From contig CAVOID010000008.1 in assembly GCA_963695875.1 (NCBI GenBank), forward strand, positions 1 to 64,000: a stretch of DNA of 64,000 bases, given 5' to 3'. Shown here one piece after another: positions 1 through 64,000 of the stretch (its first letter is position 1; each line of letters opens with the position of its first letter). This DNA comes from an uncultured delta proteobacterium (lineage in GTDB: Bacteria > Desulfobacterota > Syntrophia > Syntrophales > UBA2185). Below the pieces are notes generated by a model. It saw only the letters and a list, made by a program, of their open reading frames with translations. It was not told the DNA's origin and searched no databases. The position numbers were made by a program, and so were the translations under genes.

Positions 1-99
1 TCACCCATTAAAAGGCACCTTGTCAAGTAACAAAATTACACGTCTCGAAAATAATAATTTTCGTAAAAATAAAAGATACAGTATCGTTGTCATCAGCAT

Positions 100-403
100 C
101 TTTTCTGGTGCCGTAGTTTCTTTACTTGTGGTGTCAGTCTTCACTGCACCAGTCACCCATCAGGATTAAGGTCTTGCTGAAATAGAACATATCAGGACCC
201 ATTCCGCCATAGCGGACCAGAAAATCTTCGGTTCCAGGCCATGTCCAATTGTGGCTTCTAAGCTCAATTCTCATGGTTTTTAACCATCCTTCGTATGGCT
301 CACGGCATGGTCAGTAAAGATGTGAGAGCATCTGTCGGACGAAACGCTCTACCAATCAATAATATGGTTCTGCCAACGAAATCTCTGGATGAGCGTTCCG
401 TCC
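100..403 (-). ncRNA. Predicted bridge RNA / seekRNA of the IS110 element (boundaries approximate)
   Basis: 13-bp stem (337-349 / 391-403) encloses an internal loop whose ATCAATAAT (355-363, + strand) equals the element/flank junction at 1527-1535. A second loop has TCACCCAT (153-160), identical to the element end at 1-8. Confidence 0.75.
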
Positions 404-407
404 TGTT

Positions 408-1432
408 TCATGTGGCAAACAGTTTCTCCGGTATGAACGGTACCTGATCCTTCATGACATGATATGCTGCTCGGGCCAATTTATATGGGCCAGTGCATTA
501 TGTGCAATCATAAAATTTGTCTTCTGCATTTTACGGTTGTAATAAGCTCTTGACAGGGGATCATACCGCCTGGCAAGTTCCGCTGCTTCGGAAAATGCCC
601 ATGCCAGATACTTGTTACCATTTTTCTTATTTCCGCTGCCCTTTGCTTTTTCGTTGCTGGTCCAGCGGGACGAAACTCTTGCGACAATAGGAACAGTAAT
701 TGCCTACTTTTGAAACCGGTCAATGGATCCTGTTTCCAGCATGATAGTTAGACCAAGAACCTTTCCAATGCCGGGTAGCGTTAACAATTTTTGATAGGGA
801 TCCTTTAATCGAACCTTACACTCAACGGTGTATTCAATGGCCCGAATCTTCGATGTTAAAAAGTCGATGCTCTCTTTGGTGACCTTGCCGGACAGGGCTA
901 ACTCCTCATTTTCCTTTAGAAGAGGGGTCACACGGTCTTCCTTTAATCTTTTGATGTCATTACTGTCAATCTTGACGCCGCAGTTCCTCACGATAATGTT
1001 CTGCAGACTCAAGATCAGGGATGTCCTCAACTTGACCAGATGTCCCCTTTTGCGAAGCAGATCCCGAATAGCCCGCTCTTCCTTCGGATATATATGGCCT
1101 TCCGGTAAAATATCGAGTCTCAACATCTCCGCAAGCCAGAAAGCATCTTCTTTGTCATCCGAATGTTTCAGGCCCTTATACTTCTTAATGGCTGCCGTAT
1201 TCGCCAGATGAACCTTATAACCCGCATCCACCAAGGTGTCCACGATCCAATACCAGTTATAGGTGGATTCCACGACAATGCCGATTATGTGTTTCCGATG
1301 GGGACTGAGAAAATCGAGAATAATCCCAGAATCATTTGGTAATTTCTTCTTGGCAACCCTGTTCCCTTCGTGATCAATGATGGCCACATAAGTGTTGTTT
1401 GCATGTAAATCAAAAGCCGTGTACAATTCCAT
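408..1432 (-). CDS. IS110-family DEDD recombinase/transposase (three apparent frameshifts in the C-terminal part)
   Basis: MELYTAFDLH..., VVESTYNW, KHSDDKEDA, LTLPGIG motifs. C-terminus (GNYCSYCRK..SRWTSNEK..GNKYLAWAFSEAA..KLARAAYHVMK..LFAT*) recovered by frame changes near 708, 680 and 484. SD GAGGAGG upstream of ATG 1432. Confidence 0.92.
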
Positions 1433-1769
1433 ATAGCACCTCCTCAAGGTAAGATTGATCTCTTTCCCGGAGCATAACAGAATGTAACCATATCTGCTAT
1501 GCCCAGGAGGTGCCTTTTAGATGATTATCAATAATGCCTTGGCATGTGATGCAAAATCAAAAACATCAATAAACTTATTGCATCGTCTATCCTTATACCA
1601 GATTTAGCCCATCCCCTCTAAGGATAAAGGGCTTAATCTGATTTACTGCATATCTCCCACGAGAAGTACTGCGATGTAAGCTGCGTTTCAATTTATGTGA
1701 CTCGCTGCTTTATCTTTTTACAAAGCCTTCTATCTTCGATAATTTTGATGTTATATGAGTTCATCTTAC

Positions 1770-3100
1770 TGTTGTCAACAAATAGAATTGTCCTATTTTG
1801 TAGCAAATGAATTGTCCACTTTTGTGATACTATGGGAAGGGCGGTGGACTTACGCTGCCTTTCCTTTTTTTGTTTCTTTAAACTTCCCGCGTTGATCGTA
1901 AGCGGCCAATTTGCGAGGGCCATGAAAAACAGCGAGTGATCCATCCATATAGCGATGGACCCTTACCTTGACACGTACATAATGACAACGGTACTTGTCA
2001 GGGGGGATCTGCAAAGTCTTTCCCTCAAAGCTGACACAGTTATCCGAGGACACGGTACGCTCGTATTGTTCGCATAGGACGTCATCGATGTCTTTTCCTA
2101 TCCATGTGACGAAGGCTGATCCTTCCTCTGCGGCTGGCTGCATGAACTCGGCATTGAATGTCGGCAGATAAGTCTTAAGCAGATAACGGTTGGCGGCATC
2201 CATCATGGTGATTCCATAAGCGGCCAGTTCCTTGGTGAGCCGGTCCTGATGTGTGCGAAAAGCCCTTTCAATCCTCCCCCGTGCCTCCGGAGAATAGGCG
2301 GGGATCATCTCTATCCCCAAATGCCTCATGGCACGTCCAAATTGCGTCAGTTGGGTTTTACTTACCTTACCTCCCTCATCAGGCGTATACCAGTAATGAC
2401 TCCCGCGGTCGGTATAAAGAGAGCTGAATAAACCATGCTTAAGAATTATCTCCTTCACCCCTCGAAAACTGCTCTCCGTTCCTTCCTCGTGGACAAAAAA
2501 CATCGAATAATGCTCATTAGTTGCATCGTCCATGGTTACAATCAGGTCCCACTTCTTCCCTGGCACCCATTCATGAGTGCTTCCATCCTGATGTAACATC
2601 ATGCCTGGTATAGGAGATCGTTCCCGTCGTTTACGATGCGCTCCCCGCTTAGGCGCCTTGGGAACCAATCCTTGCGACTGGAGGGTGCTCTTTACCCACG
2701 TGTAACTCCTTTGACCACCATCGTGTTTATACCACCCATAAAAATGCTTTACGTTCCAACCCAGGTGCCGCCTCTTGTATCTGTCAACAAGCGCTATAAC
2801 TTCATCCACGGAAGCACGACGGGAAGATATCTGCGTCAGACGCTTATCCAACAGTCCTTCCAATCCATTCTCCTCGTAACGATTAATGTAGCGCCGAAAC
2901 GTCCTGGAACATACTCCCAATAGCCTGGCTGCTTCTTCCTGGGTCAATCGACTCTCTGTCCATCCCTCATATGACTCCTCAAATCGCATCTTCCGGATCT
3001 CCTGCATCAACTCTGTCCGTCTCATCTGTCACCTCCAGGATGACTCTTAAACCGGACAGATTATGTGCTACAACTCCGGACAGTTTATTTGCTTCTAACA
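1770..3100 (-). mobile_element. IS1202-family (ISNCY/IS481-related) insertion sequence, 1331 bp, with 16-bp target-site duplication
   Basis: TGT...ACA termini. Imperfect IRs, each with two repeated ..CAAAT/CACAT...TGTCC motifs. Direct repeat TATGAGTTCATCTTAC at 1754-1769 and 3101-3116. Confidence 0.88.
1850..3025 (-). CDS. ISNCY/IS1202-family DDE transposase
   Basis: N-terminal HTH (TQEEAARLLGVCSRTFRRY). rve-type core with MLHQDGS, LYTDRGS and SPEARGRIER motifs. ORF intact. Confidence 0.92.
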   Translation of the reverse strand: MRRTELMQEIRKMRFEESYEGWTESRLTQEEAARLLGVCSRTFRRYINRYEENGLEGLLDKRLTQISSRRASVDEVIALVDRYKRRHLGWNVKHFYGWYKHDGGQRSYTWVKSTLQSQGLVPKAPKRGAHRKRRERSPIPGMMLHQDGSTHEWVPGKKWDLIVTMDDATNEHYSMFFVHEEGTESSFRGVKEIILKHGLFSSLYTDRGSHYWYTPDEGGKVSKTQLTQFGRAMRHLGIEMIPAYSPEARGRIERAFRTHQDRLTKELAAYGITMMDAANRYLLKTYLPTFNAEFMQPAAEEGSAFVTWIGKDIDDVLCEQYERTVSSDNCVSFEGKTLQIPPDKYRCHYVRVKVRVHRYMDGSLAVFHGPRKLAAYDQRGKFKETKKGKAA

Positions 3101-3116
3101 TATGAGTTCATCTTAC

Positions 3117-3145
3117 TTGACAGTAGTGCAAAAATACCTTACATT
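3117..3145 (+). promoter_or_regulatory. sigma70-type promoter for the GerMN-fusA genes
   Basis: TTGACA (3117-3122), 17-nt spacer, TACATT (3140-3145), immediately after the IS target duplication. Confidence 0.55.
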
Positions 3146-3181
3146 ATCGCCGCTTTTAACAGCCAAGGAGAATAACTTGCA

Positions 3182-3799
3182 ATGGTTACAAAGAGAAAGA
3201 GAAGAACGGACGAGATAAAAGGAAAGAAGAAAAAGAAACGGATGAAAAAATCTCTTCTTTTCTTGATTATGACGACTATTATTGCATGTCTCATTCTTTT
3301 CTTTGTAATCCTTTTCGAATATGTGTTTCCACCTACTAAAAATAATGTTGCGAAGAAGGAAAAACAGGAGGTCATCCTCTATTTTTCCGATGCAAATGAA
3401 CGATTTTTAGTTCCGGAAAAGAGATACATCCCTAAGGAGGAAAGTACCGAGGACAAGGCTAAGGAAATTGTTAGGGCCTTGCTGGACGGTTCTAAGACGA
3501 AGTTGATAAATACTTTTCCGGAAAAGGTAACTCTGGAAAGTATCAAAATAGATAATAAGCAAACGGCATATGTCAGTTTTGACAAAAATCTTATCAAGTT
3601 CCATCCTGGCGGCAGTGCCAGTGAAATGGCAACAATATATTCACTGACCAACACTCTGACGCGAAATATCAGCAGCATAAAAAGAGTAAAGTTACTGATA
3701 GATGGAAAAGAAATTGAATCTATTAAGGGGCACATTGATACAATTCAGCCATTCGGTATGAACAAAGACTTATTGGCGCCTGGCTCAAAAGAAGGATAA
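3182..3799 (+). CDS. GerMN domain membrane-anchored protein
   Basis: N-terminal TM segment. [33 protein letters not shown] motifs typical of GerMN. Confidence 0.8.
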
Positions 3800-3836
3800 C
3801 ATCGAGAAAAGGAAGATTCATATCTGGAATTGGCCT

Positions 3837-5870
3837 ATGGCTTCAAAAACGAAACTTTCGAGAACAAGAAATATCGGTATCGTGGCCCACATAGATGCGG
3901 GTAAGACTACTGTGTCGGAGAGAATCCTTTTTTATACTGGAAGATTATACAAGATGGGTGAGGTTCATGATGGAGAGGCTGCTATGGACTGGATGCCCCA
4001 GGAACAGGAAAGAGGGATAACGATTACTTCAGCTGTTACAACCTGCTCCTGGGAAAATCATGAAATTCGTATCATTGATACACCCGGTCACGTAGATTTT
4101 ACCATGGAGGTTGAGCGGTGCCTGAGAGTTCTTGATGGGGCATTAGTCGTGTTTTGCGCTGTTGGTGGCGTTGAGCCACAATCTGAAACTGTCTGGCACC
4201 AGGCAGATAAATATGGTGTCCCCAAGATCGCTTTCATTAATAAGATGGACAGAGTTGGCGCCGACTATTTTGGTACCATAACTATGATGGGCGAAAGATT
4301 TAATTCAATACCACTACCCATACAGATACCTTTTGGTCAGGAAGAGCATTTTAAGGGTGTTATAGACCTGATCAAACAGAAGCTCGTTACTTGGGATAAC
4401 TCCACACTCGGGTTGTCTTTCACATTATCGGATATTCCGTCCGAAATATTTCCGCAGGCTAAAGCGTATCGGGAGAAGCTGATCGAATCGCTTGCTGAAA
4501 TGGATGATAATCTTGCGGAGAAATATTTGGAAGGGACCGAAATCCCCAATAAGGAAATCATACAGGCCATCAGGCAAGCTACAATTTCCCTAAAAGCGGT
4601 ACCTGTTATGTGCGGCACTGCCCTGAGAAATAAAGGTATTCAACCTGTACTTGATGCTGTTGTTCATTTTCTCCCGTCGCCGGAAGATATCCCGCCAGTT
4701 AAGGGTATCAACCCCGTGACTAAGCATGAGGAGGTACGGCACAGCAATTACAAAGAGCCTCTTGCAGCCCTCGCATTCAAAATCGCTCAGGATGAGGGAA
4801 GAAAGTTAAGTTATCTGAGGGTTTATTCGGGGCAGATGAAGGTGGGAGGTGATGTATATAATGCCAGTCTTGGAAAAAGAGAAAAGATTGCAAGACTCTT
4901 GAAAATGCATGCTAATAAGAGGGAAAGGATTGACCATTGTGGAGCGGGAGATATTGTTGCTGTTGTAGGTCTTAAAGAGACAACTACAGGAAATACTATT
5001 TGCGATGAATCTTATCCGATTCTTCTTGAGCCAATAGAGTTTTATGAACCCGTTATCAGCCAGGCTATTGAGGCCAAAACACCGGCAGATCAAGAGAAAC
5101 TAACTGTAGCACTGGCTAAGCTAATGGAGGAGGATCCCACGATCAAGGTTAACTACAATGATGAGACAGCTCAGACGGTAGTTTCAGGTATGGGGGAGCT
5201 TCATCTTGAAATCCTCACTGATAGGTTACAAAGGGAATTTAATGCCCACGTGAATGTTGGTAAACCAAGGGTTGTCTATCGTGAAACAATTCAAAAGAGA
5301 CTGGAGATTGAAGGTCTTTTTGAGAAGGAGTTAGGAGAAAAAAAACACTATGGACATGTTCGCTTATTACTTGAACCTAAAAGTAGAGGGGAGGGTAATG
5401 AGATTGTCAGACAGACAGATGAGAATGTTATACCTGAAGAATTCTATACTGCTATTGAAGAAGGTATTCAGGAAGCAACCCTCAGTGGGGTAGTAAGTGG
5501 TTATCCAATCGTGGATGTCAGGATTATTATAACAGGATGGTCTTTTAGAGAAGGGGAGTCTACAACGCTCGGTTATAAAATAGCAGCGTCATCTGCCGTA
5601 AAAGGCGGATGTCAGCAGGCTGATCCTGTACTACTTGAGCCGATCATGATGGTTGATGTCATTTCGCCCGGAGATTTTATGGGTGAAGTTATTGGAGATA
5701 TAAATGCGAGACGCGGGGAAATTCAAGCCATCACCACAAAAGGAATGATAAGTGAAATAAAGGCTAAAGTGCCTCTGAAAGAAATGTTTGGATATTCAAC
5801 CGACCTGCGTTCAGCAACTCAGGGTAGGGCCACATTTTCTATGCAATTCCACGCATACGATAAAAGTTGA
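3837..5870 (+). CDS. fusA: Elongation factor G paralogue (outside the str operon)
   Basis: [44 protein letters not shown] motifs. Confidence 0.93.
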
Positions 5871-6085
5871 TGAACTTGAGAAAAGTGGTAAACTGGATAG
5901 TAATGGAAAGCTATATAAGCCGCATCTATAAGAAGACAGCGAACTGCATCAACTTGGGGGAACTAAAAAGAACAGCTATCGTAGAGGCAATAACGGCATA
6001 TGCTATGTATGAAATTTAAGATGAAGATTAGATTAACCTTGAGCTAAGCTGCATGAGGCTTTATATTTAGAAGTGGACCGATTCG

Positions 6086-8224
6086 ATGGCAAAAATAGAT
6101 AATGAAAATGATTTCCATTTCAGGGCATTAGTTGCTCCCTTGCTCGATAAGGACAAACTGCTTAAAAGTGTATTCCGCATAAGCACTTTTCTCACCGCAC
6201 CATCAAATGTAGATGAAATTTTGGCTAAAATTTTAGATGAGGTTGTCGATACAATAGGCTTCGACATGGGGATCATTCGACTTTTTGATGAAACGAAGCA
6301 ATATTTGGAGACCAAGGTTGTAAAGAATTACAATCCTGAAGAGACGAAGAAGGCCTTTGCTGTTGCCCTGAATATTGACGAACATGATTGTCTGTCCACA
6401 AAGGTGGCTAAGTCAGGTCAACTCATAGCTATTGAAGATGCGGCAACTGATCCTAGAATTACCGGGATCGACCGGATGTTGACAAAAATCCTTAATAAAG
6501 GCTCTATTATTTGTGCACCCCTGAAAATTAGTGATGAGGTGATAGGCACTATTGCCGCCTGGTGCAAAGAGGAGACAAACTTTTTCCTAGAGGAAATCAA
6601 CCTTTTCTTAACATATGCAAGCCAGGTAAGTATTGTTATCCATAACACAAGGCTGTTTGAGACAAACGCGGAAAAAATTCGTCAGTTGATGATTCTTCAA
6701 GGAGCTGTGTCTGAGATAAACATAAGTCGTGTACTTGATAATCATATACTCGACATTCTTAATAAAAGTGCGCTTAAAATTGCTAACGCAGATAAGGTTC
6801 TCATTTATTTCCTGGATATTGAAAAGGATAGATGCCTCATCACTGATGGTGGGAAGGTTTTTATCGAGGACAGAAAGGCTTATGATGAAAAGATAGGGAA
6901 AAGCATTATTAGTCAGGCAATGGATACTGATACTATAGTGGTTAGGCGTGAAACAGACGAGATATCGTCCACAAAATATCCCGTTTATGATGGTTACCCT
7001 TCAGAAATAGCCTTTCCCCTTTATATAAAAGACAAGTTTAAAGGAGCATTATATCTTGCTAAACGATCAGGCAGCTATTCACAGGATCAAATTAACATCC
7101 TGGATATCCTGGTTAAGAATGCCGTTACTTCATATGACAACGCTATCATGCACTCTATGCTTTCCCTCGAAGCACAATCCCTAAAGACTGAAGTTGAAAA
7201 ACTAAAGGAGAGGGAAGATATCCTCCTGGGTTTTCATAACATTATCGGCAAATCAAAGAAGATGACCGGTATTTTCCACGTGATCGAGGAAGTAGCCTCA
7301 CATAATACAAATATATTAATTCAAGGTGAAAGTGGCACCGGTAAAGAATTGATTGCTCGCGCAATTCACAGACAGAGCAATAGACATTCAAAACCATTCG
7401 TTGATGTTAATTGTGCTGCAATTCCAGGGACGCTTTTAGAAAGTGAACTTTTTGGATATGAGGCAGGAGCTTTTACTGATGCAAGAAGAAGGAAAATCGG
7501 ACTCCTTGAATATGCTAATGGTGGCACTTTATTGCTGGATGAAGTGGGGGATATGAGTATACAGTTACAGGTAAAATTCCTGAGAATGCTGGAAAATGGT
7601 TATATAAGGAGGCTTGGCGGAACAGAAAATATACCTATTGATGTTAGATTCATTTTTTCAACTAACATGGATCTTACCAAAATGGTAAGTGAAGGTTTAT
7701 TTCGCGAGGATCTTTTTTACAGGATAAGAGTTGTACCTATTATTATCCCGCCGCTTCGGGAAAGACCGGACGATATTCTTCTACTAGCACGGTACTACAT
7801 AGAAGAGTTCAATAAAAAATTCGGTAAAAAAGTCAGGGGATTCAGTAAAGAAGCAGAGCACATTTTAAAAGCCTATACGTGGCCTGGCAATGTACGGGAA
7901 TTGAAGAATATTATTGAACGAGTTATGATCTTGCAGAAATCCGGTACCACCCTTACATCTGATGATCTACCTGCCGAAATCAAGGTCGCTCCTGATCAGA
8001 GATATTTTAAGGTTGAAATTGAAAAATTTCTTCCCCTGCTGTCTGCTGGTGAAATAAATTATACATCAGTAACAGAGAAAATCATGAAAGATATCAAAGA
8101 GAAGATCATTGAAAATGCGCTGGAAATAAGTGGTGGCAACAAGACTATTGCTGCGAAACAATTATGCATTTCGCGATATAAATTTATCCGGGAGCAAAAG
8201 AAAATAGGTAAGCATATTAACTAA
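6086..8224 (+). CDS. sigma54-dependent enhancer-binding protein with two GAF domains
   Basis: GESGTGKE, ESELFGYEAGAFTDA, LLLDE and WPGNVREL motifs, Fis-type HTH, two N-terminal GAF-like domains. Confidence 0.92.
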   Translation: MAKIDNENDFHFRALVAPLLDKDKLLKSVFRISTFLTAPSNVDEILAKILDEVVDTIGFDMGIIRLFDETKQYLETKVVKNYNPEETKKAFAVALNIDEHDCLSTKVAKSGQLIAIEDAATDPRITGIDRMLTKILNKGSIICAPLKISDEVIGTIAAWCKEETNFFLEEINLFLTYASQVSIVIHNTRLFETNAEKIRQLMILQGAVSEINISRVLDNHILDILNKSALKIANADKVLIYFLDIEKDRCLITDGGKVFIEDRKAYDEKIGKSIISQAMDTDTIVVRRETDEISSTKYPVYDGYPSEIAFPLYIKDKFKGALYLAKRSGSYSQDQINILDILVKNAVTSYDNAIMHSMLSLEAQSLKTEVEKLKEREDILLGFHNIIGKSKKMTGIFHVIEEVASHNTNILIQGESGTGKELIARAIHRQSNRHSKPFVDVNCAAIPGTLLESELFGYEAGAFTDARRRKIGLLEYANGGTLLLDEVGDMSIQLQVKFLRMLENGYIRRLGGTENIPIDVRFIFSTNMDLTKMVSEGLFREDLFYRIRVVPIIIPPLRERPDDILLLARYYIEEFNKKFGKKVRGFSKEAEHILKAYTWPGNVRELKNIIERVMILQKSGTTLTSDDLPAEIKVAPDQRYFKVEIEKFLPLLSAGEINYTSVTEKIMKDIKEKIIENALEISGGNKTIAAKQLCISRYKFIREQKKIGKHIN

Positions 8225-8239
8225 TTATTATCAGAAGTA

Positions 8240-8345
8240 TGTGCTAATACTGCACATTAAGTGCGATTATCGCACATAATCTAAAGCCCTGCCTACTATA
8301 GGATTATTTTATTAAAGGAGAAATATATTGTGCGACTATCGCACA
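8240..8345. promoter_or_regulatory. Three palindromic upstream activator sites, consensus TGTGC-N7-GCACA
   Basis: TGTGCtaatactGCACA (8240-8256), AGTGCgattatcGCACA (8260-8276), TGTGCgactatcGCACA (8329-8345). Confidence 0.75.
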
Positions 8346-8421
8346 AATTAGTTTTAAAAAGACATTTGAATTCTTCCGGATCGTATTATCACACCTATGC
8401 AAAAATCATGAGTGCAGTTTG

Positions 8422-8434
8422 TAACTTATTGATT
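8422..8434 (-). promoter_or_regulatory. IHF-binding site
   Basis: AATCAA-TAAG-TTA on the minus strand matches WATCAA-N4-TTR and lies between the UAS and the sigma54 promoter. Confidence 0.6.
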
Positions 8435-8494
8435 TATCTCTCATCATTTTGATCATCCTTATTATTTATTTGCAAATGGGGCAAGAACATAAAC

Positions 8495-8511
8495 TTGGCA
8501 AAGGAATTGCA
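8495..8511 (+). promoter_or_regulatory. sigma54 -24/-12 promoter
   Basis: TTGGCAaaggaaTTGCA, with GG (8497-8) and GC (8509-10) exactly 10 nt apart. Confidence 0.82.
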
Positions 8512-8646
8512 CTGTTTAAAGACAACTTAATAAAGAGACCTCTCGAGAACGTAAGAGACCTTTAGGAATAATAGCCGATAGAGCAATCATGAAAGGTAGA
8601 TCTCAGAGGTCTCATTAATTTATAATCAATTAAATATATTATATAG

Positions 8647-8880
8647 ATGAAAAAGGAGGAAAAAGAACAGAAAGAGAAAGATAAAAATCAGGAAGACAGG
8701 TTTTCGAGTGTGGATTCTGGTGAATACGGTTTTGAATATGATTTTTTTATTACTGACAATATTGAGTTTATAGAAAAATCGTCAACAAAGTTTCAACCAA
8801 TAGCACGGGAAAAGACAGAATATGCTACAGACCAAAGTAAAACATTTTTTCTTCCTGATTTTTTTTCCCACGAAGATTAG
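8647..8880 (+). CDS. Small hypothetical protein (77 aa), uncertain
   Basis: Only sizeable ORF inside the sigma54 transcript. Highly charged sequence, no clear SD. Confidence 0.35.
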   Translation: MKKEEKEQKEKDKNQEDRFSSVDSGEYGFEYDFFITDNIEFIEKSSTKFQPIAREKTEYATDQSKTFFLPDFFSHED

Positions 8881-9016
8881 TTCTGCTGATGTTGGAAACA
8901 CTTTCTAATTTTAAATCGGTGGATGGTTTCCTTTCCCTCCTTTGCCATCCACCACCCTCTACGCTGCTGATAACCTGAGAGGGGATGGTATTTCTTATTC
9001 CTTCCGGTTTATATAT

Positions 9017-9064
9017 AGGTGGATGGTGTCCTTTTTCCCTCCTTTTAACCATCCACCTTTTTTT
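9017..9064 (+). terminator. Intrinsic terminator-like hairpin with large CU-rich loop
   Basis: AGGTGGATGGT / ACCATCCACCT stem followed by a T run. Confidence 0.55.
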
Positions 9065-9185
9065 ATCTCGAAGGAATCATTTACCAAAATTTTCATATTA
9101 TGCAGATGTTTAAATATGAATTCGAAGCGGAATCTATGATGAGTTTGAGAGAAATCTCTCAACGATCTGCTTCGGTATCGTCCCG

Positions 9186-10280
9186 TCAAGAGTGAAACCT
9201 AAAATATGCAATATCGCCATCGGTTACGATGTAATCTTTCCCTTCAAATCGAGTAACACCACTTTCTTTTGCAGCAGATAAGCCACCCAACCGAATGAAG
9301 TCATTAAAATGAATGATCTCTGCCTTGATGAATCCTTTCTCCATATCACTGTGTATCTTGCCTGCGGCGGCTGATGCTTTTGTTCCAGTTTGTATAGTCC
9401 ATGCCCGAAGTTCAGGGCCGACCGTGGTGTAAAAGGTTATTAATCCTAAAAGATCATATCCTTCTCTGATGAGTTTCTGAAGACCTGATTCGTGAAGACC
9501 GAGTTCATTAAGAAATTCTTTTTGTTCATCTTTGGGAAGTTCTGTTATCTCTGCTTCCATATCACCACAGATTACAATTATCTTAGCTCCTTCTATTCGG
9601 GCAATTTCTTCAATTTTTTGAATATGTGAACTACCCTCCTTAAGGATAGCTTCGCTGACATTGGCAACATATAGCACTTTCTTAGCTGTTAAAAGATGAA
9701 GGTCCCTGACAATAAATTCCTCATCATCGTGAAGAACAATTTTTCGTGCAGGGGTACCCTTTCCCAGAATATCCTTGATATGAAGATACGTGTCGTGCTC
9801 TTTGCGTGCGAGTTTGTCACCTGATTTTGCGAGACGTTCGACTTTTGAAATTCTCTTTTCCAGTGTCTCAATATCAGCGATTATCAATTCAGTGTTTATT
9901 ATATCTATGTCACGAGCAGGATCAATTGCACCGTATATATGAACAACGGATGGATGCTCAAAGCATCTTACAATATGTACAATGGCATCAACTTCCCTGA
10001 TATGCCCAAGAAACTTATTCCCCAGGCCTTCTCCACGGCTTGCACCTTTAACAAGACCGGCAATATCTACAAATTCCATGGAGGTATATGTGACCTTGGG
10101 GGGTTTTATAATTTGAGCGATTTTTTCGAGTCTTTCATCAGGAACAGGTACAATACCGATGTTGGGATCAATGGTACAAAATGGATAGTTGGCGACCTCG
10201 GCGCATGCGGCTGTCACAGCATTAAAGATTGTGGATTTTCCTACGTTTGGCAAGCCTATAATGCCACATCTGAAACCCAC
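9186..10280 (-). CDS. ychF: Redox-regulated ribosome-binding ATPase YchF
   Basis: [45 protein letters not shown] motifs. Likely GTG start at 10280. Confidence 0.95.
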
Positions 10281-10471
10281 TGTATCCCCCTTTGTTAAGG
10301 ATCGATTAATATACACTATTTTTTTGTAAGAATTATAGAGGCGGTAGAAATAATGTCAAGTCCTTTTCACGGAATCGCTTATAGTGCAGATACCGTAAGT
10401 ACTTGGCGAGGCAACGCAGGTCACGTTTCAATAGTAAGGACTTATCACAGAGATGTGTGGTATATACCCTT

Positions 10472-12152
10472 TCATCGGAATTGTTCTGGTACCTTGTAAA
10501 GGCCGCCCGACCACATAACGAGATCATCCATGGAATGGGCTGCCAATAGCGACGTGTTTGCTTCGGTCAGATCGATTCCCAGGTCGTCTGGTGTTTGAAC
10601 TACCTTCCGCCTTCTTAGGTCTGCGGTCTCGTCCGCCTTAGCCTGCCTCCCAATGTCCGTGTCTCCGGCAACAGCCTTTATGGCGGCCTCCCTTTCCTGC
10701 AATGTGGTACACTTATGGAGATGGGCGATCCCCTTCTCGGAAACGATCTGGGTAACGGCATCACCGTATATCATGACTGGAGGAACTTTCAGGCTTGCCC
10801 GCTTCATCAGTTCCCATGCATCGAGCTTCTCCACGAAACATTGAATCCCCTTAGGACCACGGGTCTCAAGTATCTGGACGACGAGCTTGCGGCCCCGGGG
10901 CATATCGCCGATAAGGCCCGGTCGCATACCGCTCTCCTTGCCCACCTTGACCCAGGTTGCGCTGGAATGGCGCCGGCCTGGCGAGTCGCAGCCCATGTTA
11001 GGTGCTCCTCCGAAGCCGGCGATGCGGTCAGCTACTGCAGTGGAGCTGTTCCCGTACCGGTCTATCTGGAGTGTAGAGCCCACGAAAGCGTCCACGGCAT
11101 AGTGCCCCACTGCCTGGCAAAAGGCCCGGTTCGACCGAAGGTTACCGTCGGGTCCCACGAAGAAGATGTCCGATCGGGCTCCCACATAATCCTCCGTTCC
11201 CACCTCGGAACCGAAGGAATGGATTGCTTCCACAAATCCCGCTTCAATGGCCGGAATCATGGTGGGATGTGGATTGAGTGCCCAGTGCGTGCATATCTTA
11301 CCCTTGAGGCCGAGTTGTGCGGCATATGTAGGAAGGAGGAGCTCAATTGCCGCGGTGGCGTAACCGATTCCGTGGTTGAGGGAGCGCAGTCCGTATTCTG
11401 CATATATACCCTTGATTACCATCATGGCCGTAAGGACATGCACATCCCTGATCTGGGCAGGGTCACGGGTAAAGAGGGGCTCGATGTAGCAGGGTCTTCC
11501 TGTGGGAATGACAAAGTCGACCCATCCGCCCGGAATATCGACACGGGGCAGTTTGCTCACAACCTTCTCCACTTGCGCCACTACGATACCCTGTTTGAAA
11601 CGAGTAGCCTCCACGATGGCAGGTGTATCCTCCGTGTTGGGACCGGTGTACAGGTTGCCGTTCTTGTCCGCCAGGGAGCCCACAACGAGCGCGACTCGAG
11701 GCGTAAGATCGAGGAAGTAGCGGGCGAAAAGCTCGAGGTAGGTATGAATCTCCCCAATCTGCATCTTAGATTCATTTACGAGCTTTGTTACCTGCACAGC
11801 CTGGGGACCGGAAAATGAGAAATCAATTTTCTTGGCGATCCCCCGGACAAATATCTCGCAATGGGAAGGCAGGGCGATGACCGACTGGACCATGTGAAGT
11901 CCGTTGACCTTCGACAGGATCGACTTTACAAAGACAGTCTGCCAGAAACTCCGCCTGCTTTTGATTGTTCCCTTCCAGGGCCACACGGTCTCCGGGACGG
12001 ATAATTGTCTCCAGGAGGGCAACGGCACGGGAGGGGTCTACAATCTTGCCTTTGCCCCCTTCCGTCAGTACCTTCGCCTTGGCCATCCGTGTCTTGAATT
12101 CCTTCTTGCGGCATTCCCAGTCTTCTCTGGCATGTATAATCTGTGCTCCCAT
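10472..12152 (-). CDS. mdcA: Malonate decarboxylase alpha subunit (MdcA/MadA acyl transferase); +1 frameshift near 11915
   Basis: GDRVALEGNNQKQAEFL, FSFSGPQ, IHTYLELFARYF.DLTP, GNLYTGPNTEDTP, NHGIGYATAAIELLLPT, GFGGAPNMG motifs. SD GGAGGTG before ATG 12152. Confidence 0.9.
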
Positions 12153-12172
12153 AAATTCACCTCCGAGGATGT

Positions 12173-12213
12173 AAAAAAAATGGTGCCCCACTCTCGATAT
12201 GCGGGACACCATT
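12173..12213 (-). terminator. Intrinsic terminator-like hairpin between symporter and mdcA
   Basis: Minus-strand AATGGTGTCCCGC / GTGGGGCACCATT stem followed by a U tract. Confidence 0.55.
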
Positions 12214-12231
12214 CTCATTAACAACACATGA

Positions 12232-13761
12232 CTAGCTTGCCTTTGTGTGGAAGACGTGATCGAGATGTTCCTTGTCAGGCATATCGCTTGCCGTCAACTT
12301 GCAGATGATGAAATAGGCGATGAGGGATATGATGAATCCCGGTATAATTTCATGGATGTCCTTCATACCGGGAAGATAAAATCGCAAGCCGAAGCGCCAG
12401 ATCACGGTAGTGGCGATACCGATGATCATGGAATAGAACGCGCCCTTCCCTGTTCCCCACCGCAGGAAGAGGCCACCAAATACGGCCGGGAAGAAGCCCG
12501 CCGTAAAAACTGCCCCCGAAAAGGCCGTCAGCTCCACAATCCCCGCCGGCGGATAGAGCGTGATAACGAAAACGATGGCGCTGTAGATCCACATGAACCA
12601 CTTCGTGTAACTTACCTGCGTCTTTGGCTCCAAAGGCTTTATAACTGTCCAGATGTCACCGACTAAGGCTGTGCCGACAATGATCGATACGGCTGCGTAG
12701 GAAGACATGCCGGCCGCGAAGAGACCTGCCATAACGGTCCCCGTTACCCAGGGATTTCCGAATTTCGCCAGCATGAATCCGACAACTTCGTCCGTATGCT
12801 TGATGAGATAGGCGGCTTCCTGGTCCGTAGCCATCCCATGGACGAGGGCACCCACGGCGAATACGCAGGCCAGTGAAATGCCCAGAAAGATCGGGGTGGC
12901 GATCATCGCGAACTTCATGCTTTTCGCGTTGTCAATGGAGTAAAACCGGATTAAACAGCGGGGTTCGGCTATCTGTTTCATGCCCACGGCAAGGCCGATA
13001 CTGGTGATGTATGCGAAAGAAACGAGGGTGCAAAAGGTCATGAGGCCGTTTCCCATGGGTTGTCCTTTTGCCGTCAGGTGCGCCGTGTTGGCAACGCTAT
13101 ACATGAGAGGTTCCCAGCCGCCCACGTACATGACCGGAACCATGACCATGAGAATGGCCACAAAGAACATAATCAGACCCTGCACGGCATCCGTCCAGAG
13201 GACGCTGTACATGCCCCCCATGACTGAGTAGAGGGTCGTGATAAAGATGACCAGGAAGGCGCCCCAGAAGTAAGGTATATCGAGTGTAGATTTTAATAGA
13301 TGGGCGCAGCCCTTGGCAATCGCCGTCATGTACCACAGGGTAGCAAACAGGATGATGACAGCGGAAAAAATCCTGATGGCCTTGGAATATTTGCTCTTGT
13401 AGCGGAAGTCAAAATAATCGGGGATTGTGACGGAGCTCAGCTTGGCTGTCTGTACCCTCATCCTCGGGCCCAAAAGGAGCCATGAGATCATGCAGAAAAC
13501 CACCCAGTAGAAGCCGACCCACACCCACGAGAGACCCGCCTGAAACGAAAAGCCCGCCTGCCCGACGTATGTATTTGTGCTGATGAATGTAGAAAAAAAG
13601 GCAAGTGCAATGGCCCAGCCGGGTATTGACCTCTTTGCGACATAAAAGGCGTCGACACCTTCAGCAGCCCTCTTCTTAAACCACTGGCCTATACCCAAGC
13701 AGAACCCGGTATAGACAATCATGATGACTAATATGGCCCAATATTTTGCTATGTATTCCAT
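12232..13761 (-). CDS. Sodium:solute symporter (SSS) family transporter
   Basis: About 13 TM segments. FYVAKR, TIPDYF..RY, YSVMGGMYSVLWTDAVQG, AAGMSS motifs. Confidence 0.9.
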   Translation of the reverse strand: MEYIAKYWAILVIMIVYTGFCLGIGQWFKKRAAEGVDAFYVAKRSIPGWAIALAFFSTFISTNTYVGQAGFSFQAGLSWVWVGFYWVVFCMISWLLLGPRMRVQTAKLSSVTIPDYFDFRYKSKYSKAIRIFSAVIILFATLWYMTAIAKGCAHLLKSTLDIPYFWGAFLVIFITTLYSVMGGMYSVLWTDAVQGLIMFFVAILMVMVPVMYVGGWEPLMYSVANTAHLTAKGQPMGNGLMTFCTLVSFAYITSIGLAVGMKQIAEPRCLIRFYSIDNAKSMKFAMIATPIFLGISLACVFAVGALVHGMATDQEAAYLIKHTDEVVGFMLAKFGNPWVTGTVMAGLFAAGMSSYAAVSIIVGTALVGDIWTVIKPLEPKTQVSYTKWFMWIYSAIVFVITLYPPAGIVELTAFSGAVFTAGFFPAVFGGLFLRWGTGKGAFYSMIIGIATTVIWRFGLRFYLPGMKDIHEIIPGFIISLIAYFIICKLTASDMPDKEHLDHVFHTKAS

Positions 13762-13849
13762 ATGACTGTTCTCCTTTTAAAGAAAGAAACAACCGAGGTA
13801 TAAACTAACCCCTGTGGAGCAGGCAGCCGCAATTCCGTAGGATTACGGA

Positions 13850-13993
13850 TCAGCCCACGCTGCACGAGCCTCCCTTTTCGTCATCACCTTCTTCTTCGCC
13901 ATGAAACACTACCTTCATTCGTGAAACGATGATCGCATTGATGATAGTAAGAAGGATGATCCCCCAGTAACCCATTCCCGTCATAAAATCCAT
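13850..13993 (-). CDS. Small membrane protein (47 aa), probable symporter accessory subunit
   Basis: MDFMTGMGYWGIILLTIINAIIVSRMKVVFHGEEEGDDEKGGSCSVG: one TM helix plus acidic tail. SD AAGGGGG. Directly upstream of the SSS gene; below the ORF-track cutoff. Confidence 0.65.
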   Translation of the reverse strand: MDFMTGMGYWGIILLTIINAIIVSRMKVVFHGEEEGDDEKGGSCSVG

Positions 13994-14160
13994 AACCACA
14001 CCCCCTTAGTAAGATTAACTTTGATCTATAAGGCCTTAATCCTTGAAACTTGCTTCGACCTTGCCTCTCCTATGATAATAAATCTCTTATTTTCATTCCA
14101 GACTCGATAAGCCTGCCACGAATTTAATACGGCGAATTCCAGCATCAGCCCTCTCGACAT

Positions 14161-14721
14161 TTATTCCCGCCCATACACGCCCATCAACGAACCTTCTGCC
14201 AGGATGTGGCCTTTCATGGCCTCAACGAGCTCCTCCTTTTTTGCGCCTTCCTTCAGATTTGTCGGCACATCCAGGGCATAAACCCTGAAAAAGAAGCGAT
14301 GCTCGCCTGCAGGCAAACATGGGCCGGAATAGCCCATCTGATCGAAGTCATTCTTGCCCTGCTTGGCGCCGAAATCAAGTTGTCCCGTTTTAGCTACGGA
14401 CTGGGGCAGATTCGTTATACCGGCAGGAATATCATAGATTACCCACTGTACCCAGTTGCCCGTCGGGTTGTCAGGTGTTTCACAGATGACGGCAAAAGAT
14501 TTTGTACCTGCCGGGGCATTTTTCCACTCTAAGGGAGGCGATATGTCCACGTCGTCACAGGTATACTTGTCTGACATCGACTTTGCGTTACCGAAAGCTG
14601 TGCTCTTCACATCAAGTACGGGTCCCTTTTTTGTCGTATCTCCAGTTTTAGAGCAGGAACCGAACACCAGAAAAGAAACCACAATTAGTAAATAGAGAAA
14701 CAATCGCTCTTTAAAATACAT
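14161..14721 (-). CDS. YbhB/YbcL (PEBP/RKIP-like) family protein, likely lipoprotein
   Basis: YTCD..DISPPLEW..P.GTKSFAVIC, GKNDF..GYSGPC.P.GEHR motifs. Lipobox-like VFGSC. Confidence 0.88.
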   Translation of the reverse strand: MYFKERLFLYLLIVVSFLVFGSCSKTGDTTKKGPVLDVKSTAFGNAKSMSDKYTCDDVDISPPLEWKNAPAGTKSFAVICETPDNPTGNWVQWVIYDIPAGITNLPQSVAKTGQLDFGAKQGKNDFDQMGYSGPCLPAGEHRFFFRVYALDVPTNLKEGAKKEELVEAMKGHILAEGSLMGVYGRE

Positions 14722-15141
14722 ACTTAAAAAATTACCTTCCTCCAAAATTATTGGAATCCTTCATATAGTTGTACTGGTCACTTAATAATAACGAATAATA
14801 ATGTTTATCTCTATTACATATATCTATCTCTTTTGAGCAGCCGGTTTTTCAATGATCTGTTGATAATCTCGGATTAGGTCAAAAAATAGGGGAATGATTT
14901 TCAAAGGTATTGGCTAGTTCTTTTTTTTCATATCACAATTTGTACTTGAGATCAAATATGAACAAGAAAATTAAAGAAAAGTGTCTCGAAGGAAGAACTG
15001 CAGGCTGATTTCACAATTACAAAGAACCTGCTGGCGAATTACTTGGTCCTGTTCTCTTTCTATTGGGAGAATTGTTGCGGGAGTGCGAAGCTTGAGGTTA
15101 GGTCTTATATGAGATTGGCAAATCTTTTTTGTTAGAATAGA

Positions 15142-15747
15142 TCAACAAGAAAGCGTATCATCGTTTTTATTAGGAGGATTGGGAATTCTTTCGTTGTAAT
15201 GATTCATCGCTGCCTGAATCCCTGATGAGACGGTCATCGTCACAGCATCACTTGCTGACGCTGTAATCCGTGGGAGCAGTTTCATTTCATCTTCCGTAAA
15301 CGGTTCAAGCACGTATTTCTCAACCATTGACCTATCAGGTGGTTTTGTAATGCCAATTCTTACCCTGATAAATTCCATATCGCCTAAATGATTTATTATG
15401 GAAATCAGTCCCTTGTGTCCCGCATGTCCACCGCCTGCCTTCAGCCGGATTGTTTCAAACGGCAGATCAATATCATCATGAACAATGATCAGGTCTTCGA
15501 GATCAATTTTAAAATAATCAATTAGCTTTTTGACAGAAACGCCACTGATATTCATATAGGTTTGCGGCTTGGCGAGCAAGACCGGAATATCTCCGATCTT
15601 GCCTCTTCCAAAACAGGCATCAAATCCTTTCAAGCTCACGGAAATGCTGTAATCGGAAGCTAACTTATCAATGACCAAGAATCCAATATTATGTCTCGTG
15701 TATTGGTACCTTGAACCAGGATTTCCCAGCCCGATTATAAGCCTCAA
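15142..15747 (-). CDS. pth: Peptidyl-tRNA hydrolase
   Basis: [32 protein letters not shown] motifs. Confidence 0.95.
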
Positions 15748-15786
15748 GCTGTAACCTCTTAAGTGGAGTGGATTTCTTGCACTTAA

Positions 15787-16426
15787 TTATTCAACAGCCG
15801 GTTCCTGCGACTCCTCCGGTTCTTGTTCCTGTTCCTCTGCCTCTGCCTGTTCAACCTTAACGGTGACTTTGGGTGCTGTGACTGATGCTATAATTGTATC
15901 TTCAGGATCAAGGACGGTAATACCCTCAGGAAGTTTTATGTCGTGTACCTTTATTGAATCACCGATGTTAAGACCACTCACGTCTACTTCAACAAAATCG
16001 GGCAGAACTGCAAAGAGGCATGAAACCTTTATATCTCTCTTAATATGATGCAGTTCGCCTCCGGTTTCGACACCAGGGGCGACTCCCGTAAAATGAATGG
16101 GTATGTCGATGGTCATAGCCTGTTTCTTGTCGATTTCAAAAAAATCAACATGAAGGAATTTCCCACTTACAGGCTCTATCTGCAGTTCCTTGATAAGGGT
16201 AAACTTTTCAATTTTATTACCGTTGTCAACATGTAGATTTATGAATACATTTTCTTCTTTGCCTTTTAATATCTTCATTAACTCGGCAGAGTTCACGGAC
16301 AACAGAACCGGCTCAGTTTTAGAACCATAGACTACTGCCGGGACAAACCCGTCTTTCCTCAATCTTCGGGCGACTACCTTTTCCAGTATCCTTGCGGCGA
16401 CTTGCCTTTAACTCACTTATTTCCAT
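15787..16426 (-). CDS. rplY: 50S ribosomal protein L25/Ctc; +1 frameshift near 16380
   Basis: MEISELKASRRKDTGK..ARRLRKDGFVPAVVYG, HVDF and TL5-type C-terminal domain. Lies between prs and pth. Confidence 0.92.
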
Positions 16427-16435
16427 CTACTCCTC

Positions 16436-17377
16436 CTATATAAAAAGCGAATGTACTGAATCGTTGTAATAGATGCGTCGAACGGCTTCACTTATGAGCC
16501 CCGCGACAGAAAGAACTTTAATGCGATTGCAAGACCTTGCTTTATCGTGCAAAGGGATAGTATCCGTGACAATAATCTCCTTGAGACTGGAGCTTTCAAT
16601 CCTCTCAATGGCTGGTCCTGAAAGAACCGGATGAGTACAGCATACGGAAACTTCCAGGGCTCCTGCTTGCTTGAGGGCCTCTGCTGCCTGTGTTATTGTT
16701 CCTGCCGTATCAATCATGTCGTCAAGTACGATCACCTTTGCGCCCTTTACATCACCGATGATATTCATGACACTTGACTCATTAGGACCTTCCCTTCTTT
16801 TATCGACAATGGCAATATTAACATCCAGCCGCTTACCAAAAGCCCGTGCTCTTTCGACACCACCTGTATCGGGAGAAACGATGACAATATTGCCCTGGTA
16901 ATTCTTCCTGATATACTCTAATAGGACAGGGGTAGCGAATAGATTATCGACGGGAATGTTAAAGAAACCCTGAATCTGACCGGCATGCAGGTCTATCGAA
17001 AGTACGCGGGAGGCACCTGCCGTTGTGATAAGATCTGCGACCAGCTTTGCCGAAATCGGCGCCCTCGGGGCTACTTTCCGATCCTGCCTCGCATAGCCAT
17101 AATAAGGGATTACGGCCGTCACCCGGTCTGCAGATGCCCTCTTCATGGCATCAATCATGATCAGGAGCTCCATGCAGGTGATATTTACCGGCGGACAAGT
17201 CGATTGAATAATGAATACATCCATGCCACGCACGTTTTCATTGATTTCCACCCTTGTCTCGCCGTCACTGAATGTAGACACATTAGCCTTTCCACGAGAT
17301 ACACCCAGGTTTTCACAGATTTTTTGGGCAAGTGGTATATTTGCATTGCCGGAGAATATTCTCATTCTATCAAGCAT
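16436..17377 (-). CDS. prs: Ribose-phosphate pyrophosphokinase
   Basis: FSDGET, PYYGYARQDRK, DLHAGQIQGFF, DDMIDTAGT motifs. Confidence 0.96.
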   Translation of the reverse strand: MLDRMRIFSGNANIPLAQKICENLGVSRGKANVSTFSDGETRVEINENVRGMDVFIIQSTCPPVNITCMELLIMIDAMKRASADRVTAVIPYYGYARQDRKVAPRAPISAKLVADLITTAGASRVLSIDLHAGQIQGFFNIPVDNLFATPVLLEYIRKNYQGNIVIVSPDTGGVERARAFGKRLDVNIAIVDKRREGPNESSVMNIIGDVKGAKVIVLDDMIDTAGTITQAAEALKQAGALEVSVCCTHPVLSGPAIERIESSSLKEIIVTDTIPLHDKARSCNRIKVLSVAGLISEAVRRIYYNDSVHSLFI

Positions 17378-17408
17378 GAAAATTCCTTTCACAAAAAGTA
17401 GTTATGTA

Positions 17409-17483
17409 TGGCTGGGGCGGGAGGATTCGAACCTCCGTATGCAAGAACCAAAATCTTGTGTCTTACCGCTTGACGACGCCCCA
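17409..17483 (-). tRNA. tRNA-Gln (anticodon TTG)
   Basis: TGGGGCGTCGTCAAGCGGTAAGAC...CAAGA-TTTTGGT-TCTTG...GGTTCGAATCC...CCCAGCCA, in the usual ispE-tRNA-Gln-prs position. Confidence 0.95.
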
Positions 17484-17549
17484 TTATGGATTGCATTGAA
17501 AGAACTCATCTCCTGCAAAAACAGGCGATAAGTTATGATGAAATTCCTG

Positions 17550-18393
17550 TCACAGGGAATGGGCCATATATGTAGACCATTCCTTCCCTCCGATGCATCT
17601 TAAAGCCTCATTAGCTTTTGCCGCTTCCTCTTCCTCTGCGAAAATTCCTGCAACGGTTGGACCGCTGCCGGACATTAGTGCTCCAAGAGCGCCATTCTGC
17701 AATAAAAGATTCTTCAAATGCTGCAAAATAGGATGATGGACCAGAGTGACCTTTTCGAGATCATTATGAAGTCCTTTTATCAGACGGTCTACCGTATAAA
17801 ACTCTAAATATTTATACCTTACCGCTCGTTTTGTCAATCTTAAATTGAGATTTTCATAAATCATTTTTGTCGATACTTCAAAGCCAGGATTAATCAGGAC
17901 ATACCATATTAAAGGAACTTGCCCGGCAGTCCGAAGTCGATCACCGATACCGAATGCCCATGCCGTCTTCCCAAAAATAAAAAAAGGCACGTCTGCTCCG
18001 ATTCCAGCACCTATTTTCATGAGCTCTGCTGTCGTATAATGAAGCCCCATCAAATCGTTTATGGCCATCAAGGCGGTAGCCGCATTAGAGCTTCCTCCGC
18101 CAAGTCCCGCCGCAATAGGAATCCTTTTTCTAATGGTAATATGGATGCCCGGTCTGCATGAAGAACGGGAGAGAAGGGCATCTGCTGCCCTGTAAACGAT
18201 GTTGTTTTCATTTTCCGGGAGTGTGCTGCCCGGACAGCTCACAGTGATACCGTGGTCGGCGGGGGAGAATATCATTTCATCATAAAGGCTAATCCTTTGC
18301 ATCAGGGTTGCTATATCATGGTATCCATCTTCCCGCTTTCTCAGTACCCGTAAGGTGGAGATTAACCTTTGCAGGTGATAATTTCCTGATCAT
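17550..18393 (-). CDS. ispE: 4-diphosphocytidyl-2-C-methyl-D-erythritol kinase; +1 frameshift near 18351
   Basis: SPAKVNLHL..REDGYHDIATL, IPIAAGLGGGSSNAA, GADVPFF, MSGSGPT motifs. Confidence 0.93.
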
Positions 18394-18797
18394 CCACCGG
18401 CCTTTTCTTTTACATATCTCATCATCAGCTCGTACAGTATTCCCTCTAATAGTTCCTTTTCATTTTCATCGAGATTTCCCACAGTCTTATTTTTTAACAT
18501 GTTCAACATGTCAATGGTATGTTTTGCCGCAGCGAGATTCTTTTCTGCTTTTTTTGTTACCGGGTCAGGAAAGTCGCCAAAATGATACATGACGGTTGTG
18601 CTTAGCGAAAACACGAAGCTGGAAAAGGTAACTTCCGGGAAATATTCTTCTCGGGTTTTTTCGGGGGGCCCTTCCTCTGTTGTCGCACGTGATCTAGTCT
18701 CTTCTTCTTTTAACTCTTCCTTGCGGGATTCCCCGGTTTCATCAAAAATTCGTTTATCCTTGATTACAAATCCTTTTTCTGTTTTTTCTTCTTCCAT
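18390..18797 (-). CDS. DUF1844 family protein
   Basis: PEVTFSSFVFSL, AKHTIDML.ML..KT.GNL...E...L...LYEL motifs. ATGA overlap with ispE. Confidence 0.8.
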   Translation of the reverse strand: MEEEKTEKGFVIKDKRIFDETGESRKEELKEEETRSRATTEEGPPEKTREEYFPEVTFSSFVFSLSTTVMYHFGDFPDPVTKKAEKNLAAAKHTIDMLNMLKNKTVGNLDENEKELLEGILYELMMRYVKEKAGG

Positions 18798-18924
18798 AGG
18801 AATCTCCTTCTCTATAAAAATTACAGCCTTGTCGATCAGTAATCGGTGAATGAAGAACGGATATCAGTTCACACCTGAGACTATCACATCTGAGTTACTG
18901 TAAAGGTGATCTTATAAATTTCGT

Positions 18925-19773
18925 TTACAGCGGTTTCATACTTCTCAGTCTTGCAATGCGCTCCTCAATGGGGGGATGCGTACTGAAGAGATTCATGAGA
19001 GATTTTCCTGTCAGCGGGTTTACAATAAACATATGGGCCGTTGACGGATTTGCTGCCATAGGGATTGCCTGTGATGCCTTTGACAGCTTTTCGAGAGCTC
19101 CTGCCAGGCCGTAAGGCTTTCCAGACACTTTTGCCCCACCAGCGTCCGCCAAATATTCCCGGGATCTCGAAATTGCCATCTGGATAATCGTTGCCGCAAT
19201 AGGTGCCAGGATTGCCATCAATATCAGACCGATGACACCTCCGCCTTCTTCGTCACTGTCACGGCTCGAACCTCCAAAGATAGCCGCCCATTGAGCCATA
19301 TTGGCGAGCATTACGATGGCGCCGGCAAGTGTTGCCGCAATGGAACCTATAAGCATGTCCTTGTTTTTGATATGTGTCAATTCATGGGCGAGAACACCTT
19401 CCAACTCTTCTTTGTTCAGCATTCTCAGGATTCCCTCGGTCACGGCAACCACAGCGTGGCCCTCATTGCGTCCTGTGGCGAACGCATTGGGAGTATCACC
19501 GGGAACAATATAGACTTTCGGCATGGGAAGTCCCGCTTTTAACGCAAGGTTCTTCACAATGCGGTAAAGATCAGGAGCCTCGCTTTCCGAAACCTCCTGC
19601 GCGTGGTACATCCGCAAAATCAGCTTGTCCGAAAACCAGTATGCCCCAAAGTTCATTACCATGGCAAAAATAAACGCAATGACAACGCCGCTTTTTCCGC
19701 CGAAGTATCCTCCGATCAACATTAAAAGACCTGTCAGGGCACCAAGTAACAAACCCGTCTTGATAATATTCAT
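18925..19773 (-). CDS. htpX: Zinc metalloprotease HtpX
   Basis: [34 protein letters not shown] motifs. Confidence 0.95.
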
Positions 19774-22378
19774 TTACTTCCTCCTTTTTCCTCTTTTTTC
19801 AAATATCATTTCACCGCTGTCTTTCGTATCAACGATAATGTGGTCTCCTTCAGCAAATGTTCCCTCCAGCATCCTAAGGGCAAGATTATCCAGAAGCAGT
19901 TTCTGGAGAGTCCTTTTTAAGGGCCTTGCACCATAAACGGGGCTGTAACCGGACTTAGCTATATAATTTTTTGCATTTTCTGTCAATTCAAGTGTCAACT
20001 TGCGTTCCTTTAATCGTTTCTGGATCAAACCTATCTGAATATCAATAATCCTATCTATATCGCCTATGGTCAGCGATCTGAAGATAATAGTATCATCTAT
20101 GCGATTCAGGAACTCCGGCCGGAAGGTGGCCCTGAGGGAATCAAGTGTTCTCGCACGCTTGTCTTCCTCGCTTAGAGAAAGATCATGTATCCATTGCCCC
20201 CCGATGTTTGAAGTCATAATCACGATGGTATTCTTAAAATCCACGGTCCTTCCGTGACCGTCGGTTAAGCGGCCATCATCGAGAATCTGCAGCAGGATAT
20301 TGAATACATCCGCATGTGCCTTTTCAATTTCGTCGAAGAGCACCACTGTATAGGGTCTTCTACGGACAGCCTCTGTGAGGTACCCCCCTTCGTCGTATCC
20401 AACGTAGCCGGGAGGCGCACCTATCAGTCTGGCCACGGAGTGTTTTTCCATGTACTCGGACATGTCGATCCTGATCATGGCCTGTTCATTGTCAAACATG
20501 AATTCGGCCAAGGCTCTAGCCAGCTCAGTCTTCCCTACACCTGTCGGTCCCAGGAATATGAAGGAACCTATAGGTCTGTTCGGGTCCTGAAGACCGGAAC
20601 GTGCTCTTCTCAAGGCACTGGACACGGCTGCGATACCTTCATCCTGGCCGACCACCCTTTGTCTAAGCCTTTCCTCCATATGAATCAGTTTCTGTACGTC
20701 GCTCTCCATCATGCGCGATACCGGGATGCCTGTCCAGTTTGCCACAACCTCCGCCACGTCTTCCTCGTCCACCTCTTCTTTTAACATTTTATTGTCCTTC
20801 TGGATATCGGCAAGCCTGGTGTTTTCCTGATCCAGCTTTTTGTTCAGTTCGACAAGTTTTCCGTAACGTATCTCGGCTGCCCTTGCGAGATTTCCCTCTC
20901 TCTGGGCACTTAGCTCTTCCGTTTTATACTCTTCGATTTTACTTTTGATCGTCTGAATCTTGCGGATAATTTCTTTCTCTTTCCCCCAGTGTTCCTTCAT
21001 TTTTTCCATGGATATCTTGAGTTCCGAGAGTTCCTTATCAATCTTGTTACGACGCTCCTGCGTAGTTTTGTCTCGGTCGTTCTTCAGGGACTGCCGTTCA
21101 ATTTCCAGTTGTGTAACCTTTCTCTCTATGGTGTCTATCTCAGAGGGCATGCTGTCGAGCTCAATCCGCAGCCGTGAGGCCGCCTCATCGATCAGATCAA
21201 CTGCCTTGTCCGGTAAAAACCTGTCGCTGATGTAGCGATGGGAAAGTGTTGCTGCGGCGATAATAGCGGAATCTTTGATCCTTACCCCATGGTGTACCTC
21301 ATACCGCTCTTTCAGTCCCCGGAGGATGGCAATCGTGTCTTCGACAGTGGGTTCCCTGACAATGATCGGCTGGAATCTCCGTTCCAGGGCGGGGTCTTTC
21401 TCAATATGCTTGCGGTATTCATTTAAAGTCGTGGCGCCGATGCATCGCAATTCTCCTCTTGCCAGGGCGGGCTTCAACATGTTGGATGCGTCAACCGCCC
21501 CCTCGGCAGCACCGGCACCGACTACTGTGTGAATTTCGTCGATGAAGAGGATAATCTCCCCCTGGGCGCCCGTGATTTCTTTAAGCACGGCCTTAAGTCT
21601 ATCTTCAAATTCTCCCCGGTATTTTGCGCCGGCGACCAGGGCACCAATATCGAGACCGATAACACGTTTGTCTTTCAGGGTCTCCGGCACATCACCATTC
21701 ACAATGCGCTGGGCAAGTCCTTCTACAATGGCTGTTTTACCCACCCCCGGTTCCCCGATGAGAACAGGATTGTTTTTCGTTCTCCGGGAGAGTACCTGCA
21801 TGATTCTCCTGATTTCGTCATCACGCCCGATGACGGGATCAAAAGATCCCTTACGTGGCAAGTTCATTGAAATCTCTGGCATAACGTTTCAGGGCCTGAT
21901 ATTTCTCCTCCGGATTCGGATCTGTTATCCTCTGGCTTCCCCTTATTTCCACAAGAACTCTGAAAATATTGTCCTTTGTAATGCCTTTGCCGCGAACGAT
22001 TTTCCCTGCCGCCCCTTCCTTTTCCTCGGCAATCGCTACCAGAATATGCTCGGCACTTACGTATTCATCCTTCAGGCGAGCCGCCTCGACAAGTGCGTTA
22101 TCTAATATCTTATTCAATCTGGGTGTCATATAAGTCTGGCCGGTACTTGAGCCTTCAACTTTCGGTAATCTTTCCAGGGATTTTCTAATTTCATCTTCAA
22201 TCCCCTTAGGGTCCACTCCCAGTTTTTTCAGTATTTCTCCAGTAATGCCCTCCGGCTGACTCAGAAAGGCCGCAAGAAGGTGTTCTGCTTCAATACCCTG
22301 ATTACCGTATTTATTAGCCAATGCTTGAGCTTCCTGCAGGGCCTCTTGGACCTTCAGCGTAAATTTGTCAAACCGCAT
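19774..22378 (-). CDS. clpB: ATP-dependent chaperone ClpB; frameshift near 21855
   Basis: Clp-N domain (21851-22378) plus two AAA+ domains ([16 protein letters not shown]) and the coiled-coil M domain. Confidence 0.95.
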
Positions 22379-22390
22379 AGTACCTCCGAT

Positions 22391-23260
22391 TTATGGTATT
22401 GGCTTTAAAATGCTCACAAAAAGCTTTCCGTTCTTGAAGACACTGACGTTGCCGGTAGATTCGGAAAGGACAATAGCGATGGCATTTGTGACATCTGTAA
22501 TTCCCGCAGCTGCGATATGCCTGCTCCCCAAACCCTGAGGAAAATCCTTGCTCTCTATGGCTGCATTGAGGTGCCTTCCTGCTGTAACTATTGCTCCATT
22601 GTCTTTTATGATAAATGCACCATCGATTGCTGAAAACTCTTTGATTGTTTCTATCAAATCGGGATTAAGAATATTTCTCTCCTCTTCACTATACCCCATG
22701 AAGGGATTGATGACCATCTGCCTAGAGAGCTGAAGTACCCTTTCATGATCTCCAAGTACGAAAATAGTTCCGACTTTTCTCCCTTCTCTTCCCTGGGCTG
22801 CCAGTTCGATTACAATATTAAGCGCTTCGCTGAAGACTTCAGGATGGACTCCCTGCGTTATGTCCGTAAGATTCTGCGATGTTAAAACCTCGAATTCCTT
22901 ACCGACATCGATCATGAAGATACTGTCAACGTATCCTAGCTTTGGAAGGCCGCTGATGCAGACGAGCTTATCCCCTTTCTTAAAGAGACCCGTGGCGATG
23001 CCCTTGGTTATGGCAATTTTAATCTGACCGACCCTCGACAGATTGACATCAGGAACATTAATAATTGTTCCTAAATTTTTAAATTCTTTAGGTAATTCCT
23101 CGTTACCTTTTGTCACAAGAACAAGATCAAAACAGGGCTTATCATCTTTGACAAAAGGCAGATCTTCAGCGGCTTCCGTGTAGAGCACAAGAGCCTTTGC
23201 CTTAACCTCGGCTGCGATGCTGCAGGCATGATCGAGTATGATCCTGTTGATCTCTTTCAT
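22391..23260 (-). CDS. Diadenylate cyclase (DisA_N/DAC domain), DacZ-like architecture
   Basis: ELAAQGREG..VGTIF, IDGAF, GLGSRHIAAA, VLSESTG motifs. N-terminal region resembles the pyruvate-kinase C-terminal domain (GLFKKGDKLVCISG). Confidence 0.85.
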   Translation of the reverse strand: MKEINRIILDHACSIAAEVKAKALVLYTEAAEDLPFVKDDKPCFDLVLVTKGNEELPKEFKNLGTIINVPDVNLSRVGQIKIAITKGIATGLFKKGDKLVCISGLPKLGYVDSIFMIDVGKEFEVLTSQNLTDITQGVHPEVFSEALNIVIELAAQGREGRKVGTIFVLGDHERVLQLSRQMVINPFMGYSEEERNILNPDLIETIKEFSAIDGAFIIKDNGAIVTAGRHLNAAIESKDFPQGLGSRHIAAAGITDVTNAIAIVLSESTGNVSVFKNGKLFVSILKPIP

Positions 23261-23424
23261 GTATCTTCTCCCACTTGCAATTTTCCTTCTGCTAAATCAA
23301 CTGTTTAAAAAAGCAACATGTTCTAGCAATCATAATAATTTTTTATACATTAACCATGAATAGCAAGTATGTCAATATGCGGTGCAAAGAATATACTTAT
23401 GCAATATCACAGTGTAAAATACCC

Positions 23425-23453
23425 TTGACTATGGGATGATACTTAAATATCAT
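23425..23453 (+). promoter_or_regulatory. sigma70-type promoter of rpoH
   Basis: TTGACT, 17-nt spacer, TATCAT. Confidence 0.55.
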
Positions 23454-23498
23454 ATCACCATAAACCAATTAAAACAGATACGGAAGGAGGAATGTTGA

Positions 23499-24359
23499 GT
23501 GGAACTGCCATCGGTTACCAGTACCCTTGACATTTACATAGCAGAGATCAATAGATTTCCCGTGTTAAGCGCGGATGAGGAATTCAGATTAGCTGTCAGG
23601 TTTAAAAAATATAATGATGTGGAAGCAGCCGAGAAACTTGTCGTTTCAAACTTAAGGTTTGTAGTCAAGATAGCACATGAATACAGAAATTACGGAGTGA
23701 AACTGACCGACCTGATTCAGGAAGGTAACATTGGTCTGATGCATGCTGTGAAAAAATTTGATCCATACAAGGGTTACAGGCTTATATCCTATGCAGTATG
23801 GTGGATCAGGGCATATATACAGAATTTCATCATCAAATCGTGGAGTCTGGTAAAAATCGGAACCACCCAGGCACAGAGGAAGCTTTTTTTTAAGCTAAGT
23901 CAGGCCAAAAAGAAACTTGAAACCATTTCAGAGAAAAACCCTGAATTCCGGGAAATTGCAGAATCTCTGGGTGTTAAAGAACATGAGATCGAAGAAATGG
24001 ATCTCAGACTAAGTCACCGCGATCTTTCACTTGACGCATACATCAATGATGAAAGCGAGACGGCGCATATCGACTATCTGACCTATGGTGGCGAGGATCA
24101 GGAGATGGTCCTGATAAAAAAAGAAGAAATGCATCTGGTGAAGAGGAATATTGCCGGTGCTCTGGCTAATCTCAATGAAAGGGAGAGCTTTATCATCAGA
24201 CATCGCATAATGACGGACAATCCGATAACGCTTCAGGAAATAGGCAACAAGTACAAAATTACTAGAGAACGGGCCAGACAAATCGAGAAACAGGCCCTTA
24301 AGAAACTGAGACTGGCTATTCCATATTTGGGAAAAGAACAGGCATTGTTGGGGGCCTGA
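23499..24359 (+). CDS. rpoH: RNA polymerase sigma factor RpoH (sigma32)
   Basis: DLIQEGNIGLM, SYAVWWIRAYI, RpoH box QRKLFFKL, TRERARQIE motifs. Confidence 0.93.
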   Translation: MELPSVTSTLDIYIAEINRFPVLSADEEFRLAVRFKKYNDVEAAEKLVVSNLRFVVKIAHEYRNYGVKLTDLIQEGNIGLMHAVKKFDPYKGYRLISYAVWWIRAYIQNFIIKSWSLVKIGTTQAQRKLFFKLSQAKKKLETISEKNPEFREIAESLGVKEHEIEEMDLRLSHRDLSLDAYINDESETAHIDYLTYGGEDQEMVLIKKEEMHLVKRNIAGALANLNERESFIIRHRIMTDNPITLQEIGNKYKITRERARQIEKQALKKLRLAIPYLGKEQALLGA

Positions 24360-24895
24360 GTTAAAAAAGTTCGTACTCAAGCAGCCGAAGCTGCTTCTTG
24401 TGGATCAAAATTCTTATAAAGTGAAGATGGCGATGAGGGTAAATACTATGGGGGATGAATGCAGAAATCCTTATCGTGGCTCAGTTAAACCGAATACGCA
24501 TTCTCCGACATCAGAGGAATTTTATTTCTTTAAGAGTGAATTGGATGTGAGAAACTGGGAGCTGCTTGATAATGGGTAAATCAAGCTCACTATTTGCAGA
24601 GACTGTGGGGCATGGACAACTGAAGCATGGGATCAAGAAGAACTAAAGTACTTACGCCGGTGGACATGACACCGTTTCAGTTTGATATAGGTGTCTAAGT
24701 AAGGGTAAGATTTTAGGGCAAGTATAATGAAATGGTGGAACTGTTACACGGAGAACGAGCATGATTAAGAGAGTTCGTCCATCTCCATCTCCTGCTCCTG
24801 AAAACTATTATTTTATATTATTTGAGAAAAAACAGTGTCAAAAAGAGTTTAGAGAGGAAAATCTTGAACTTCATAACTAATTTTTTTCCATGTAA

Positions 24896-26257
24896 CTACG
24901 AATCCATGTCAATCCCTCTGGCCAGGTTTTCAAAACGTGCGAATTTGTCCTGAAATGCCAATTTAACCATACCAGTCGGCCCGTTTCTCTGCTTCCCGAT
25001 AATGATCTCGGCCATACCCCTTTCAGGGTTTTCTTCGGACTTGTCGTAGACCTCATCCCTGTAAATAAAAGCTATCAAATCTGCATCCTGTTCAATGGCT
25101 CCTGAATCCCTCAGGTCGGCCATCTGCGGACGCTTGTTGGTCCTGTCTTCCAACTTCCGGTTTAACTGGGAAAGTGCTATTACCGGGACATTCAATTCCT
25201 TTGCAAGGGCCTTTAGTGAACGGCTGATTTCCGATATTTCCTGTTCCCTCGATGTTTCCCTGTAACCGCCGCTACTCATGAGTTGCAAGTAATCAAGAAT
25301 GATCAAACCAAGGTCAACCTCAGATTTCAACCGTCGTGCTTTTGCTTTCATTTCTAAAGCGGTAATTGCCGATGAATCGTCTATAAATATCTGTGCCTCG
25401 GAAAGTCTTCCAGCTGCGGCAATCAGCCTCGGCCAATCCGCTTCGCCAAGGAAACCCCGTCTAATCCTCTGAGAATCAACTCTCGCTTCTGAAGATAGCA
25501 TGCGAAGGGCAAGTTGTTCTTTAGACATTTCCAGAGAAAAAACGGCAACAGGGATATTCGCTTCAAGCGCTGCATACTGGGCTATATTCAGGGCAAAAGC
25601 GGTTTTGCCCATGCTTGGTCGACCTGCAATGATGACTAAATCAGATCTCTGCAATCCTGATGTTATATCATCGATTTTCTCAAATCCGGTGGGAACACCT
25701 GTGACAAGTTCTTTTCGCTCATACAGTTTTTCAATGGTTTTGACGCTTTCCTTGATGATATCTTTAAAAGGGCTGAATGCAGGTCTTATTTTATTTTCGG
25801 ATATTTCAAATATGGCGTGCTCTGCTTCGTCAAGGACGGTATCAATGTCTGTCCCTGCATTATAACTCTTGTTTAAAATCTCGGTAGCCGTGCCAATGAG
25901 TCTGCGAAGAATTGCCTTTTCCTTCACGATCTTCGAATAATGGGATATATTAGCTGCCGACGGTACATTGTCCGCGAGAGATGACAGATAAGACACGCCT
26001 CCTGCTTGGTCGAGTTGATTCTTGCTTTTTAAGATATTACTTAACGTGATGAGATCGCTCGGTTCATTTTTATCATATAGTTCAACAATCGCGGTGAATA
26101 TTTTTCTGTGGGCTTCGCTGTAGAAATCCTCGACATCAAGTATTTCCAAAACGCTGTTCAGAGACTGGTTATCGAGCAGTATTCCTCCAATCACAGACTG
26201 CTCCGCTTCAAGGTTCTGTGGAGGTAGTTTATGTAAAGACGTATCGATATCCTTCAT
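24896..26257 (-). CDS. dnaB: Replicative DNA helicase
   Basis: PPQNLEAEQ, GRPSMGKT, DYLQL, SQLNR, KQRNGPTG motifs. No intein. Confidence 0.96.
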   Translation of the reverse strand: MKDIDTSLHKLPPQNLEAEQSVIGGILLDNQSLNSVLEILDVEDFYSEAHRKIFTAIVELYDKNEPSDLITLSNILKSKNQLDQAGGVSYLSSLADNVPSAANISHYSKIVKEKAILRRLIGTATEILNKSYNAGTDIDTVLDEAEHAIFEISENKIRPAFSPFKDIIKESVKTIEKLYERKELVTGVPTGFEKIDDITSGLQRSDLVIIAGRPSMGKTAFALNIAQYAALEANIPVAVFSLEMSKEQLALRMLSSEARVDSQRIRRGFLGEADWPRLIAAAGRLSEAQIFIDDSSAITALEMKAKARRLKSEVDLGLIILDYLQLMSSGGYRETSREQEISEISRSLKALAKELNVPVIALSQLNRKLEDRTNKRPQMADLRDSGAIEQDADLIAFIYRDEVYDKSEENPERGMAEIIIGKQRNGPTGMVKLAFQDKFARFENLARGIDMDS

Positions 26258-26266
26258 TGGAAGTCT

Positions 26267-26713
26267 TTAAGCCTCACCAACGACCATAATTTTTATCTCG
26301 GCCATCACCCCGGGCTGAAGTTTGATCTTGACAGGGAATTCGCCGAGAGACCTTACGGGCTCTTCAAGGACTATCATCCTCCTATCGATCTCTATGCCCT
26401 GTTCGATGAGGGAGTTTTCTATATCTTTTGTGGTGACAGAACCGAATAACTTGTCCTGTTCCCCGGCACGCCGGTGGAGAGTACAGGTTACACCTCTGAG
26501 TTTTTCAACCATTAATTCGGCTTTTTTCCTTTCACTTTCAATCTTCTGCATTATACGGTTTTTTTCATGTTCTAAGGACTTCAAAGACCAACTACTCGCT
26601 TCTACTGCGAGCCCTTTGGGGATCAGATAGTTCCTTGCGTAGCCATCGGCTACCTTCACTGCGTCACCTGCTTTTCCAAGAGATTCAACATTTTCTTTTA
26701 ATATAACCTTCAT
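26267..26713 (-). CDS. rplI: 50S ribosomal protein L9
   Basis: MKVIL..LGK.G..VKVADGYARNYLIP, LFGSVT motifs. Confidence 0.96.
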   Translation of the reverse strand: MKVILKENVESLGKAGDAVKVADGYARNYLIPKGLAVEASSWSLKSLEHEKNRIMQKIESERKKAELMVEKLRGVTCTLHRRAGEQDKLFGSVTTKDIENSLIEQGIEIDRRMIVLEEPVRSLGEFPVKIKLQPGVMAEIKIMVVGEA

Positions 26714-26770
26714 AAAACTCTCCTTATGAAACCTGATTTTCTCACATTTATTGGGTTATGAAAAGCTTGT

Positions 26771-27739
26771 TTATGTAGTAGAATCCATTATCGGTTTAAT
26801 AAATTTTCTGAAATCAACCCATAGATCAATTACTCCTACGGCAATTACGAGCAGGATGATGTATTGTTGAGCGAATATAAGAAAATAACATGGGATCCTG
26901 AAAAGCCTATGAACGTTTTTAGTTTTGAATAAAAAACCTATGATTGACAAACCCTGAAGCAAATAAACGAACAGGCAGATAAGCAGCAGATTAAAACCGA
27001 GAATTCTTGCCCATTCAACGGGAATTAAGAGCAGTACCCCGTTAGCTATGAGAAACCATATCAGACTTTCCGGAGCCTTCCAACGTGAAAGATCGCCAAA
27101 ATCGGGATACCACATCCTGTTTTTCTGAAATATCTCCCTTGCTGCCAGTATATTGATCCACACCGTAAAAGATGCACTTACGAGTACGAGCGCAGGGAAA
27201 ATGTTTGTAAAAAAATGGGTGATCTGTTCAATATTATTCTTGGCCAAGTCGATCTGTTCCATTGGAATGTCTAGTTGAGCATAGAATTGAATGCTTTCCT
27301 GAATGTTCTTTCCTATGTAATCTTCAACCAGAAGCCACGGTTGCTTTCCCAGGGAGAGACTTTGAAAAATGATAAATGAAAACCATAGTATCATGAGCAC
27401 CATGACTGGGAAAATGATAGTTATTTCGACAGAGTAATTCTTACGAATAATCTCTGAAAGTATAACTCCCAAACTTCCCGATACAAACAAGAAGGGGATA
27501 TTGTCTGCGGAACCGGAAATAGTCAGGATTATGGAGACCACAGAAAGAGATACGACAAAGACCATCAATCCCTGTATTCTGCCTATTTTCGAATAATAAT
27601 AAAGAATCGGCAGGGGTATTAGGATAAAAAAGAAAGTACCTACTATGGGAATAAGTGATGCAGCAATAAATGCCAGGGAGGATATAGCTATACCCGTGAA
27701 AAAGTTGCTACTAAAAAATTCACCCCTTTCTTTTCTCAA
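26771..27739 (-). CDS. DUF2232/YybS family membrane protein
   Basis: Multi-TM protein with QGLS and G..DLWVDFRK motifs, located between rpsR and rplI. Confidence 0.85.
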   Translation of the reverse strand: MRKERGEFFSSNFFTGIAISSLAFIAASLIPIVGTFFFILIPLPILYYYSKIGRIQGLMVFVVSLSVVSIILTISGSADNIPFLFVSGSLGVILSEIIRKNYSVEITIIFPVMVLMILWFSFIIFQSLSLGKQPWLLVEDYIGKNIQESIQFYAQLDIPMEQIDLAKNNIEQITHFFTNIFPALVLVSASFTVWINILAAREIFQKNRMWYPDFGDLSRWKAPESLIWFLIANGVLLLIPVEWARILGFNLLLICLFVYLLQGLSIIGFLFKTKNVHRLFRIPCYFLIFAQQYIILLVIAVGVIDLWVDFRKFIKPIMDSTT

Positions 27740-27788
27740 AGTCCGAATCCATCAATTTTAGTCTAAAACGGACCATCTTCCAAATTTA

Positions 27789-28067
27789 TTACCACTCGGA
27801 TACAACAAAGGGCAATAAAGCAATGGTCCTAGCTCTTTTTATAGCCACGGTAACTTCTCTTTGATGTTTTGCACAATTTCCAGTAATTCTTCTCGGTATG
27901 ATCTTACCCCTGTCAGTTATGTAATCCTTTAAGACAAGAGGCTCCTTGTATTCAATTCTTATATCCGAATCCGTACAAAATCTGCAGAATTTTCTTTTGT
28001 GATAAAATTTCTTTTGCGGTTTAGAGTCGGATTTCGACGTCCTTGTGTCTCTTGACGGTGTTGGCAT
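27789..28067 (-). CDS. rpsR: 30S ribosomal protein S18
   Basis: [31 protein letters not shown] motifs. Confidence 0.96.
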
Positions 28068-28115
28068 TTCTGATGTTTCTCCCCCTTCGTTTCCCTATTT
28101 CTAAGTTTATATTGG

Positions 28116-28541
28116 TTATGATGATCTGGAATCTTTATCCGAATCAATTTCGATGTTATCTGCGGGGCCATGGCTTTCCGCCACTGGCGCCGTACGCTGC
28201 GCCTCAATTCGCATTTCTTCTTGTTTATCTTTTTCTATCTTTGCCAGGTCAACTTTATCGTCCTTCATTATTGTCATGTATTTCAAAATCTTGTCATCGA
28301 TTTTGAAATTTCTTTCCAGTTCCTCGATGACTGCCCTTTTGCCCACAAAATCAATCAGGACGTAAAACCCGTTTGGCTGCTTTTTTATTTCGTAGGCTAA
28401 TTTTCTTTTGCCCCATTTTTCGATTTTAACAATGATGCCTTTAAAGGCTGTGACGATAGTTCCATATCGTTCAATGAGGCTATTAAGTTCGTCGTCGGGA
28501 AGGTCAACTTGGACAATAAACAGGGTTTCGTATCTTTTCAA
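28116..28541 (-). CDS. rpsF: 30S ribosomal protein S6
   Basis: KRYETLFI, WGKRKLAYEIKK motifs. TTG start after SD GAGGAGG. Confidence 0.96.
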   Translation of the reverse strand: MKRYETLFIVQVDLPDDELNSLIERYGTIVTAFKGIIVKIEKWGKRKLAYEIKKQPNGFYVLIDFVGKRAVIEELERNFKIDDKILKYMTIMKDDKVDLAKIEKDKQEEMRIEAQRTAPVAESHGPADNIEIDSDKDSRSS

Positions 28542-28547
28542 CTTGCT

Positions 28548-28596
28548 ACCTCCTCATGGCTCTAAAGTCCGAACAATAAGTTCGAACAAGGAGTCC
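28548..28596 (-). promoter_or_regulatory. Probable S6:S18 autoregulatory leader RNA
   Basis: Minus strand CTCCTTG-[TTCGAAC/GTTCGGA hairpin]-...GCCA-TGAGGAGG. The anti-SD pairs with the SD and a CCA sits next to it, as in rpsF leaders. Confidence 0.5.
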
Positions 28597-28728
28597 TGTA
28601 TAATATGATTTTAAGTGGAATTGACATTTATAATATCCTATTTAAGAAATCAAGATCTTTATGCAAAAAATATAACAAATCGATCTGTAACTGCTCTTCA
28701 TCTTTAATTATCTAATTGGTAATTTAAG

Positions 28729-28805
28729 TGGCGGGCGATCCGAGACTTGAACTCGGGGCCTCTGGTTCCGGAGACCAGCGCTCTATCCTACTGAGCTAAT
28801 CGCCC
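28729..28805 (-). tRNA. tRNA-Arg (anticodon CCG)
   Basis: GGGCGATTAGCTCAGTAGGATAGAGCG CTGGT-CTCCGGA-ACCAG ...GAGTTCAAGTCTC..TCGCCCGCCA. Confidence 0.95.
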
Positions 28806-28925
28806 GTTTTTTCTGGCGTAATAACTTTCATTTTATCCAAAGGAAATTTGTATATATCAGGACGTGCTACATACACTGTATTGCTTAACAACTCAATATC
28901 TTTTCGTAAGTTATGGCTGATTTTC

Positions 28926-29795
28926 TCACCTGGGAAAAGATAGTTCCTTTAAAATTTTCTTGACGGGTTGGCTTCTATTCATACAGTAAACGTGGAGACC
29001 GTCAATCCCGTTTTTAAGCAGGTTTTCTATCTGAATGACCGCGTGTTCTATCCCGTATTTTTCTATCTCTTCCGGTTTGTCCTTATTTTTTTCTATCTTG
29101 TTTCCGAGTCTGGACGTTATTTTGACGCCGGAGAGAGACGAAATACGTTTAACCTGATTGTAGTTCAGGATAGGAAAGATTCCGGGTATAATCGGGACAT
29201 TAATTTTCAATTCCATCGCATGATCGCGGAAATTATAAAAGACGTCATTATTGAAGAACAGTTGTGTTATGATAAAATCAGCACCGGCATCTACCTTGCG
29301 CTTCAGATTTATCATATCGACCTGTAGGCTTGGAGCCTCGATATGCCTTTCTGGATAACCGGCCACGCCGATTGAGAAATCATCACACATTCTGATAAAC
29401 TCAACCAACTCATTGGCATAACCAAATCCACCCTCTGTCTTTTGGAATTTATCCATACCTTCTGGAGGATCACCCCTCAGGGCAAGAATATTTTCAACGT
29501 TTTCTTTCTTAAGTGCTTTGAGAATAGCTGCAATGTCTTCTTTTGTGGACTGAACGCAAGTTAAATGTGCCAGAACCTCCATCTTGAATTCGTTCTTGAC
29601 CTTCGAGGAGATTTCTATGGTTTTTTCTCTTGTGCTGCCTCCCGCTCCATAGGTTACGGAAATGAAGTCCGGTTTTAATTCCCCCAGTTCCTTGATTGCA
29701 GAAAATAAATTTTCTATACTACCTTCCCTCTTTGGCGGGAAAACCTCAAAAGAGAGGGTAAATTTTTTCTGGTCAAGCATATTCTTAATTTTCAT
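28926..29795 (-). CDS. metF: Methylenetetrahydrofolate reductase
   Basis: SFEVFPPK, SVTYGAGG, AHLTC, LALRGD, KVDAGADFIITQLFF motifs. Confidence 0.94.
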   Translation of the reverse strand: MKIKNMLDQKKFTLSFEVFPPKREGSIENLFSAIKELGELKPDFISVTYGAGGSTREKTIEISSKVKNEFKMEVLAHLTCVQSTKEDIAAILKALKKENVENILALRGDPPEGMDKFQKTEGGFGYANELVEFIRMCDDFSIGVAGYPERHIEAPSLQVDMINLKRKVDAGADFIITQLFFNNDVFYNFRDHAMELKINVPIIPGIFPILNYNQVKRISSLSGVKITSRLGNKIEKNKDKPEEIEKYGIEHAVIQIENLLKNGIDGLHVYCMNRSQPVKKILKELSFPR

Positions 29796-30140
29796 AATGT
29801 GGATCCTGAGATTCTTCCTTCGAAAAATGTCATTAAGAGCTGTAATTGTCAATATATTTTCTATATTTGATGGCATCTTGAAAATTCATCCGCCGGATTA
29901 TTCCCGCAAATGCTAGGTCTTCTCCGGTATTGCGCTTAATTCCTTCCATTATCAAGTATGGTACGGGCTTTGCACTATGCATCTACACAGTTCATTTAAT
30001 CGATTTTGAATGATTTGCGAGCTTTGTTCTATGATTCAGTCTTTTTTGAAGAAATGCCTCTAATTAATATGTAAACATATCTGTATTGAAAACATTTAGT
30101 AAATCTGATAGATTGACGAAAATTTTCGAGATTAGATAAG

Positions 30141-32354
30141 ATGACTTGTGTACATAAAATTATTCTTTCAGTCTTTCTGATATTATTTCTTTGTCCATGC
30201 CGGGTTATTGCCCAAAATGAAATCCTCAATATACGGCACTGGTCCGCTCCTGATCATACGAGAGTCGTAATCGATGTGAGTGATGATATTCCTTACACGA
30301 TCGAAAAAGGAGATAAGAAATTATTTATCGATTTTAAAGAGACCGATGTACTCGAAGACTTTCCCGACGAACTAATCTTAAAGAAGCCGGGGATTGACAA
30401 GATAATGGTGATTCCCCTTCCGGAAGGTTCTGTCAGAGTTGAATTGTCGATTGCTGAAAACGTCAAGACAAAGGTGTTTAACATAAGAAAAATTCAGGAC
30501 AAGCCTGACCGCGTTGTGATTGATTTAGAATTCCCTGATGTGGAGAAACAGGAGAGCAGAGAAAGGGAAGAGATTAAGGTGTTAAGGAAGAACAAGATAA
30601 TCGTTATCGATCCCGGTCATGGAGGGGAAGATCCGGGGGCAGTGGGGAAACTGAGAACACAAGAGAAGAGAGTCGTTCTGGAGATTAGCAGGAAATTAAG
30701 AGATATTTTAAACAAGAAAGAAGGCTACCGTGCCTTTCTTACGAGAAACGGGGATTATTACGTGCCATTCAAAAAAAGACTGAAAATTGCTCGAGAATAT
30801 GGAGCTGATCTATTTTTGAGCATCCATGCCGACTCTTTTAAAAGTAGAGATGCCAGAGGAAGTTCAGTTTACTGCCTTTCACTTAGAGGGGCAAGCAGTG
30901 AAGCGGCGAAGTTTTTAGCGAGGAATGAAAATCTGGCCGACATTATCGGAGGTTCACCCAACGGTGAAAATAGTGATGCGACGGATCCTATCATCCTGAA
31001 TATGTTCCAGACAAATACAATCAACTCATCAAAGGTCTTTGGCAGCATGGTTCTCAGATGCCTAGATGGAGTAACACACGTAAAATATGACAAAGTGCAT
31101 GAAGCACCTTTCATGGTGTTGAAACTTCCTGAGGTTCCATCGTTGCTCATAGAAACAGCCTATATTTCAAATCCCAAAGAAGAAAAGCTTTTGCAGAGCA
31201 GCCGATTTCAAAAGGAAATTGCGAAGGCGATAGCGGCTGCTGTAACAGAATTTCTTCCTGTTCAGCCTGTAACGCCGTCAAAGACCCCGAAGATTGTATT
31301 AACAAAGAATGAAGAAAAACAGGCAACCCTTGGCACATCGGATAATACAGACAAAGCGAAGATGCAAAGCACTGTATATACAGTCAGAAGAGGTGACACC
31401 CTTGAATGGATTGCAAAGAAGCACAACACGAAGATCAGCACGTTGTTAAAATTGAACCGTATGCAAATCGATGATACTTTGTACTTCGGGCGGGTGTTGA
31501 AGGTGCCGGAGAATGATATTTCAAAGGTTAAGAAACATGAAGAAATTAAGGCTTCAACGGCTGGTATAGAATCTTCGCCTACCTCGCCTGTCCTCGTCGT
31601 GACCGGGTACAAGGAAGGGAAGGACGAGGAAGTTAATTCTGCGACTGCTAGTGTTGAATCTACGTCTTCCTCACGTGCGCCTTTGTATAAGGAAAGGAAG
31701 GAAGAGGAAGTTAAAGTCTTAAATTCTCGTGAGGGCCATCCGTCTACCAAGCCTGAACCGGCAGTGACTGTCTATAAGGCCAAGAGAGGTGATAGCCTGG
31801 ACAAGATAGCAAAAAGGCACAATACAACGATCAGTGTGCTGCTTAAACTGAACAACATGAAGATGAAAGAACCTCTGTATGTTGGGCGAAAGTTGAAGAT
31901 CCCGGTGCCGGAGAAGGCAGTTTCAGAGGAAAAGAAAGATGAGGAATTTACAGCCTCTACCAGTGGTGCGGAATCAGTGTCTCCCAAACCCGAAGCGGTA
32001 ACGAGCGTGTATAAGGTCAAAAGAGGTGATAGCCTGGATAAGATAGCGAGCAGGCACAATACTACTATCGGCGTGCTGCTTAAAATGAACAACATGAAGA
32101 TGAAAGAACCTTTATACGTTGGGCGAAAGTTGAAAATACCGGATTCGAAAGGTGACGAGATGGAAGTGAAAAAATCTGTCATCGTAAAAGCCAAAACATA
32201 CACTTACAGTGTCAAAAAGGGTGATACTCTAGATAAAATTGCCAGAAAGTGTAATACTAGCATCAGTGAATTGCGTAAGCTGAATCAGATTAAACGAGCT
32301 GACACGCTCTATGTTAAACAGAAACTGAAACTTCCCTCAAATCCGACGTTATAA
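30141..32354 (+). CDS. N-acetylmuramoyl-L-alanine amidase with AMIN and four LysM domains
   Basis: AMIN (HTRVVID), Amidase_3 (IDPGHGGEDPGA, SIHAD, LIETAYISN), four Y.V..GD.L..IA LysM repeats. Confidence 0.92.
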   Translation: MTCVHKIILSVFLILFLCPCRVIAQNEILNIRHWSAPDHTRVVIDVSDDIPYTIEKGDKKLFIDFKETDVLEDFPDELILKKPGIDKIMVIPLPEGSVRVELSIAENVKTKVFNIRKIQDKPDRVVIDLEFPDVEKQESREREEIKVLRKNKIIVIDPGHGGEDPGAVGKLRTQEKRVVLEISRKLRDILNKKEGYRAFLTRNGDYYVPFKKRLKIAREYGADLFLSIHADSFKSRDARGSSVYCLSLRGASSEAAKFLARNENLADIIGGSPNGENSDATDPIILNMFQTNTINSSKVFGSMVLRCLDGVTHVKYDKVHEAPFMVLKLPEVPSLLIETAYISNPKEEKLLQSSRFQKEIAKAIAAAVTEFLPVQPVTPSKTPKIVLTKNEEKQATLGTSDNTDKAKMQSTVYTVRRGDTLEWIAKKHNTKISTLLKLNRMQIDDTLYFGRVLKVPENDISKVKKHEEIKASTAGIESSPTSPVLVVTGYKEGKDEEVNSATASVESTSSSRAPLYKERKEEEVKVLNSREGHPSTKPEPAVTVYKAKRGDSLDKIAKRHNTTISVLLKLNNMKMKEPLYVGRKLKIPVPEKAVSEEKKDEEFTASTSGAESVSPKPEAVTSVYKVKRGDSLDKIASRHNTTIGVLLKMNNMKMKEPLYVGRKLKIPDSKGDEMEVKKSVIVKAKTYTYSVKKGDTLDKIARKCNTSISELRKLNQIKRADTLYVKQKLKLPSNPTL

Positions 32355-32680
32355 ACCGGGGAGGGAATCTGAATAAGGACTGACTTTTCCTTCCCTCCTC
32401 TGTCATGGTCGGATTTTTTGTTTTTCCATGATAATATGTAGCGCACTCTTTATCTCTGCAATATTCATTTCCTTTTATAGCAATCTATATTGTTTCTAAT
32501 CAGGTATCGATCTGTCAAGGATTCATCCTGAAAACTACACATTAGCTTGCTTTTTGTGTCTTGTATTCAGAGTCGTTTTTATAGTGGTGACAACAAGGAG
32601 AGTGAGTCAACAGGCTTTTAAAAATTGCGACTGATTCTGACACCTGAGGTCTAATGGTTGCCGGGCGTAAAAAACTGATT

Positions 32681-32715
32681 AAAAAAATTACCCCGCCCAA
32701 AGGGGCGGGGTAATT
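32681..32715 (-). terminator. Intrinsic terminator of the nuoE/nuoF-like operon
   Basis: 13-bp stem AATTACCCCGCCC / GGGCGGGGTAATT, followed by a U tract on the minus strand. Confidence 0.85.
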
Positions 32716-32750
32716 ATGAATGATAATTAATGAATCCTGATTGATGACGA

Positions 32751-35700
32751 TCAGGAAATTTCCGCATCGCATCGCAGGCAACGGCTTGCCTCAAGGACAG
32801 CTATCATCTTCTTGTAACCAAGTTCAACTTCCTTGAAGTTACGTTTCCTATCCGGTGCATGCATCTCAGGCATTTTCGCCTGTGGTGCCTCGTCGGTCTC
32901 CTCATCAAGGACAAACGGCACTTCGATGTATTCATCTGGTGGTTCTACGTATGCTGGTTCACCATTGATTTTCCTGATGTAGCCATCAATATCACGTGCG
33001 GCTTGGTGACCGGCGGCAATAGCACCGATAACCGTGTCCGGTCCTGTCAAGGCATCACCACCAGTAAAGAATTTCGGATTTGTCGTTTGAGATTTGCTTC
33101 CGGATACCAGATCAAAGGTTGACCGTTTATTAACAGTCACGCCGCTATCCTTCGGAACAAATGTCATATCCGGTACCTGACCGATGGAAGCAATAACAGC
33201 ATCCACACTGAGAGTGAATTCAGATCCAGAAATTGCTACCGGTCTCCTTCTCCCGCTCTTGTCAAAATCACCCAGCTTCATCCGCTCACAGGTAATCCCG
33301 CTGACCTTCCCGTCTTTCTCATTGATCTTGAGGGGGGCGATCAGGAGTTCGATCTTGATTCCTTCCTCTTCAGCTGCAAGGATTTCTTCTTCCGCAGCGG
33401 GCATATCCCTTTTCTCACGGCGATACAGAATGGTTACATTCGCCCCAAGTCTCAGTGCTACACGGGCGGCATCAATGGCTGAATTACCGCCACCGATAAC
33501 GGCCACTCTTGAACCGAGTGTTTTCTTGCCACTTACCCAGGCTTCTTCATTGGTATTAAAATCTCTGAGGAATTCAACACCACCGAAAACGCCCTTCAGG
33601 TTTTCCCCCGGAACGCCCATCGGCTGGCTCTTATGAGCACCGGTAGCAAGGAAGATGTAGTTAAAATCCTTGTTCACCTGTTCAAAGGAAATATCCTTGC
33701 CCACTCTGGTGTTACACTTGATTTCGACGCCCAGTGATCGTACATTGTCGTTAATTTCGTTGGCAAGAGTATTCCTGGGGAGTCTATAAGCTGGAATGGC
33801 CCAGCGCAGCATTCCTCCTGGCTCAGACAGTTCTTCAAAGACGGTTACCTTATAACCCCTAAGTGCAAGGTCACGTGCTGCTGTTAGACCGGCAGGTCCT
33901 GCACCTATAACGGCTATCTTCTCTTTTCTTGTTACAGGCATAACCGCTGTTTCCGGCCTTGGTGCATTGTCAGTAATGAACCTCTTCAGGAATTTGATGG
34001 CAAGCGGTTCATCGAGGTTTCCTCTGCGGCACTTAGATTGGCACTTATGGTCACAAACTCTTCCGCATACTGATGGGAAGGGGTTTGTTTTTAGCATGAC
34101 CTTATATGCATCAGTTAAACGTTCTGCTCTGATAAGAGCAAGATAAGCCGGCACATCCATTCCTGCCGGACATGTATGCTGACAGGGCGACTTGAAAAGG
34201 GCCGAGCATACCACGGCTCTACATTTCTTATCTCTTATGTGTTCCTCATACTCATCTTTGAAGTAGCGGATGGTGCTGAGGACCGGGTTCGGAGCAGTCT
34301 GCCCGAGACCGCAGAGAGATGCCGTTTTGATTATGGCGGCCATCTCCTGGAGGAGATCAATATCTCCTTCCTTGCCCTTGCCCTGGGTGATGTTGGTCAA
34401 CAGCTCCAGCATCCTCTTTGTACCTTCCCGGCAGGGGGTACACTTTCCACAGGATTCATCCTGGACGAAATCCATGAAGAATCGGGCCATATCGACGGCG
34501 CATTTATCTTCATTCAACACAATCATACCGCCGGAACCCATGATGGCTCCCAGCTCTGTGACTCTTTCAAAGTCAACCGGGGCATTGAGGTGCTCTGTAG
34601 GGATACATCCGCCGGAAGGCCCACCCAACTGAGCGGCCTTAAACTTCTTCCCGCCAGGGCAACCGCCACCGATGTCATAGACTATCTGGCCAAGGGTCGT
34701 TCCCATGGGGACTTCCACAAGACCTACATTGTTCACGTCGCCTGTCAGGGCGAATACTTTGGTACCTTTGCTCTTCTCTGTTCCTATAGCATTGTACCAG
34801 GATGCACCGTTTAGAATAATCTGACCGATATTGGCAAACGTCTCGACGTTATTCAAGACAGATGGTTTGGCCCAGAGTCCCGCAATGGCAGGGAAGGGCG
34901 GTCTCGGCCGCGGCATACCGCGCTTGCCCTCGATGGATGTCATCAAGGCCGTCTCTTCACCGCATACAAACGCTCCGGCACCTTGGTATATCTCAATATC
35001 AACACTAAATCCGGTACCCAGGATGTTATCTCCTAAGAGACCATATTCCTTTGCCTGATCAATTGCAATCTGCAGGCGATGAAGGGCCAGAGGATACTCA
35101 GCACGGCAGTATATGTAGCCCTTATGAGCCCCAATAGCCTTAGCAGCGATGACCATGCCTTCCAGGACGGCATGGGGGTCAGCTTCGAGAACGCTTCTGT
35201 CCATAAATGCACCTGGGTCACCTTCGTCGGCATTGCACAGGATGAACTTTACATCACCTGGCTGCGAAGCGCAGAACTTCCATTTGAGACCCGTAGGGAA
35301 GCCAGCACCGCCTCTTCCGCGCAACCCTGAATCGAGGACCTCTTTTACAATCGTCTCCGGCGTCATATCCGTAAGAGCCTTTGCCATTCCCGCATAACCG
35401 TCTCTGGCAATAGACTCTTCAATGTTTTCCGGATCGATCCTGCCTCTGTTTTTCAATACTATCAGCTTCTGGAGGGCGAAAAAGGGAATGTCATTCATGG
35501 CCGGGATGAGTTCCTGGGTCATTGGTTCTTTGTAAAGAAGCCGCTCCAGAACCCTTCCCTTTACGAGATGTTCTTCAACCAGTTCCTGCATATCCTCTGC
35601 TCTCATCGACATATAGATGACGCCCTCCGGATAGGCTACCATTATGGGACCTAGGGCACAGAATCCGTTACAACCGGTTTCTACAATTTTAACCTGATCT

Positions 35701-35813
35701 GAGAATCCCCGTTTATCGAGCTCTGCCTGTAACGCCTGCTTTACTTTAGCGGTTCCGGAAGCGTGACATCCGGTTCCTCCACAGATCAAAAAATGCGAAC
35801 GAAACACTTTCAT
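32751..35813 (-). CDS. HydB/NuoF-like flavoprotein fused to a GltD/NfnB-like FAD/NAD(P)H oxidoreductase
   Basis: N-terminal thioredoxin-like 2Fe-2S (CGGTGC..GC.G.C), GRGGAGFPTG.KW, NADEGDPG, ESCGKCTPCREG. Then PCQHTCP..CGRVC...C...C, GAGPAGL, GGGNSAIDAAR, YRR, C-terminal RCLRC. Confidence 0.9.
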   Translation of the reverse strand: MKVFRSHFLICGGTGCHASGTAKVKQALQAELDKRGFSDQVKIVETGCNGFCALGPIMVAYPEGVIYMSMRAEDMQELVEEHLVKGRVLERLLYKEPMTQELIPAMNDIPFFALQKLIVLKNRGRIDPENIEESIARDGYAGMAKALTDMTPETIVKEVLDSGLRGRGGAGFPTGLKWKFCASQPGDVKFILCNADEGDPGAFMDRSVLEADPHAVLEGMVIAAKAIGAHKGYIYCRAEYPLALHRLQIAIDQAKEYGLLGDNILGTGFSVDIEIYQGAGAFVCGEETALMTSIEGKRGMPRPRPPFPAIAGLWAKPSVLNNVETFANIGQIILNGASWYNAIGTEKSKGTKVFALTGDVNNVGLVEVPMGTTLGQIVYDIGGGCPGGKKFKAAQLGGPSGGCIPTEHLNAPVDFERVTELGAIMGSGGMIVLNEDKCAVDMARFFMDFVQDESCGKCTPCREGTKRMLELLTNITQGKGKEGDIDLLQEMAAIIKTASLCGLGQTAPNPVLSTIRYFKDEYEEHIRDKKCRAVVCSALFKSPCQHTCPAGMDVPAYLALIRAERLTDAYKVMLKTNPFPSVCGRVCDHKCQSKCRRGNLDEPLAIKFLKRFITDNAPRPETAVMPVTRKEKIAVIGAGPAGLTAARDLALRGYKVTVFEELSEPGGMLRWAIPAYRLPRNTLANEINDNVRSLGVEIKCNTRVGKDISFEQVNKDFNYIFLATGAHKSQPMGVPGENLKGVFGGVEFLRDFNTNEEAWVSGKKTLGSRVAVIGGGNSAIDAARVALRLGANVTILYRREKRDMPAAEEEILAAEEEGIKIELLIAPLKINEKDGKVSGITCERMKLGDFDKSGRRRPVAISGSEFTLSVDAVIASIGQVPDMTFVPKDSGVTVNKRSTFDLVSGSKSQTTNPKFFTGGDALTGPDTVIGAIAAGHQAARDIDGYIRKINGEPAYVEPPDEYIEVPFVLDEETDEAPQAKMPEMHAPDRKRNFKEVELGYKKMIAVLEASRCLRCDAEIS

Positions 35814-35892
35814 GTGGATATTATCCTCCTTCACGTAATTATATCATGATTCAGTAAGGGAGCATGCGCCCTTACCGATTATACTCATAGCC

Positions 35893-36261
35893 TCAGCCGC
35901 GGGCAATGGCGAACATGCTCTGAACTTCACCCTGCTGGACATGCCGCTTGAACACCTGGCGCATCTTGTTTGCATCCATTTGTCCGTAAACGATCGGTTC
36001 CTTACCAAGCATCTCTACCGTGACCATGGGTTCTTTGCTGCACATCCCTGCACAGCCGGATGTTGTCACCATGACATCCGCTACACCTGCTTCCGCAATC
36101 TCACTCATCAATGAATCCATCACTGATCTCGCACCGGCAGCGACACCACACGTGCCCATATGCACGGTAATTTTCGCTCTCTGGCCGCCTTCTCTCAATG
36201 CGGTTTCTGAATGAACCTTATCCTTGATTTTCTTCAAATCTGCTATCGATAATTTTGCCAT
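35893..36261 (-). CDS. Thioredoxin-like [2Fe-2S] ferredoxin (HydD/HndB-like)
   Basis: VHMGTCGVAAGA, SGCAGMCSKEP motifs. Confidence 0.88.
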   Translation of the reverse strand: MAKLSIADLKKIKDKVHSETALREGGQRAKITVHMGTCGVAAGARSVMDSLMSEIAEAGVADVMVTTSGCAGMCSKEPMVTVEMLGKEPIVYGQMDANKMRQVFKRHVQQGEVQSMFAIARG

Positions 36262-36278
36262 AGCTTATCCCCTCATCC

Positions 36279-36791
36279 TTATAAATTGTACTGACTTATT
36301 ACTTCTTTTACCTTCGCTGGTTTCAACCTTCCGTGGACGTTCTCGCCGACGAAGATCACCGGTCCCAACCCACAGGCGCCTACGCAACGAACCGTTTCCA
36401 GGGTGAAGAGCCTGTCCAGCGGTCGTTTCTCCTTCTTCCACTTTAAGCTCTTTCTTGAACGTTTTCATAGATGATCTTGCCGCCACGGACGTAGCAGGCA
36501 GTACCCAGACACACGCGCATGGTATGCTTGCCGCGCGGGGTCATCGTAAAGAATGAATAAAATGTTACGACTCCATACACCCGACTCAGAGGCAGATTAA
36601 GCCCGCTTAGCGATGATTTTCAGGATGGGCATCGGCAGAAATTCAAGTAACATCTGCGCCTGTTCCAAAACAGGAATCAACGACCCCGCTTTGTCTTTAT
36701 TCTTGGCAATGATTTCGTCCAACTTTTTCAGTTGTTCCGGTGTAAATTCCTTTGATATATCAATATCAACATTTCCCGCTTTTGCTTTCAT
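36279..36791 (-). CDS. NuoE/HydC/HndA-like [2Fe-2S] subunit; three +1 frameshifts
   Basis: LIPVLEQAQ; after frame correction [40 protein letters not shown]. Confidence 0.85.
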
Positions 36792-36820
36792 GCACTAATT
36801 CCTCCTTGCTAAAACATAAT

Positions 36821-37369
36821 TCATGCTTCCATCCCTATTTCCTTCAGGCCATCCTGAACATGTTCCCTGATGAAATTCAAGACTTCCACATTATTAATTG
36901 GCACGTCATCAATTTCTCTCTTGATGTCTTTCGTATCTAAAACATATTCCCGATCATCGTGTCGATGGCGGTATATGAAATCAACATCTGTATTACCTGC
37001 TATCAGTGTGACCAGGGTGCTCGCGATATCGCCAAGGGGTTGTCGGTCAATGTGACTTAGCTTAAATTCAGTTGCAACCCTCGTTCCTTCACCTCCCTTC
37101 GATTCTATAATAAATTTACCGTTCGTTCTTTCTGTGGCCTGAGCAAGCATCGGAAGTCCTAAACCGATGTTGCGAACCTTTTTTGTTGTGAAAAATGGAT
37201 CCATGGCTTTCTTGAGAACATCCTCACTCATGCCGGATCCATCATCTTGTATTTCTAAGGTCAGGATGTCCCTTGTCGTATTTTCAATAATGGTTATATA
37301 AACCGTTTTGGCACCGGCCCGGGTGGAATTTTCCACAATATCCAGGATATGGAGGGAAAGCTCAAGCAA
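36821..37369 (-). CDS. Stand-alone HATPase_c ATP-binding protein (hydrogenase-cluster type)
   Basis: ELSLHILDIVENS..AGA, DDGSGM, DPFFTTK..R.IGLGLP, HIDRQPLGD motifs. Confidence 0.85.
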   Translation of the reverse strand: MLELSLHILDIVENSTRAGAKTVYITIIENTTRDILTLEIQDDGSGMSEDVLKKAMDPFFTTKKVRNIGLGLPMLAQATERTNGKFIIESKGGEGTRVATEFKLSHIDRQPLGDIASTLVTLIAGNTDVDFIYRHRHDDREYVLDTKDIKREIDDVPINNVEVLNFIREHVQDGLKEIGMEA

Positions 37370-37372
37370 TCA

Positions 37373-38111
37373 TTACTCCTGAATATATCTTCCATCTCGA
37401 TGCTCAAAGGCCATTCTCAACTCAGATATCGTTCCTCTCTCAAGAAACATTGTTGTCGTTCCTTGTCCGATGTCCTTGATAAAATGCGCATCCGATGATT
37501 CGATGAAGGGGAAACGTGCAAGTTCCGGATATTTTATCCGCGCACCCTGTATTCCTGTTTGACGCGTTACCTCGAGGGCATCGAGAGGAGTGTCCGGGTC
37601 GATAAAACCTAACTGGCTGATGACACTGAAGCTTTCACGATCAATGTGAGAGGCGATCGCAAGGCCACCGAAACTGTGTATATAGATGAATAATTTCAAG
37701 TAACGGTAGCTTGGTTGCTCCGAGGAGGAATTTATCGTTAAAACCTTCCACTTCGTCGAGATCGTTCACTATGGCCTGGCAGCCGAATACTTCCTCTCTA
37801 TTTGTACCGGAAAGATGATTATAGATAATATCCTGGATCTTCTTCAGGTCGTCCAATGTATCAAAAAGAGCCAGCAGATGAACTTCTTCACTGCTTGTTA
37901 TTTCCATGCCCGGAAGAACCGTAAGGGGTTTTCCCTCAGCTAACCTCAAGACAAATTGCATATTCTCCGAGGCATTATGATCGCAGATCGCAATGATATC
38001 CAGTTTTTCGGCGATGGATTTCTCAACCACGGCCCTCGGATACATGTCCAAATCTGCACAGGGTGAAAGACATGTATGTACATGGAGATCGCAGCGAAAA
38101 GCCCTGAGCAT
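37373..38111 (-). CDS. PHP domain phosphoesterase; frameshift near 37685
   Basis: DLHVHTCLSPCA, ICDHN, GMEI..EEVH, SHIDR, SSDAH motifs across two ORFs. Confidence 0.87.
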
Positions 38112-38180
38112 AAGGATTTAGTATCCACATAGAAGAAAAGACCGTCATCAATGGTCTGTTTCTCTCTGTTTGTCTCCGTA

Positions 38181-38523
38181 TTAAGCGGTCTTTTTAATTA
38201 AGTCGTATATCCTGCCCGTGACCTCAAACCCGGACAGACTCTGATACCATTATAGGGATACCTTCTTTTATTGCTTTCTCAAGGGTATCCTTAGCCGGTT
38301 CGCTGTCCTGAACGAGAATGATTCCGGCATGTTCTTTAAGACTGGCAACGGCAACAATATTCTGATGAACCTGACGGGTGATCCAGATGTCACCTTCTTT
38401 GCTGTTTGCCATGACATCACTCAATAAATCTCCCGTGTATCCTCCCCGTATTTCTCTTTTCAGCTTGTCTTCGCCGGATCTTACTTTCAAATTCAAGGCT
38501 TTGACGATAGATTCAAAATCCAC
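38181..38523 (-). CDS. DRTGG domain protein; frameshift near 38240
   Basis: GGYTGDLLSDVMA..GDIWIT.Q.H.NIVAVASL motif. Confidence 0.82.
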
Positions 38524-38545
38524 GTCATCAAGCTCCTTTTCTCAG

Positions 38546-38994
38546 TTATTGTAAAGAGGTACTATTTGTTTTAATAATCATTTTCAAATGAGTTCCCTTG
38601 CCGACTTCGGATGAGATATGAAATATATCAGAAAAACTTTTTATATTGCACAGTCCCATTCCGGCACCGAATCCCATTTCTCTGATTTTCTGATTTGCTG
38701 TTGACCATCCCGGTTGCATGGCCAGTTCAATATCGGGAATTCCCTGGCCTTCATCGATAGCTTCTATCATAATACAATCAGGAACAACACGGAGACGAAT
38801 CATTCCCTTTCTCGCATATGAAACAATATTTATTTCGGATTCATACGCAACAAGGGCAGCTTTCCTGACCAGATCGCTGGGAAGGCCCATTTTCTTCAAA
38901 ATCGCTTTAATATTGCTCGATACCTCCCCGGCATTAGTCGAAATTACCGCCAACAACTGTAGAAACTTCCTTCATATAAGGGTTTTTCATCCAC
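38546..38994 (-). CDS. Anti-sigma-factor-like Ser/Thr protein kinase (RsbT/RsbW-type HATPase); frameshift near the 5' end
   Basis: GGNF.NAGEVSS.IK, YESEINIV, DEGQGIPDIELAMQPGWST, GFGAGMGL motifs. Confidence 0.85.
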
Positions 38995-39003
38995 GGTTAC
39001 TAT

Positions 39004-39366
39004 CTATTTACTCCCCACTTTTTCTATACAACCCTTAATACCTTTTGTGTATAACCGTCCGGCAATCTCAAAGAGTATGTATTTCGTTGTAAGAATGGGG
39101 ATATTCAGTTCCTCCGCTAATTGAAAGGTTTCCTGGGAAGGCCTTTTTCCTCTACCCATGATAATAGCTGCGATATCAAGTACGTCTGCTGTTCTCACAA
39201 CCTGCGGATTGGTTAATCCCGTAATTAAAAGACTTCCTGCTGTCGCAAAGGCAAGGACGTCGCTCATCAGGTCGGCAACGAAAGCCTTGTTTACTTCCAT
39301 ATCTAACTGATCTTCACCGATGAGAACTTCCGCATCAAGAAGCTCTTTTATCTCACGGAGGGTCAA
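39004..39366 (-). CDS. DRTGG domain protein
   Basis: ADLMSDVLAF..LLITGL.N.QVVRTA motif. TTG start after AGGAG. Confidence 0.82.
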   Translation of the reverse strand: MTLREIKELLDAEVLIGEDQLDMEVNKAFVADLMSDVLAFATAGSLLITGLTNPQVVRTADVLDIAAIIMGRGKRPSQETFQLAEELNIPILTTKYILFEIAGRLYTKGIKGCIEKVGSK

Positions 39367-40181
39367 TGTATATCTCCTAAAAGTTGATGAGATTTTCGAC
39401 ACAAGTCATCTCTCGCAAATAATACCAAATGTGTTTTTGTTGAGTCATGAAAAACATATATAAAGTACGGGAGAGCGCTTACCATACGTAACGGGCTATG
39501 TCAACATAATTTTTGACAACTTTATAAAAAGGCCAAAGCTTAGACTGCTGCATTAATCCATAACTGCCGCATGTATAATGCTTGCTTCCATACCTCTGAT
39601 TATAGATGTCTTGCATTAGATATTTTTTGTATTAAGGATTGGTAATCCATCTGTCAGCAAACAGCCAAACTTCAGTCTAATTTGCACTTCATTCTTAGTA
39701 ATTACAAAGCGCTTCTGAATAGAGAGTCATTACTTTGATTAGTGCCCTATGTTGTTGATTCCAACTCAATTCTGACCGTGCACATACCGCAATATCCGCA
39801 TTGCAGGCAGGATAAGGGGTTCGGTGTAAGCATATCTTGCCTTGCGGCAGGCACCACCCTATGGGCGGGAGCTTCATTTTTGATGAGATGATTATTGTCA
39901 ATATCTTTTACAACTATTTATGAAATCTTTGTTTCTATTTCCCTGTCATTTGCCGTTATATAGACTTTATATGATTATCGGTGAAAATATGTCGTAGATA
40001 TTGTTATAAACAGGGTTTATCAAATATTTCTTCAATTCCGTATCCTTTTATGATAAAAAAATCTCCTTCTGCAAACTACTTTGAGGATGTATTATGCTGT
40101 ATTTGTTTAAGAACTCTTATCGCAACTTTTCATATCAGAACGATATTATTTCACATTTGATTGGAGTAACAAAATTCAGGC

Positions 40182-43100
40182 ATGCTTGAAACTATTTTAT
40201 TCATTTCTGTTTTATTGCAAGTAATAGCTGCCGTTTTGGCTTTGAGGCTGATAAGAATAACGGAAGTCCACGCCGCATGGATTCTAATTGCCTTAGGACT
40301 TGTTCTTATGGCAGCAGGGCGTGTCGTCGATGTTTTGCCTTTTTTTTCCATTGATATAACGCCTGGGATTAAGCTTCTAAATGATTGGCTTGATGTTTAT
40401 ATATCGATCGTGATGGTCACGGGTGTGTCCTTGATTGCCCCTCTCTTTTATGCCATAAGACGGAGTGAAGAAAGGTACCGGACACTCGTTGAAAACTTAA
40501 ATGTCGGGGTGTACAGAAGCACCGGTGACTACAAAGGGCGATATCTGCAGGTTAACCCAGCTATGATAAAGATATTCGGCTACGAATCGATAGAGGAATT
40601 CATGCGTATCCCTATTGTTAATATCTATAGGCAGCCACAGGACAGGAAAAAATTCCTCAGTAAGATCAAAGAATTTGGATATGTACGAAATGAGGAGTTA
40701 GATCTCCGTAAGAAAGATGGCACACCGGTCAAGGCTTCTGTTACAGCGACTGTCCAATATGACGAAAAAGGTGATATTAAATGGATTGATGGTGTCACGG
40801 AGGACATTACTGAACGGAAGCAGGCAGAGGAGGCCTTACGGGAAAGTGAGGAGAAGTATCGCTCGCTGGCAACCACCGCAGATTCCATGTATATGATAGA
40901 CAGGGATTTCAGATATATATTAATGAACGAAAGGCATTTATCAAGGTTTGGTCTTCCGTTGGATAAGGTTATAGGCAGAACTTACGGTGACTTCCATTCC
41001 GAGCAGGCTAATAAGGAGTTCGTTGAAATTGCAGAACATGTATTTGAATCCGGTATACCTGTCCAGCACGAGTATAGAAGTGAAAGAGACAATCAGTTCT
41101 TCCTCCGAACATTTAGTCCTGTCAAAAGTCCTGACGGAAAAGCAACAATAGCTGTAACAGTGGTTTCAAAAGACATTACTGACCGCAAACAGGTAGAGGA
41201 AAAACTTAAAGAAAGCGAGCAGCGATTACACAATGTGATTCAGGGTTCTCCGATCCCCGCATTTGTCATCGGGAAAGACCACAAAGTGTTATACTGGAAT
41301 ACGGCATTGGAGGAACTTACACGGCATCAAGGCGGAGGAAGTGATCGGTACAACGCAACAATGGAGGGCATTCTACGGCACTGAGAGGCCCTGTCTGGCG
41401 GATCTCTTGGTGGACCAGAATCTGGATGCGATTCCACAGTGGTATTTTGACAAGTATATCAAGTCGAAGTTGATAGAGGAGGCATATGAGGCAACGGACT
41501 TTTTCCCGGAACTGGGGGATAATGGGAAGTGGCTGAGTTTCACGGCAGCGGCCATCAGGAATTCTCACGGGGAGCTTGTTGGCGCCATAGAGACCCTTGA
41601 AGATGTTTCTGAACGCAAGCAGGCGGAAGAGGCACTCAGAAATAGTGAGCTAAGGCTGCAAAGCGTCATTCAGAGCTCCCCCATTCCCACCTTTGTCATC
41701 GGAAAGGATCACAGGGTAATATACTGGAACAAGGCGTTGGAGGAACTCAGCGGTATCAAGGCGGAAGAGGTTATCGGCACAACGCATTACTGGAGGGCCT
41801 TCTACAGCAAAGAGAGACCTGTTATGGCGGATCTGATCGTGGACCAGGCTCTGGAAGCGATTCCCCAGTGGTATTTTGAAAAGTACGTGAAGTCCCGGTT
41901 GTTGGATGAGGCATATGAGGCAACAGACTTTTTCCCGGAACTGGGGGAGACCGGGAAGTGGCTTCGTTTTACGGCGGCGGTGATCAGGGATTTTAAGGGG
42001 AATCTTGTTGGTGCTATTGAGACCCTTGAGGATGTAACAGAGCGCAAACGGGCAGAAGAAGAGTTAAGAAGAGTTGAGAAACTTGAATCTCTCGGGATCT
42101 TTGCTGGTGGAATAGCTCATGATTTCAATAATTTACTATCTGTAATGCTGCGTAATATATTTGCTGTAAAATTGTCTTTCACCGATGGACAGCAGGAAGT
42201 TTTAGAAGAAGAGATTGAGATAGCTGAGAAGGCTGGTCTTCAGGCAAAGGAACTGGCCCACCGTCTGATTACCTTTGCTAAAGGAGGAGAACCCGTAAGA
42301 AAAATTGGCTCCATCTCGCAATTGCTTGTGAATTCAGTTGATCTGTCCCTTAGCGGTTCTAATATCAGGTGTGAATTTTCCCTGCCCAATGATCTCTGGC
42401 CTGTGGAAATGGATGATGTGCAGATCCGGCAGGTAATCAATAATCTTGTCGTTAATGCCCGTGAAGCCATGCCCGAAGGGGGCAATATAATCATCCGTGC
42501 CGAAAATGTGAATGTGACAGCAGGTAACGGTCTACCCCTGAAGGAAGGCAAGTATGTAAAATGGTCCGTTAAAGATTACGGTATAGGTATTCCTCAAGAA
42601 GATTTGCAGAAGATATATGATCCTTATTTCACGACCAAGCCGACTGGTACCGCAAGGGGAATGGGGCTGGGACTCGCAATCTGTTATTCCATTATCAAGA
42701 AACACGATGGATTTATCGATGTTGAATCCGAACCAAGTGTCGGGTCTACCTTTTTTGTGTATTTGCCTGCGTCTCCTCAAGAAGGTTTCTTAAAAAAAGA
42801 TACAATGGATCAAACCGTTACAAAGGGAGGGAAAATTCTTGTCATGGACGATGAGGAGACGGTACGCAGTGCAACAGGTATTGTCCTCAATTATCTTGGG
42901 TATGAAGTCGAATATGCAAAAAACGGAAATGAAGCTGTGGGACTTTATAGAACAGCAAAAGAAAAGGAACAGCCCTTTTCTGCGGTAATACTAGATTTAC
43001 ATGTACTGGGTGGCATGGGGGGCAAGGAGACCATGAATGAGTTATTAGCAATAGATCCATATGTCAAAGCCATCATAACATGCGGTTACTCTGATGAACC

Positions 43101-43200
43101 GAATATTTCAGAATTCAGGAAACAAGGATTCTGCCGGCCCATAGATGTTCCGTATGATATTGAAAAGATGAAGGAAATACTAGACGATCTATTGAAGTAA
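40182..43200 (+). CDS. Membrane-bound multi-PAS hybrid sensor histidine kinase; +1 frameshift near 41320
   Basis: 3 TM segments, four PAS/PAC domains, H-box IAHDFNNLL, NLVVNAREAM, PYFTTK, GLGL, C-terminal receiver domain. Confidence 0.9.
41210..42060 (+). repeat. Tandem 429-nt duplication encoding two near-identical PAS/PAC domains
   Basis: For example GCATATGAGGCAAC.GACTTTTTCCCGGAACTGGGGGA at 41482 and 41911. Confidence 0.85.
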
Positions 43201-43311
43201 CATCTTATCCCACCACTTTTACTTTTTCGCCTCGACGTACTTCTTGTTCAATCAATTGCACCACAGGTAAAAAATCTTTGCGTCCTTAGTTTAATTACGT
43301 TAAAAAATGCA

Positions 43312-44199
43312 ATGGATGAATTAATTGATTATTACTTAAATTTTCTTGCAGTTGAAAAAGGGGCTTCCCGACTTACATTGGACGCCTATAGTCGCGATTT
43401 GAACAGATACATTAGCTTTATCAAGAATCATGGTATTCAAACAATTGTGGATATTACACCCGATGATGTCATTTCTTATCTGGCACAAGTCAGCAAGGAA
43501 GGGCTTAATGCGAGATCTGTGAATAGGGGGCTCGCAGCCATAAGAGGATTCTACAAGTTCCTCCTACGTGAGAAAAAAATTGACACTAACCCTGTAGCAA
43601 ATATAGAACTAGCAAAGGTTTGGACACGACTTCCGGATACATTGAGCCAGGAGGAAATGAACCTGCTTCTGGCTCAGCCAGGCATAAAAACCCCTGCTGC
43701 CGTTCGGGATACGGCTATGATGGAGCTGATGTATGCAACGGGAATTCGCGTCTCGGAATTGATTTCTTTGACCATGAATAATATTAAGTGGCAGATAAGA
43801 ATTCTGGTTGTTATGGGAAAGGGCAGCAAAGAACGCATTGTTCCCATAGGAAGATCGGCGTATGATAGCCTGCAGGAATATATAGATCAGGCAAGACCAC
43901 ATTTTATAAAGGGACAGAGAACGAATATCATCTTTCTCAATAGATCGGGAGAAGGATTTACACGTCAGGGTTTCTGGAAGATTGTGAAAAGGTACGCAAA
44001 CAAAGCCGGTTTTCAAAAAAAGGTCCATCCACATACTTTCAGACACTCTTTTGCATCTCATTTACTCGAAGGAGGGGCCGATCTTCGCTCTGTTCAGATT
44101 ATGCTCGGGCATGCAGATATATCAACGACACAAATATATACACACATTACTCGTGAAAGATTGAAATGCATTCATAAGCAGTACCATCCAAGAGGTTGA
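43312..44199 (+). CDS. xerD: Site-specific tyrosine recombinase XerD
   Basis: AYSRDL, YATGIRVSEL, GKGSKER, TRQGFW, HTFRHSFASHLL.GGADLRSVQ.MLGHADISTTQIYTH motifs. Confidence 0.93.
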   Translation: MDELIDYYLNFLAVEKGASRLTLDAYSRDLNRYISFIKNHGIQTIVDITPDDVISYLAQVSKEGLNARSVNRGLAAIRGFYKFLLREKKIDTNPVANIELAKVWTRLPDTLSQEEMNLLLAQPGIKTPAAVRDTAMMELMYATGIRVSELISLTMNNIKWQIRILVVMGKGSKERIVPIGRSAYDSLQEYIDQARPHFIKGQRTNIIFLNRSGEGFTRQGFWKIVKRYANKAGFQKKVHPHTFRHSFASHLLEGGADLRSVQIMLGHADISTTQIYTHITRERLKCIHKQYHPRG

Positions 44200-44206
44200 T
44201 AAAGGG

Positions 44207-46243
44207 ATGCAAAGGCAAATCATGGAAAATAACATACCGAATAGAAAAGGGAAGAGATCTGAGAGGCCGAATAAGCGTCCCATTATTGTGGGAAGTATAT
44301 TAGCTGTGGCTGTGGTACTTGTTGTTTCCTGGATTTCTGTCAATTATCTTTTTTTTGAGAAAGTACGTGAGTCTCCTATTAGTCTTATAAGACTAAAAAA
44401 CATGTTTTCATTTGTCTTTCTCGGGGACAAACCGGAGTTATATTATTTGGATATAGAAAAAAGCGGAAAAGACTATAAACTGAGAAAGGGTGATATTTTT
44501 GATGTTTCTTATCGTGATGAATTTGTTGTCAAAGACATTTCTACAGATGTTTTTTTCGGTCGTGGAATATCAGTAAATGTTGAAGGTTTCGGTGAACAGG
44601 ATCATTTCAGGGTGATGCTCAGAGGTATTGATCTGGTTGATAAAATTCTCATGGCCCGTGGGAAGAGCATGGATAAAGCAGCAATTGAAGCTGGTAGTAT
44701 TATAGTTAAATATCACGACAAGACCATTGCATCCATTCCGATGAGAGTCATTGTTACACCCCAGGATTGGCTTAGATATGCTAAAAATTCGGAGAATCAA
44801 CTCGCGCAGATCGAGTATCTCAAAAGGGCTATAGCCATGAATAAAAATGACATAGGCGTCCGAAAGATGCTGGCAGCACTCTATTATCGATCAGGCAATT
44901 TAGATAAAGCAATTGTTCAGTATAACAGTATTATCACAATGAAGCCCGATGATGTTACGGCTTTAATAGAGCTTATGAAGTGTTATATTGCTGCTAAGGA
45001 CAATAATAAAGCGATCAAGACGGGCGTTAAGTTGCTTAAAATAAGTCCCCAAAATGCCTCTGTCTATGCCAATATTGCGTATGCATACAGCAATACTGGA
45101 GCTTGGGAGAAGGCCATTGTTAACTATAAGGAGTCGTTGAGGTTAAATCCTAATGACATAGAGGTGCGATTTAAACTTGGAGAGGCTTATGAGAAAGCCA
45201 AAGATTTTAAAGGTGCAATTGAACAGTATAAGTATGCCTCGTCAAAGGCACGAGAATCTGAGCATGTAATGATTGCGTTGGCTGGTGCCTACCTTAAGTC
45301 CGGAAACTATGATGACTCTATAAGATTGTATAGGGAAATTATTGCAAGGCAGCCAAGAAATGCCTCGGCCTATGCGAACTTGGGCGTTGCCTATGGTGGA
45401 AAGGGACAGTGGAAGGAAGAAGTGGAGAATTATAAGAAGTCAATCTCACTAAATCCAAAAGATCATGTTGTTCACTTTAATCTTGCTGCTGCCTATGAAA
45501 AGAGAAGCCAGGATCAGGAAGCATATCGTGAGTATCAAAATATACTGAGGATAAACCCGGGTAATCTTGAAGCCCTCATTAGATTGGCAGACATCGACTT
45601 TAAGAATAAACGTTACGGTGACGCTATCAGACTTTATGAGAAACTTGTGAAATCCTCACCCCCAAAAGCATCCATTTATGCTAATCTTGGATTTGCGTAC
45701 GGAGAACTTAAAAAATACAAACAGTCTTCTGAAAACTATGAGAAGTCAATTAAGTATGGGACAAAAGATCCGCAGGTCTATAATAATCTTGCTTTTACAT
45801 ATGGTAAACTTGGCAGGACGAAAGACGCAATTCGAGAATATGAAAGATTTGCTATCTCTCATCCTACCATAGAAGTTTTGGATATCTTGGCGGATTATTA
45901 TATGAAGGAAAGGCATTATGAAAACGCCATTAAAACTTATAAGAAAATGACGACCCTCAATCCTAAGAGGGCGTCTACTTACTCAAGTCTCGGGTATGTA
46001 TACGGCCTTAAGAATGATATCGATAAGGAAATTCAATATTACAAAATTTCACTGCAGCATGATGCGGAGGATGATGATGTTTATTTAAATCTGGGAGCGG
46101 CATATGAAAAGAAGGGGATGTATCAGGATGCCCTCAAAGCATATACAACTGCCTATGAGTTGAATCCTGATTCGAGTAACGCTGCTAAAAAAATTCCTGC
46201 ACTAAAAATCAAGCTATTGCAACAAAAGCATAAGGCATCATGA
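44207..46243 (+). CDS. Membrane-anchored tetratricopeptide repeat protein
   Basis: N-terminal TM segment and about 13 TPR repeats (e.g. AYANLGVAYG..G). Confidence 0.85.
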   Translation: MQRQIMENNIPNRKGKRSERPNKRPIIVGSILAVAVVLVVSWISVNYLFFEKVRESPISLIRLKNMFSFVFLGDKPELYYLDIEKSGKDYKLRKGDIFDVSYRDEFVVKDISTDVFFGRGISVNVEGFGEQDHFRVMLRGIDLVDKILMARGKSMDKAAIEAGSIIVKYHDKTIASIPMRVIVTPQDWLRYAKNSENQLAQIEYLKRAIAMNKNDIGVRKMLAALYYRSGNLDKAIVQYNSIITMKPDDVTALIELMKCYIAAKDNNKAIKTGVKLLKISPQNASVYANIAYAYSNTGAWEKAIVNYKESLRLNPNDIEVRFKLGEAYEKAKDFKGAIEQYKYASSKARESEHVMIALAGAYLKSGNYDDSIRLYREIIARQPRNASAYANLGVAYGGKGQWKEEVENYKKSISLNPKDHVVHFNLAAAYEKRSQDQEAYREYQNILRINPGNLEALIRLADIDFKNKRYGDAIRLYEKLVKSSPPKASIYANLGFAYGELKKYKQSSENYEKSIKYGTKDPQVYNNLAFTYGKLGRTKDAIREYERFAISHPTIEVLDILADYYMKERHYENAIKTYKKMTTLNPKRASTYSSLGYVYGLKNDIDKEIQYYKISLQHDAEDDDVYLNLGAAYEKKGMYQDALKAYTTAYELNPDSSNAAKKIPALKIKLLQQKHKAS

Positions 46244-46321
46244 CTCAAGAAATAGAAGCAGGGGAACTGACGGGCCAAGAAAAAATACTATCATGTTGTC
46301 AGAATGGAGAAGGGGTAAAGA

Positions 46322-47164
46322 ATGATGAGGAAGATTATTCTGGATGATGTGATCATTGGAGACGGGGCTCCATTTGTTCTGATTGCAGGTCCTTGTGTCA
46401 TTGAAGAAGAAGAGATTACGAGGGAAATTGCACTGTTTCTCAAAAACATTACCGGACAATTGAAAATACCTTTCATATTCAAAGCATCATATGACAAAGC
46501 AAACAGGACGTCCGTGGATTCTTTCAGAGGACCTGGCATTACAAAGGGACTTCAGATTTTAGCTGCTATAAAAAAGGATTTTGGTGTCCATATCCTTTCA
46601 GATGTGCATCGCTTTGAAGAAATAAAGCCGGCTGCAGAGGTTATTGACGTGGTACAGATACCGGCTTTTCTATGCCGACAGACTGACTTTGTCATCGAAG
46701 TTGCCATTAATGCAAAGATCGTTAATATCAAAAAGGGTCAGTTTCTTGCTCCGTGGGATGTAAAGAATATACTTGAAAAGGCATCGTCAACGGGGAACGA
46801 AAATATAATGATAACGGAAAGAGGAGCAACTTTTGGATACAATAATCTTGTGGCCGATTATCGCTCGCTCCCCATATTAAGAGAGATGGGTTATCCCGTG
46901 ATATTCGATGCTACACACAGTGTTCAATTACCCGGAGGAATGGGCACTGCTTCCGGCGGCCAGAACGATATGGTTCCCTATCTTTCGCGGGCAGCCGTTG
47001 CGGTTGGAGTTGATGGCCTCTTCTTGGAAGTGCACCCAAATCCTGAATGTGCTAAGTGCGATGGTCCAAATTCAGTGCGACTTGACTCACTTTCTGATCT
47101 CCTTTGTACACTAATGGAGATTGACGCGATAATCAAAAGAAAGATGAATATTGAGAAAAAGTAA
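46322..47164 (+). CDS. kdsA: KDO8P synthase
   Basis: IAGPCVIE, KASYDKANRTS, PAFLCRQTD, FDATHSVQ motifs. Confidence 0.96.
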   Translation: MMRKIILDDVIIGDGAPFVLIAGPCVIEEEEITREIALFLKNITGQLKIPFIFKASYDKANRTSVDSFRGPGITKGLQILAAIKKDFGVHILSDVHRFEEIKPAAEVIDVVQIPAFLCRQTDFVIEVAINAKIVNIKKGQFLAPWDVKNILEKASSTGNENIMITERGATFGYNNLVADYRSLPILREMGYPVIFDATHSVQLPGGMGTASGGQNDMVPYLSRAAVAVGVDGLFLEVHPNPECAKCDGPNSVRLDSLSDLLCTLMEIDAIIKRKMNIEKK

Positions 47165-47177
47165 AAGCGGGGTAGGT

Positions 47178-47723
47178 ATGGTAAACGTGGTTGTGGATAA
47201 GGTGTTGACTGATAAGATTAGAACAATCTGTCTCCTGGTTCTGGATGTTGACGGAGTCATGACGGATGGGAAAATAATAATTGATGACCTGGGGCGGGAA
47301 ACTAAAAATTTTGATGTGAAGGATGGGCACGGGATCAAGATATTGATGAGGTATGGTATTGATGTCATCCTGTTGACAGGAAGGCGATCAGTTGCAGTTG
47401 ATCATCGTGCCAAAGATCTAGGTATCGTAGAGGTTCATCAGGGTGTTCTTAACAAGCTAGAAATCTTCGAGGAGATTCTCCAAAAAAGGTCTCTGCATTA
47501 CGAAAATATAGCATTCATCGGAGACGATATAGTAGATATCCCTCTGCTAAAGAGGGTCGGTTTCTCTGTTGCTGTAGCTGATGCGTCTGAAGATGTTAAG
47601 AAATGTGTTGACTATAATACAAAAAAAACTGGCGGGGATGGTGCCGTGAGGGAAGTGTGTGAGCTCATACTACGGGCCCAGGGCAAATGGGTTGATGTGG
47701 CAAAAATGTATGAGTTTCTTTAG
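47178..47723 (+). CDS. kdsC: KDO8P phosphatase (HAD)
   Basis: LDVDGVMTDG, GDDIVD, GG.GAVREVCE motifs. Confidence 0.92.
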   Translation: MVNVVVDKVLTDKIRTICLLVLDVDGVMTDGKIIIDDLGRETKNFDVKDGHGIKILMRYGIDVILLTGRRSVAVDHRAKDLGIVEVHQGVLNKLEIFEEILQKRSLHYENIAFIGDDIVDIPLLKRVGFSVAVADASEDVKKCVDYNTKKTGGDGAVREVCELILRAQGKWVDVAKMYEFL

Positions 47724-47926
47724 ATTATAAAATGGTTAGTAAATAATGCTTTCGCAAAAAGTTGAGTATTTAATAGAGAATGGACTTGTTGTGATACCGT
47801 GAGTGGGTGCGTTTGAACTTTACATATCGGAAAACGGATGATATAAAAAAAGAAAGGCTTTGAAGGAATTATTCTCATGATAAATAAGTGAGAATATAAA
47901 AATGACTTTCTAAGAAAAGCAGGATA

Positions 47927-48478
47927 ATGAAGTTTAATAAAAGGATAATTATAATCACCATGGTGATTGCCATAGTTGTTTCAGTGGCGGCTGTTATAAT
48001 GATTATGGACAGTAGAGACTCTTCCCAAGGCCCCCCGCTTATGATCATGTCGGACAATGTCGATCTCCAGGTTAAGAATATTAACTATACGGATGTAGGA
48101 GATTCAGGCTTAAAATGGGAGATCAAAGCGTATAGTGCCAAGTACCTTAAAAGTGAAAACCTTGCCATGTTTGATCAGGTAAGGGTCAAACTCGTAATGG
48201 AAGATGGAAGGGTCATTATTATGACAGGCGATAAAGCTAAGTTACGCACGGATACAAAGGATATGGAAATTTCCGGGAACGTGAAGATTGTCTCTGATAA
48301 GGGTGATAACCTGACTACAGACATTTTGAAATATTCAGGTTCAGAACGACGACTTTATACTGAAGCTGCTGTTACAATGGAAAATGACCGCATGCAGGTT
48401 AGAGGCGTGGGGATGAACATTTCGTTAGAAGATAAGGATGTCGCTTTATTATCCAGAGTGAAGGCCCATGTAAAATAG
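47927..48478 (+). CDS. lptC: LPS export protein LptC
   Basis: N-terminal TM segment, beta-jellyroll-like sequence, position between kdsC and lptA. Confidence 0.82.
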   Translation: MKFNKRIIIITMVIAIVVSVAAVIMIMDSRDSSQGPPLMIMSDNVDLQVKNINYTDVGDSGLKWEIKAYSAKYLKSENLAMFDQVRVKLVMEDGRVIIMTGDKAKLRTDTKDMEISGNVKIVSDKGDNLTTDILKYSGSERRLYTEAAVTMENDRMQVRGVGMNISLEDKDVALLSRVKAHVK

Positions 48479-48538
48479 TGCGACCGGGAGTGTATTTGGC
48501 TAGTACTAAACCAGGGGCATAGTGCTTCATGACTATAT

Positions 48539-49105
48539 ATGGACTTTGATATGAGAAATAAAATAATCATTTCTTTGATACTGACTTTTGTAACTTTTTC
48601 ATATTTGGGAGCCAAGGAAATTGATGCGAAGAAGAAACCAAAAATAGACAGGGATCAACCGATACAGATTGTTTCTAAACGCATGGATGCTTACAATGAA
48701 GAAAGAATGGTAGTCTTTTCGGGAAATGCAGTAGCCACACAGGGGGATAAAGTTATAAAATCGGACCGTCTCTTGTTTTATTATAAAAAAGATTCACGGG
48801 TGCCTGAAAAGACTGGTTCCCAGAATATCGGGAGCACCGGAGATTTGGAGAAAATTGAAGCGAAAGGTCATGTTACAATAACGCAGGGTCAGAGGGTTGT
48901 AACAGGTGAAAATGCTGTTTTTTATCAAGATTCACAAGAGATTATTGTGACAGGTAGTGCTGTAATGAGTGAGGGGAAAAACGTCATTCAGGGTGACAGG
49001 ATAGTGGTATATCTTAATGAAGACAGGGGTGTTGTTGAAGGCCTTGAAAAAAACAGAGTTAATGCTACAATATATCCTGAGGACAGGAAAGACAAAAAAA
49101 AATAG
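48539..49105 (+). CDS. lptA: LPS transport periplasmic protein LptA
   Basis: Signal peptide, PIQIVS, FSGNAVATQG, IEAKGHV motifs. Confidence 0.87.
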   Translation: MDFDMRNKIIISLILTFVTFSYLGAKEIDAKKKPKIDRDQPIQIVSKRMDAYNEERMVVFSGNAVATQGDKVIKSDRLLFYYKKDSRVPEKTGSQNIGSTGDLEKIEAKGHVTITQGQRVVTGENAVFYQDSQEIIVTGSAVMSEGKNVIQGDRIVVYLNEDRGVVEGLEKNRVNATIYPEDRKDKKK

Positions 49106-49172
49106 AACGCCTGCTGCAGAATTTTTCAAGTTTCGTCATGTTAATGCGATAGATCACAAGCGTATAAATGGT

Positions 49173-49320
49173 GACGACTTCGTAAAAAGTCCCTCTGCTT
49201 TCGCAGAGGCAGTCGCCTGTTGCGTTGCGCTTCATGTCTCGTCTTTGCAGCGGAAGTCTGTTAACTACTCATTCCCGGGTATTTGCGCACCTTACCTCTG
49301 GGGTTTTTTACAATACGATC
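49173..49320. repeat. Degenerate ~150-bp intergenic element with terminal inverted repeats (REP/MITE-like)
   Basis: GTAAAAAGTCC (49182-49192) / GGGTTTTTTAC (49301-49311), with internal hairpin CCTCTGC..GCAGAGG. Confidence 0.4.
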
Positions 49321-49347
49321 AAGTTGATATACAGGTGTTTTGAATTA

Positions 49348-50070
49348 ATGGAACAACTATCAGCGAAAGGATTGGTGAAAAATTATGGGAGCAGGGTCGT
49401 CGTTAATAAGGTTGACTTGGAAATAAATCCTGGGGAAGTTGTAGGTCTTTTAGGTCCAAATGGAGCGGGTAAAACTACTACATTTTATATCATTGTCGGT
49501 TTAATATGGCCGGATAGCGGTAGAATCTTTTTAAACGGAGATGATGTAAGTAAATGTCCTATGTACATCCGGGCAAGAAAAGGATTAAATTACTTACCCC
49601 AGGAACCTTCAATATTCAGAAAGCTGAGCGTGGAAGAAAACATCATGGCAATTCTCGAGACACTGAATATAGATAAAAGGGAGAGAAAAAGACGACTGGA
49701 AGAGCTGCTTGGAGAACTCGATATTTCCCATCTGGCAAAAGCTCGTGCATATTCTTTGTCAGGTGGAGAAAGAAGGCGGGTCGAGATTACAAGGGCTCTC
49801 GTCACATCTCCTATGTATATTCTCCTTGATGAACCATTTGCAGGGATTGATCCTCTAGCCGTGGCGGACATTCAGCGAATCATATTTAAACTGAAATCTA
49901 AAGGGATCGGTGTTGTCATATCCGATCACAATGTAAGAGAAACACTCTCCGTTTGTGACAGGGCCTACATCGTCAATGAGGGAACTGTTATGGTGGAAGG
50001 TGATCCCGAGACGATAGCCAATTGCGAAATTGCACGAAAAATTTATTTGGGAGAGGATTTTTACCTCTGA
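49348..50070 (+). CDS. lptB: LPS export ABC transporter ATPase LptB
   Basis: GPNGAGKTT, YLPQE.SIFRKL, LSGGERRR, LDEPFAGIDP, DHNVRETL motifs. Confidence 0.95.
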   Translation: MEQLSAKGLVKNYGSRVVVNKVDLEINPGEVVGLLGPNGAGKTTTFYIIVGLIWPDSGRIFLNGDDVSKCPMYIRARKGLNYLPQEPSIFRKLSVEENIMAILETLNIDKRERKRRLEELLGELDISHLAKARAYSLSGGERRRVEITRALVTSPMYILLDEPFAGIDPLAVADIQRIIFKLKSKGIGVVISDHNVRETLSVCDRAYIVNEGTVMVEGDPETIANCEIARKIYLGEDFYL

Positions 50071-50131
50071 AAAATTGCTATGCTTAAAAAGGGAAAAAAC
50101 AATAATATAGTTGTAGTTAGGCATTAAAGAA

Positions 50132-51595
50132 ATGGCATTTGAACTCAAACAGAACCTGAAATTGACTCAACAATTGGTTATGACACCTCAGTTGCAGCAG
50201 GCAATAAAGCTTTTGCAACTCTCGAGACTGGAAATGACCGAACTGATCAGCCAGGAAATGGAAGAAAATCCATTACTCGAAGAGGTAGTATCAGAAGAAT
50301 ACCCGGAAAATGAAGCTATTCCGGAAAGCGATGCCGTAGAAATAGCTGATCGGGAAGAAATAAAAACGATTGAGCGCACGGAAGAGATTACAGGAGAGGG
50401 CGATGGCAAGGAGGAGTTTGACTGGAATAGTTATCTTGAGGATTATGGACCCACTGGAGTGAGGTATGATCGGAAGGATGATGAAGCGCCTTCGTGGGAT
50501 AATATGTTGATGGCAAAACCGTCTTTGACGGATCATCTTATGTGGCAGCTTAAACTATCCCGTTTTACGGACTCTGAAATGAAAATTGGGGAACAGGTAA
50601 TTGGAAACCTTGATAGTAATGGATATCTGGTAGCGTCCACTGAGGAAATCGCAGCCCAAGAGGGGGTTGATGAAGGGTTTGTTGAAGGTGTTTTGAAGAA
50701 AATTCAGGAGTTTGACCCCCCGGGCATTGCAGCGAGGGACATTAAGGAATGTCTTCTAATTCAAGCCAAAATTCTCGGTGTGTCAACACCCCTTGTAGAG
50801 ATGCTTATAAAAGAACACCTGAAAGACCTTGAAACAAAAAACTATACTAACATATCAAGAAAGTTAAAGGTTCCACTGGCTGAAATACTACAAGCTGTCG
50901 TTGTAATAAGCAGCATGGATCCTAAGCCAGGGAGTGTCTATAACGAAGAAAGGATAGATACTATTACTCCGGATGTATATGTTTTCAAGGCAGGTGATGA
51001 ATATAAAATTGTTCTGAATGATGATGGGTTGCCGAAGCTGAGAATCAGCAATTTTTACAAAGAGATTATGGGTGATGTAGGCATGTACCCAGATGCAGAA
51101 AATAGCAAAAAATATATCAGGGAAAGGATGCAATCAGCAACGTGGTTGATAAAGAGTATTCAGCAAAGGCAAAGAACAATATACAAAGTAACGGAAAGTA
51201 TCGTAAAATTACAAAGAGACTTTTTTGATAAAGGAATAAATTGTTTAAGACCACTGGTACTCAGAGATATTGCAGATGATGTGGAAATGCATGAGTCAAC
51301 GATAAGCCGAGTAGTGACAAACAAGTATATGCATACGCCCAGGGGTATATTCGAACTGAAGTATTTCTTCAGCAGCAGAATACAGAAAACAAGCGGCGAA
51401 GCTGTTGCATCGAAGAGTGTCAAAGAAGAAATAAAAAAGATCGTAAGCGGTGAAGACCCGAAGAAGCCATACAGTGACAGTGACATCGTTGATCTTCTCA
51501 AAAAGTCGGGCATATCTATTGCGAGGAGGACCGTTGCAAAATACAGAGAAATGATGGGCGTTCTGCCATCTTCCAAGAGGAAAAAGTATTTTTAA
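50132..51595 (+). CDS. rpoN: RNA polymerase sigma54 factor
   Basis: TPQLQQAIKLLQL, HESTISR, RpoN box ARRTVAKYRE. Confidence 0.97.
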   Translation: MAFELKQNLKLTQQLVMTPQLQQAIKLLQLSRLEMTELISQEMEENPLLEEVVSEEYPENEAIPESDAVEIADREEIKTIERTEEITGEGDGKEEFDWNSYLEDYGPTGVRYDRKDDEAPSWDNMLMAKPSLTDHLMWQLKLSRFTDSEMKIGEQVIGNLDSNGYLVASTEEIAAQEGVDEGFVEGVLKKIQEFDPPGIAARDIKECLLIQAKILGVSTPLVEMLIKEHLKDLETKNYTNISRKLKVPLAEILQAVVVISSMDPKPGSVYNEERIDTITPDVYVFKAGDEYKIVLNDDGLPKLRISNFYKEIMGDVGMYPDAENSKKYIRERMQSATWLIKSIQQRQRTIYKVTESIVKLQRDFFDKGINCLRPLVLRDIADDVEMHESTISRVVTNKYMHTPRGIFELKYFFSSRIQKTSGEAVASKSVKEEIKKIVSGEDPKKPYSDSDIVDLLKKSGISIARRTVAKYREMMGVLPSSKRKKYF

Positions 51596-51979
51596 CGGCA
51601 TTGTTTAAAGTCTCCTCATTTTCGCGGGGACAGGCTCCAGCTTATTTTGCTCTTTTTGCTTCCGGTGCAAGCTCAGGGCAAGTTATGCAAGGTACATGTA
51701 TGGACATCCCACAAAAGTTCCTTTGCAGATTGTTTTTTAGGGTAATGTGATATGATATTTCTTTTTTGTTTCCCGCCGGATCCAGGCAATATGCGCCTTG
51801 TAACTTACGCTGTTTATCCACCATTTTTTTCATTCGATTTCAGAATTTTTTACTAGGTATTATTTTCGAGCAAAAAAAAACTGGTTGACCTCAGGCAATT
51901 TTGGGATTAGGATGCCCGCCCTCATAATGACAGGGTTAAAAACTAGGCAGAATGAAACGAAACTTAGGAGGAAGTAGTT

Positions 51980-52516
51980 ATGAAGATTTCTGTAACTTTC
52001 AGAAATAAAGAGGGGGAAAATTGGCATAAGGAATATATTGATCAGAGGTTAAAAAAACTTGAGAAATATTTGGATACTCCTGTTGAGGCGCGTGTAGTTC
52101 TTTCCGTTGAGAAATTCAGAAATGTAGCAGAAGTAAATTTAATGACGAATGGGCAGAATATAAATGCAAAAGAAGAAGCCAAAGATATGTATCTTGCTAT
52201 CGATAATGCAATTGAAAAGATCGAACGTCAACTCAAGAAGCGCAAAGAAAGAATAAGAGGTCATAAAACCAATTCCGCGCGGGGAGAAGAAATAGCCACT
52301 GCAGAGCAATATTCAGATGAAGATGAAGTGCAGGAAACAAGAATAGTCGAAGTGAGAAAGGTTATATTGAAACCTATGTCTCTTGACGATGCCATTATGG
52401 AGATAGATTCATCAAGAAATCGTTTTGTTGTTTACAGAGATTCTTCGACGGAAAATGTCAGCATTATATATGTTCGTGATGATGGAAAGTACGCTCTAAT
52501 AGAGACAAGTAGCTGA
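51980..52516 (+). CDS. hpf: Long ribosome hibernation promoting factor
   Basis: DMYLAID..EKIERQL, KPMSLDDA, C-terminal S30EA domain. Follows rpoN. Confidence 0.9.
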   Translation: MKISVTFRNKEGENWHKEYIDQRLKKLEKYLDTPVEARVVLSVEKFRNVAEVNLMTNGQNINAKEEAKDMYLAIDNAIEKIERQLKKRKERIRGHKTNSARGEEIATAEQYSDEDEVQETRIVEVRKVILKPMSLDDAIMEIDSSRNRFVVYRDSSTENVSIIYVRDDGKYALIETSS

Positions 52517-52532
52517 GATTTGGGGACAGATC

Positions 52533-52994
52533 ATGAAAGTCACAGATATTTTCAGGAAGGAACATATAGTTGAAGGACTGAAATCAAAAAGCAAAAGGGA
52601 AGTTCTTGCTGAATTGTCAGGTGTGTTCCTTCAGGGTGATGTTAAATATAGTCATGAAGACATGGTAAACACTTTGCTCGAAAGAGAAAAGTTGGGAAGC
52701 ACCGGAATAGGTGACGGTGTTGCTATACCTCATGGCAAGTTAGCCAATCTGGAAGAGTTGATCGTCTCATTCGGTAGAAGCAAGGAAGGGGTTGAGTTTG
52801 ATGCCATGGACGGCAAGCCGGCCCACATTTTCTTTTTATTGATGGCACCGGAAGATACAACTGGTAAACACTTGAAAGCACTTGCTAAGATATCTAAAAT
52901 GTTGAAGGACAGCACCTTCAGAAAAAAGCTTTTGGAAGCGAAATCAAAGGATGAGTTATATATGATAATTGCAGACAAGGATGATTCATGCTGA
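52533..52994 (+). CDS. ptsN: PTS EIIA (nitrogen-regulatory type)
   Basis: REKLGSTGIGDGVAIPH, FDAMDGKP motifs. Confidence 0.9.
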   Translation: MKVTDIFRKEHIVEGLKSKSKREVLAELSGVFLQGDVKYSHEDMVNTLLEREKLGSTGIGDGVAIPHGKLANLEELIVSFGRSKEGVEFDAMDGKPAHIFFLLMAPEDTTGKHLKALAKISKMLKDSTFRKKLLEAKSKDELYMIIADKDDSC

Positions 52995-53114
52995 GATTTC
53001 TTTCAAGGGTCTCTTTGTATAATTATTTGAAATAGAGAACCTGCTTCGACTAGTCCGACGGATTTATTCCCTTAAGCGGGATATTTTTCAAAGGCCTCAG
53101 GGTATATTACTTCC

Positions 53115-53993
53115 ATGACTACATTGAAGCTAAAAGATATACTTGAAGGTGCGGAGGATAAATTAGGATTTGAACAAATGACCGGTAAAGCCGGTCTGAT
53201 GAGGAGGATAGATCATATTGGTGTAAAGCGATATGATGAGGAGAAAAGATTCTGGGACCGATTGAGCCCCGATGTTATTCTTATAATCTCACCATTATGT
53301 CTTTCTGAACTCGCAATGATATCATCAGAATCGCGCGAAGAGGTTTTTCAAACTATCATTTCATGCCGCATTCCCTGCGTAGCACTTTCAAAAACAGACT
53401 CACCACCCGATTTTATGCTCTCTTTTTCAGAATCGCACGGTATTCCTCTGTTTACGTCTATGTACGATGAGTTTCTTTTAGAAAGTCGTCTGCTGGGTCT
53501 TTTGCGTGAAAAGATTGATAAGGTAATTTCGATTCACGGCGCGCTTGTAAATGTTTTTGGTATTGGCGTAATAATTGCGGGAGACAGTGGCACAGGTAAG
53601 ACTGAATGTGCACGTGATTTAGCGGAAAGAGGACATGCATGGATAGCAGATGATGTTATAGAGATCGAGAAAAGGGGAAATATATTATATGGTCATAGTC
53701 ATGACCTGATAAGATATCTGATCCATATTAAACCTGAAGGTATTATTGATGCAAAGAAATTTTTCATTGCTTCAGCTGTTCTTGATGAAACAGTCATAGA
53801 CCTCCTAGTCGAATTAGCAACGGTAAACAATATCCAGAGGCAAGAAGGTGCTTATCCAGCAGAAAAGTTGCAGGATATTATGGGTATAAAGCTGTCATAC
53901 GTCCAACTGCCCTGTTTTCCTCATACCGAGAATATGTACAAGTGTATTGAACAAGCGGTTCAAAGATTGTTAAACGAAAGAAGCATTGCATGA
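53115..53993 (+). CDS. hprK: HPr kinase/phosphorylase-like protein (divergent)
   Basis: HGALV.VFG.GV...[20 protein letters not shown] motif, between ptsN and rapZ. Confidence 0.75.
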
Positions 53994-54856
53994 AAAACTT
54001 ACGTGTTGTGATCATTACGGGACTTTCCGGATCGGGCAAAAGTACAGCGCTCCGGGCATTGGAGGACATTGGCTTTTTTTGTGTGGATAATCTGCCCGTT
54101 GTCCTGCTGCCCAGATTTCTTAAGATTCAGTCTGATGATTCGAAGGGAATTACAAAGGTCGCTATGGTTATGGATTTGAGGGAGAAAAGTTTTCTTGAAA
54201 AATATACAAGGATTTTCCCCAAGTTGAAAAACATGGGGTACAAGATAGAGATACTTTTCCTTGATTCAGGTGATGATGCTCTCTTGCATCGTTTCAGTGA
54301 AACGAGAAGAGTGCATCCCATATCGGTCAAGGGTTCGGTCATGGAAGGTATAAATCTCGAGAGGGAGAAATTGGCCCCCTTGAAACAGATGGCGGATAGG
54401 GTTATTGATACTACTTCATACAATGTACATCAGTTAAAAGATGTGGTGCAAAGGCATTTTATTTCTTCATATGTTAGTCAAAGAATGATCATTCATGTGG
54501 CATCATTCGGATATCGTTATGGCATACCTGCTGATGCGGACATTGTACTTGATGTCAGGTTCCTTCCCAATCCATATTTTGTTGAGGAACTGAAGTACTA
54601 TGACGGACATCATCCAGGTGTCCGGGATTATGTGCTTGAATCTGACGAGAGCAAACTATTTATTCAAAAGCTGTTTCAATTGATGGCATTTCTCATCCCC
54701 CTTTATGAAAAGGAGGGAAAGGCGAGACTCAATATAGCCCTTGGATGCACAGGCGGGAGGCATCGATCAGTCGTCTTGGCAAATCAACTGGGGGCTTATT
54801 TTTCGGATAAAAATTATGTAGTGACAATAAATCACAGGGACATAAATAAAAGCTAA
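53990..54856 (+). CDS. rapZ: RNase adapter RapZ (YvcJ/YhbJ)
   Basis: [22 protein letters not shown]...[18 protein letters not shown] motifs. Confidence 0.94.
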
Positions 54857-56181
54857 AAAGAAACCGCCATTTTCCTGCTTACATTATCGGCAATCCAATG
54901 GGGGTCCCACCATTCCTGTGGATTTACAAACTGCCCGCCGACGACCATTCCAAAATGGAGATGATCACCACCCGCAAGGCCTGATGTACCGGTATGGCCC
55001 ATTACATCGCCTTTTTTCACTTCCTGACCATTCTTTACATCGATCGAATTTAGATGGCCATAAAGAGTAAAAAGTCCAAAACCATGATCCACGACAATAA
55101 TATTACCATAGATGCCAAGATATCCGGTGTAAGCAATAATACCATTATTGGCAGCTTCAACGGGGGCATTTGCCGTCGAGGCAAGGTCTACACCCATGTG
55201 AATGCTGTTACCTACCGATTTACCCTGATATTGATAAGTTCTTTTATCACCGAATAAGGCCATAGGAGCGGCATTTTTCATTCTCAGGAATGTGCCGTCC
55301 CATAATTGCCGAGACTGTGACTTCCGACAAATATCCAGGACGGCATTATCATTATCTTCCCTCATCTTTCCGTTGACATATATAAATGTTTCAAGTGATG
55401 TTTTGCCCTGAAGAGATTGATTTTGACTCTGAAATTCAGGCATTTTCTGCTGCAAAAAGCTCTCGCTCAAAACCATCTTATCGCTGCGAAACTTTTTACT
55501 TCTGATAAGACAGGAAAGTGCAACAGATGATTCATTTCCTGCCAGATCTTGTGCAGTGACTTTAATATTAGTTCCGCTTCGCCTTACGTCAATGGGAAGG
55601 GCAAAGTAACTTATAATACATGGTTTGTCAGAAATAGTCGCAGGGTATCCCTGAGAAAAGTGATTTTCGATCTTGACACCGCTGGTTATAACTGGCTTCG
55701 ATGTCTTGTAAACAATGACACATGCACCGCCGGGATTTATATTGTTGGTCGTCGTAAATAAAAATATATTTGGGGGTGTCATGTCGATGTTGACCTGTCT
55801 GATTAAAGTGCTCTGGTTCTTCCAGAGTGAATTATCAGTTGCTGATGCATTCAGCGCAGCTGGCCCGTCGTGAAGTTTCATGGTTATGGGATCAACGGTG
55901 ATATTAACAGTGTTTTCTTTTGTTATCGAGTCGGTATAATTGACAGATGAAAGGACTTGCGTCTTATCATCCTGGGTAATTGTTATGCTTGAATTGCGAA
56001 GACCGCTTTTCGTGTCTATGAAAGTGATATTAATCACCTTATTACGTCCTATCGCACTTATATCCTGATCGATTTTGACGGTTGGCTTTTCCAATTCTCC
56101 GTAAAAATTAAAAAACCACAAGCCAAGACCAGTAAGTAATATAACGAATGCAGCTATCATGAATGGTTTGTATGTTTTCAT
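54853..56181 (-). CDS. M23 family metallopeptidase
   Basis: HMGVD, DHG.GL.TLYGHL, GDHLHF motifs. N-terminal TM segment. Confidence 0.9.
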
Positions 56182-56382
56182 AAAAAAACCCCTTATAGAT
56201 TTAAAAAGGACACCGGTCGGACTTATAATGATTTTTAGGGCACTTTGCAAGTTTAAAAACAAATATATTCATGGGAGTGGCCGTATTACTCCTTGAACTT
56301 GTCTCTGAGAATTGCTATAAACAAAATAATATTGATAAACTGATTTTGTGTGAGATCCATGGTTTACATAAGGAATTAAATC

Positions 56383-57583
56383 ATGTTGAAAGATAAGAAA
56401 ATTGTGCTTGGCATAACGGGCGGTATAGCTGCTTATAAAGCTGCTGAGTTGACAAGGGAATTTGTAAAAGGGGAGGCTTTTGTCAGGGTAATCATGACAA
56501 AGAATGCGACCGAGTTCATAACCCCTCTGACTCTGCAATCTTTGTCTGGACATCCGGTCTTTACGGATATGTTTGCTCCTTTAAAAGAATTTGATATGGC
56601 ACATATCTCTCTCGCGGAGTATGCAGATATCGTCGTAATTGCGCCGGCTACAGCAAATATAATCGGGAAGATAGCTTCAGGTGTGGCAGATGATCTTTTA
56701 GCGACGATGGTTATGGTTACAAAGGCCCCGGTGCTCATCTGCCCAGCTATGAATGTGAACATGTATGATAATATCATCGTGAAAGAAAATATCAGCAGGC
56801 TTTCTGCACGTGGTTATCTGTTCATGGAACCCGGGTATGGTGAGCTTGCCTGCAAAGCCGAGGGTTACGGAAGGCTTCCTGAGATACCTGATATTGTTGA
56901 AGAGGTAGAAACTATTCTGACTCCCAAGGATCTGATGGGGGAGAAGATTCTCGTAACGGCCGGCCCCACCCGGGAACCTTTAGATCCGGTAAGATATATC
57001 ACCAATTATTCCTCGGGGAAAATGGGATATGCATTGGCAATTGCCGGAAAGCGGAGGGGTGCAAGTGTTACTCTCATCAGCGGCCCATCCTCATTACCGG
57101 CTCCTCGTGGTATAAACTTCGTTCCGGTGTCTAGCGCTGTGGAAATGAGAGATGCCGTTATGGAGAATTTAAATACATCAACTGTTATCATCAAAGCCGC
57201 TGCTGTGGCCGACTACCGGCCATCAGTCCGTTCTGAATTCCAAGATAAAAAAACAGGACGGTGAGCTTGTCATACGTCTTGAACGGAATCCGGACATTAT
57301 TGCAGAGGTAAGTAAAAAGAAGGGGAATCGTATTCTTGTCGGTTTTGCTGTGGAGACGGAAAACCTTCTTGAAAACGCCAGAACCAAGCTGGTGGAAAAA
57401 AATATGGATATTATTGTAGCCAATGACGTAACAAAAGAAGGTGCGGGATTTGGCTACGATACAAATATTATTAAAATACTGACTGCTGACAATCAGATTG
57501 AAGAGCTGCCTCTGATGAGTAAAATGGAGGTGGCTGATAGGATACTGGACAGGATCAGAGAAAAAATCATCATGAGCCGGTAA
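56383..57583 (+). CDS. coaBC: Bifunctional PPC decarboxylase/synthetase CoaBC; frameshift near 57238
   Basis: GITGGIAAYK, PAMN, LAC..G.GRL, TAGPT.E..DPVR, SSGKMG, AAVADY; then NPDI, VGFAVET, IVANDV. Confidence 0.94.
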
Positions 57584-57759
57584 CCTCTGATCCTGAAAGT
57601 TTGATCCATTAATATAAAAAAATTTGATTATGGAAAGTTTAAAAGCGGATCTGAGGGCTGAACTCCGTGCATTGGCACGATCTCTAAAAGTGCAAATCCG
57701 GTCGGACATTGATTTGGGGAGATTTCCATCATATATATGCATGAAGGGAGAGATTCCAC

Positions 57760-58381
57760 ATGAATGATAGTCCGGATGTTTGTCCATCACCTGTTGATAA
57801 TCGGACACTACCTCGGAAAGCATTATCTCTGGAGGAAGTGAGAAAAGAACTTGGTGATTGTCAGAGGTGCTCCCTGGGGCGGGTTAGAACCAACCTCGTT
57901 TTTGGTGAGGGGAACCCCAAAGCAGAGATCGTATTTGTAGGTGAAGCGCCGGGAAGAGATGAAGATGTCCAGGGGAGACCATTTGTCGGACGTGCCGGTC
58001 AGCTTCTGACCAGGATCATCGATAGCGATGGGATTAAAAAGGGAGGATGTATATATATGTAATATTCTGAAGTGTCGCCCTCCCGGAAATCGGAACCCCA
58101 GACCTGAGGAAATTATTACTTGTGAGCCTTTTCTGGTTAAGCAGCTTCAGGCAATTAATCCGAAGGTAATATGTGCCCTAGGTACGTTTGCAGCGCATAC
58201 TCTGCTTAAAACGGATGTTCCCATAACTGTTCTACGAGGAAAATTTCATACCTATCATGGGATACAATTGATGCCGACGTATCATCCGGCCTTTCTTCTG
58301 CGGAATCCGGCGGCAAAAAAGCAAGTGTGGGAAGACGTGCAGAAGATAATGAAAGTGTTGTCACCGCAAGCATCACATTGA
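57760..58381 (+). CDS. Uracil-DNA glycosylase family 4; frameshift near 58022 (N-terminus may extend to 57630)
   Basis: [33 protein letters not shown] motifs. Confidence 0.9.
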
Positions 58382-58410
58382 TTTCTTAAACAGTATTAAG
58401 GGGCCAAAGC

Positions 58411-59735
58411 ATGGTAAAAAATAAAATCAATATACCAATCCTGATTTTCGCACTGATACTATTCATGCTGCTATCAGGTCAAACATGTGCTGAAGAGAAT
58501 AAGCCAGTCTTTGATGTAATTACTGTAAGCGCGACCATTACCCCCCCGATTGCTGAATATATTCTTCAAAATATAGATGCATCGGCAAAAGCCGGTTCCG
58601 ACGGCCTGATCATCCTCCTCGATACGCCGGGAGGGTTGGACCTGGCCATGAGGGATATTGCAAAGGGTATCTTGAATTCTTCTATGCCTGTTGTGGTGTA
58701 CGTATATCCTTCCGGTGCACGGGCCGCTTCAGCAGGAGTTATAATAACGATCGCTGCACATATTGCCGCCATGACTCCCGGTACGAATATCGGCGCCGCC
58801 CATCCGGTAGGACTGGGCATAGGCGGTACGGACAAAACCATGATGAAAAAGGTGGAAAATGATGCGGTTGCCTATGTCCGGGGTATTGCCGTAAAGAGGG
58901 GACGAAATGCAGACTGGGTGGAAAAATCTGTCAGACAGAGTGAGTCTATTACTGCTGAAGATGCCCTCAAACTTAAGGTAATTGATTTTGTTGCGCCCAG
59001 ATCTGAATAACTTTGCTGGAACAGATTGACGGTAAAGAAGTATCTCTGTTATCCGGGAAGAAGAGTAGTTAAGAACAAAAGACGCCATCATCAATGAGAA
59101 AAAAATGGGGACACGGCAGAGGATACTCGCAGCTATCAGCGATCCCAATATCGCATATATTTTGTTTCTTGTCGGGCTTGCCGGTCTCTATTTTGAGCTT
59201 GCACATCCCGGCGTCATTCTTCCCGGGATTATCGGCGGTATTTCCCTGATCCTGGCCTTTTTTGCTCTTACAGACCTTGCCGGTAAATTATGCAGGGGTT
59301 CTTCTCATCCTTTTTGGTGTTATTCTTTTTATTGCAGAAATAAAGGTTATCAGCCACGGGTTATTAACGGTGGGTGGGATTATTTCTCTGATATTGGGGT
59401 CACTGTTGCTCTTTGATTCCCCTGATCCTGCCCTCAGGGTATCGTGGAGTGTCATGATCCCTACATTGACTATTATCTGTTTGTTTTTTGCCGGTATCAT
59501 TGCCCTTGTCCTGAAGGCCCAGATGAGAAAACGACGTACGGGAAAGGAAGGCATGGTGGGTGAGGAAGGAAAAGCGGTTACGGATGTTTATGAAACGGGA
59601 AAGGTCTTCATAAAGGGAGAGTACTGGAATGCGTCAAGTGACAAACCTGTGGAAAAGGGCAGGAGGGTGAGGATTGTAAAAGTTGAAGGTCTAATAATCA
59701 AAGTTGAAGAAATAGAAGATAAACAGGGAGGGTGA
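58411..59735 (+). CDS. nfeD: NfeD-family membrane-bound serine protease; two or more frameshifts
   Basis: LDTPGGL, GARAASAG, PGTNIGAAHPV, DPNIAYIL..GL.FE..HPG, C-terminal OB fold (GEYWNA). Confidence 0.88.
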
Positions 59736-59737
59736 AT

Positions 59738-60518
59738 ATGTTTTCTATTCCATTGATTGTATTAGTAGTCCTGGTAGTTATGTTTTTGGCAGTCAGCCAT
59801 CAGAATACTCAATGAGTATGAAAGAGGCGTGATTTTTCGTCTGGGGAGAGTTATCAACATGAAAGGCCCCGGTCTTATCATCCTGATACCTGTTGTGGAC
59901 AGGATGGTCAAGGTGGATATGCGGACCATTACCATGGATGTTCCACCTCAGGACGTTATTACGCGGGACAATGTATCAATTAAGGTAAATGCTGTCGTCT
60001 ATTTCCGGGTCATGGATGCAAACTCGGCCGTTATCGAGGTGGAGAACTATCTCTATGCCACCTCCCAGCTTGCCCAGACAACCTTACGGAGTGTCTGCGG
60101 CCAGTTTGAACTGGATGAGATTTTGTCAGAAAGGGAAAAGATCAATTTAACTCTGCAGGAAATATTGGATCGCAGCACCGATCCGTGGGGAATCAAGGTC
60201 ACACTCGTTGAAGTCAAGCATATAGACCTGCCGGAGGAGATGAAACGGGCTATCGCCAAACAGGCCGAAGCGGAGAGAGAACGTCGGGCAAAGGTCATCA
60301 ATGCCGAGGGTGAGTTCCAGGCCGCTCAGAAGCTGATCGAAGCTGCCGCCCTTATGGAAACGCAGCCGATGTCCCTCCAGCTCAGGTACCTGCAGACCTT
60401 GAATCAGATTGCAGCTGAGAATAATTCGACAACTCTCTTTCCCATTCCTATTGATCTGATAAAACCATTTTTGAGCACTTGCAGAGAAGTCAAAATAATT
60501 TTTCATGGAAAGGGCTGA
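59738..60518 (+). CDS. SPFH/stomatin (slipin, QmcA-like) protein; frameshift near 59792
   Basis: [50 protein letters not shown] motifs. Confidence 0.9.
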
Positions 60519-60524
60519 GTATAC

Positions 60525-60851
60525 ATGGAAGCGAGAGAAAGACGGCATATTTTGACAGGCGGCATGATGCTCATAGCACTTGGCATTCTCATTATCCTGA
60601 GCACTATGGGTATCTACGGGTTTGATAGGAGCTGGCCTATACTACTCATCGTAATTTCCATTGGCACCTTGATGCAGCGTGTCAAGGATATTGGGGGGTG
60701 GTTTATCGGTGCGGCCGGCGTCATTTTCCTGTTGGTAAATAATTGGGGGTATAATCTCCATGTAGTTGCGAGATACCTTTTCCCATTGCTCCTTATCCTT
60801 ATCGGTATCAACGTTTTGATAAAACATTATAGGAAGAGAAAACAGTCATGA
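60525..60851 (+). CDS. Small membrane protein (LiaF/DUF5668-like TM region)
   Basis: Four hydrophobic segments with WPILLI and FPLLLILIG repeats. Confidence 0.65.
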   Translation: MEARERRHILTGGMMLIALGILIILSTMGIYGFDRSWPILLIVISIGTLMQRVKDIGGWFIGAAGVIFLLVNNWGYNLHVVARYLFPLLLILIGINVLIKHYRKRKQS

Positions 60852-61525
60852 ATGCGGTTACAAAAAGTTCCGGGATTTTGGTTCTGTGTGACTTTGACGG
60901 GACCGTATGTACCGTAGACATGGGCAATGAAGTCCTGAATCGCTTTACCGATGAGGGATGGGAGGAGATCGACCGCGCCTATTGCGCGGATGAAATCGGT
61001 TCCCGGGTTGCATACATGCAGGTGGCCTCACTTTTTAGGGGGACCCGATCCCAGATGTTGGAATTTGTCAGCAACAGCGGAAGGATAGACCCTCATTTTC
61101 CTGCGTTTTATCAGTTTTGCAAAGATTCGGGAGTCGATCTTAAGATCGTATCAGATGGCCTTGACTTTTATATCAGTGCAATTTTGAAAAAACATAACCT
61201 TCAGGACATTGAATTCTTTTCCAATATTGTGGTATTTAAGGACAGTAATAGTATTTCAATAAAGTTTCCCCGAATGAACGATCAATGTAGGAAGTGCGGT
61301 ACATGTAAATCCGGTGTACTTAAACAGCACCGATCAGATTATAGCCGCGTCATCTATGTTGGTAATGGCTATTCAGATGTATGTCCCGCAGGAGACGCAG
61401 ATATCGTTTTTGCCAAGGATGTCCTGTATGAGAAGTGCCGGCAGAACGGCACCATTTGTGTGCATTATGAAAATTTCAATGATATCCTTGTTTCATTACG
61501 GCAGACGATTTATTTGAATTGTTGA
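60848..61525 (+). CDS. MtnX-like HAD-IB phosphatase
   Basis: CDFDGT, VSDG, CGTCK, YVGNGYSDVCPA..AD.VFAK motifs. Confidence 0.85.
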   Translation: MNAVTKSSGILVLCDFDGTVCTVDMGNEVLNRFTDEGWEEIDRAYCADEIGSRVAYMQVASLFRGTRSQMLEFVSNSGRIDPHFPAFYQFCKDSGVDLKIVSDGLDFYISAILKKHNLQDIEFFSNIVVFKDSNSISIKFPRMNDQCRKCGTCKSGVLKQHRSDYSRVIYVGNGYSDVCPAGDADIVFAKDVLYEKCRQNGTICVHYENFNDILVSLRQTIYLNC

Positions 61526-61630
61526 AAGACCGCTGAGAATAATTCTTGCCTATAACAGAAAGCACGTATTGTAATATCGATGACTGTCATTGCCAGAATC
61601 AGTCCAGTAGTTAAATAATTGAGGAGGCGC

Positions 61631-62995
61631 TCATTTTTTTCGCCGTACAAGTCGTTTACGCACCACCTTTACTCGTTTCGGACTAAGGCTCTGACGGTGC
61701 TGGCATGTCGCTCGGGGGCATTTCAGAATTATCTGCCCGGACGTATCTGTTACTTCTACTAAAAAGGGGTTTTTGCATCGGTTGCACTCTAAGAGGTGCG
61801 GCTTACCCCAGCTTATAAAGTTACAGTCGTTAGAGGGACATGAATAATATATTTTGCTGGCTGCCGTTGATTGTTCTTTCAGCACATTTTCCCTGCATAT
61901 CGGGCAAGTAAGCGCCAAGTCTTTCTCAAAGGCTGCGATCCTATTTGCGATATCATCGTCCTGCGTGCCCTCTTCTTCACCTGTTTCATCGATAAGCTCT
62001 TGATCTTCTCCGTCTGTGATCGGCGTTGCCTTCACTTGATCTACCGCAGCATCGTGAGAGACTGGATGTGCTTTTTCATTGGTTAATGGCGCCGATCCTT
62101 CGACCCCATCTATATAAAGCCCTCCTATGACAATTTTCGCCTGAATCTCCTGGTAAACTTCTTGGGCCTTTACATCCTGTACGGGAGAATGTTCGACTAC
62201 ATTGGGAGACTCGACCGAAGCTCCCTCTTTTTCTACTTCTGTATTGTGGATAATTTCAGGAGACATCTCTTCTTTTGGGGGAATTTTATCAACCTCAAGA
62301 GTTTTCAGGATACTGCCGCCTGCCAGGATCTTATGATTGCTCCGAAAAGAAGGCACGGTAGTGGGCTCCTGCCGAGTCTTGGAACGACTGTATAATTCCG
62401 CTAAAATCTGCTCACGGCTTAATTGACTTTTTTGTTGATCGTTGGCAGACGCCTGTGATGTTTCGATGCCCTTTGAAGGAGACGTATGGGGGGATTTCTG
62501 TCTTGAGACTGGAACTCCATGATGTTTTAAGGTCTGGTCAAATCGAGAAATTGCCGCATCCATGTCAGTGCGTCCGGTCACCGCTTCTTCAATGGTCTGT
62601 CCTATATAAGCGAGGAAATTGATCCCGGGCATTTTGGGGAAGATGCGGTCCAACAGGCGGGCCATTATAATGGTGGATTGCCGTGTAAAGAATCTGCCCT
62701 CAGAGTCAACTTCGGCATATCCCCTCTGAATCATATTCTGAAGCCAGGTTCTTAAATAATCATCAGGATGAATGCCCACATCAGCAGCTTCATGAAGAAA
62801 TGTATCATGAGTGTATCGCTCGATGGCTTCTGAAGGGGAGTTCTCGATCTCAATTTCTCGTCCGCCAAGGAGTACAAAACATCCTATTGTCGCGATATTC
62901 AAGGGAAGTCCCCCGATTCCCTGTTTTGTCCCTATCAGACGTTCGAAATGCCGGCCAAGGATTTCGTCAAATTGAGACCTTAACGAGTCTTTCAT
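61631..62995 (-). CDS. Hypothetical protein with C-terminal topoisomerase-type C4 zinc ribbons
   Basis: CPIC...YYSCPSNDCNFISW.KP...CNRC...KCPRATC, acidic linker, basic tail. Confidence 0.75.
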   Translation of the reverse strand: MKDSLRSQFDEILGRHFERLIGTKQGIGGLPLNIATIGCFVLLGGREIEIENSPSEAIERYTHDTFLHEAADVGIHPDDYLRTWLQNMIQRGYAEVDSEGRFFTRQSTIIMARLLDRIFPKMPGINFLAYIGQTIEEAVTGRTDMDAAISRFDQTLKHHGVPVSRQKSPHTSPSKGIETSQASANDQQKSQLSREQILAELYSRSKTRQEPTTVPSFRSNHKILAGGSILKTLEVDKIPPKEEMSPEIIHNTEVEKEGASVESPNVVEHSPVQDVKAQEVYQEIQAKIVIGGLYIDGVEGSAPLTNEKAHPVSHDAAVDQVKATPITDGEDQELIDETGEEEGTQDDDIANRIAAFEKDLALTCPICRENVLKEQSTAASKIYYSCPSNDCNFISWGKPHLLECNRCKNPFLVEVTDTSGQIILKCPRATCQHRQSLSPKRVKVVRKRLVRRKK

Positions 62996-63306
62996 ATGAC
63001 TACCTCATTACCAATTATTAAATATATGTATTATAAGAGCATTAAGATACTCATTATTTATATCGACAACTTTTTAGAAAAACAAAAATCTTATTATTAT
63101 TTTTATAAATATGGTTGATGGACTATCTCAATAATACTGCTTTGGATTAAAGAAAATGCTGTAATGATCGATATATATTTCATTAAGTACATCATTTCAT
63201 ATTTATGCATACAGCACTGATAATTCGAGCAGCGATGAGCAAAGACATCTATTGATCGGGATGACTGGACTTATGACATGATGTAATATGGGAGCAGGAG
63301 ATTTCT

Positions 63307-64000
63307 GTGGCTGCTATAATAAAACTCATAGATATTGACGAAGCCATAACTAACCTTCACTTTAAGAACAAAGATACACTTAAGTACAAACTTATCCACA
63401 CAATAAGACTGTATTATGAAGATGAAGGCTCAGCCGAGTCTCTTCAGCACATTGACACTGAAGAGCTGGTTGAGGCACTTTGGTTTGCAGGCGATGATCC
63501 TGAGTTAATCAAAAGTAAGAAAAAAAACCTGAGCAGTGTCAAGTCAAGTATCAATGCTGATTTGAAGAGACTCTATAAGGAAGGTAAGAACCCTCAAGGA
63601 GTCATTATTGGACAGAATAATATTTTTGATATGTCCGATGAGGCTAAAGACAAGGCACTTGGGACAATCGCCGATGTTCTTAGAGAAAAAGGAACTGATA
63701 CAATAGCTAAAATAGCCGAAGTTTTGAAAGCGGTAAACGAAGTATTGTCTGATTCAGGTTCCTCTTTAAATATGCAAGGTGGATCAGAAACAATTGACCG
63801 CATGAAGGGCCTCATTCTTGACCTATCTCGTAAGATCGGATTTTCAATACCGGGTGATTCAGGTCCGGAACATACTGGTGTTTCTGAGTCGGCCATGTCC
63901 GGTAATAGTGTTGGTCAGTCTAGAGCAACTCGTGTTACGGGTTACGCGAGGGAAGAGAAAATAAACGAAGTAGCTACCGGAGGGACGTACACCTCAAGGG
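63307..64000 (+). CDS. Hypothetical protein, 3'-truncated by the window edge
   Basis: GTG start after AGGAG. Frame open to the window end (MAAIIKLIDIDEAITNLHFKNKDTLKYKLIHTIRLYY...). Confidence 0.7.
   Translation, partial: MAAIIKLIDIDEAITNLHFKNKDTLKYKLIHTIRLYYEDEGSAESLQHIDTEELVEALWFAGDDPELIKSKKKNLSSVKSSINADLKRLYKEGKNPQGVIIGQNNIFDMSDEAKDKALGTIADVLREKGTDTIAKIAEVLKAVNEVLSDSGSSLNMQGGSETIDRMKGLILDLSRKIGFSIPGDSGPEHTGVSESAMSGNSVGQSRATRVTGYAREEKINEVATGGTYTSR

What the first reader, a model, noticed from the sequence alone, without database searches (positions are those of the whole stretch)
100..403. IS110 3' non-coding region carries readable bridge/seekRNA guides for both target and donor DNA
Seen: a 13-bp stem (337-349 / 391-403) encloses an internal loop. 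On the transcribed minus strand the loop reads ATTATTGAT (355-363), identical to the flank+core at the other end of the element (1527-1535). A second loop reads ATGGGTGA (153-160), identical to the element's own end (1-8). The opposite side of that loop (220-227) matches the other donor half GATAATCA at 6/8. Both left guides end in the shared core (T)GA and are followed by YTGG. A given 8-mer is expected in 400 nt by chance only about 0.6% of the time, and two occur in parallel structural positions. Known: IS110/IS1111 recombinases use a bispecific guide RNA with target- and donor-binding loops, encoded 3' of the CDS in IS1111-type elements. Inference: this is a programmable RNA-guided recombinase with a GA core and a ~300-400-nt guide region in which the right guide precedes the left guide.
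Basis: partly seen in the sequence, partly recalled or inferred. Interest (0 to 1): 0.88.

Follow-up and report, generated by a model that had tools for sequence, protein, structure and literature searches.

The report
IS1111-type insertion sequence with guide RNA
This is an insertion sequence of the known RNA-guided IS110/IS1111 kind, whose tail appears to encode a folded guide RNA that spells out its insertion site and its own ends; it is a clear example, not a new mechanism.

Summary
Window 1-1529 (minus strand) is an IS110-family element of the IS1111 type. It has a 12-bp subterminal inverted repeat, a transposase that is frameshifted here but intact in a second copy on contig C7, and a ~407-nt non-coding region 3' of the gene. 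The 13-bp stem and both loop-to-end identities are at the stated coordinates.

Comparison with 79 related loci supports the reading. The stem-loop at 334-406 is a conserved module with compensatory base changes. Its 3' strand copies each element's left flank plus GA. Its 5' strand is complementary to GA plus the right flank (0 of 10,000 shuffles reach either score). The internal ATGGGTGA is family-wide, and its last base follows the right junction in 4 of 5 variant lineages.

Two corrections. By homology the right-target guide is 375-385, so the bases before window position 1 should read ...GATTTCG, not GAGATT. The one extra base on C7 fits this register. The 6/8 right-donor match is invariant in the family and cannot be tested.

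A right guide preceding the left guide is already published for IS1111 seekRNAs. A second target-loop-like module (232-312) is unexplained. Verdict: a new member of a known kind. RNA expression, binding and reprogramming are untested.

The parts
1..1529 (-). Whole IS110-family (IS1111-type) element, 1529 bp, counting the GA core at both junctions.
   Evidence: The second copy, C7:2-1535, is 99.5% identical and diverges after window 1535. Relatives are 1488-1851 bp with the same conserved ends.
1..8 (-). Right end of the element: left-donor half plus core, ATGGGT-GA. The core is at 2..1. The contig stops exactly here.
   Evidence: The right end ...GCCTTTTAATGGGTGA is conserved in relatives and is followed by divergent flanks.
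9..20 (.). Right subterminal inverted repeat (plus strand TAAAAGGCACCT).
   Evidence: It is a 12-bp exact inverted repeat with 1508-1519. TAAAAGGC/GCCTTTTA recurs at both ends of most relatives.
21..26 (-). TTGACA, a candidate -35 of a circle-junction promoter. It lies 18 nt from the GATAAT that would form when the right end (GA) joins the left end (TAAT).
   Evidence: TTGAC is invariant or nearly invariant in 34 of 34 aligned tails. The junction is read. Pjunc of ISEc11 is cited in PMC13626964 (reference list seen). Promoter function is inferred.
149..164 (-). 3' strand of the donor-binding loop, CCTGATGGGTGACTGG. The left donor guide ATGGGTGA is at 160..153.
   Evidence: It is identical to the element end at 8..1. 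It is present about 150-190 nt from the right end in most of the relatives with a parsed right end, and at 351 nt in L010-L012, whose tails are longer. Its last base follows the junction in 4 of 5 variant lineages.
203..216 (-). Small hairpin UCCGCUAUGGCGGA inside the donor multiloop.
   Evidence: Helix 9: 90.6% of cells paired, and 3 of 5 pairs have changes on both sides.
217..231 (-). 5' strand of the donor loop, CCGAAGAUUUUCUGG. The candidate right donor guide GAUUUUC is at 226..220.
   Evidence: It is complementary to GATAATC at 6 of 7 positions. It is invariant in the family except for one position. The right-donor half GATAATCAT is also invariant, so no covariation test is possible.
232..312 (-). 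'Loop 2', a second module shaped like the target-binding loop. Its 5' strand is UACGAAGGA, its inner hairpin is UGG-UUAAAAA-CCA, and its 3' strand is UGAGAAUUGA. Function unknown.
   Evidence: It is conserved in 34 of 34 aligned tails. Its outer stem is 97.6% paired, with 7 of 10 pairs changed on both sides. It gives weak, recurrent hits to the target-loop model. Its 3' strand tracks the left flank weakly.
334..406 (-). Target-binding loop module, equivalent to a short seekRNA. The outer stem is 403..391 with 349..337.
   Evidence: Covariance model R1 scores 55.3 bits on the minus strand and 15.8 on the plus strand. Fold z = -6.55. Helix 1 is 97.3% paired, with 8 of 11 pairs changed on both sides.
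375..385 (-). Right target guide, RNA GAGAUUUCGUU. It predicts a right flank on the top strand of GA|CGAAATCTC.
   Evidence: The register is set by alignment to relatives whose guide ...GGGGUU faces the junction GA|CCCC. The extra base on C7 (C on the top strand) fits this register.
356..363 (-). Left target guide ATTATTGA, followed by TTGG.
   Evidence: It is identical to the left flank plus core at 1535..1528 in both copies. The homologous position tracks the left flank in relatives.
408..1432 (-). Transposase gene (DEDD/RuvC-like N-terminal domain plus PF02371 C-terminal domain). It is broken in the window by three indels relative to C7, at about 482-483, 677 and 710.
   Evidence: The intact-frame versions of the three indels also occur in contigs from other runs (table 4).
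1508..1519 (.). Left subterminal inverted repeat (plus strand AGGTGCCTTTTA).
1521..1527 (-). Left end of the element: right-donor half TAATCAT.
   Evidence: GATAATCAT is conserved in nearly all relatives.
1528..1535 (-). Left junction: left target ATTATT (1535..1530) plus core GA (1529..1528).
   Evidence: Both copies share this stretch and diverge beyond 1535.

Best explanation
Window 1-1529 (minus strand) is an IS1111-type member of the IS110 family, related at about 50% amino-acid identity to plasmid-borne transposases, the best-matching of which are annotated as ISGsu4-family.

Inferred mechanism, by analogy with characterised relatives:
- The element excises as a circle.
- Joining its right and left ends would create a TTGACA-18 nt-GATAAT promoter.
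- That promoter would drive the transposase gene and, downstream of it, a ~400-nt structured RNA.

Shown or supported at the sequence level:
- The first module of that RNA (334-406) is the target-binding loop. Its 3' strand, AUUAUUGA, has the sequence of the left flank plus the GA core, so it can pair with the bottom strand. Its 5' strand, GAGAUUUCGUU, is complementary to GA plus the right flank.
- The native site is therefore predicted to be ATTATT-GA-CGAAATC.
- A later multiloop (149-231) carries AUGGGUGA, which is the element's right end plus core, and a weaker GAUUUUC facing the left end GATAATC. This is the donor-binding loop.

The window copy has a frameshifted transposase. The C7 copy is intact and could act in trans.

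Shown here: the anatomy, RNA-type structural covariation, and guide-flank covariation across relatives. Inferred from the published family mechanism: transcription, RNA-protein binding and catalysis.
For: Family and subgroup.
- PF01548 (E 2.4e-16), PF02371 (E 1.3e-12) and NF033542 at 170.3 bits against a cutoff of 140.
- A 12-bp subterminal inverted repeat, a 407-nt tail 3' of the stop codon, and a 340-345 aa protein.

Relatives.
- 224 relatives were confirmed among 338 candidate stretches, and 79 loci were kept.
- Both ends are conserved across them: (Y)TGA|TAATCAT.TAAAAGGCACC and GCCTTTTAATGGGTGA|.

Target loop.
- It was parsed in 76 of 81 sequences.
- Over 58 distinct guide pairs, the left guide matches its own left flank at 5.80 of 7 positions against 3.96 when shuffled (n=46; 0 of 10,000 shuffles reach it).
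- The complement of the right guide matches the right flank at 4.35 of 7 against 3.70 (n=45; 0 of 10,000).
- Retargeted examples match: L015 GAGACCCGA, L041 AAGGGCTGA, L055 ATGACTTGA, L067 TAAGTCTGA, L080 GAGTGATGA, L061 AATCATGA. For the right guide, L015 and L080 have GUAGCGUU against GACGCTAC, and L069 has UUUGAGUG against GACTCAAA.

Structure.
- 51 pairs are 90.5% paired, against 84.5% when shuffled and 32-43% when slid.
- 31 pairs have changes on both sides, against 15.3 (0 of 500 shuffles).
- The target-loop model scores 55-87 bits on the transposase strand in 15 of 15 sources, against 11-23 bits antisense.

Donor loop.
- The internal GGGTGN matches the junction base N in L034, L055, the L062-64/L070 group and L068.

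Register.
- The single extra base on C7 is C, as the homology register predicts.

Literature.
- Target-complementary segments in the order top-strand match then bottom-strand match are reported for IS1111 seekRNAs (PMC11187229, sections 9 and 12).
- IS1111 bridge RNAs are predicted in the right end, with donor-binding nucleotides often in a multiloop, and right-donor pairing in IS621 is discontiguous (PMC11208160, passages found).
Against: - No RNA evidence. No RNA run is listed, and Rfam has no matching family.
- The right flank of both copies is missing because both contigs start at the element end. In this element the right guide is therefore tested by one base only.
- Donor-loop support is thin. 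Loop and ends are almost invariant.
- End variants in 7 sequences are not mirrored in the loop: GGGCGA in L015, L024, L036 and L080; GGGAGA in L023; GGGTAA in L014; ATAGGTGA in C7. L075 is also discordant. The T-to-C cases could be tolerated as G-U pairs. The others could not.
- The right donor guide has a conserved mismatch and one freely varying position.
- The exact core (GA, TG or TGA) is not resolved. L034, L055, L062-64 and L068 have GC or GG at the right junction but GA at the left.
- The shuffle tests ignore relatedness of the elements, so they overstate significance.
- The window copy's transposase is frameshifted.
- No other copy with these guides was found in 338 genomes of the order or in the metagenome collection.
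Confidence: 0.88

Rival explanations
1. Only the first module (334-406) is a guide, acting as a short seekRNA for the target. The internal ATGGGTGA and GAUUUUC are conserved scaffold or protein-binding sequence. The element's ends would then be recognised by the transposase through the subterminal inverted repeats and the flanking target halves, not by RNA pairing.
For: - Loop and ends are nearly invariant, so identity could reflect shared constraint.
- Seven sequences have end variants that the loop does not track, and L075 is discordant.
- The right donor match is 6/8, with a conserved mismatch and a freely varying position.
- In the sections I read, the seekRNA paper describes only target matches in the RNA and stresses the need for flanking target halves around the donor (PMC11187229, sections 9 and 12).
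Against: - Four independent lineages changed the last base of the internal GGGTGN together with the right junction.
- The loop has the same layout as the target loop: guide, then (Y)TGG, with the right-hand guide 5' of the left-hand guide.
- Donor loops are demonstrated for IS621 and predicted for IS1111 elements (PMC11208160, passages).
Confidence: 0.1
2. The repeats act as DNA, or are chance. On this view the internal copies of the end and flank are leftovers of past rearrangements or protein-binding sites, and no guide RNA is involved.
For: The sequence is AT-rich. A 9-mer and an 8-mer recur 5 and 6 times in the 64-kb window. No RNA data exist.
Against: - The joint chance of both matches inside a 400-nt tail is about 4e-5, from the densities.
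- The stems keep pairing through G-U pairs and double changes that make sense only for the minus-strand RNA.
- The model scores 55-87 bits sense against 11-23 antisense.
- Guides follow flanks in dozens of relatives.
Confidence: 0.02

Closest known systems
IS1111-family seekRNA elements ISEc11, ISPa11, ISKpn4 and ISPst6 (Siddiquee et al. 2024, PMC11187229)
   Same: - A DEDD transposase of about 340 aa.
- Subterminal inverted repeats.
- A long non-coding region downstream of the transposase gene.
- An RNA with a top-strand-complementary segment 5' of a bottom-strand-complementary segment, overlapping at the insertion point.
- A module of about 73 nt here, against short seekRNAs of 82-96 nt.
- A junction promoter formed on circularisation.
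   Different: - It is a different lineage. The nearest annotated hits are at about 50% identity, and the best of them are labelled ISGsu4-family.
- The target is different: ATTATT-GA-(CGAAATC predicted).
- A second target-loop-like module and an explicit end-matching loop are visible here. I did not see these described in the sections read.
- Nothing here has been tested experimentally.
IS621 bridge RNA (Durrant et al. 2024, PMC11208160; Hiraizumi et al. 2024, PMC11208158, listing only)
   Same: - Bispecific logic. The left guides have the sense of the left half plus core, and the right guides are antisense to the core plus right half.
- The core is included in the target-loop guides and the left donor guide; the right donor guide faces it only in the weaker, shifted register.
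- The guides sit in internal loops closed by stems.
   Different: - The RNA is encoded 3' of the gene in the right end, not in the left end.
- The guide order within each loop is reversed.
- The donor guides are separated by hairpins in a multiloop.
- The core is GA rather than CT.
- The tail is about 400 nt rather than 150-250 nt.
ISGsu4-family transposases (annotation label on the nearest plasmid hits)
   Same: Same protein family over 97-100% of the length at 47-51% identity.
   Different: Only the annotation label was seen. I did not examine the non-coding regions or targets of those plasmid copies.

Membership tests
IS110 family (DEDD transposases) | An N-terminal DEDD/RuvC-like domain (PF01548) plus a C-terminal PF02371 domain. 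| tested here: met
   PF01548 scores 60.3 bits against a cutoff of 29. PF02371 scores 48.3 against 21.3. NF033542 scores 170.3 against 140 on the intact C7 protein.
IS110 family (DEDD transposases) | Site-specific insertion, with a short core shared by both junctions rather than a conventional target duplication with terminal inverted repeats. | tested here: inconclusive
   Both copies lie after ATTATTGA, and GA or TGA is present at both junctions. The right flank of this element is missing, so the empty site cannot be rebuilt.
IS1111 subgroup | Subterminal inverted repeats of 7-17 bp. | tested here: met
   A 12-bp repeat, TAAAAGGCACCT, at 9-20 and 1508-1519. It is conserved in relatives. The length range is from PMC11208160 (passage).
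IS1111 subgroup | The long non-coding region lies downstream of the transposase gene, and the transposase is about 330-350 aa. | tested here: met
   The stop codon is at window 408-410, leaving a 407-nt tail. The protein is 340 aa from the ATG, or 345 aa from the TTG that the ORF listing picks as start. The criteria are from PMC11187229, section 6.
Bridge RNA / seekRNA | A structured RNA in the non-coding region, supported by compensatory changes on the transposase strand. | tested here: met
Bridge RNA / seekRNA | The target-loop guides match this element's own flanks. | tested here: inconclusive
   Left guide: 8 of 8 with the left flank plus core in both copies. Right guide: only one flank base exists (on C7), and it agrees with the homology register.
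Bridge RNA / seekRNA | Guides covary with insertion sites across orthologues. | tested here: met
   (0 of 10,000 shuffles reach the observed score for the left or the right guide) and the individual retargeted loci.
Bridge RNA / seekRNA | A donor-binding loop that matches the element's ends. | tested here: inconclusive
   Left donor guide: 8 of 8 in the window copy, and 4 of 5 variant lineages concordant at the last base. Right donor guide: 6 of 8 and invariant. Seven end variants are not tracked.
Bridge RNA / seekRNA | The RNA is made, binds the transposase and is required for transposition. | not testable with these tools
   No RNA run was listed.
Rfam families | A match to a curated RNA family. 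| tested here: not met
   Only 4 chance-level matches (E from 2.1 to 8, all far below the gathering scores) in window 1-2000.

The most novel reading that the evidence does not exclude
The conserved second module (232-312) is a working third guide loop. It would be a paralogue of the target-binding loop that reads the target a second time, reads an alternative site, or reads the junctions during excision. This lineage would then use a three-loop bridge RNA rather than the two-loop design described so far.

Supporting points:
- Its outer stem is well supported by compensatory changes.
- Its two single strands vary about as much as true guides at the core-proximal positions.
- Its 3' strand tracks the left flank above shuffled expectation.

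Limits: its 5' strand does not convincingly track the right flank, and relatedness of the elements could explain the weak signal.
Probability: 0.15. Interest if true: 0.7.

Novelty: new member of a known kind. Interest (0 to 1): 0.35.

Why it matters
The class is already known, and NCBI's family model already names these proteins RNA-guided transposases. The element itself is therefore an expected find.

Three things have some value:
- This lineage is common in Desulfobacterota and Nitrospirota metagenome-assembled genomes. It offers a clean natural series of retargeted guides with matching flanks, roughly ten distinct left-flank words and several right-flank words, on one conserved scaffold. 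That is useful for learning the pairing register of IS1111-type RNAs, which are less well characterised than IS621.
- The element here has an unusual AT-rich site that was seen nowhere else in the collections searched.
- The extra target-loop-like module is a concrete, testable oddity.

Tried and rejected
- **Rfam scan of window 1-2000.** Only chance-level matches.
- **Predicted empty site.** I searched the own genome for ATTATTGACGAAATC. There is no exact copy. The best are two sites with one mismatch on C8, and many sites have 2-3 mismatches, which is uninformative in this AT-rich genome.
- **Other copies with the same guides.** 0 of 338 other genomes of the order, allowing up to 2 mismatches. 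0 exact matches in metagenome contigs. A relaxed left-guide pattern gave 17 matches, none in an IS context.
- **Public runs.** 20 DNA holders, with a best share of 0.42. No RNA holder is listed.
- **Laying contigs of X1-X4.**
  - X2 record 9 and X4 record 25 run 294 nt and 27 nt beyond window position 1.
  - X3 record 24 covers 1528-1600 without a difference and then continues. It is a possible empty site.
  - Loose ends after 1532 in X3 and X4 suggest other insertion sites ending ...ATAATTGA and ...AGAATTGA. Those contigs may belong to diverged relatives: the one listed piece that stops there with differences, X4 record 32, has 3 differences in 37 nt.
- **Empty sites in relatives.**
  - The C7 flank aligns to family genomes only from 88 nt beyond the IS. 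The intergenic part is not conserved.
  - The C8 flank has a 78%-identical counterpart in same-genus genome G179. It reads ...GCCAATGC-GTAATCAA-CACAATTTTCTCG, too diverged to confirm or refute CGAAATC.
- **Promoter and terminator scan.** No convincing internal promoter for the RNA.
- **RNAalifold.** It paired the putative donor guides into local helices (227-233/248-254 and 313-316/327-330) with no double changes. I preferred the hairpin at 235-251, which has compensatory support.
- **My helix 8** was mis-indexed by one column and should be ignored.
- **Earlier findings of this scan.** Nothing relevant.
- **Supplements.** I did not open the supplementary figures of PMC11187229 and PMC11208160. 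They may show long-seekRNA folds or IS1111 donor loops that bear on the second module.

Full report
**What is there**

The window is the first 64 kb of contig C8 of a 16-contig, 82.6%-complete genome. On the minus strand, window 1-1529 is an insertion sequence. A second copy, 99.5% identical, lies at C7:2-1535.

- The two copies diverge immediately beyond window 1535.
- Both begin at a contig start. C7 carries one extra base.
- In the window the transposase frame is broken by three indels near 482-483, 677 and 710. On C7 it is intact, 340 aa from the ATG.
- The intact-frame versions of all three indels also appear in contigs of other public runs (table 4).
- The protein hits PF01548 and PF02371, and NCBIfam NF033542 'IS110 family RNA-guided transposase' above its cutoff.
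- The nearest annotated plasmid hits are at about 50% identity, and the best of them are labelled ISGsu4-family.

**The observation**

- The stem 337-349/391-403 has 13 pairs, one of which is G-U only on the minus strand.
- Minus-strand 363..355 reads ATTATTGAT, the same as 1535..1527.
- Minus-strand 160..153 reads ATGGGTGA, the same as 8..1.
- Plus-strand 220-227 matches GATAATCA at 6 of 8.
- Both left guides are followed by YTGG.

From shuffle-based densities, each identity has a chance of about 0.5-0.8% in a 400-nt tail. The 6/8 match is not significant by itself. The module 334-406 folds at -31.2 kcal/mol with z = -6.55 on the minus strand.

**Ends of the element**

A protein-seeded scan of one genome per species confirmed 224 relatives and kept 79 loci at 58-75% identity. 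They come mostly from Desulfobacterota and Nitrospirota assemblies.

- Their left junctions read [flank](Y)TGA|TAATCAT(A/C)TAAAAGGCACC.
- Their right junctions read TTGAC...GCCTTTTAATGGGTGA|[flank].

So window 1-2 is the true end of the element. The assembler broke both contigs there. The element has a 12-bp subterminal inverted repeat at 9-20 and 1508-1519. GA, within a shared TGA, sits at both junctions.

These features match the published criteria for the IS1111 subgroup: the subterminal repeat, a 407-nt tail downstream of the gene, and a 340-aa protein (PMC11187229, section 6; PMC11208160, passages).

Joining the right end to the left end would place the conserved TTGACA (26..21) 18 nt from GATAAT. 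This is a candidate junction promoter of the kind reported for ISEc11, which I saw only as a citation in PMC13626964.

**The target-binding loop**

I aligned 34 non-redundant tails. The region homologous to 334-406 is a conserved module:
- an outer stem;
- a short CC/GG helix;
- a 5' single strand;
- a small GG-loop-CC hairpin;
- a 3' single strand ending in (Y)TGA;
- then TTGG.

The outer stem keeps pairing through many double changes, with 6-10 sequences per pair at five positions.

For my 51-pair structure of the whole tail:

| Measure | Observed | Controls |
|---|---|---|
| Cells paired | 90.5% | 84.5% shuffled; 32-43% slid |
| Pairs with changes on both sides | 31 | 15.3 shuffled (0 of 500 shuffles reach the observed value) |

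A covariance model of the module scores 55-87 bits on the transposase strand in 15 of 15 sources, against 11-23 bits on the other strand. Only the two known copies are found in the own genome.

**Guides follow flanks**

I could parse the module in 76 of 81 sequences. The misses were L009, L042, L056, L060 and L079. Over 58 distinct guide pairs:

| Comparison | Observed (of 7) | Shuffled | n | Shuffles reaching observed |
|---|---|---|---|---|
| 7 nt before GA in the 3' strand vs own left flank | 5.80 | 3.96 | 46 | 0 of 10,000 |
| Complement of the 5' strand vs 7 nt after the core | 4.35 | 3.70 | 45 | 0 of 10,000 |

Per-locus matches out of 7:

| Matches | 7 | 6 | 5 | 4 | 3 | 2 | 1 |
|---|---|---|---|---|---|---|---|
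| Left flank (loci) | 15 | 31 | 12 | 3 | 2 | 0 | 0 |
| Right flank (loci) | 5 | 12 | 16 | 11 | 10 | 2 | 4 |

The most telling cases are elements that left the common site (...AGACYTGA|CCCC...).
- L015 has GAGACCCGA and GUAGCGUU, with flanks GAGACCCGA and GACGCTAC.
- L080 has GAGTGATGA and GUAGCGUU.
- L069 has UUUGAGUG with flank GACTCAAA.
- L055, L041, L067, L061 and L062 likewise carry matching guides.

These shuffles ignore relatedness and so overstate significance. The independent retargeting events are the stronger argument.

**Corrected register for this element**

In relatives the 5' strand ends ...GGGGUU|GG, and the two U face the core (U with G, U with A). Aligned to that, our strand is GAGAUUUCGUU|GG (plus-strand 375-385).

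- The predicted right side on the top strand is therefore GA|CGAAATCTC.
- The full predicted site is ATTATT-GA-CGAAATC.

This is one base, so the support is weak.

I could not obtain more.
- No other copy with these guides exists in 338 genomes of the order or in the metagenome collection.
- Orthologous intergenic regions are not conserved.
- The 78%-identical counterpart in G179 is too diverged to decide.
- Contigs in public runs do run past position 1 and past 1528, but their letters were not printed.

**The donor-binding loop**

CCUGAUGGGUGACUGG (164..149) lies about 150-190 nt from the right end in most of the relatives with a parsed right end, and at 351 nt in L010-L012, whose tails are longer. 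It has the same layout as the target loop's 3' strand. Loop and end are almost invariant, so tests are few.

- Where the last base of the right junction is not A, the loop carries the same base in L034 (C), L055 (G), the L062-64/L070 group (C) and L068 (G).
- It does not in L075.
- End variants elsewhere are not mirrored: GGGCGA in four loci, GGGAGA in L023, GGGTAA in L014, and ATAGGTGA in our C7 copy. The T-to-C cases could be G-U tolerated. The others look like changes in single copies.

The 5' strand CCGAAGAUUUUCUGG (231..217) is invariant except at one position. It faces GATAATC with one conserved mismatch.

Discontiguous right-donor pairing in IS621, and multiloop donor sites in IS1111 elements, are both mentioned by Durrant et al.. 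I rate the donor-loop assignment as likely, not shown.

The GC and GG junction variants also mean the exact crossover within TGA is unresolved.

**An unexplained second module**

Between the two loops lies a conserved module (232-312) built like the target loop.

- It has an outer stem that is 97.6% paired, with 7 of 10 pairs doubly changed. It also has a CC/GG helix, a UGG-loop-CCA hairpin and two single strands.
- The target-loop model hits it weakly (8-13 bits, E 0.5-9) at the homologous place: at full length in 6 of 15 sources, and as a partial hit to its central hairpin-and-guide segment in 4 more.
- In most relatives its strands resemble the common target.
- Its 3' strand tracks the left flank modestly: 4.90 of 7 against 4.16 (1 of 10,000 shuffles). 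Its 5' strand does not convincingly track the right flank.
- In our element it reads UACGAAGGA ... UGAGAAUUGA. It shares only the ATTGA with the left flank.

It could be a structural duplicate, or a third recognition loop. I found no description of such a module in the passages and sections read. The supplementary figures of the two 2024 papers were not opened.

**Verdict**

It is also what current knowledge predicts.

- Durrant et al. report predicted bridge RNAs in 93% of IS1111 elements, located in the right end.
- Siddiquee et al. showed the 'top-strand match first' order experimentally.

This is a new member of a known kind. It has a clean natural covariation series, a corrected target prediction, and one unexplained extra module. 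RNA expression, transposase binding and programmability remain inferences.

Noticed in passing
window 232-312 (minus strand): A conserved second module shaped like the target-binding loop sits between the target and donor loops. Its outer stem has compensatory support. Its 3' strand weakly follows the left flank. Function unknown.
   Followed up: partly
window 1768-3100: A second, unrelated insertion sequence lies about 230 bp from the IS110-type element. It has a 391-aa ORF on the minus strand at 1850-3025. Three more full copies at over 99.7% identity lie on C8, C9 and C4, and there is a partial copy on C11. I did not run a family search on its protein.
   Followed up: partly
G000 contigs C7 and C8, position 1: Both contigs start exactly at the right end of the element (C7 one base beyond it).
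   Followed up: yes
L003-L012, L035-L040, L074 left flanks: Most relatives sit in a recurring, partly palindromic site of the form ...(A)TGAG(Y)CAAGAGCAGACTTGA|CCCC(T)TT.... It is probably a dispersed genomic repeat, and several copies per genome are occupied.
   Followed up: no
L058:1545-1590: The right end of this relative is duplicated in tandem: CAAGGGGCCTTTTAATGGGTGA occurs twice before the flank.
   Followed up: no
L003-L008, L010-L012, L016-L022, L041, L059: Some relatives have tails of 520-740 nt instead of about 400 nt. The extra sequence lies either before the target loop or between the modules. The loops themselves are retained.
   Followed up: no
window 1532, runs X3 and X4 (table 7): Contigs from peat metagenomes match the element's left end up to 1532 and then diverge. 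This implies other insertion sites whose left flanks end ...ATAATTGA and ...AGAATTGA. The latter equals the 3' strand of the second module (AGAATTGA). These contigs may come from diverged relatives: the one listed piece that stops there with differences, X4 record 32, has 3 differences in 37 nt.
   Followed up: no
review table in PMC13604230: The published ISKpn4 and ISPst6 target (...TTGAA*CGAAT...) resembles the site predicted here (ATTATTGA|CGAAATC). This may be coincidence.
   Followed up: no
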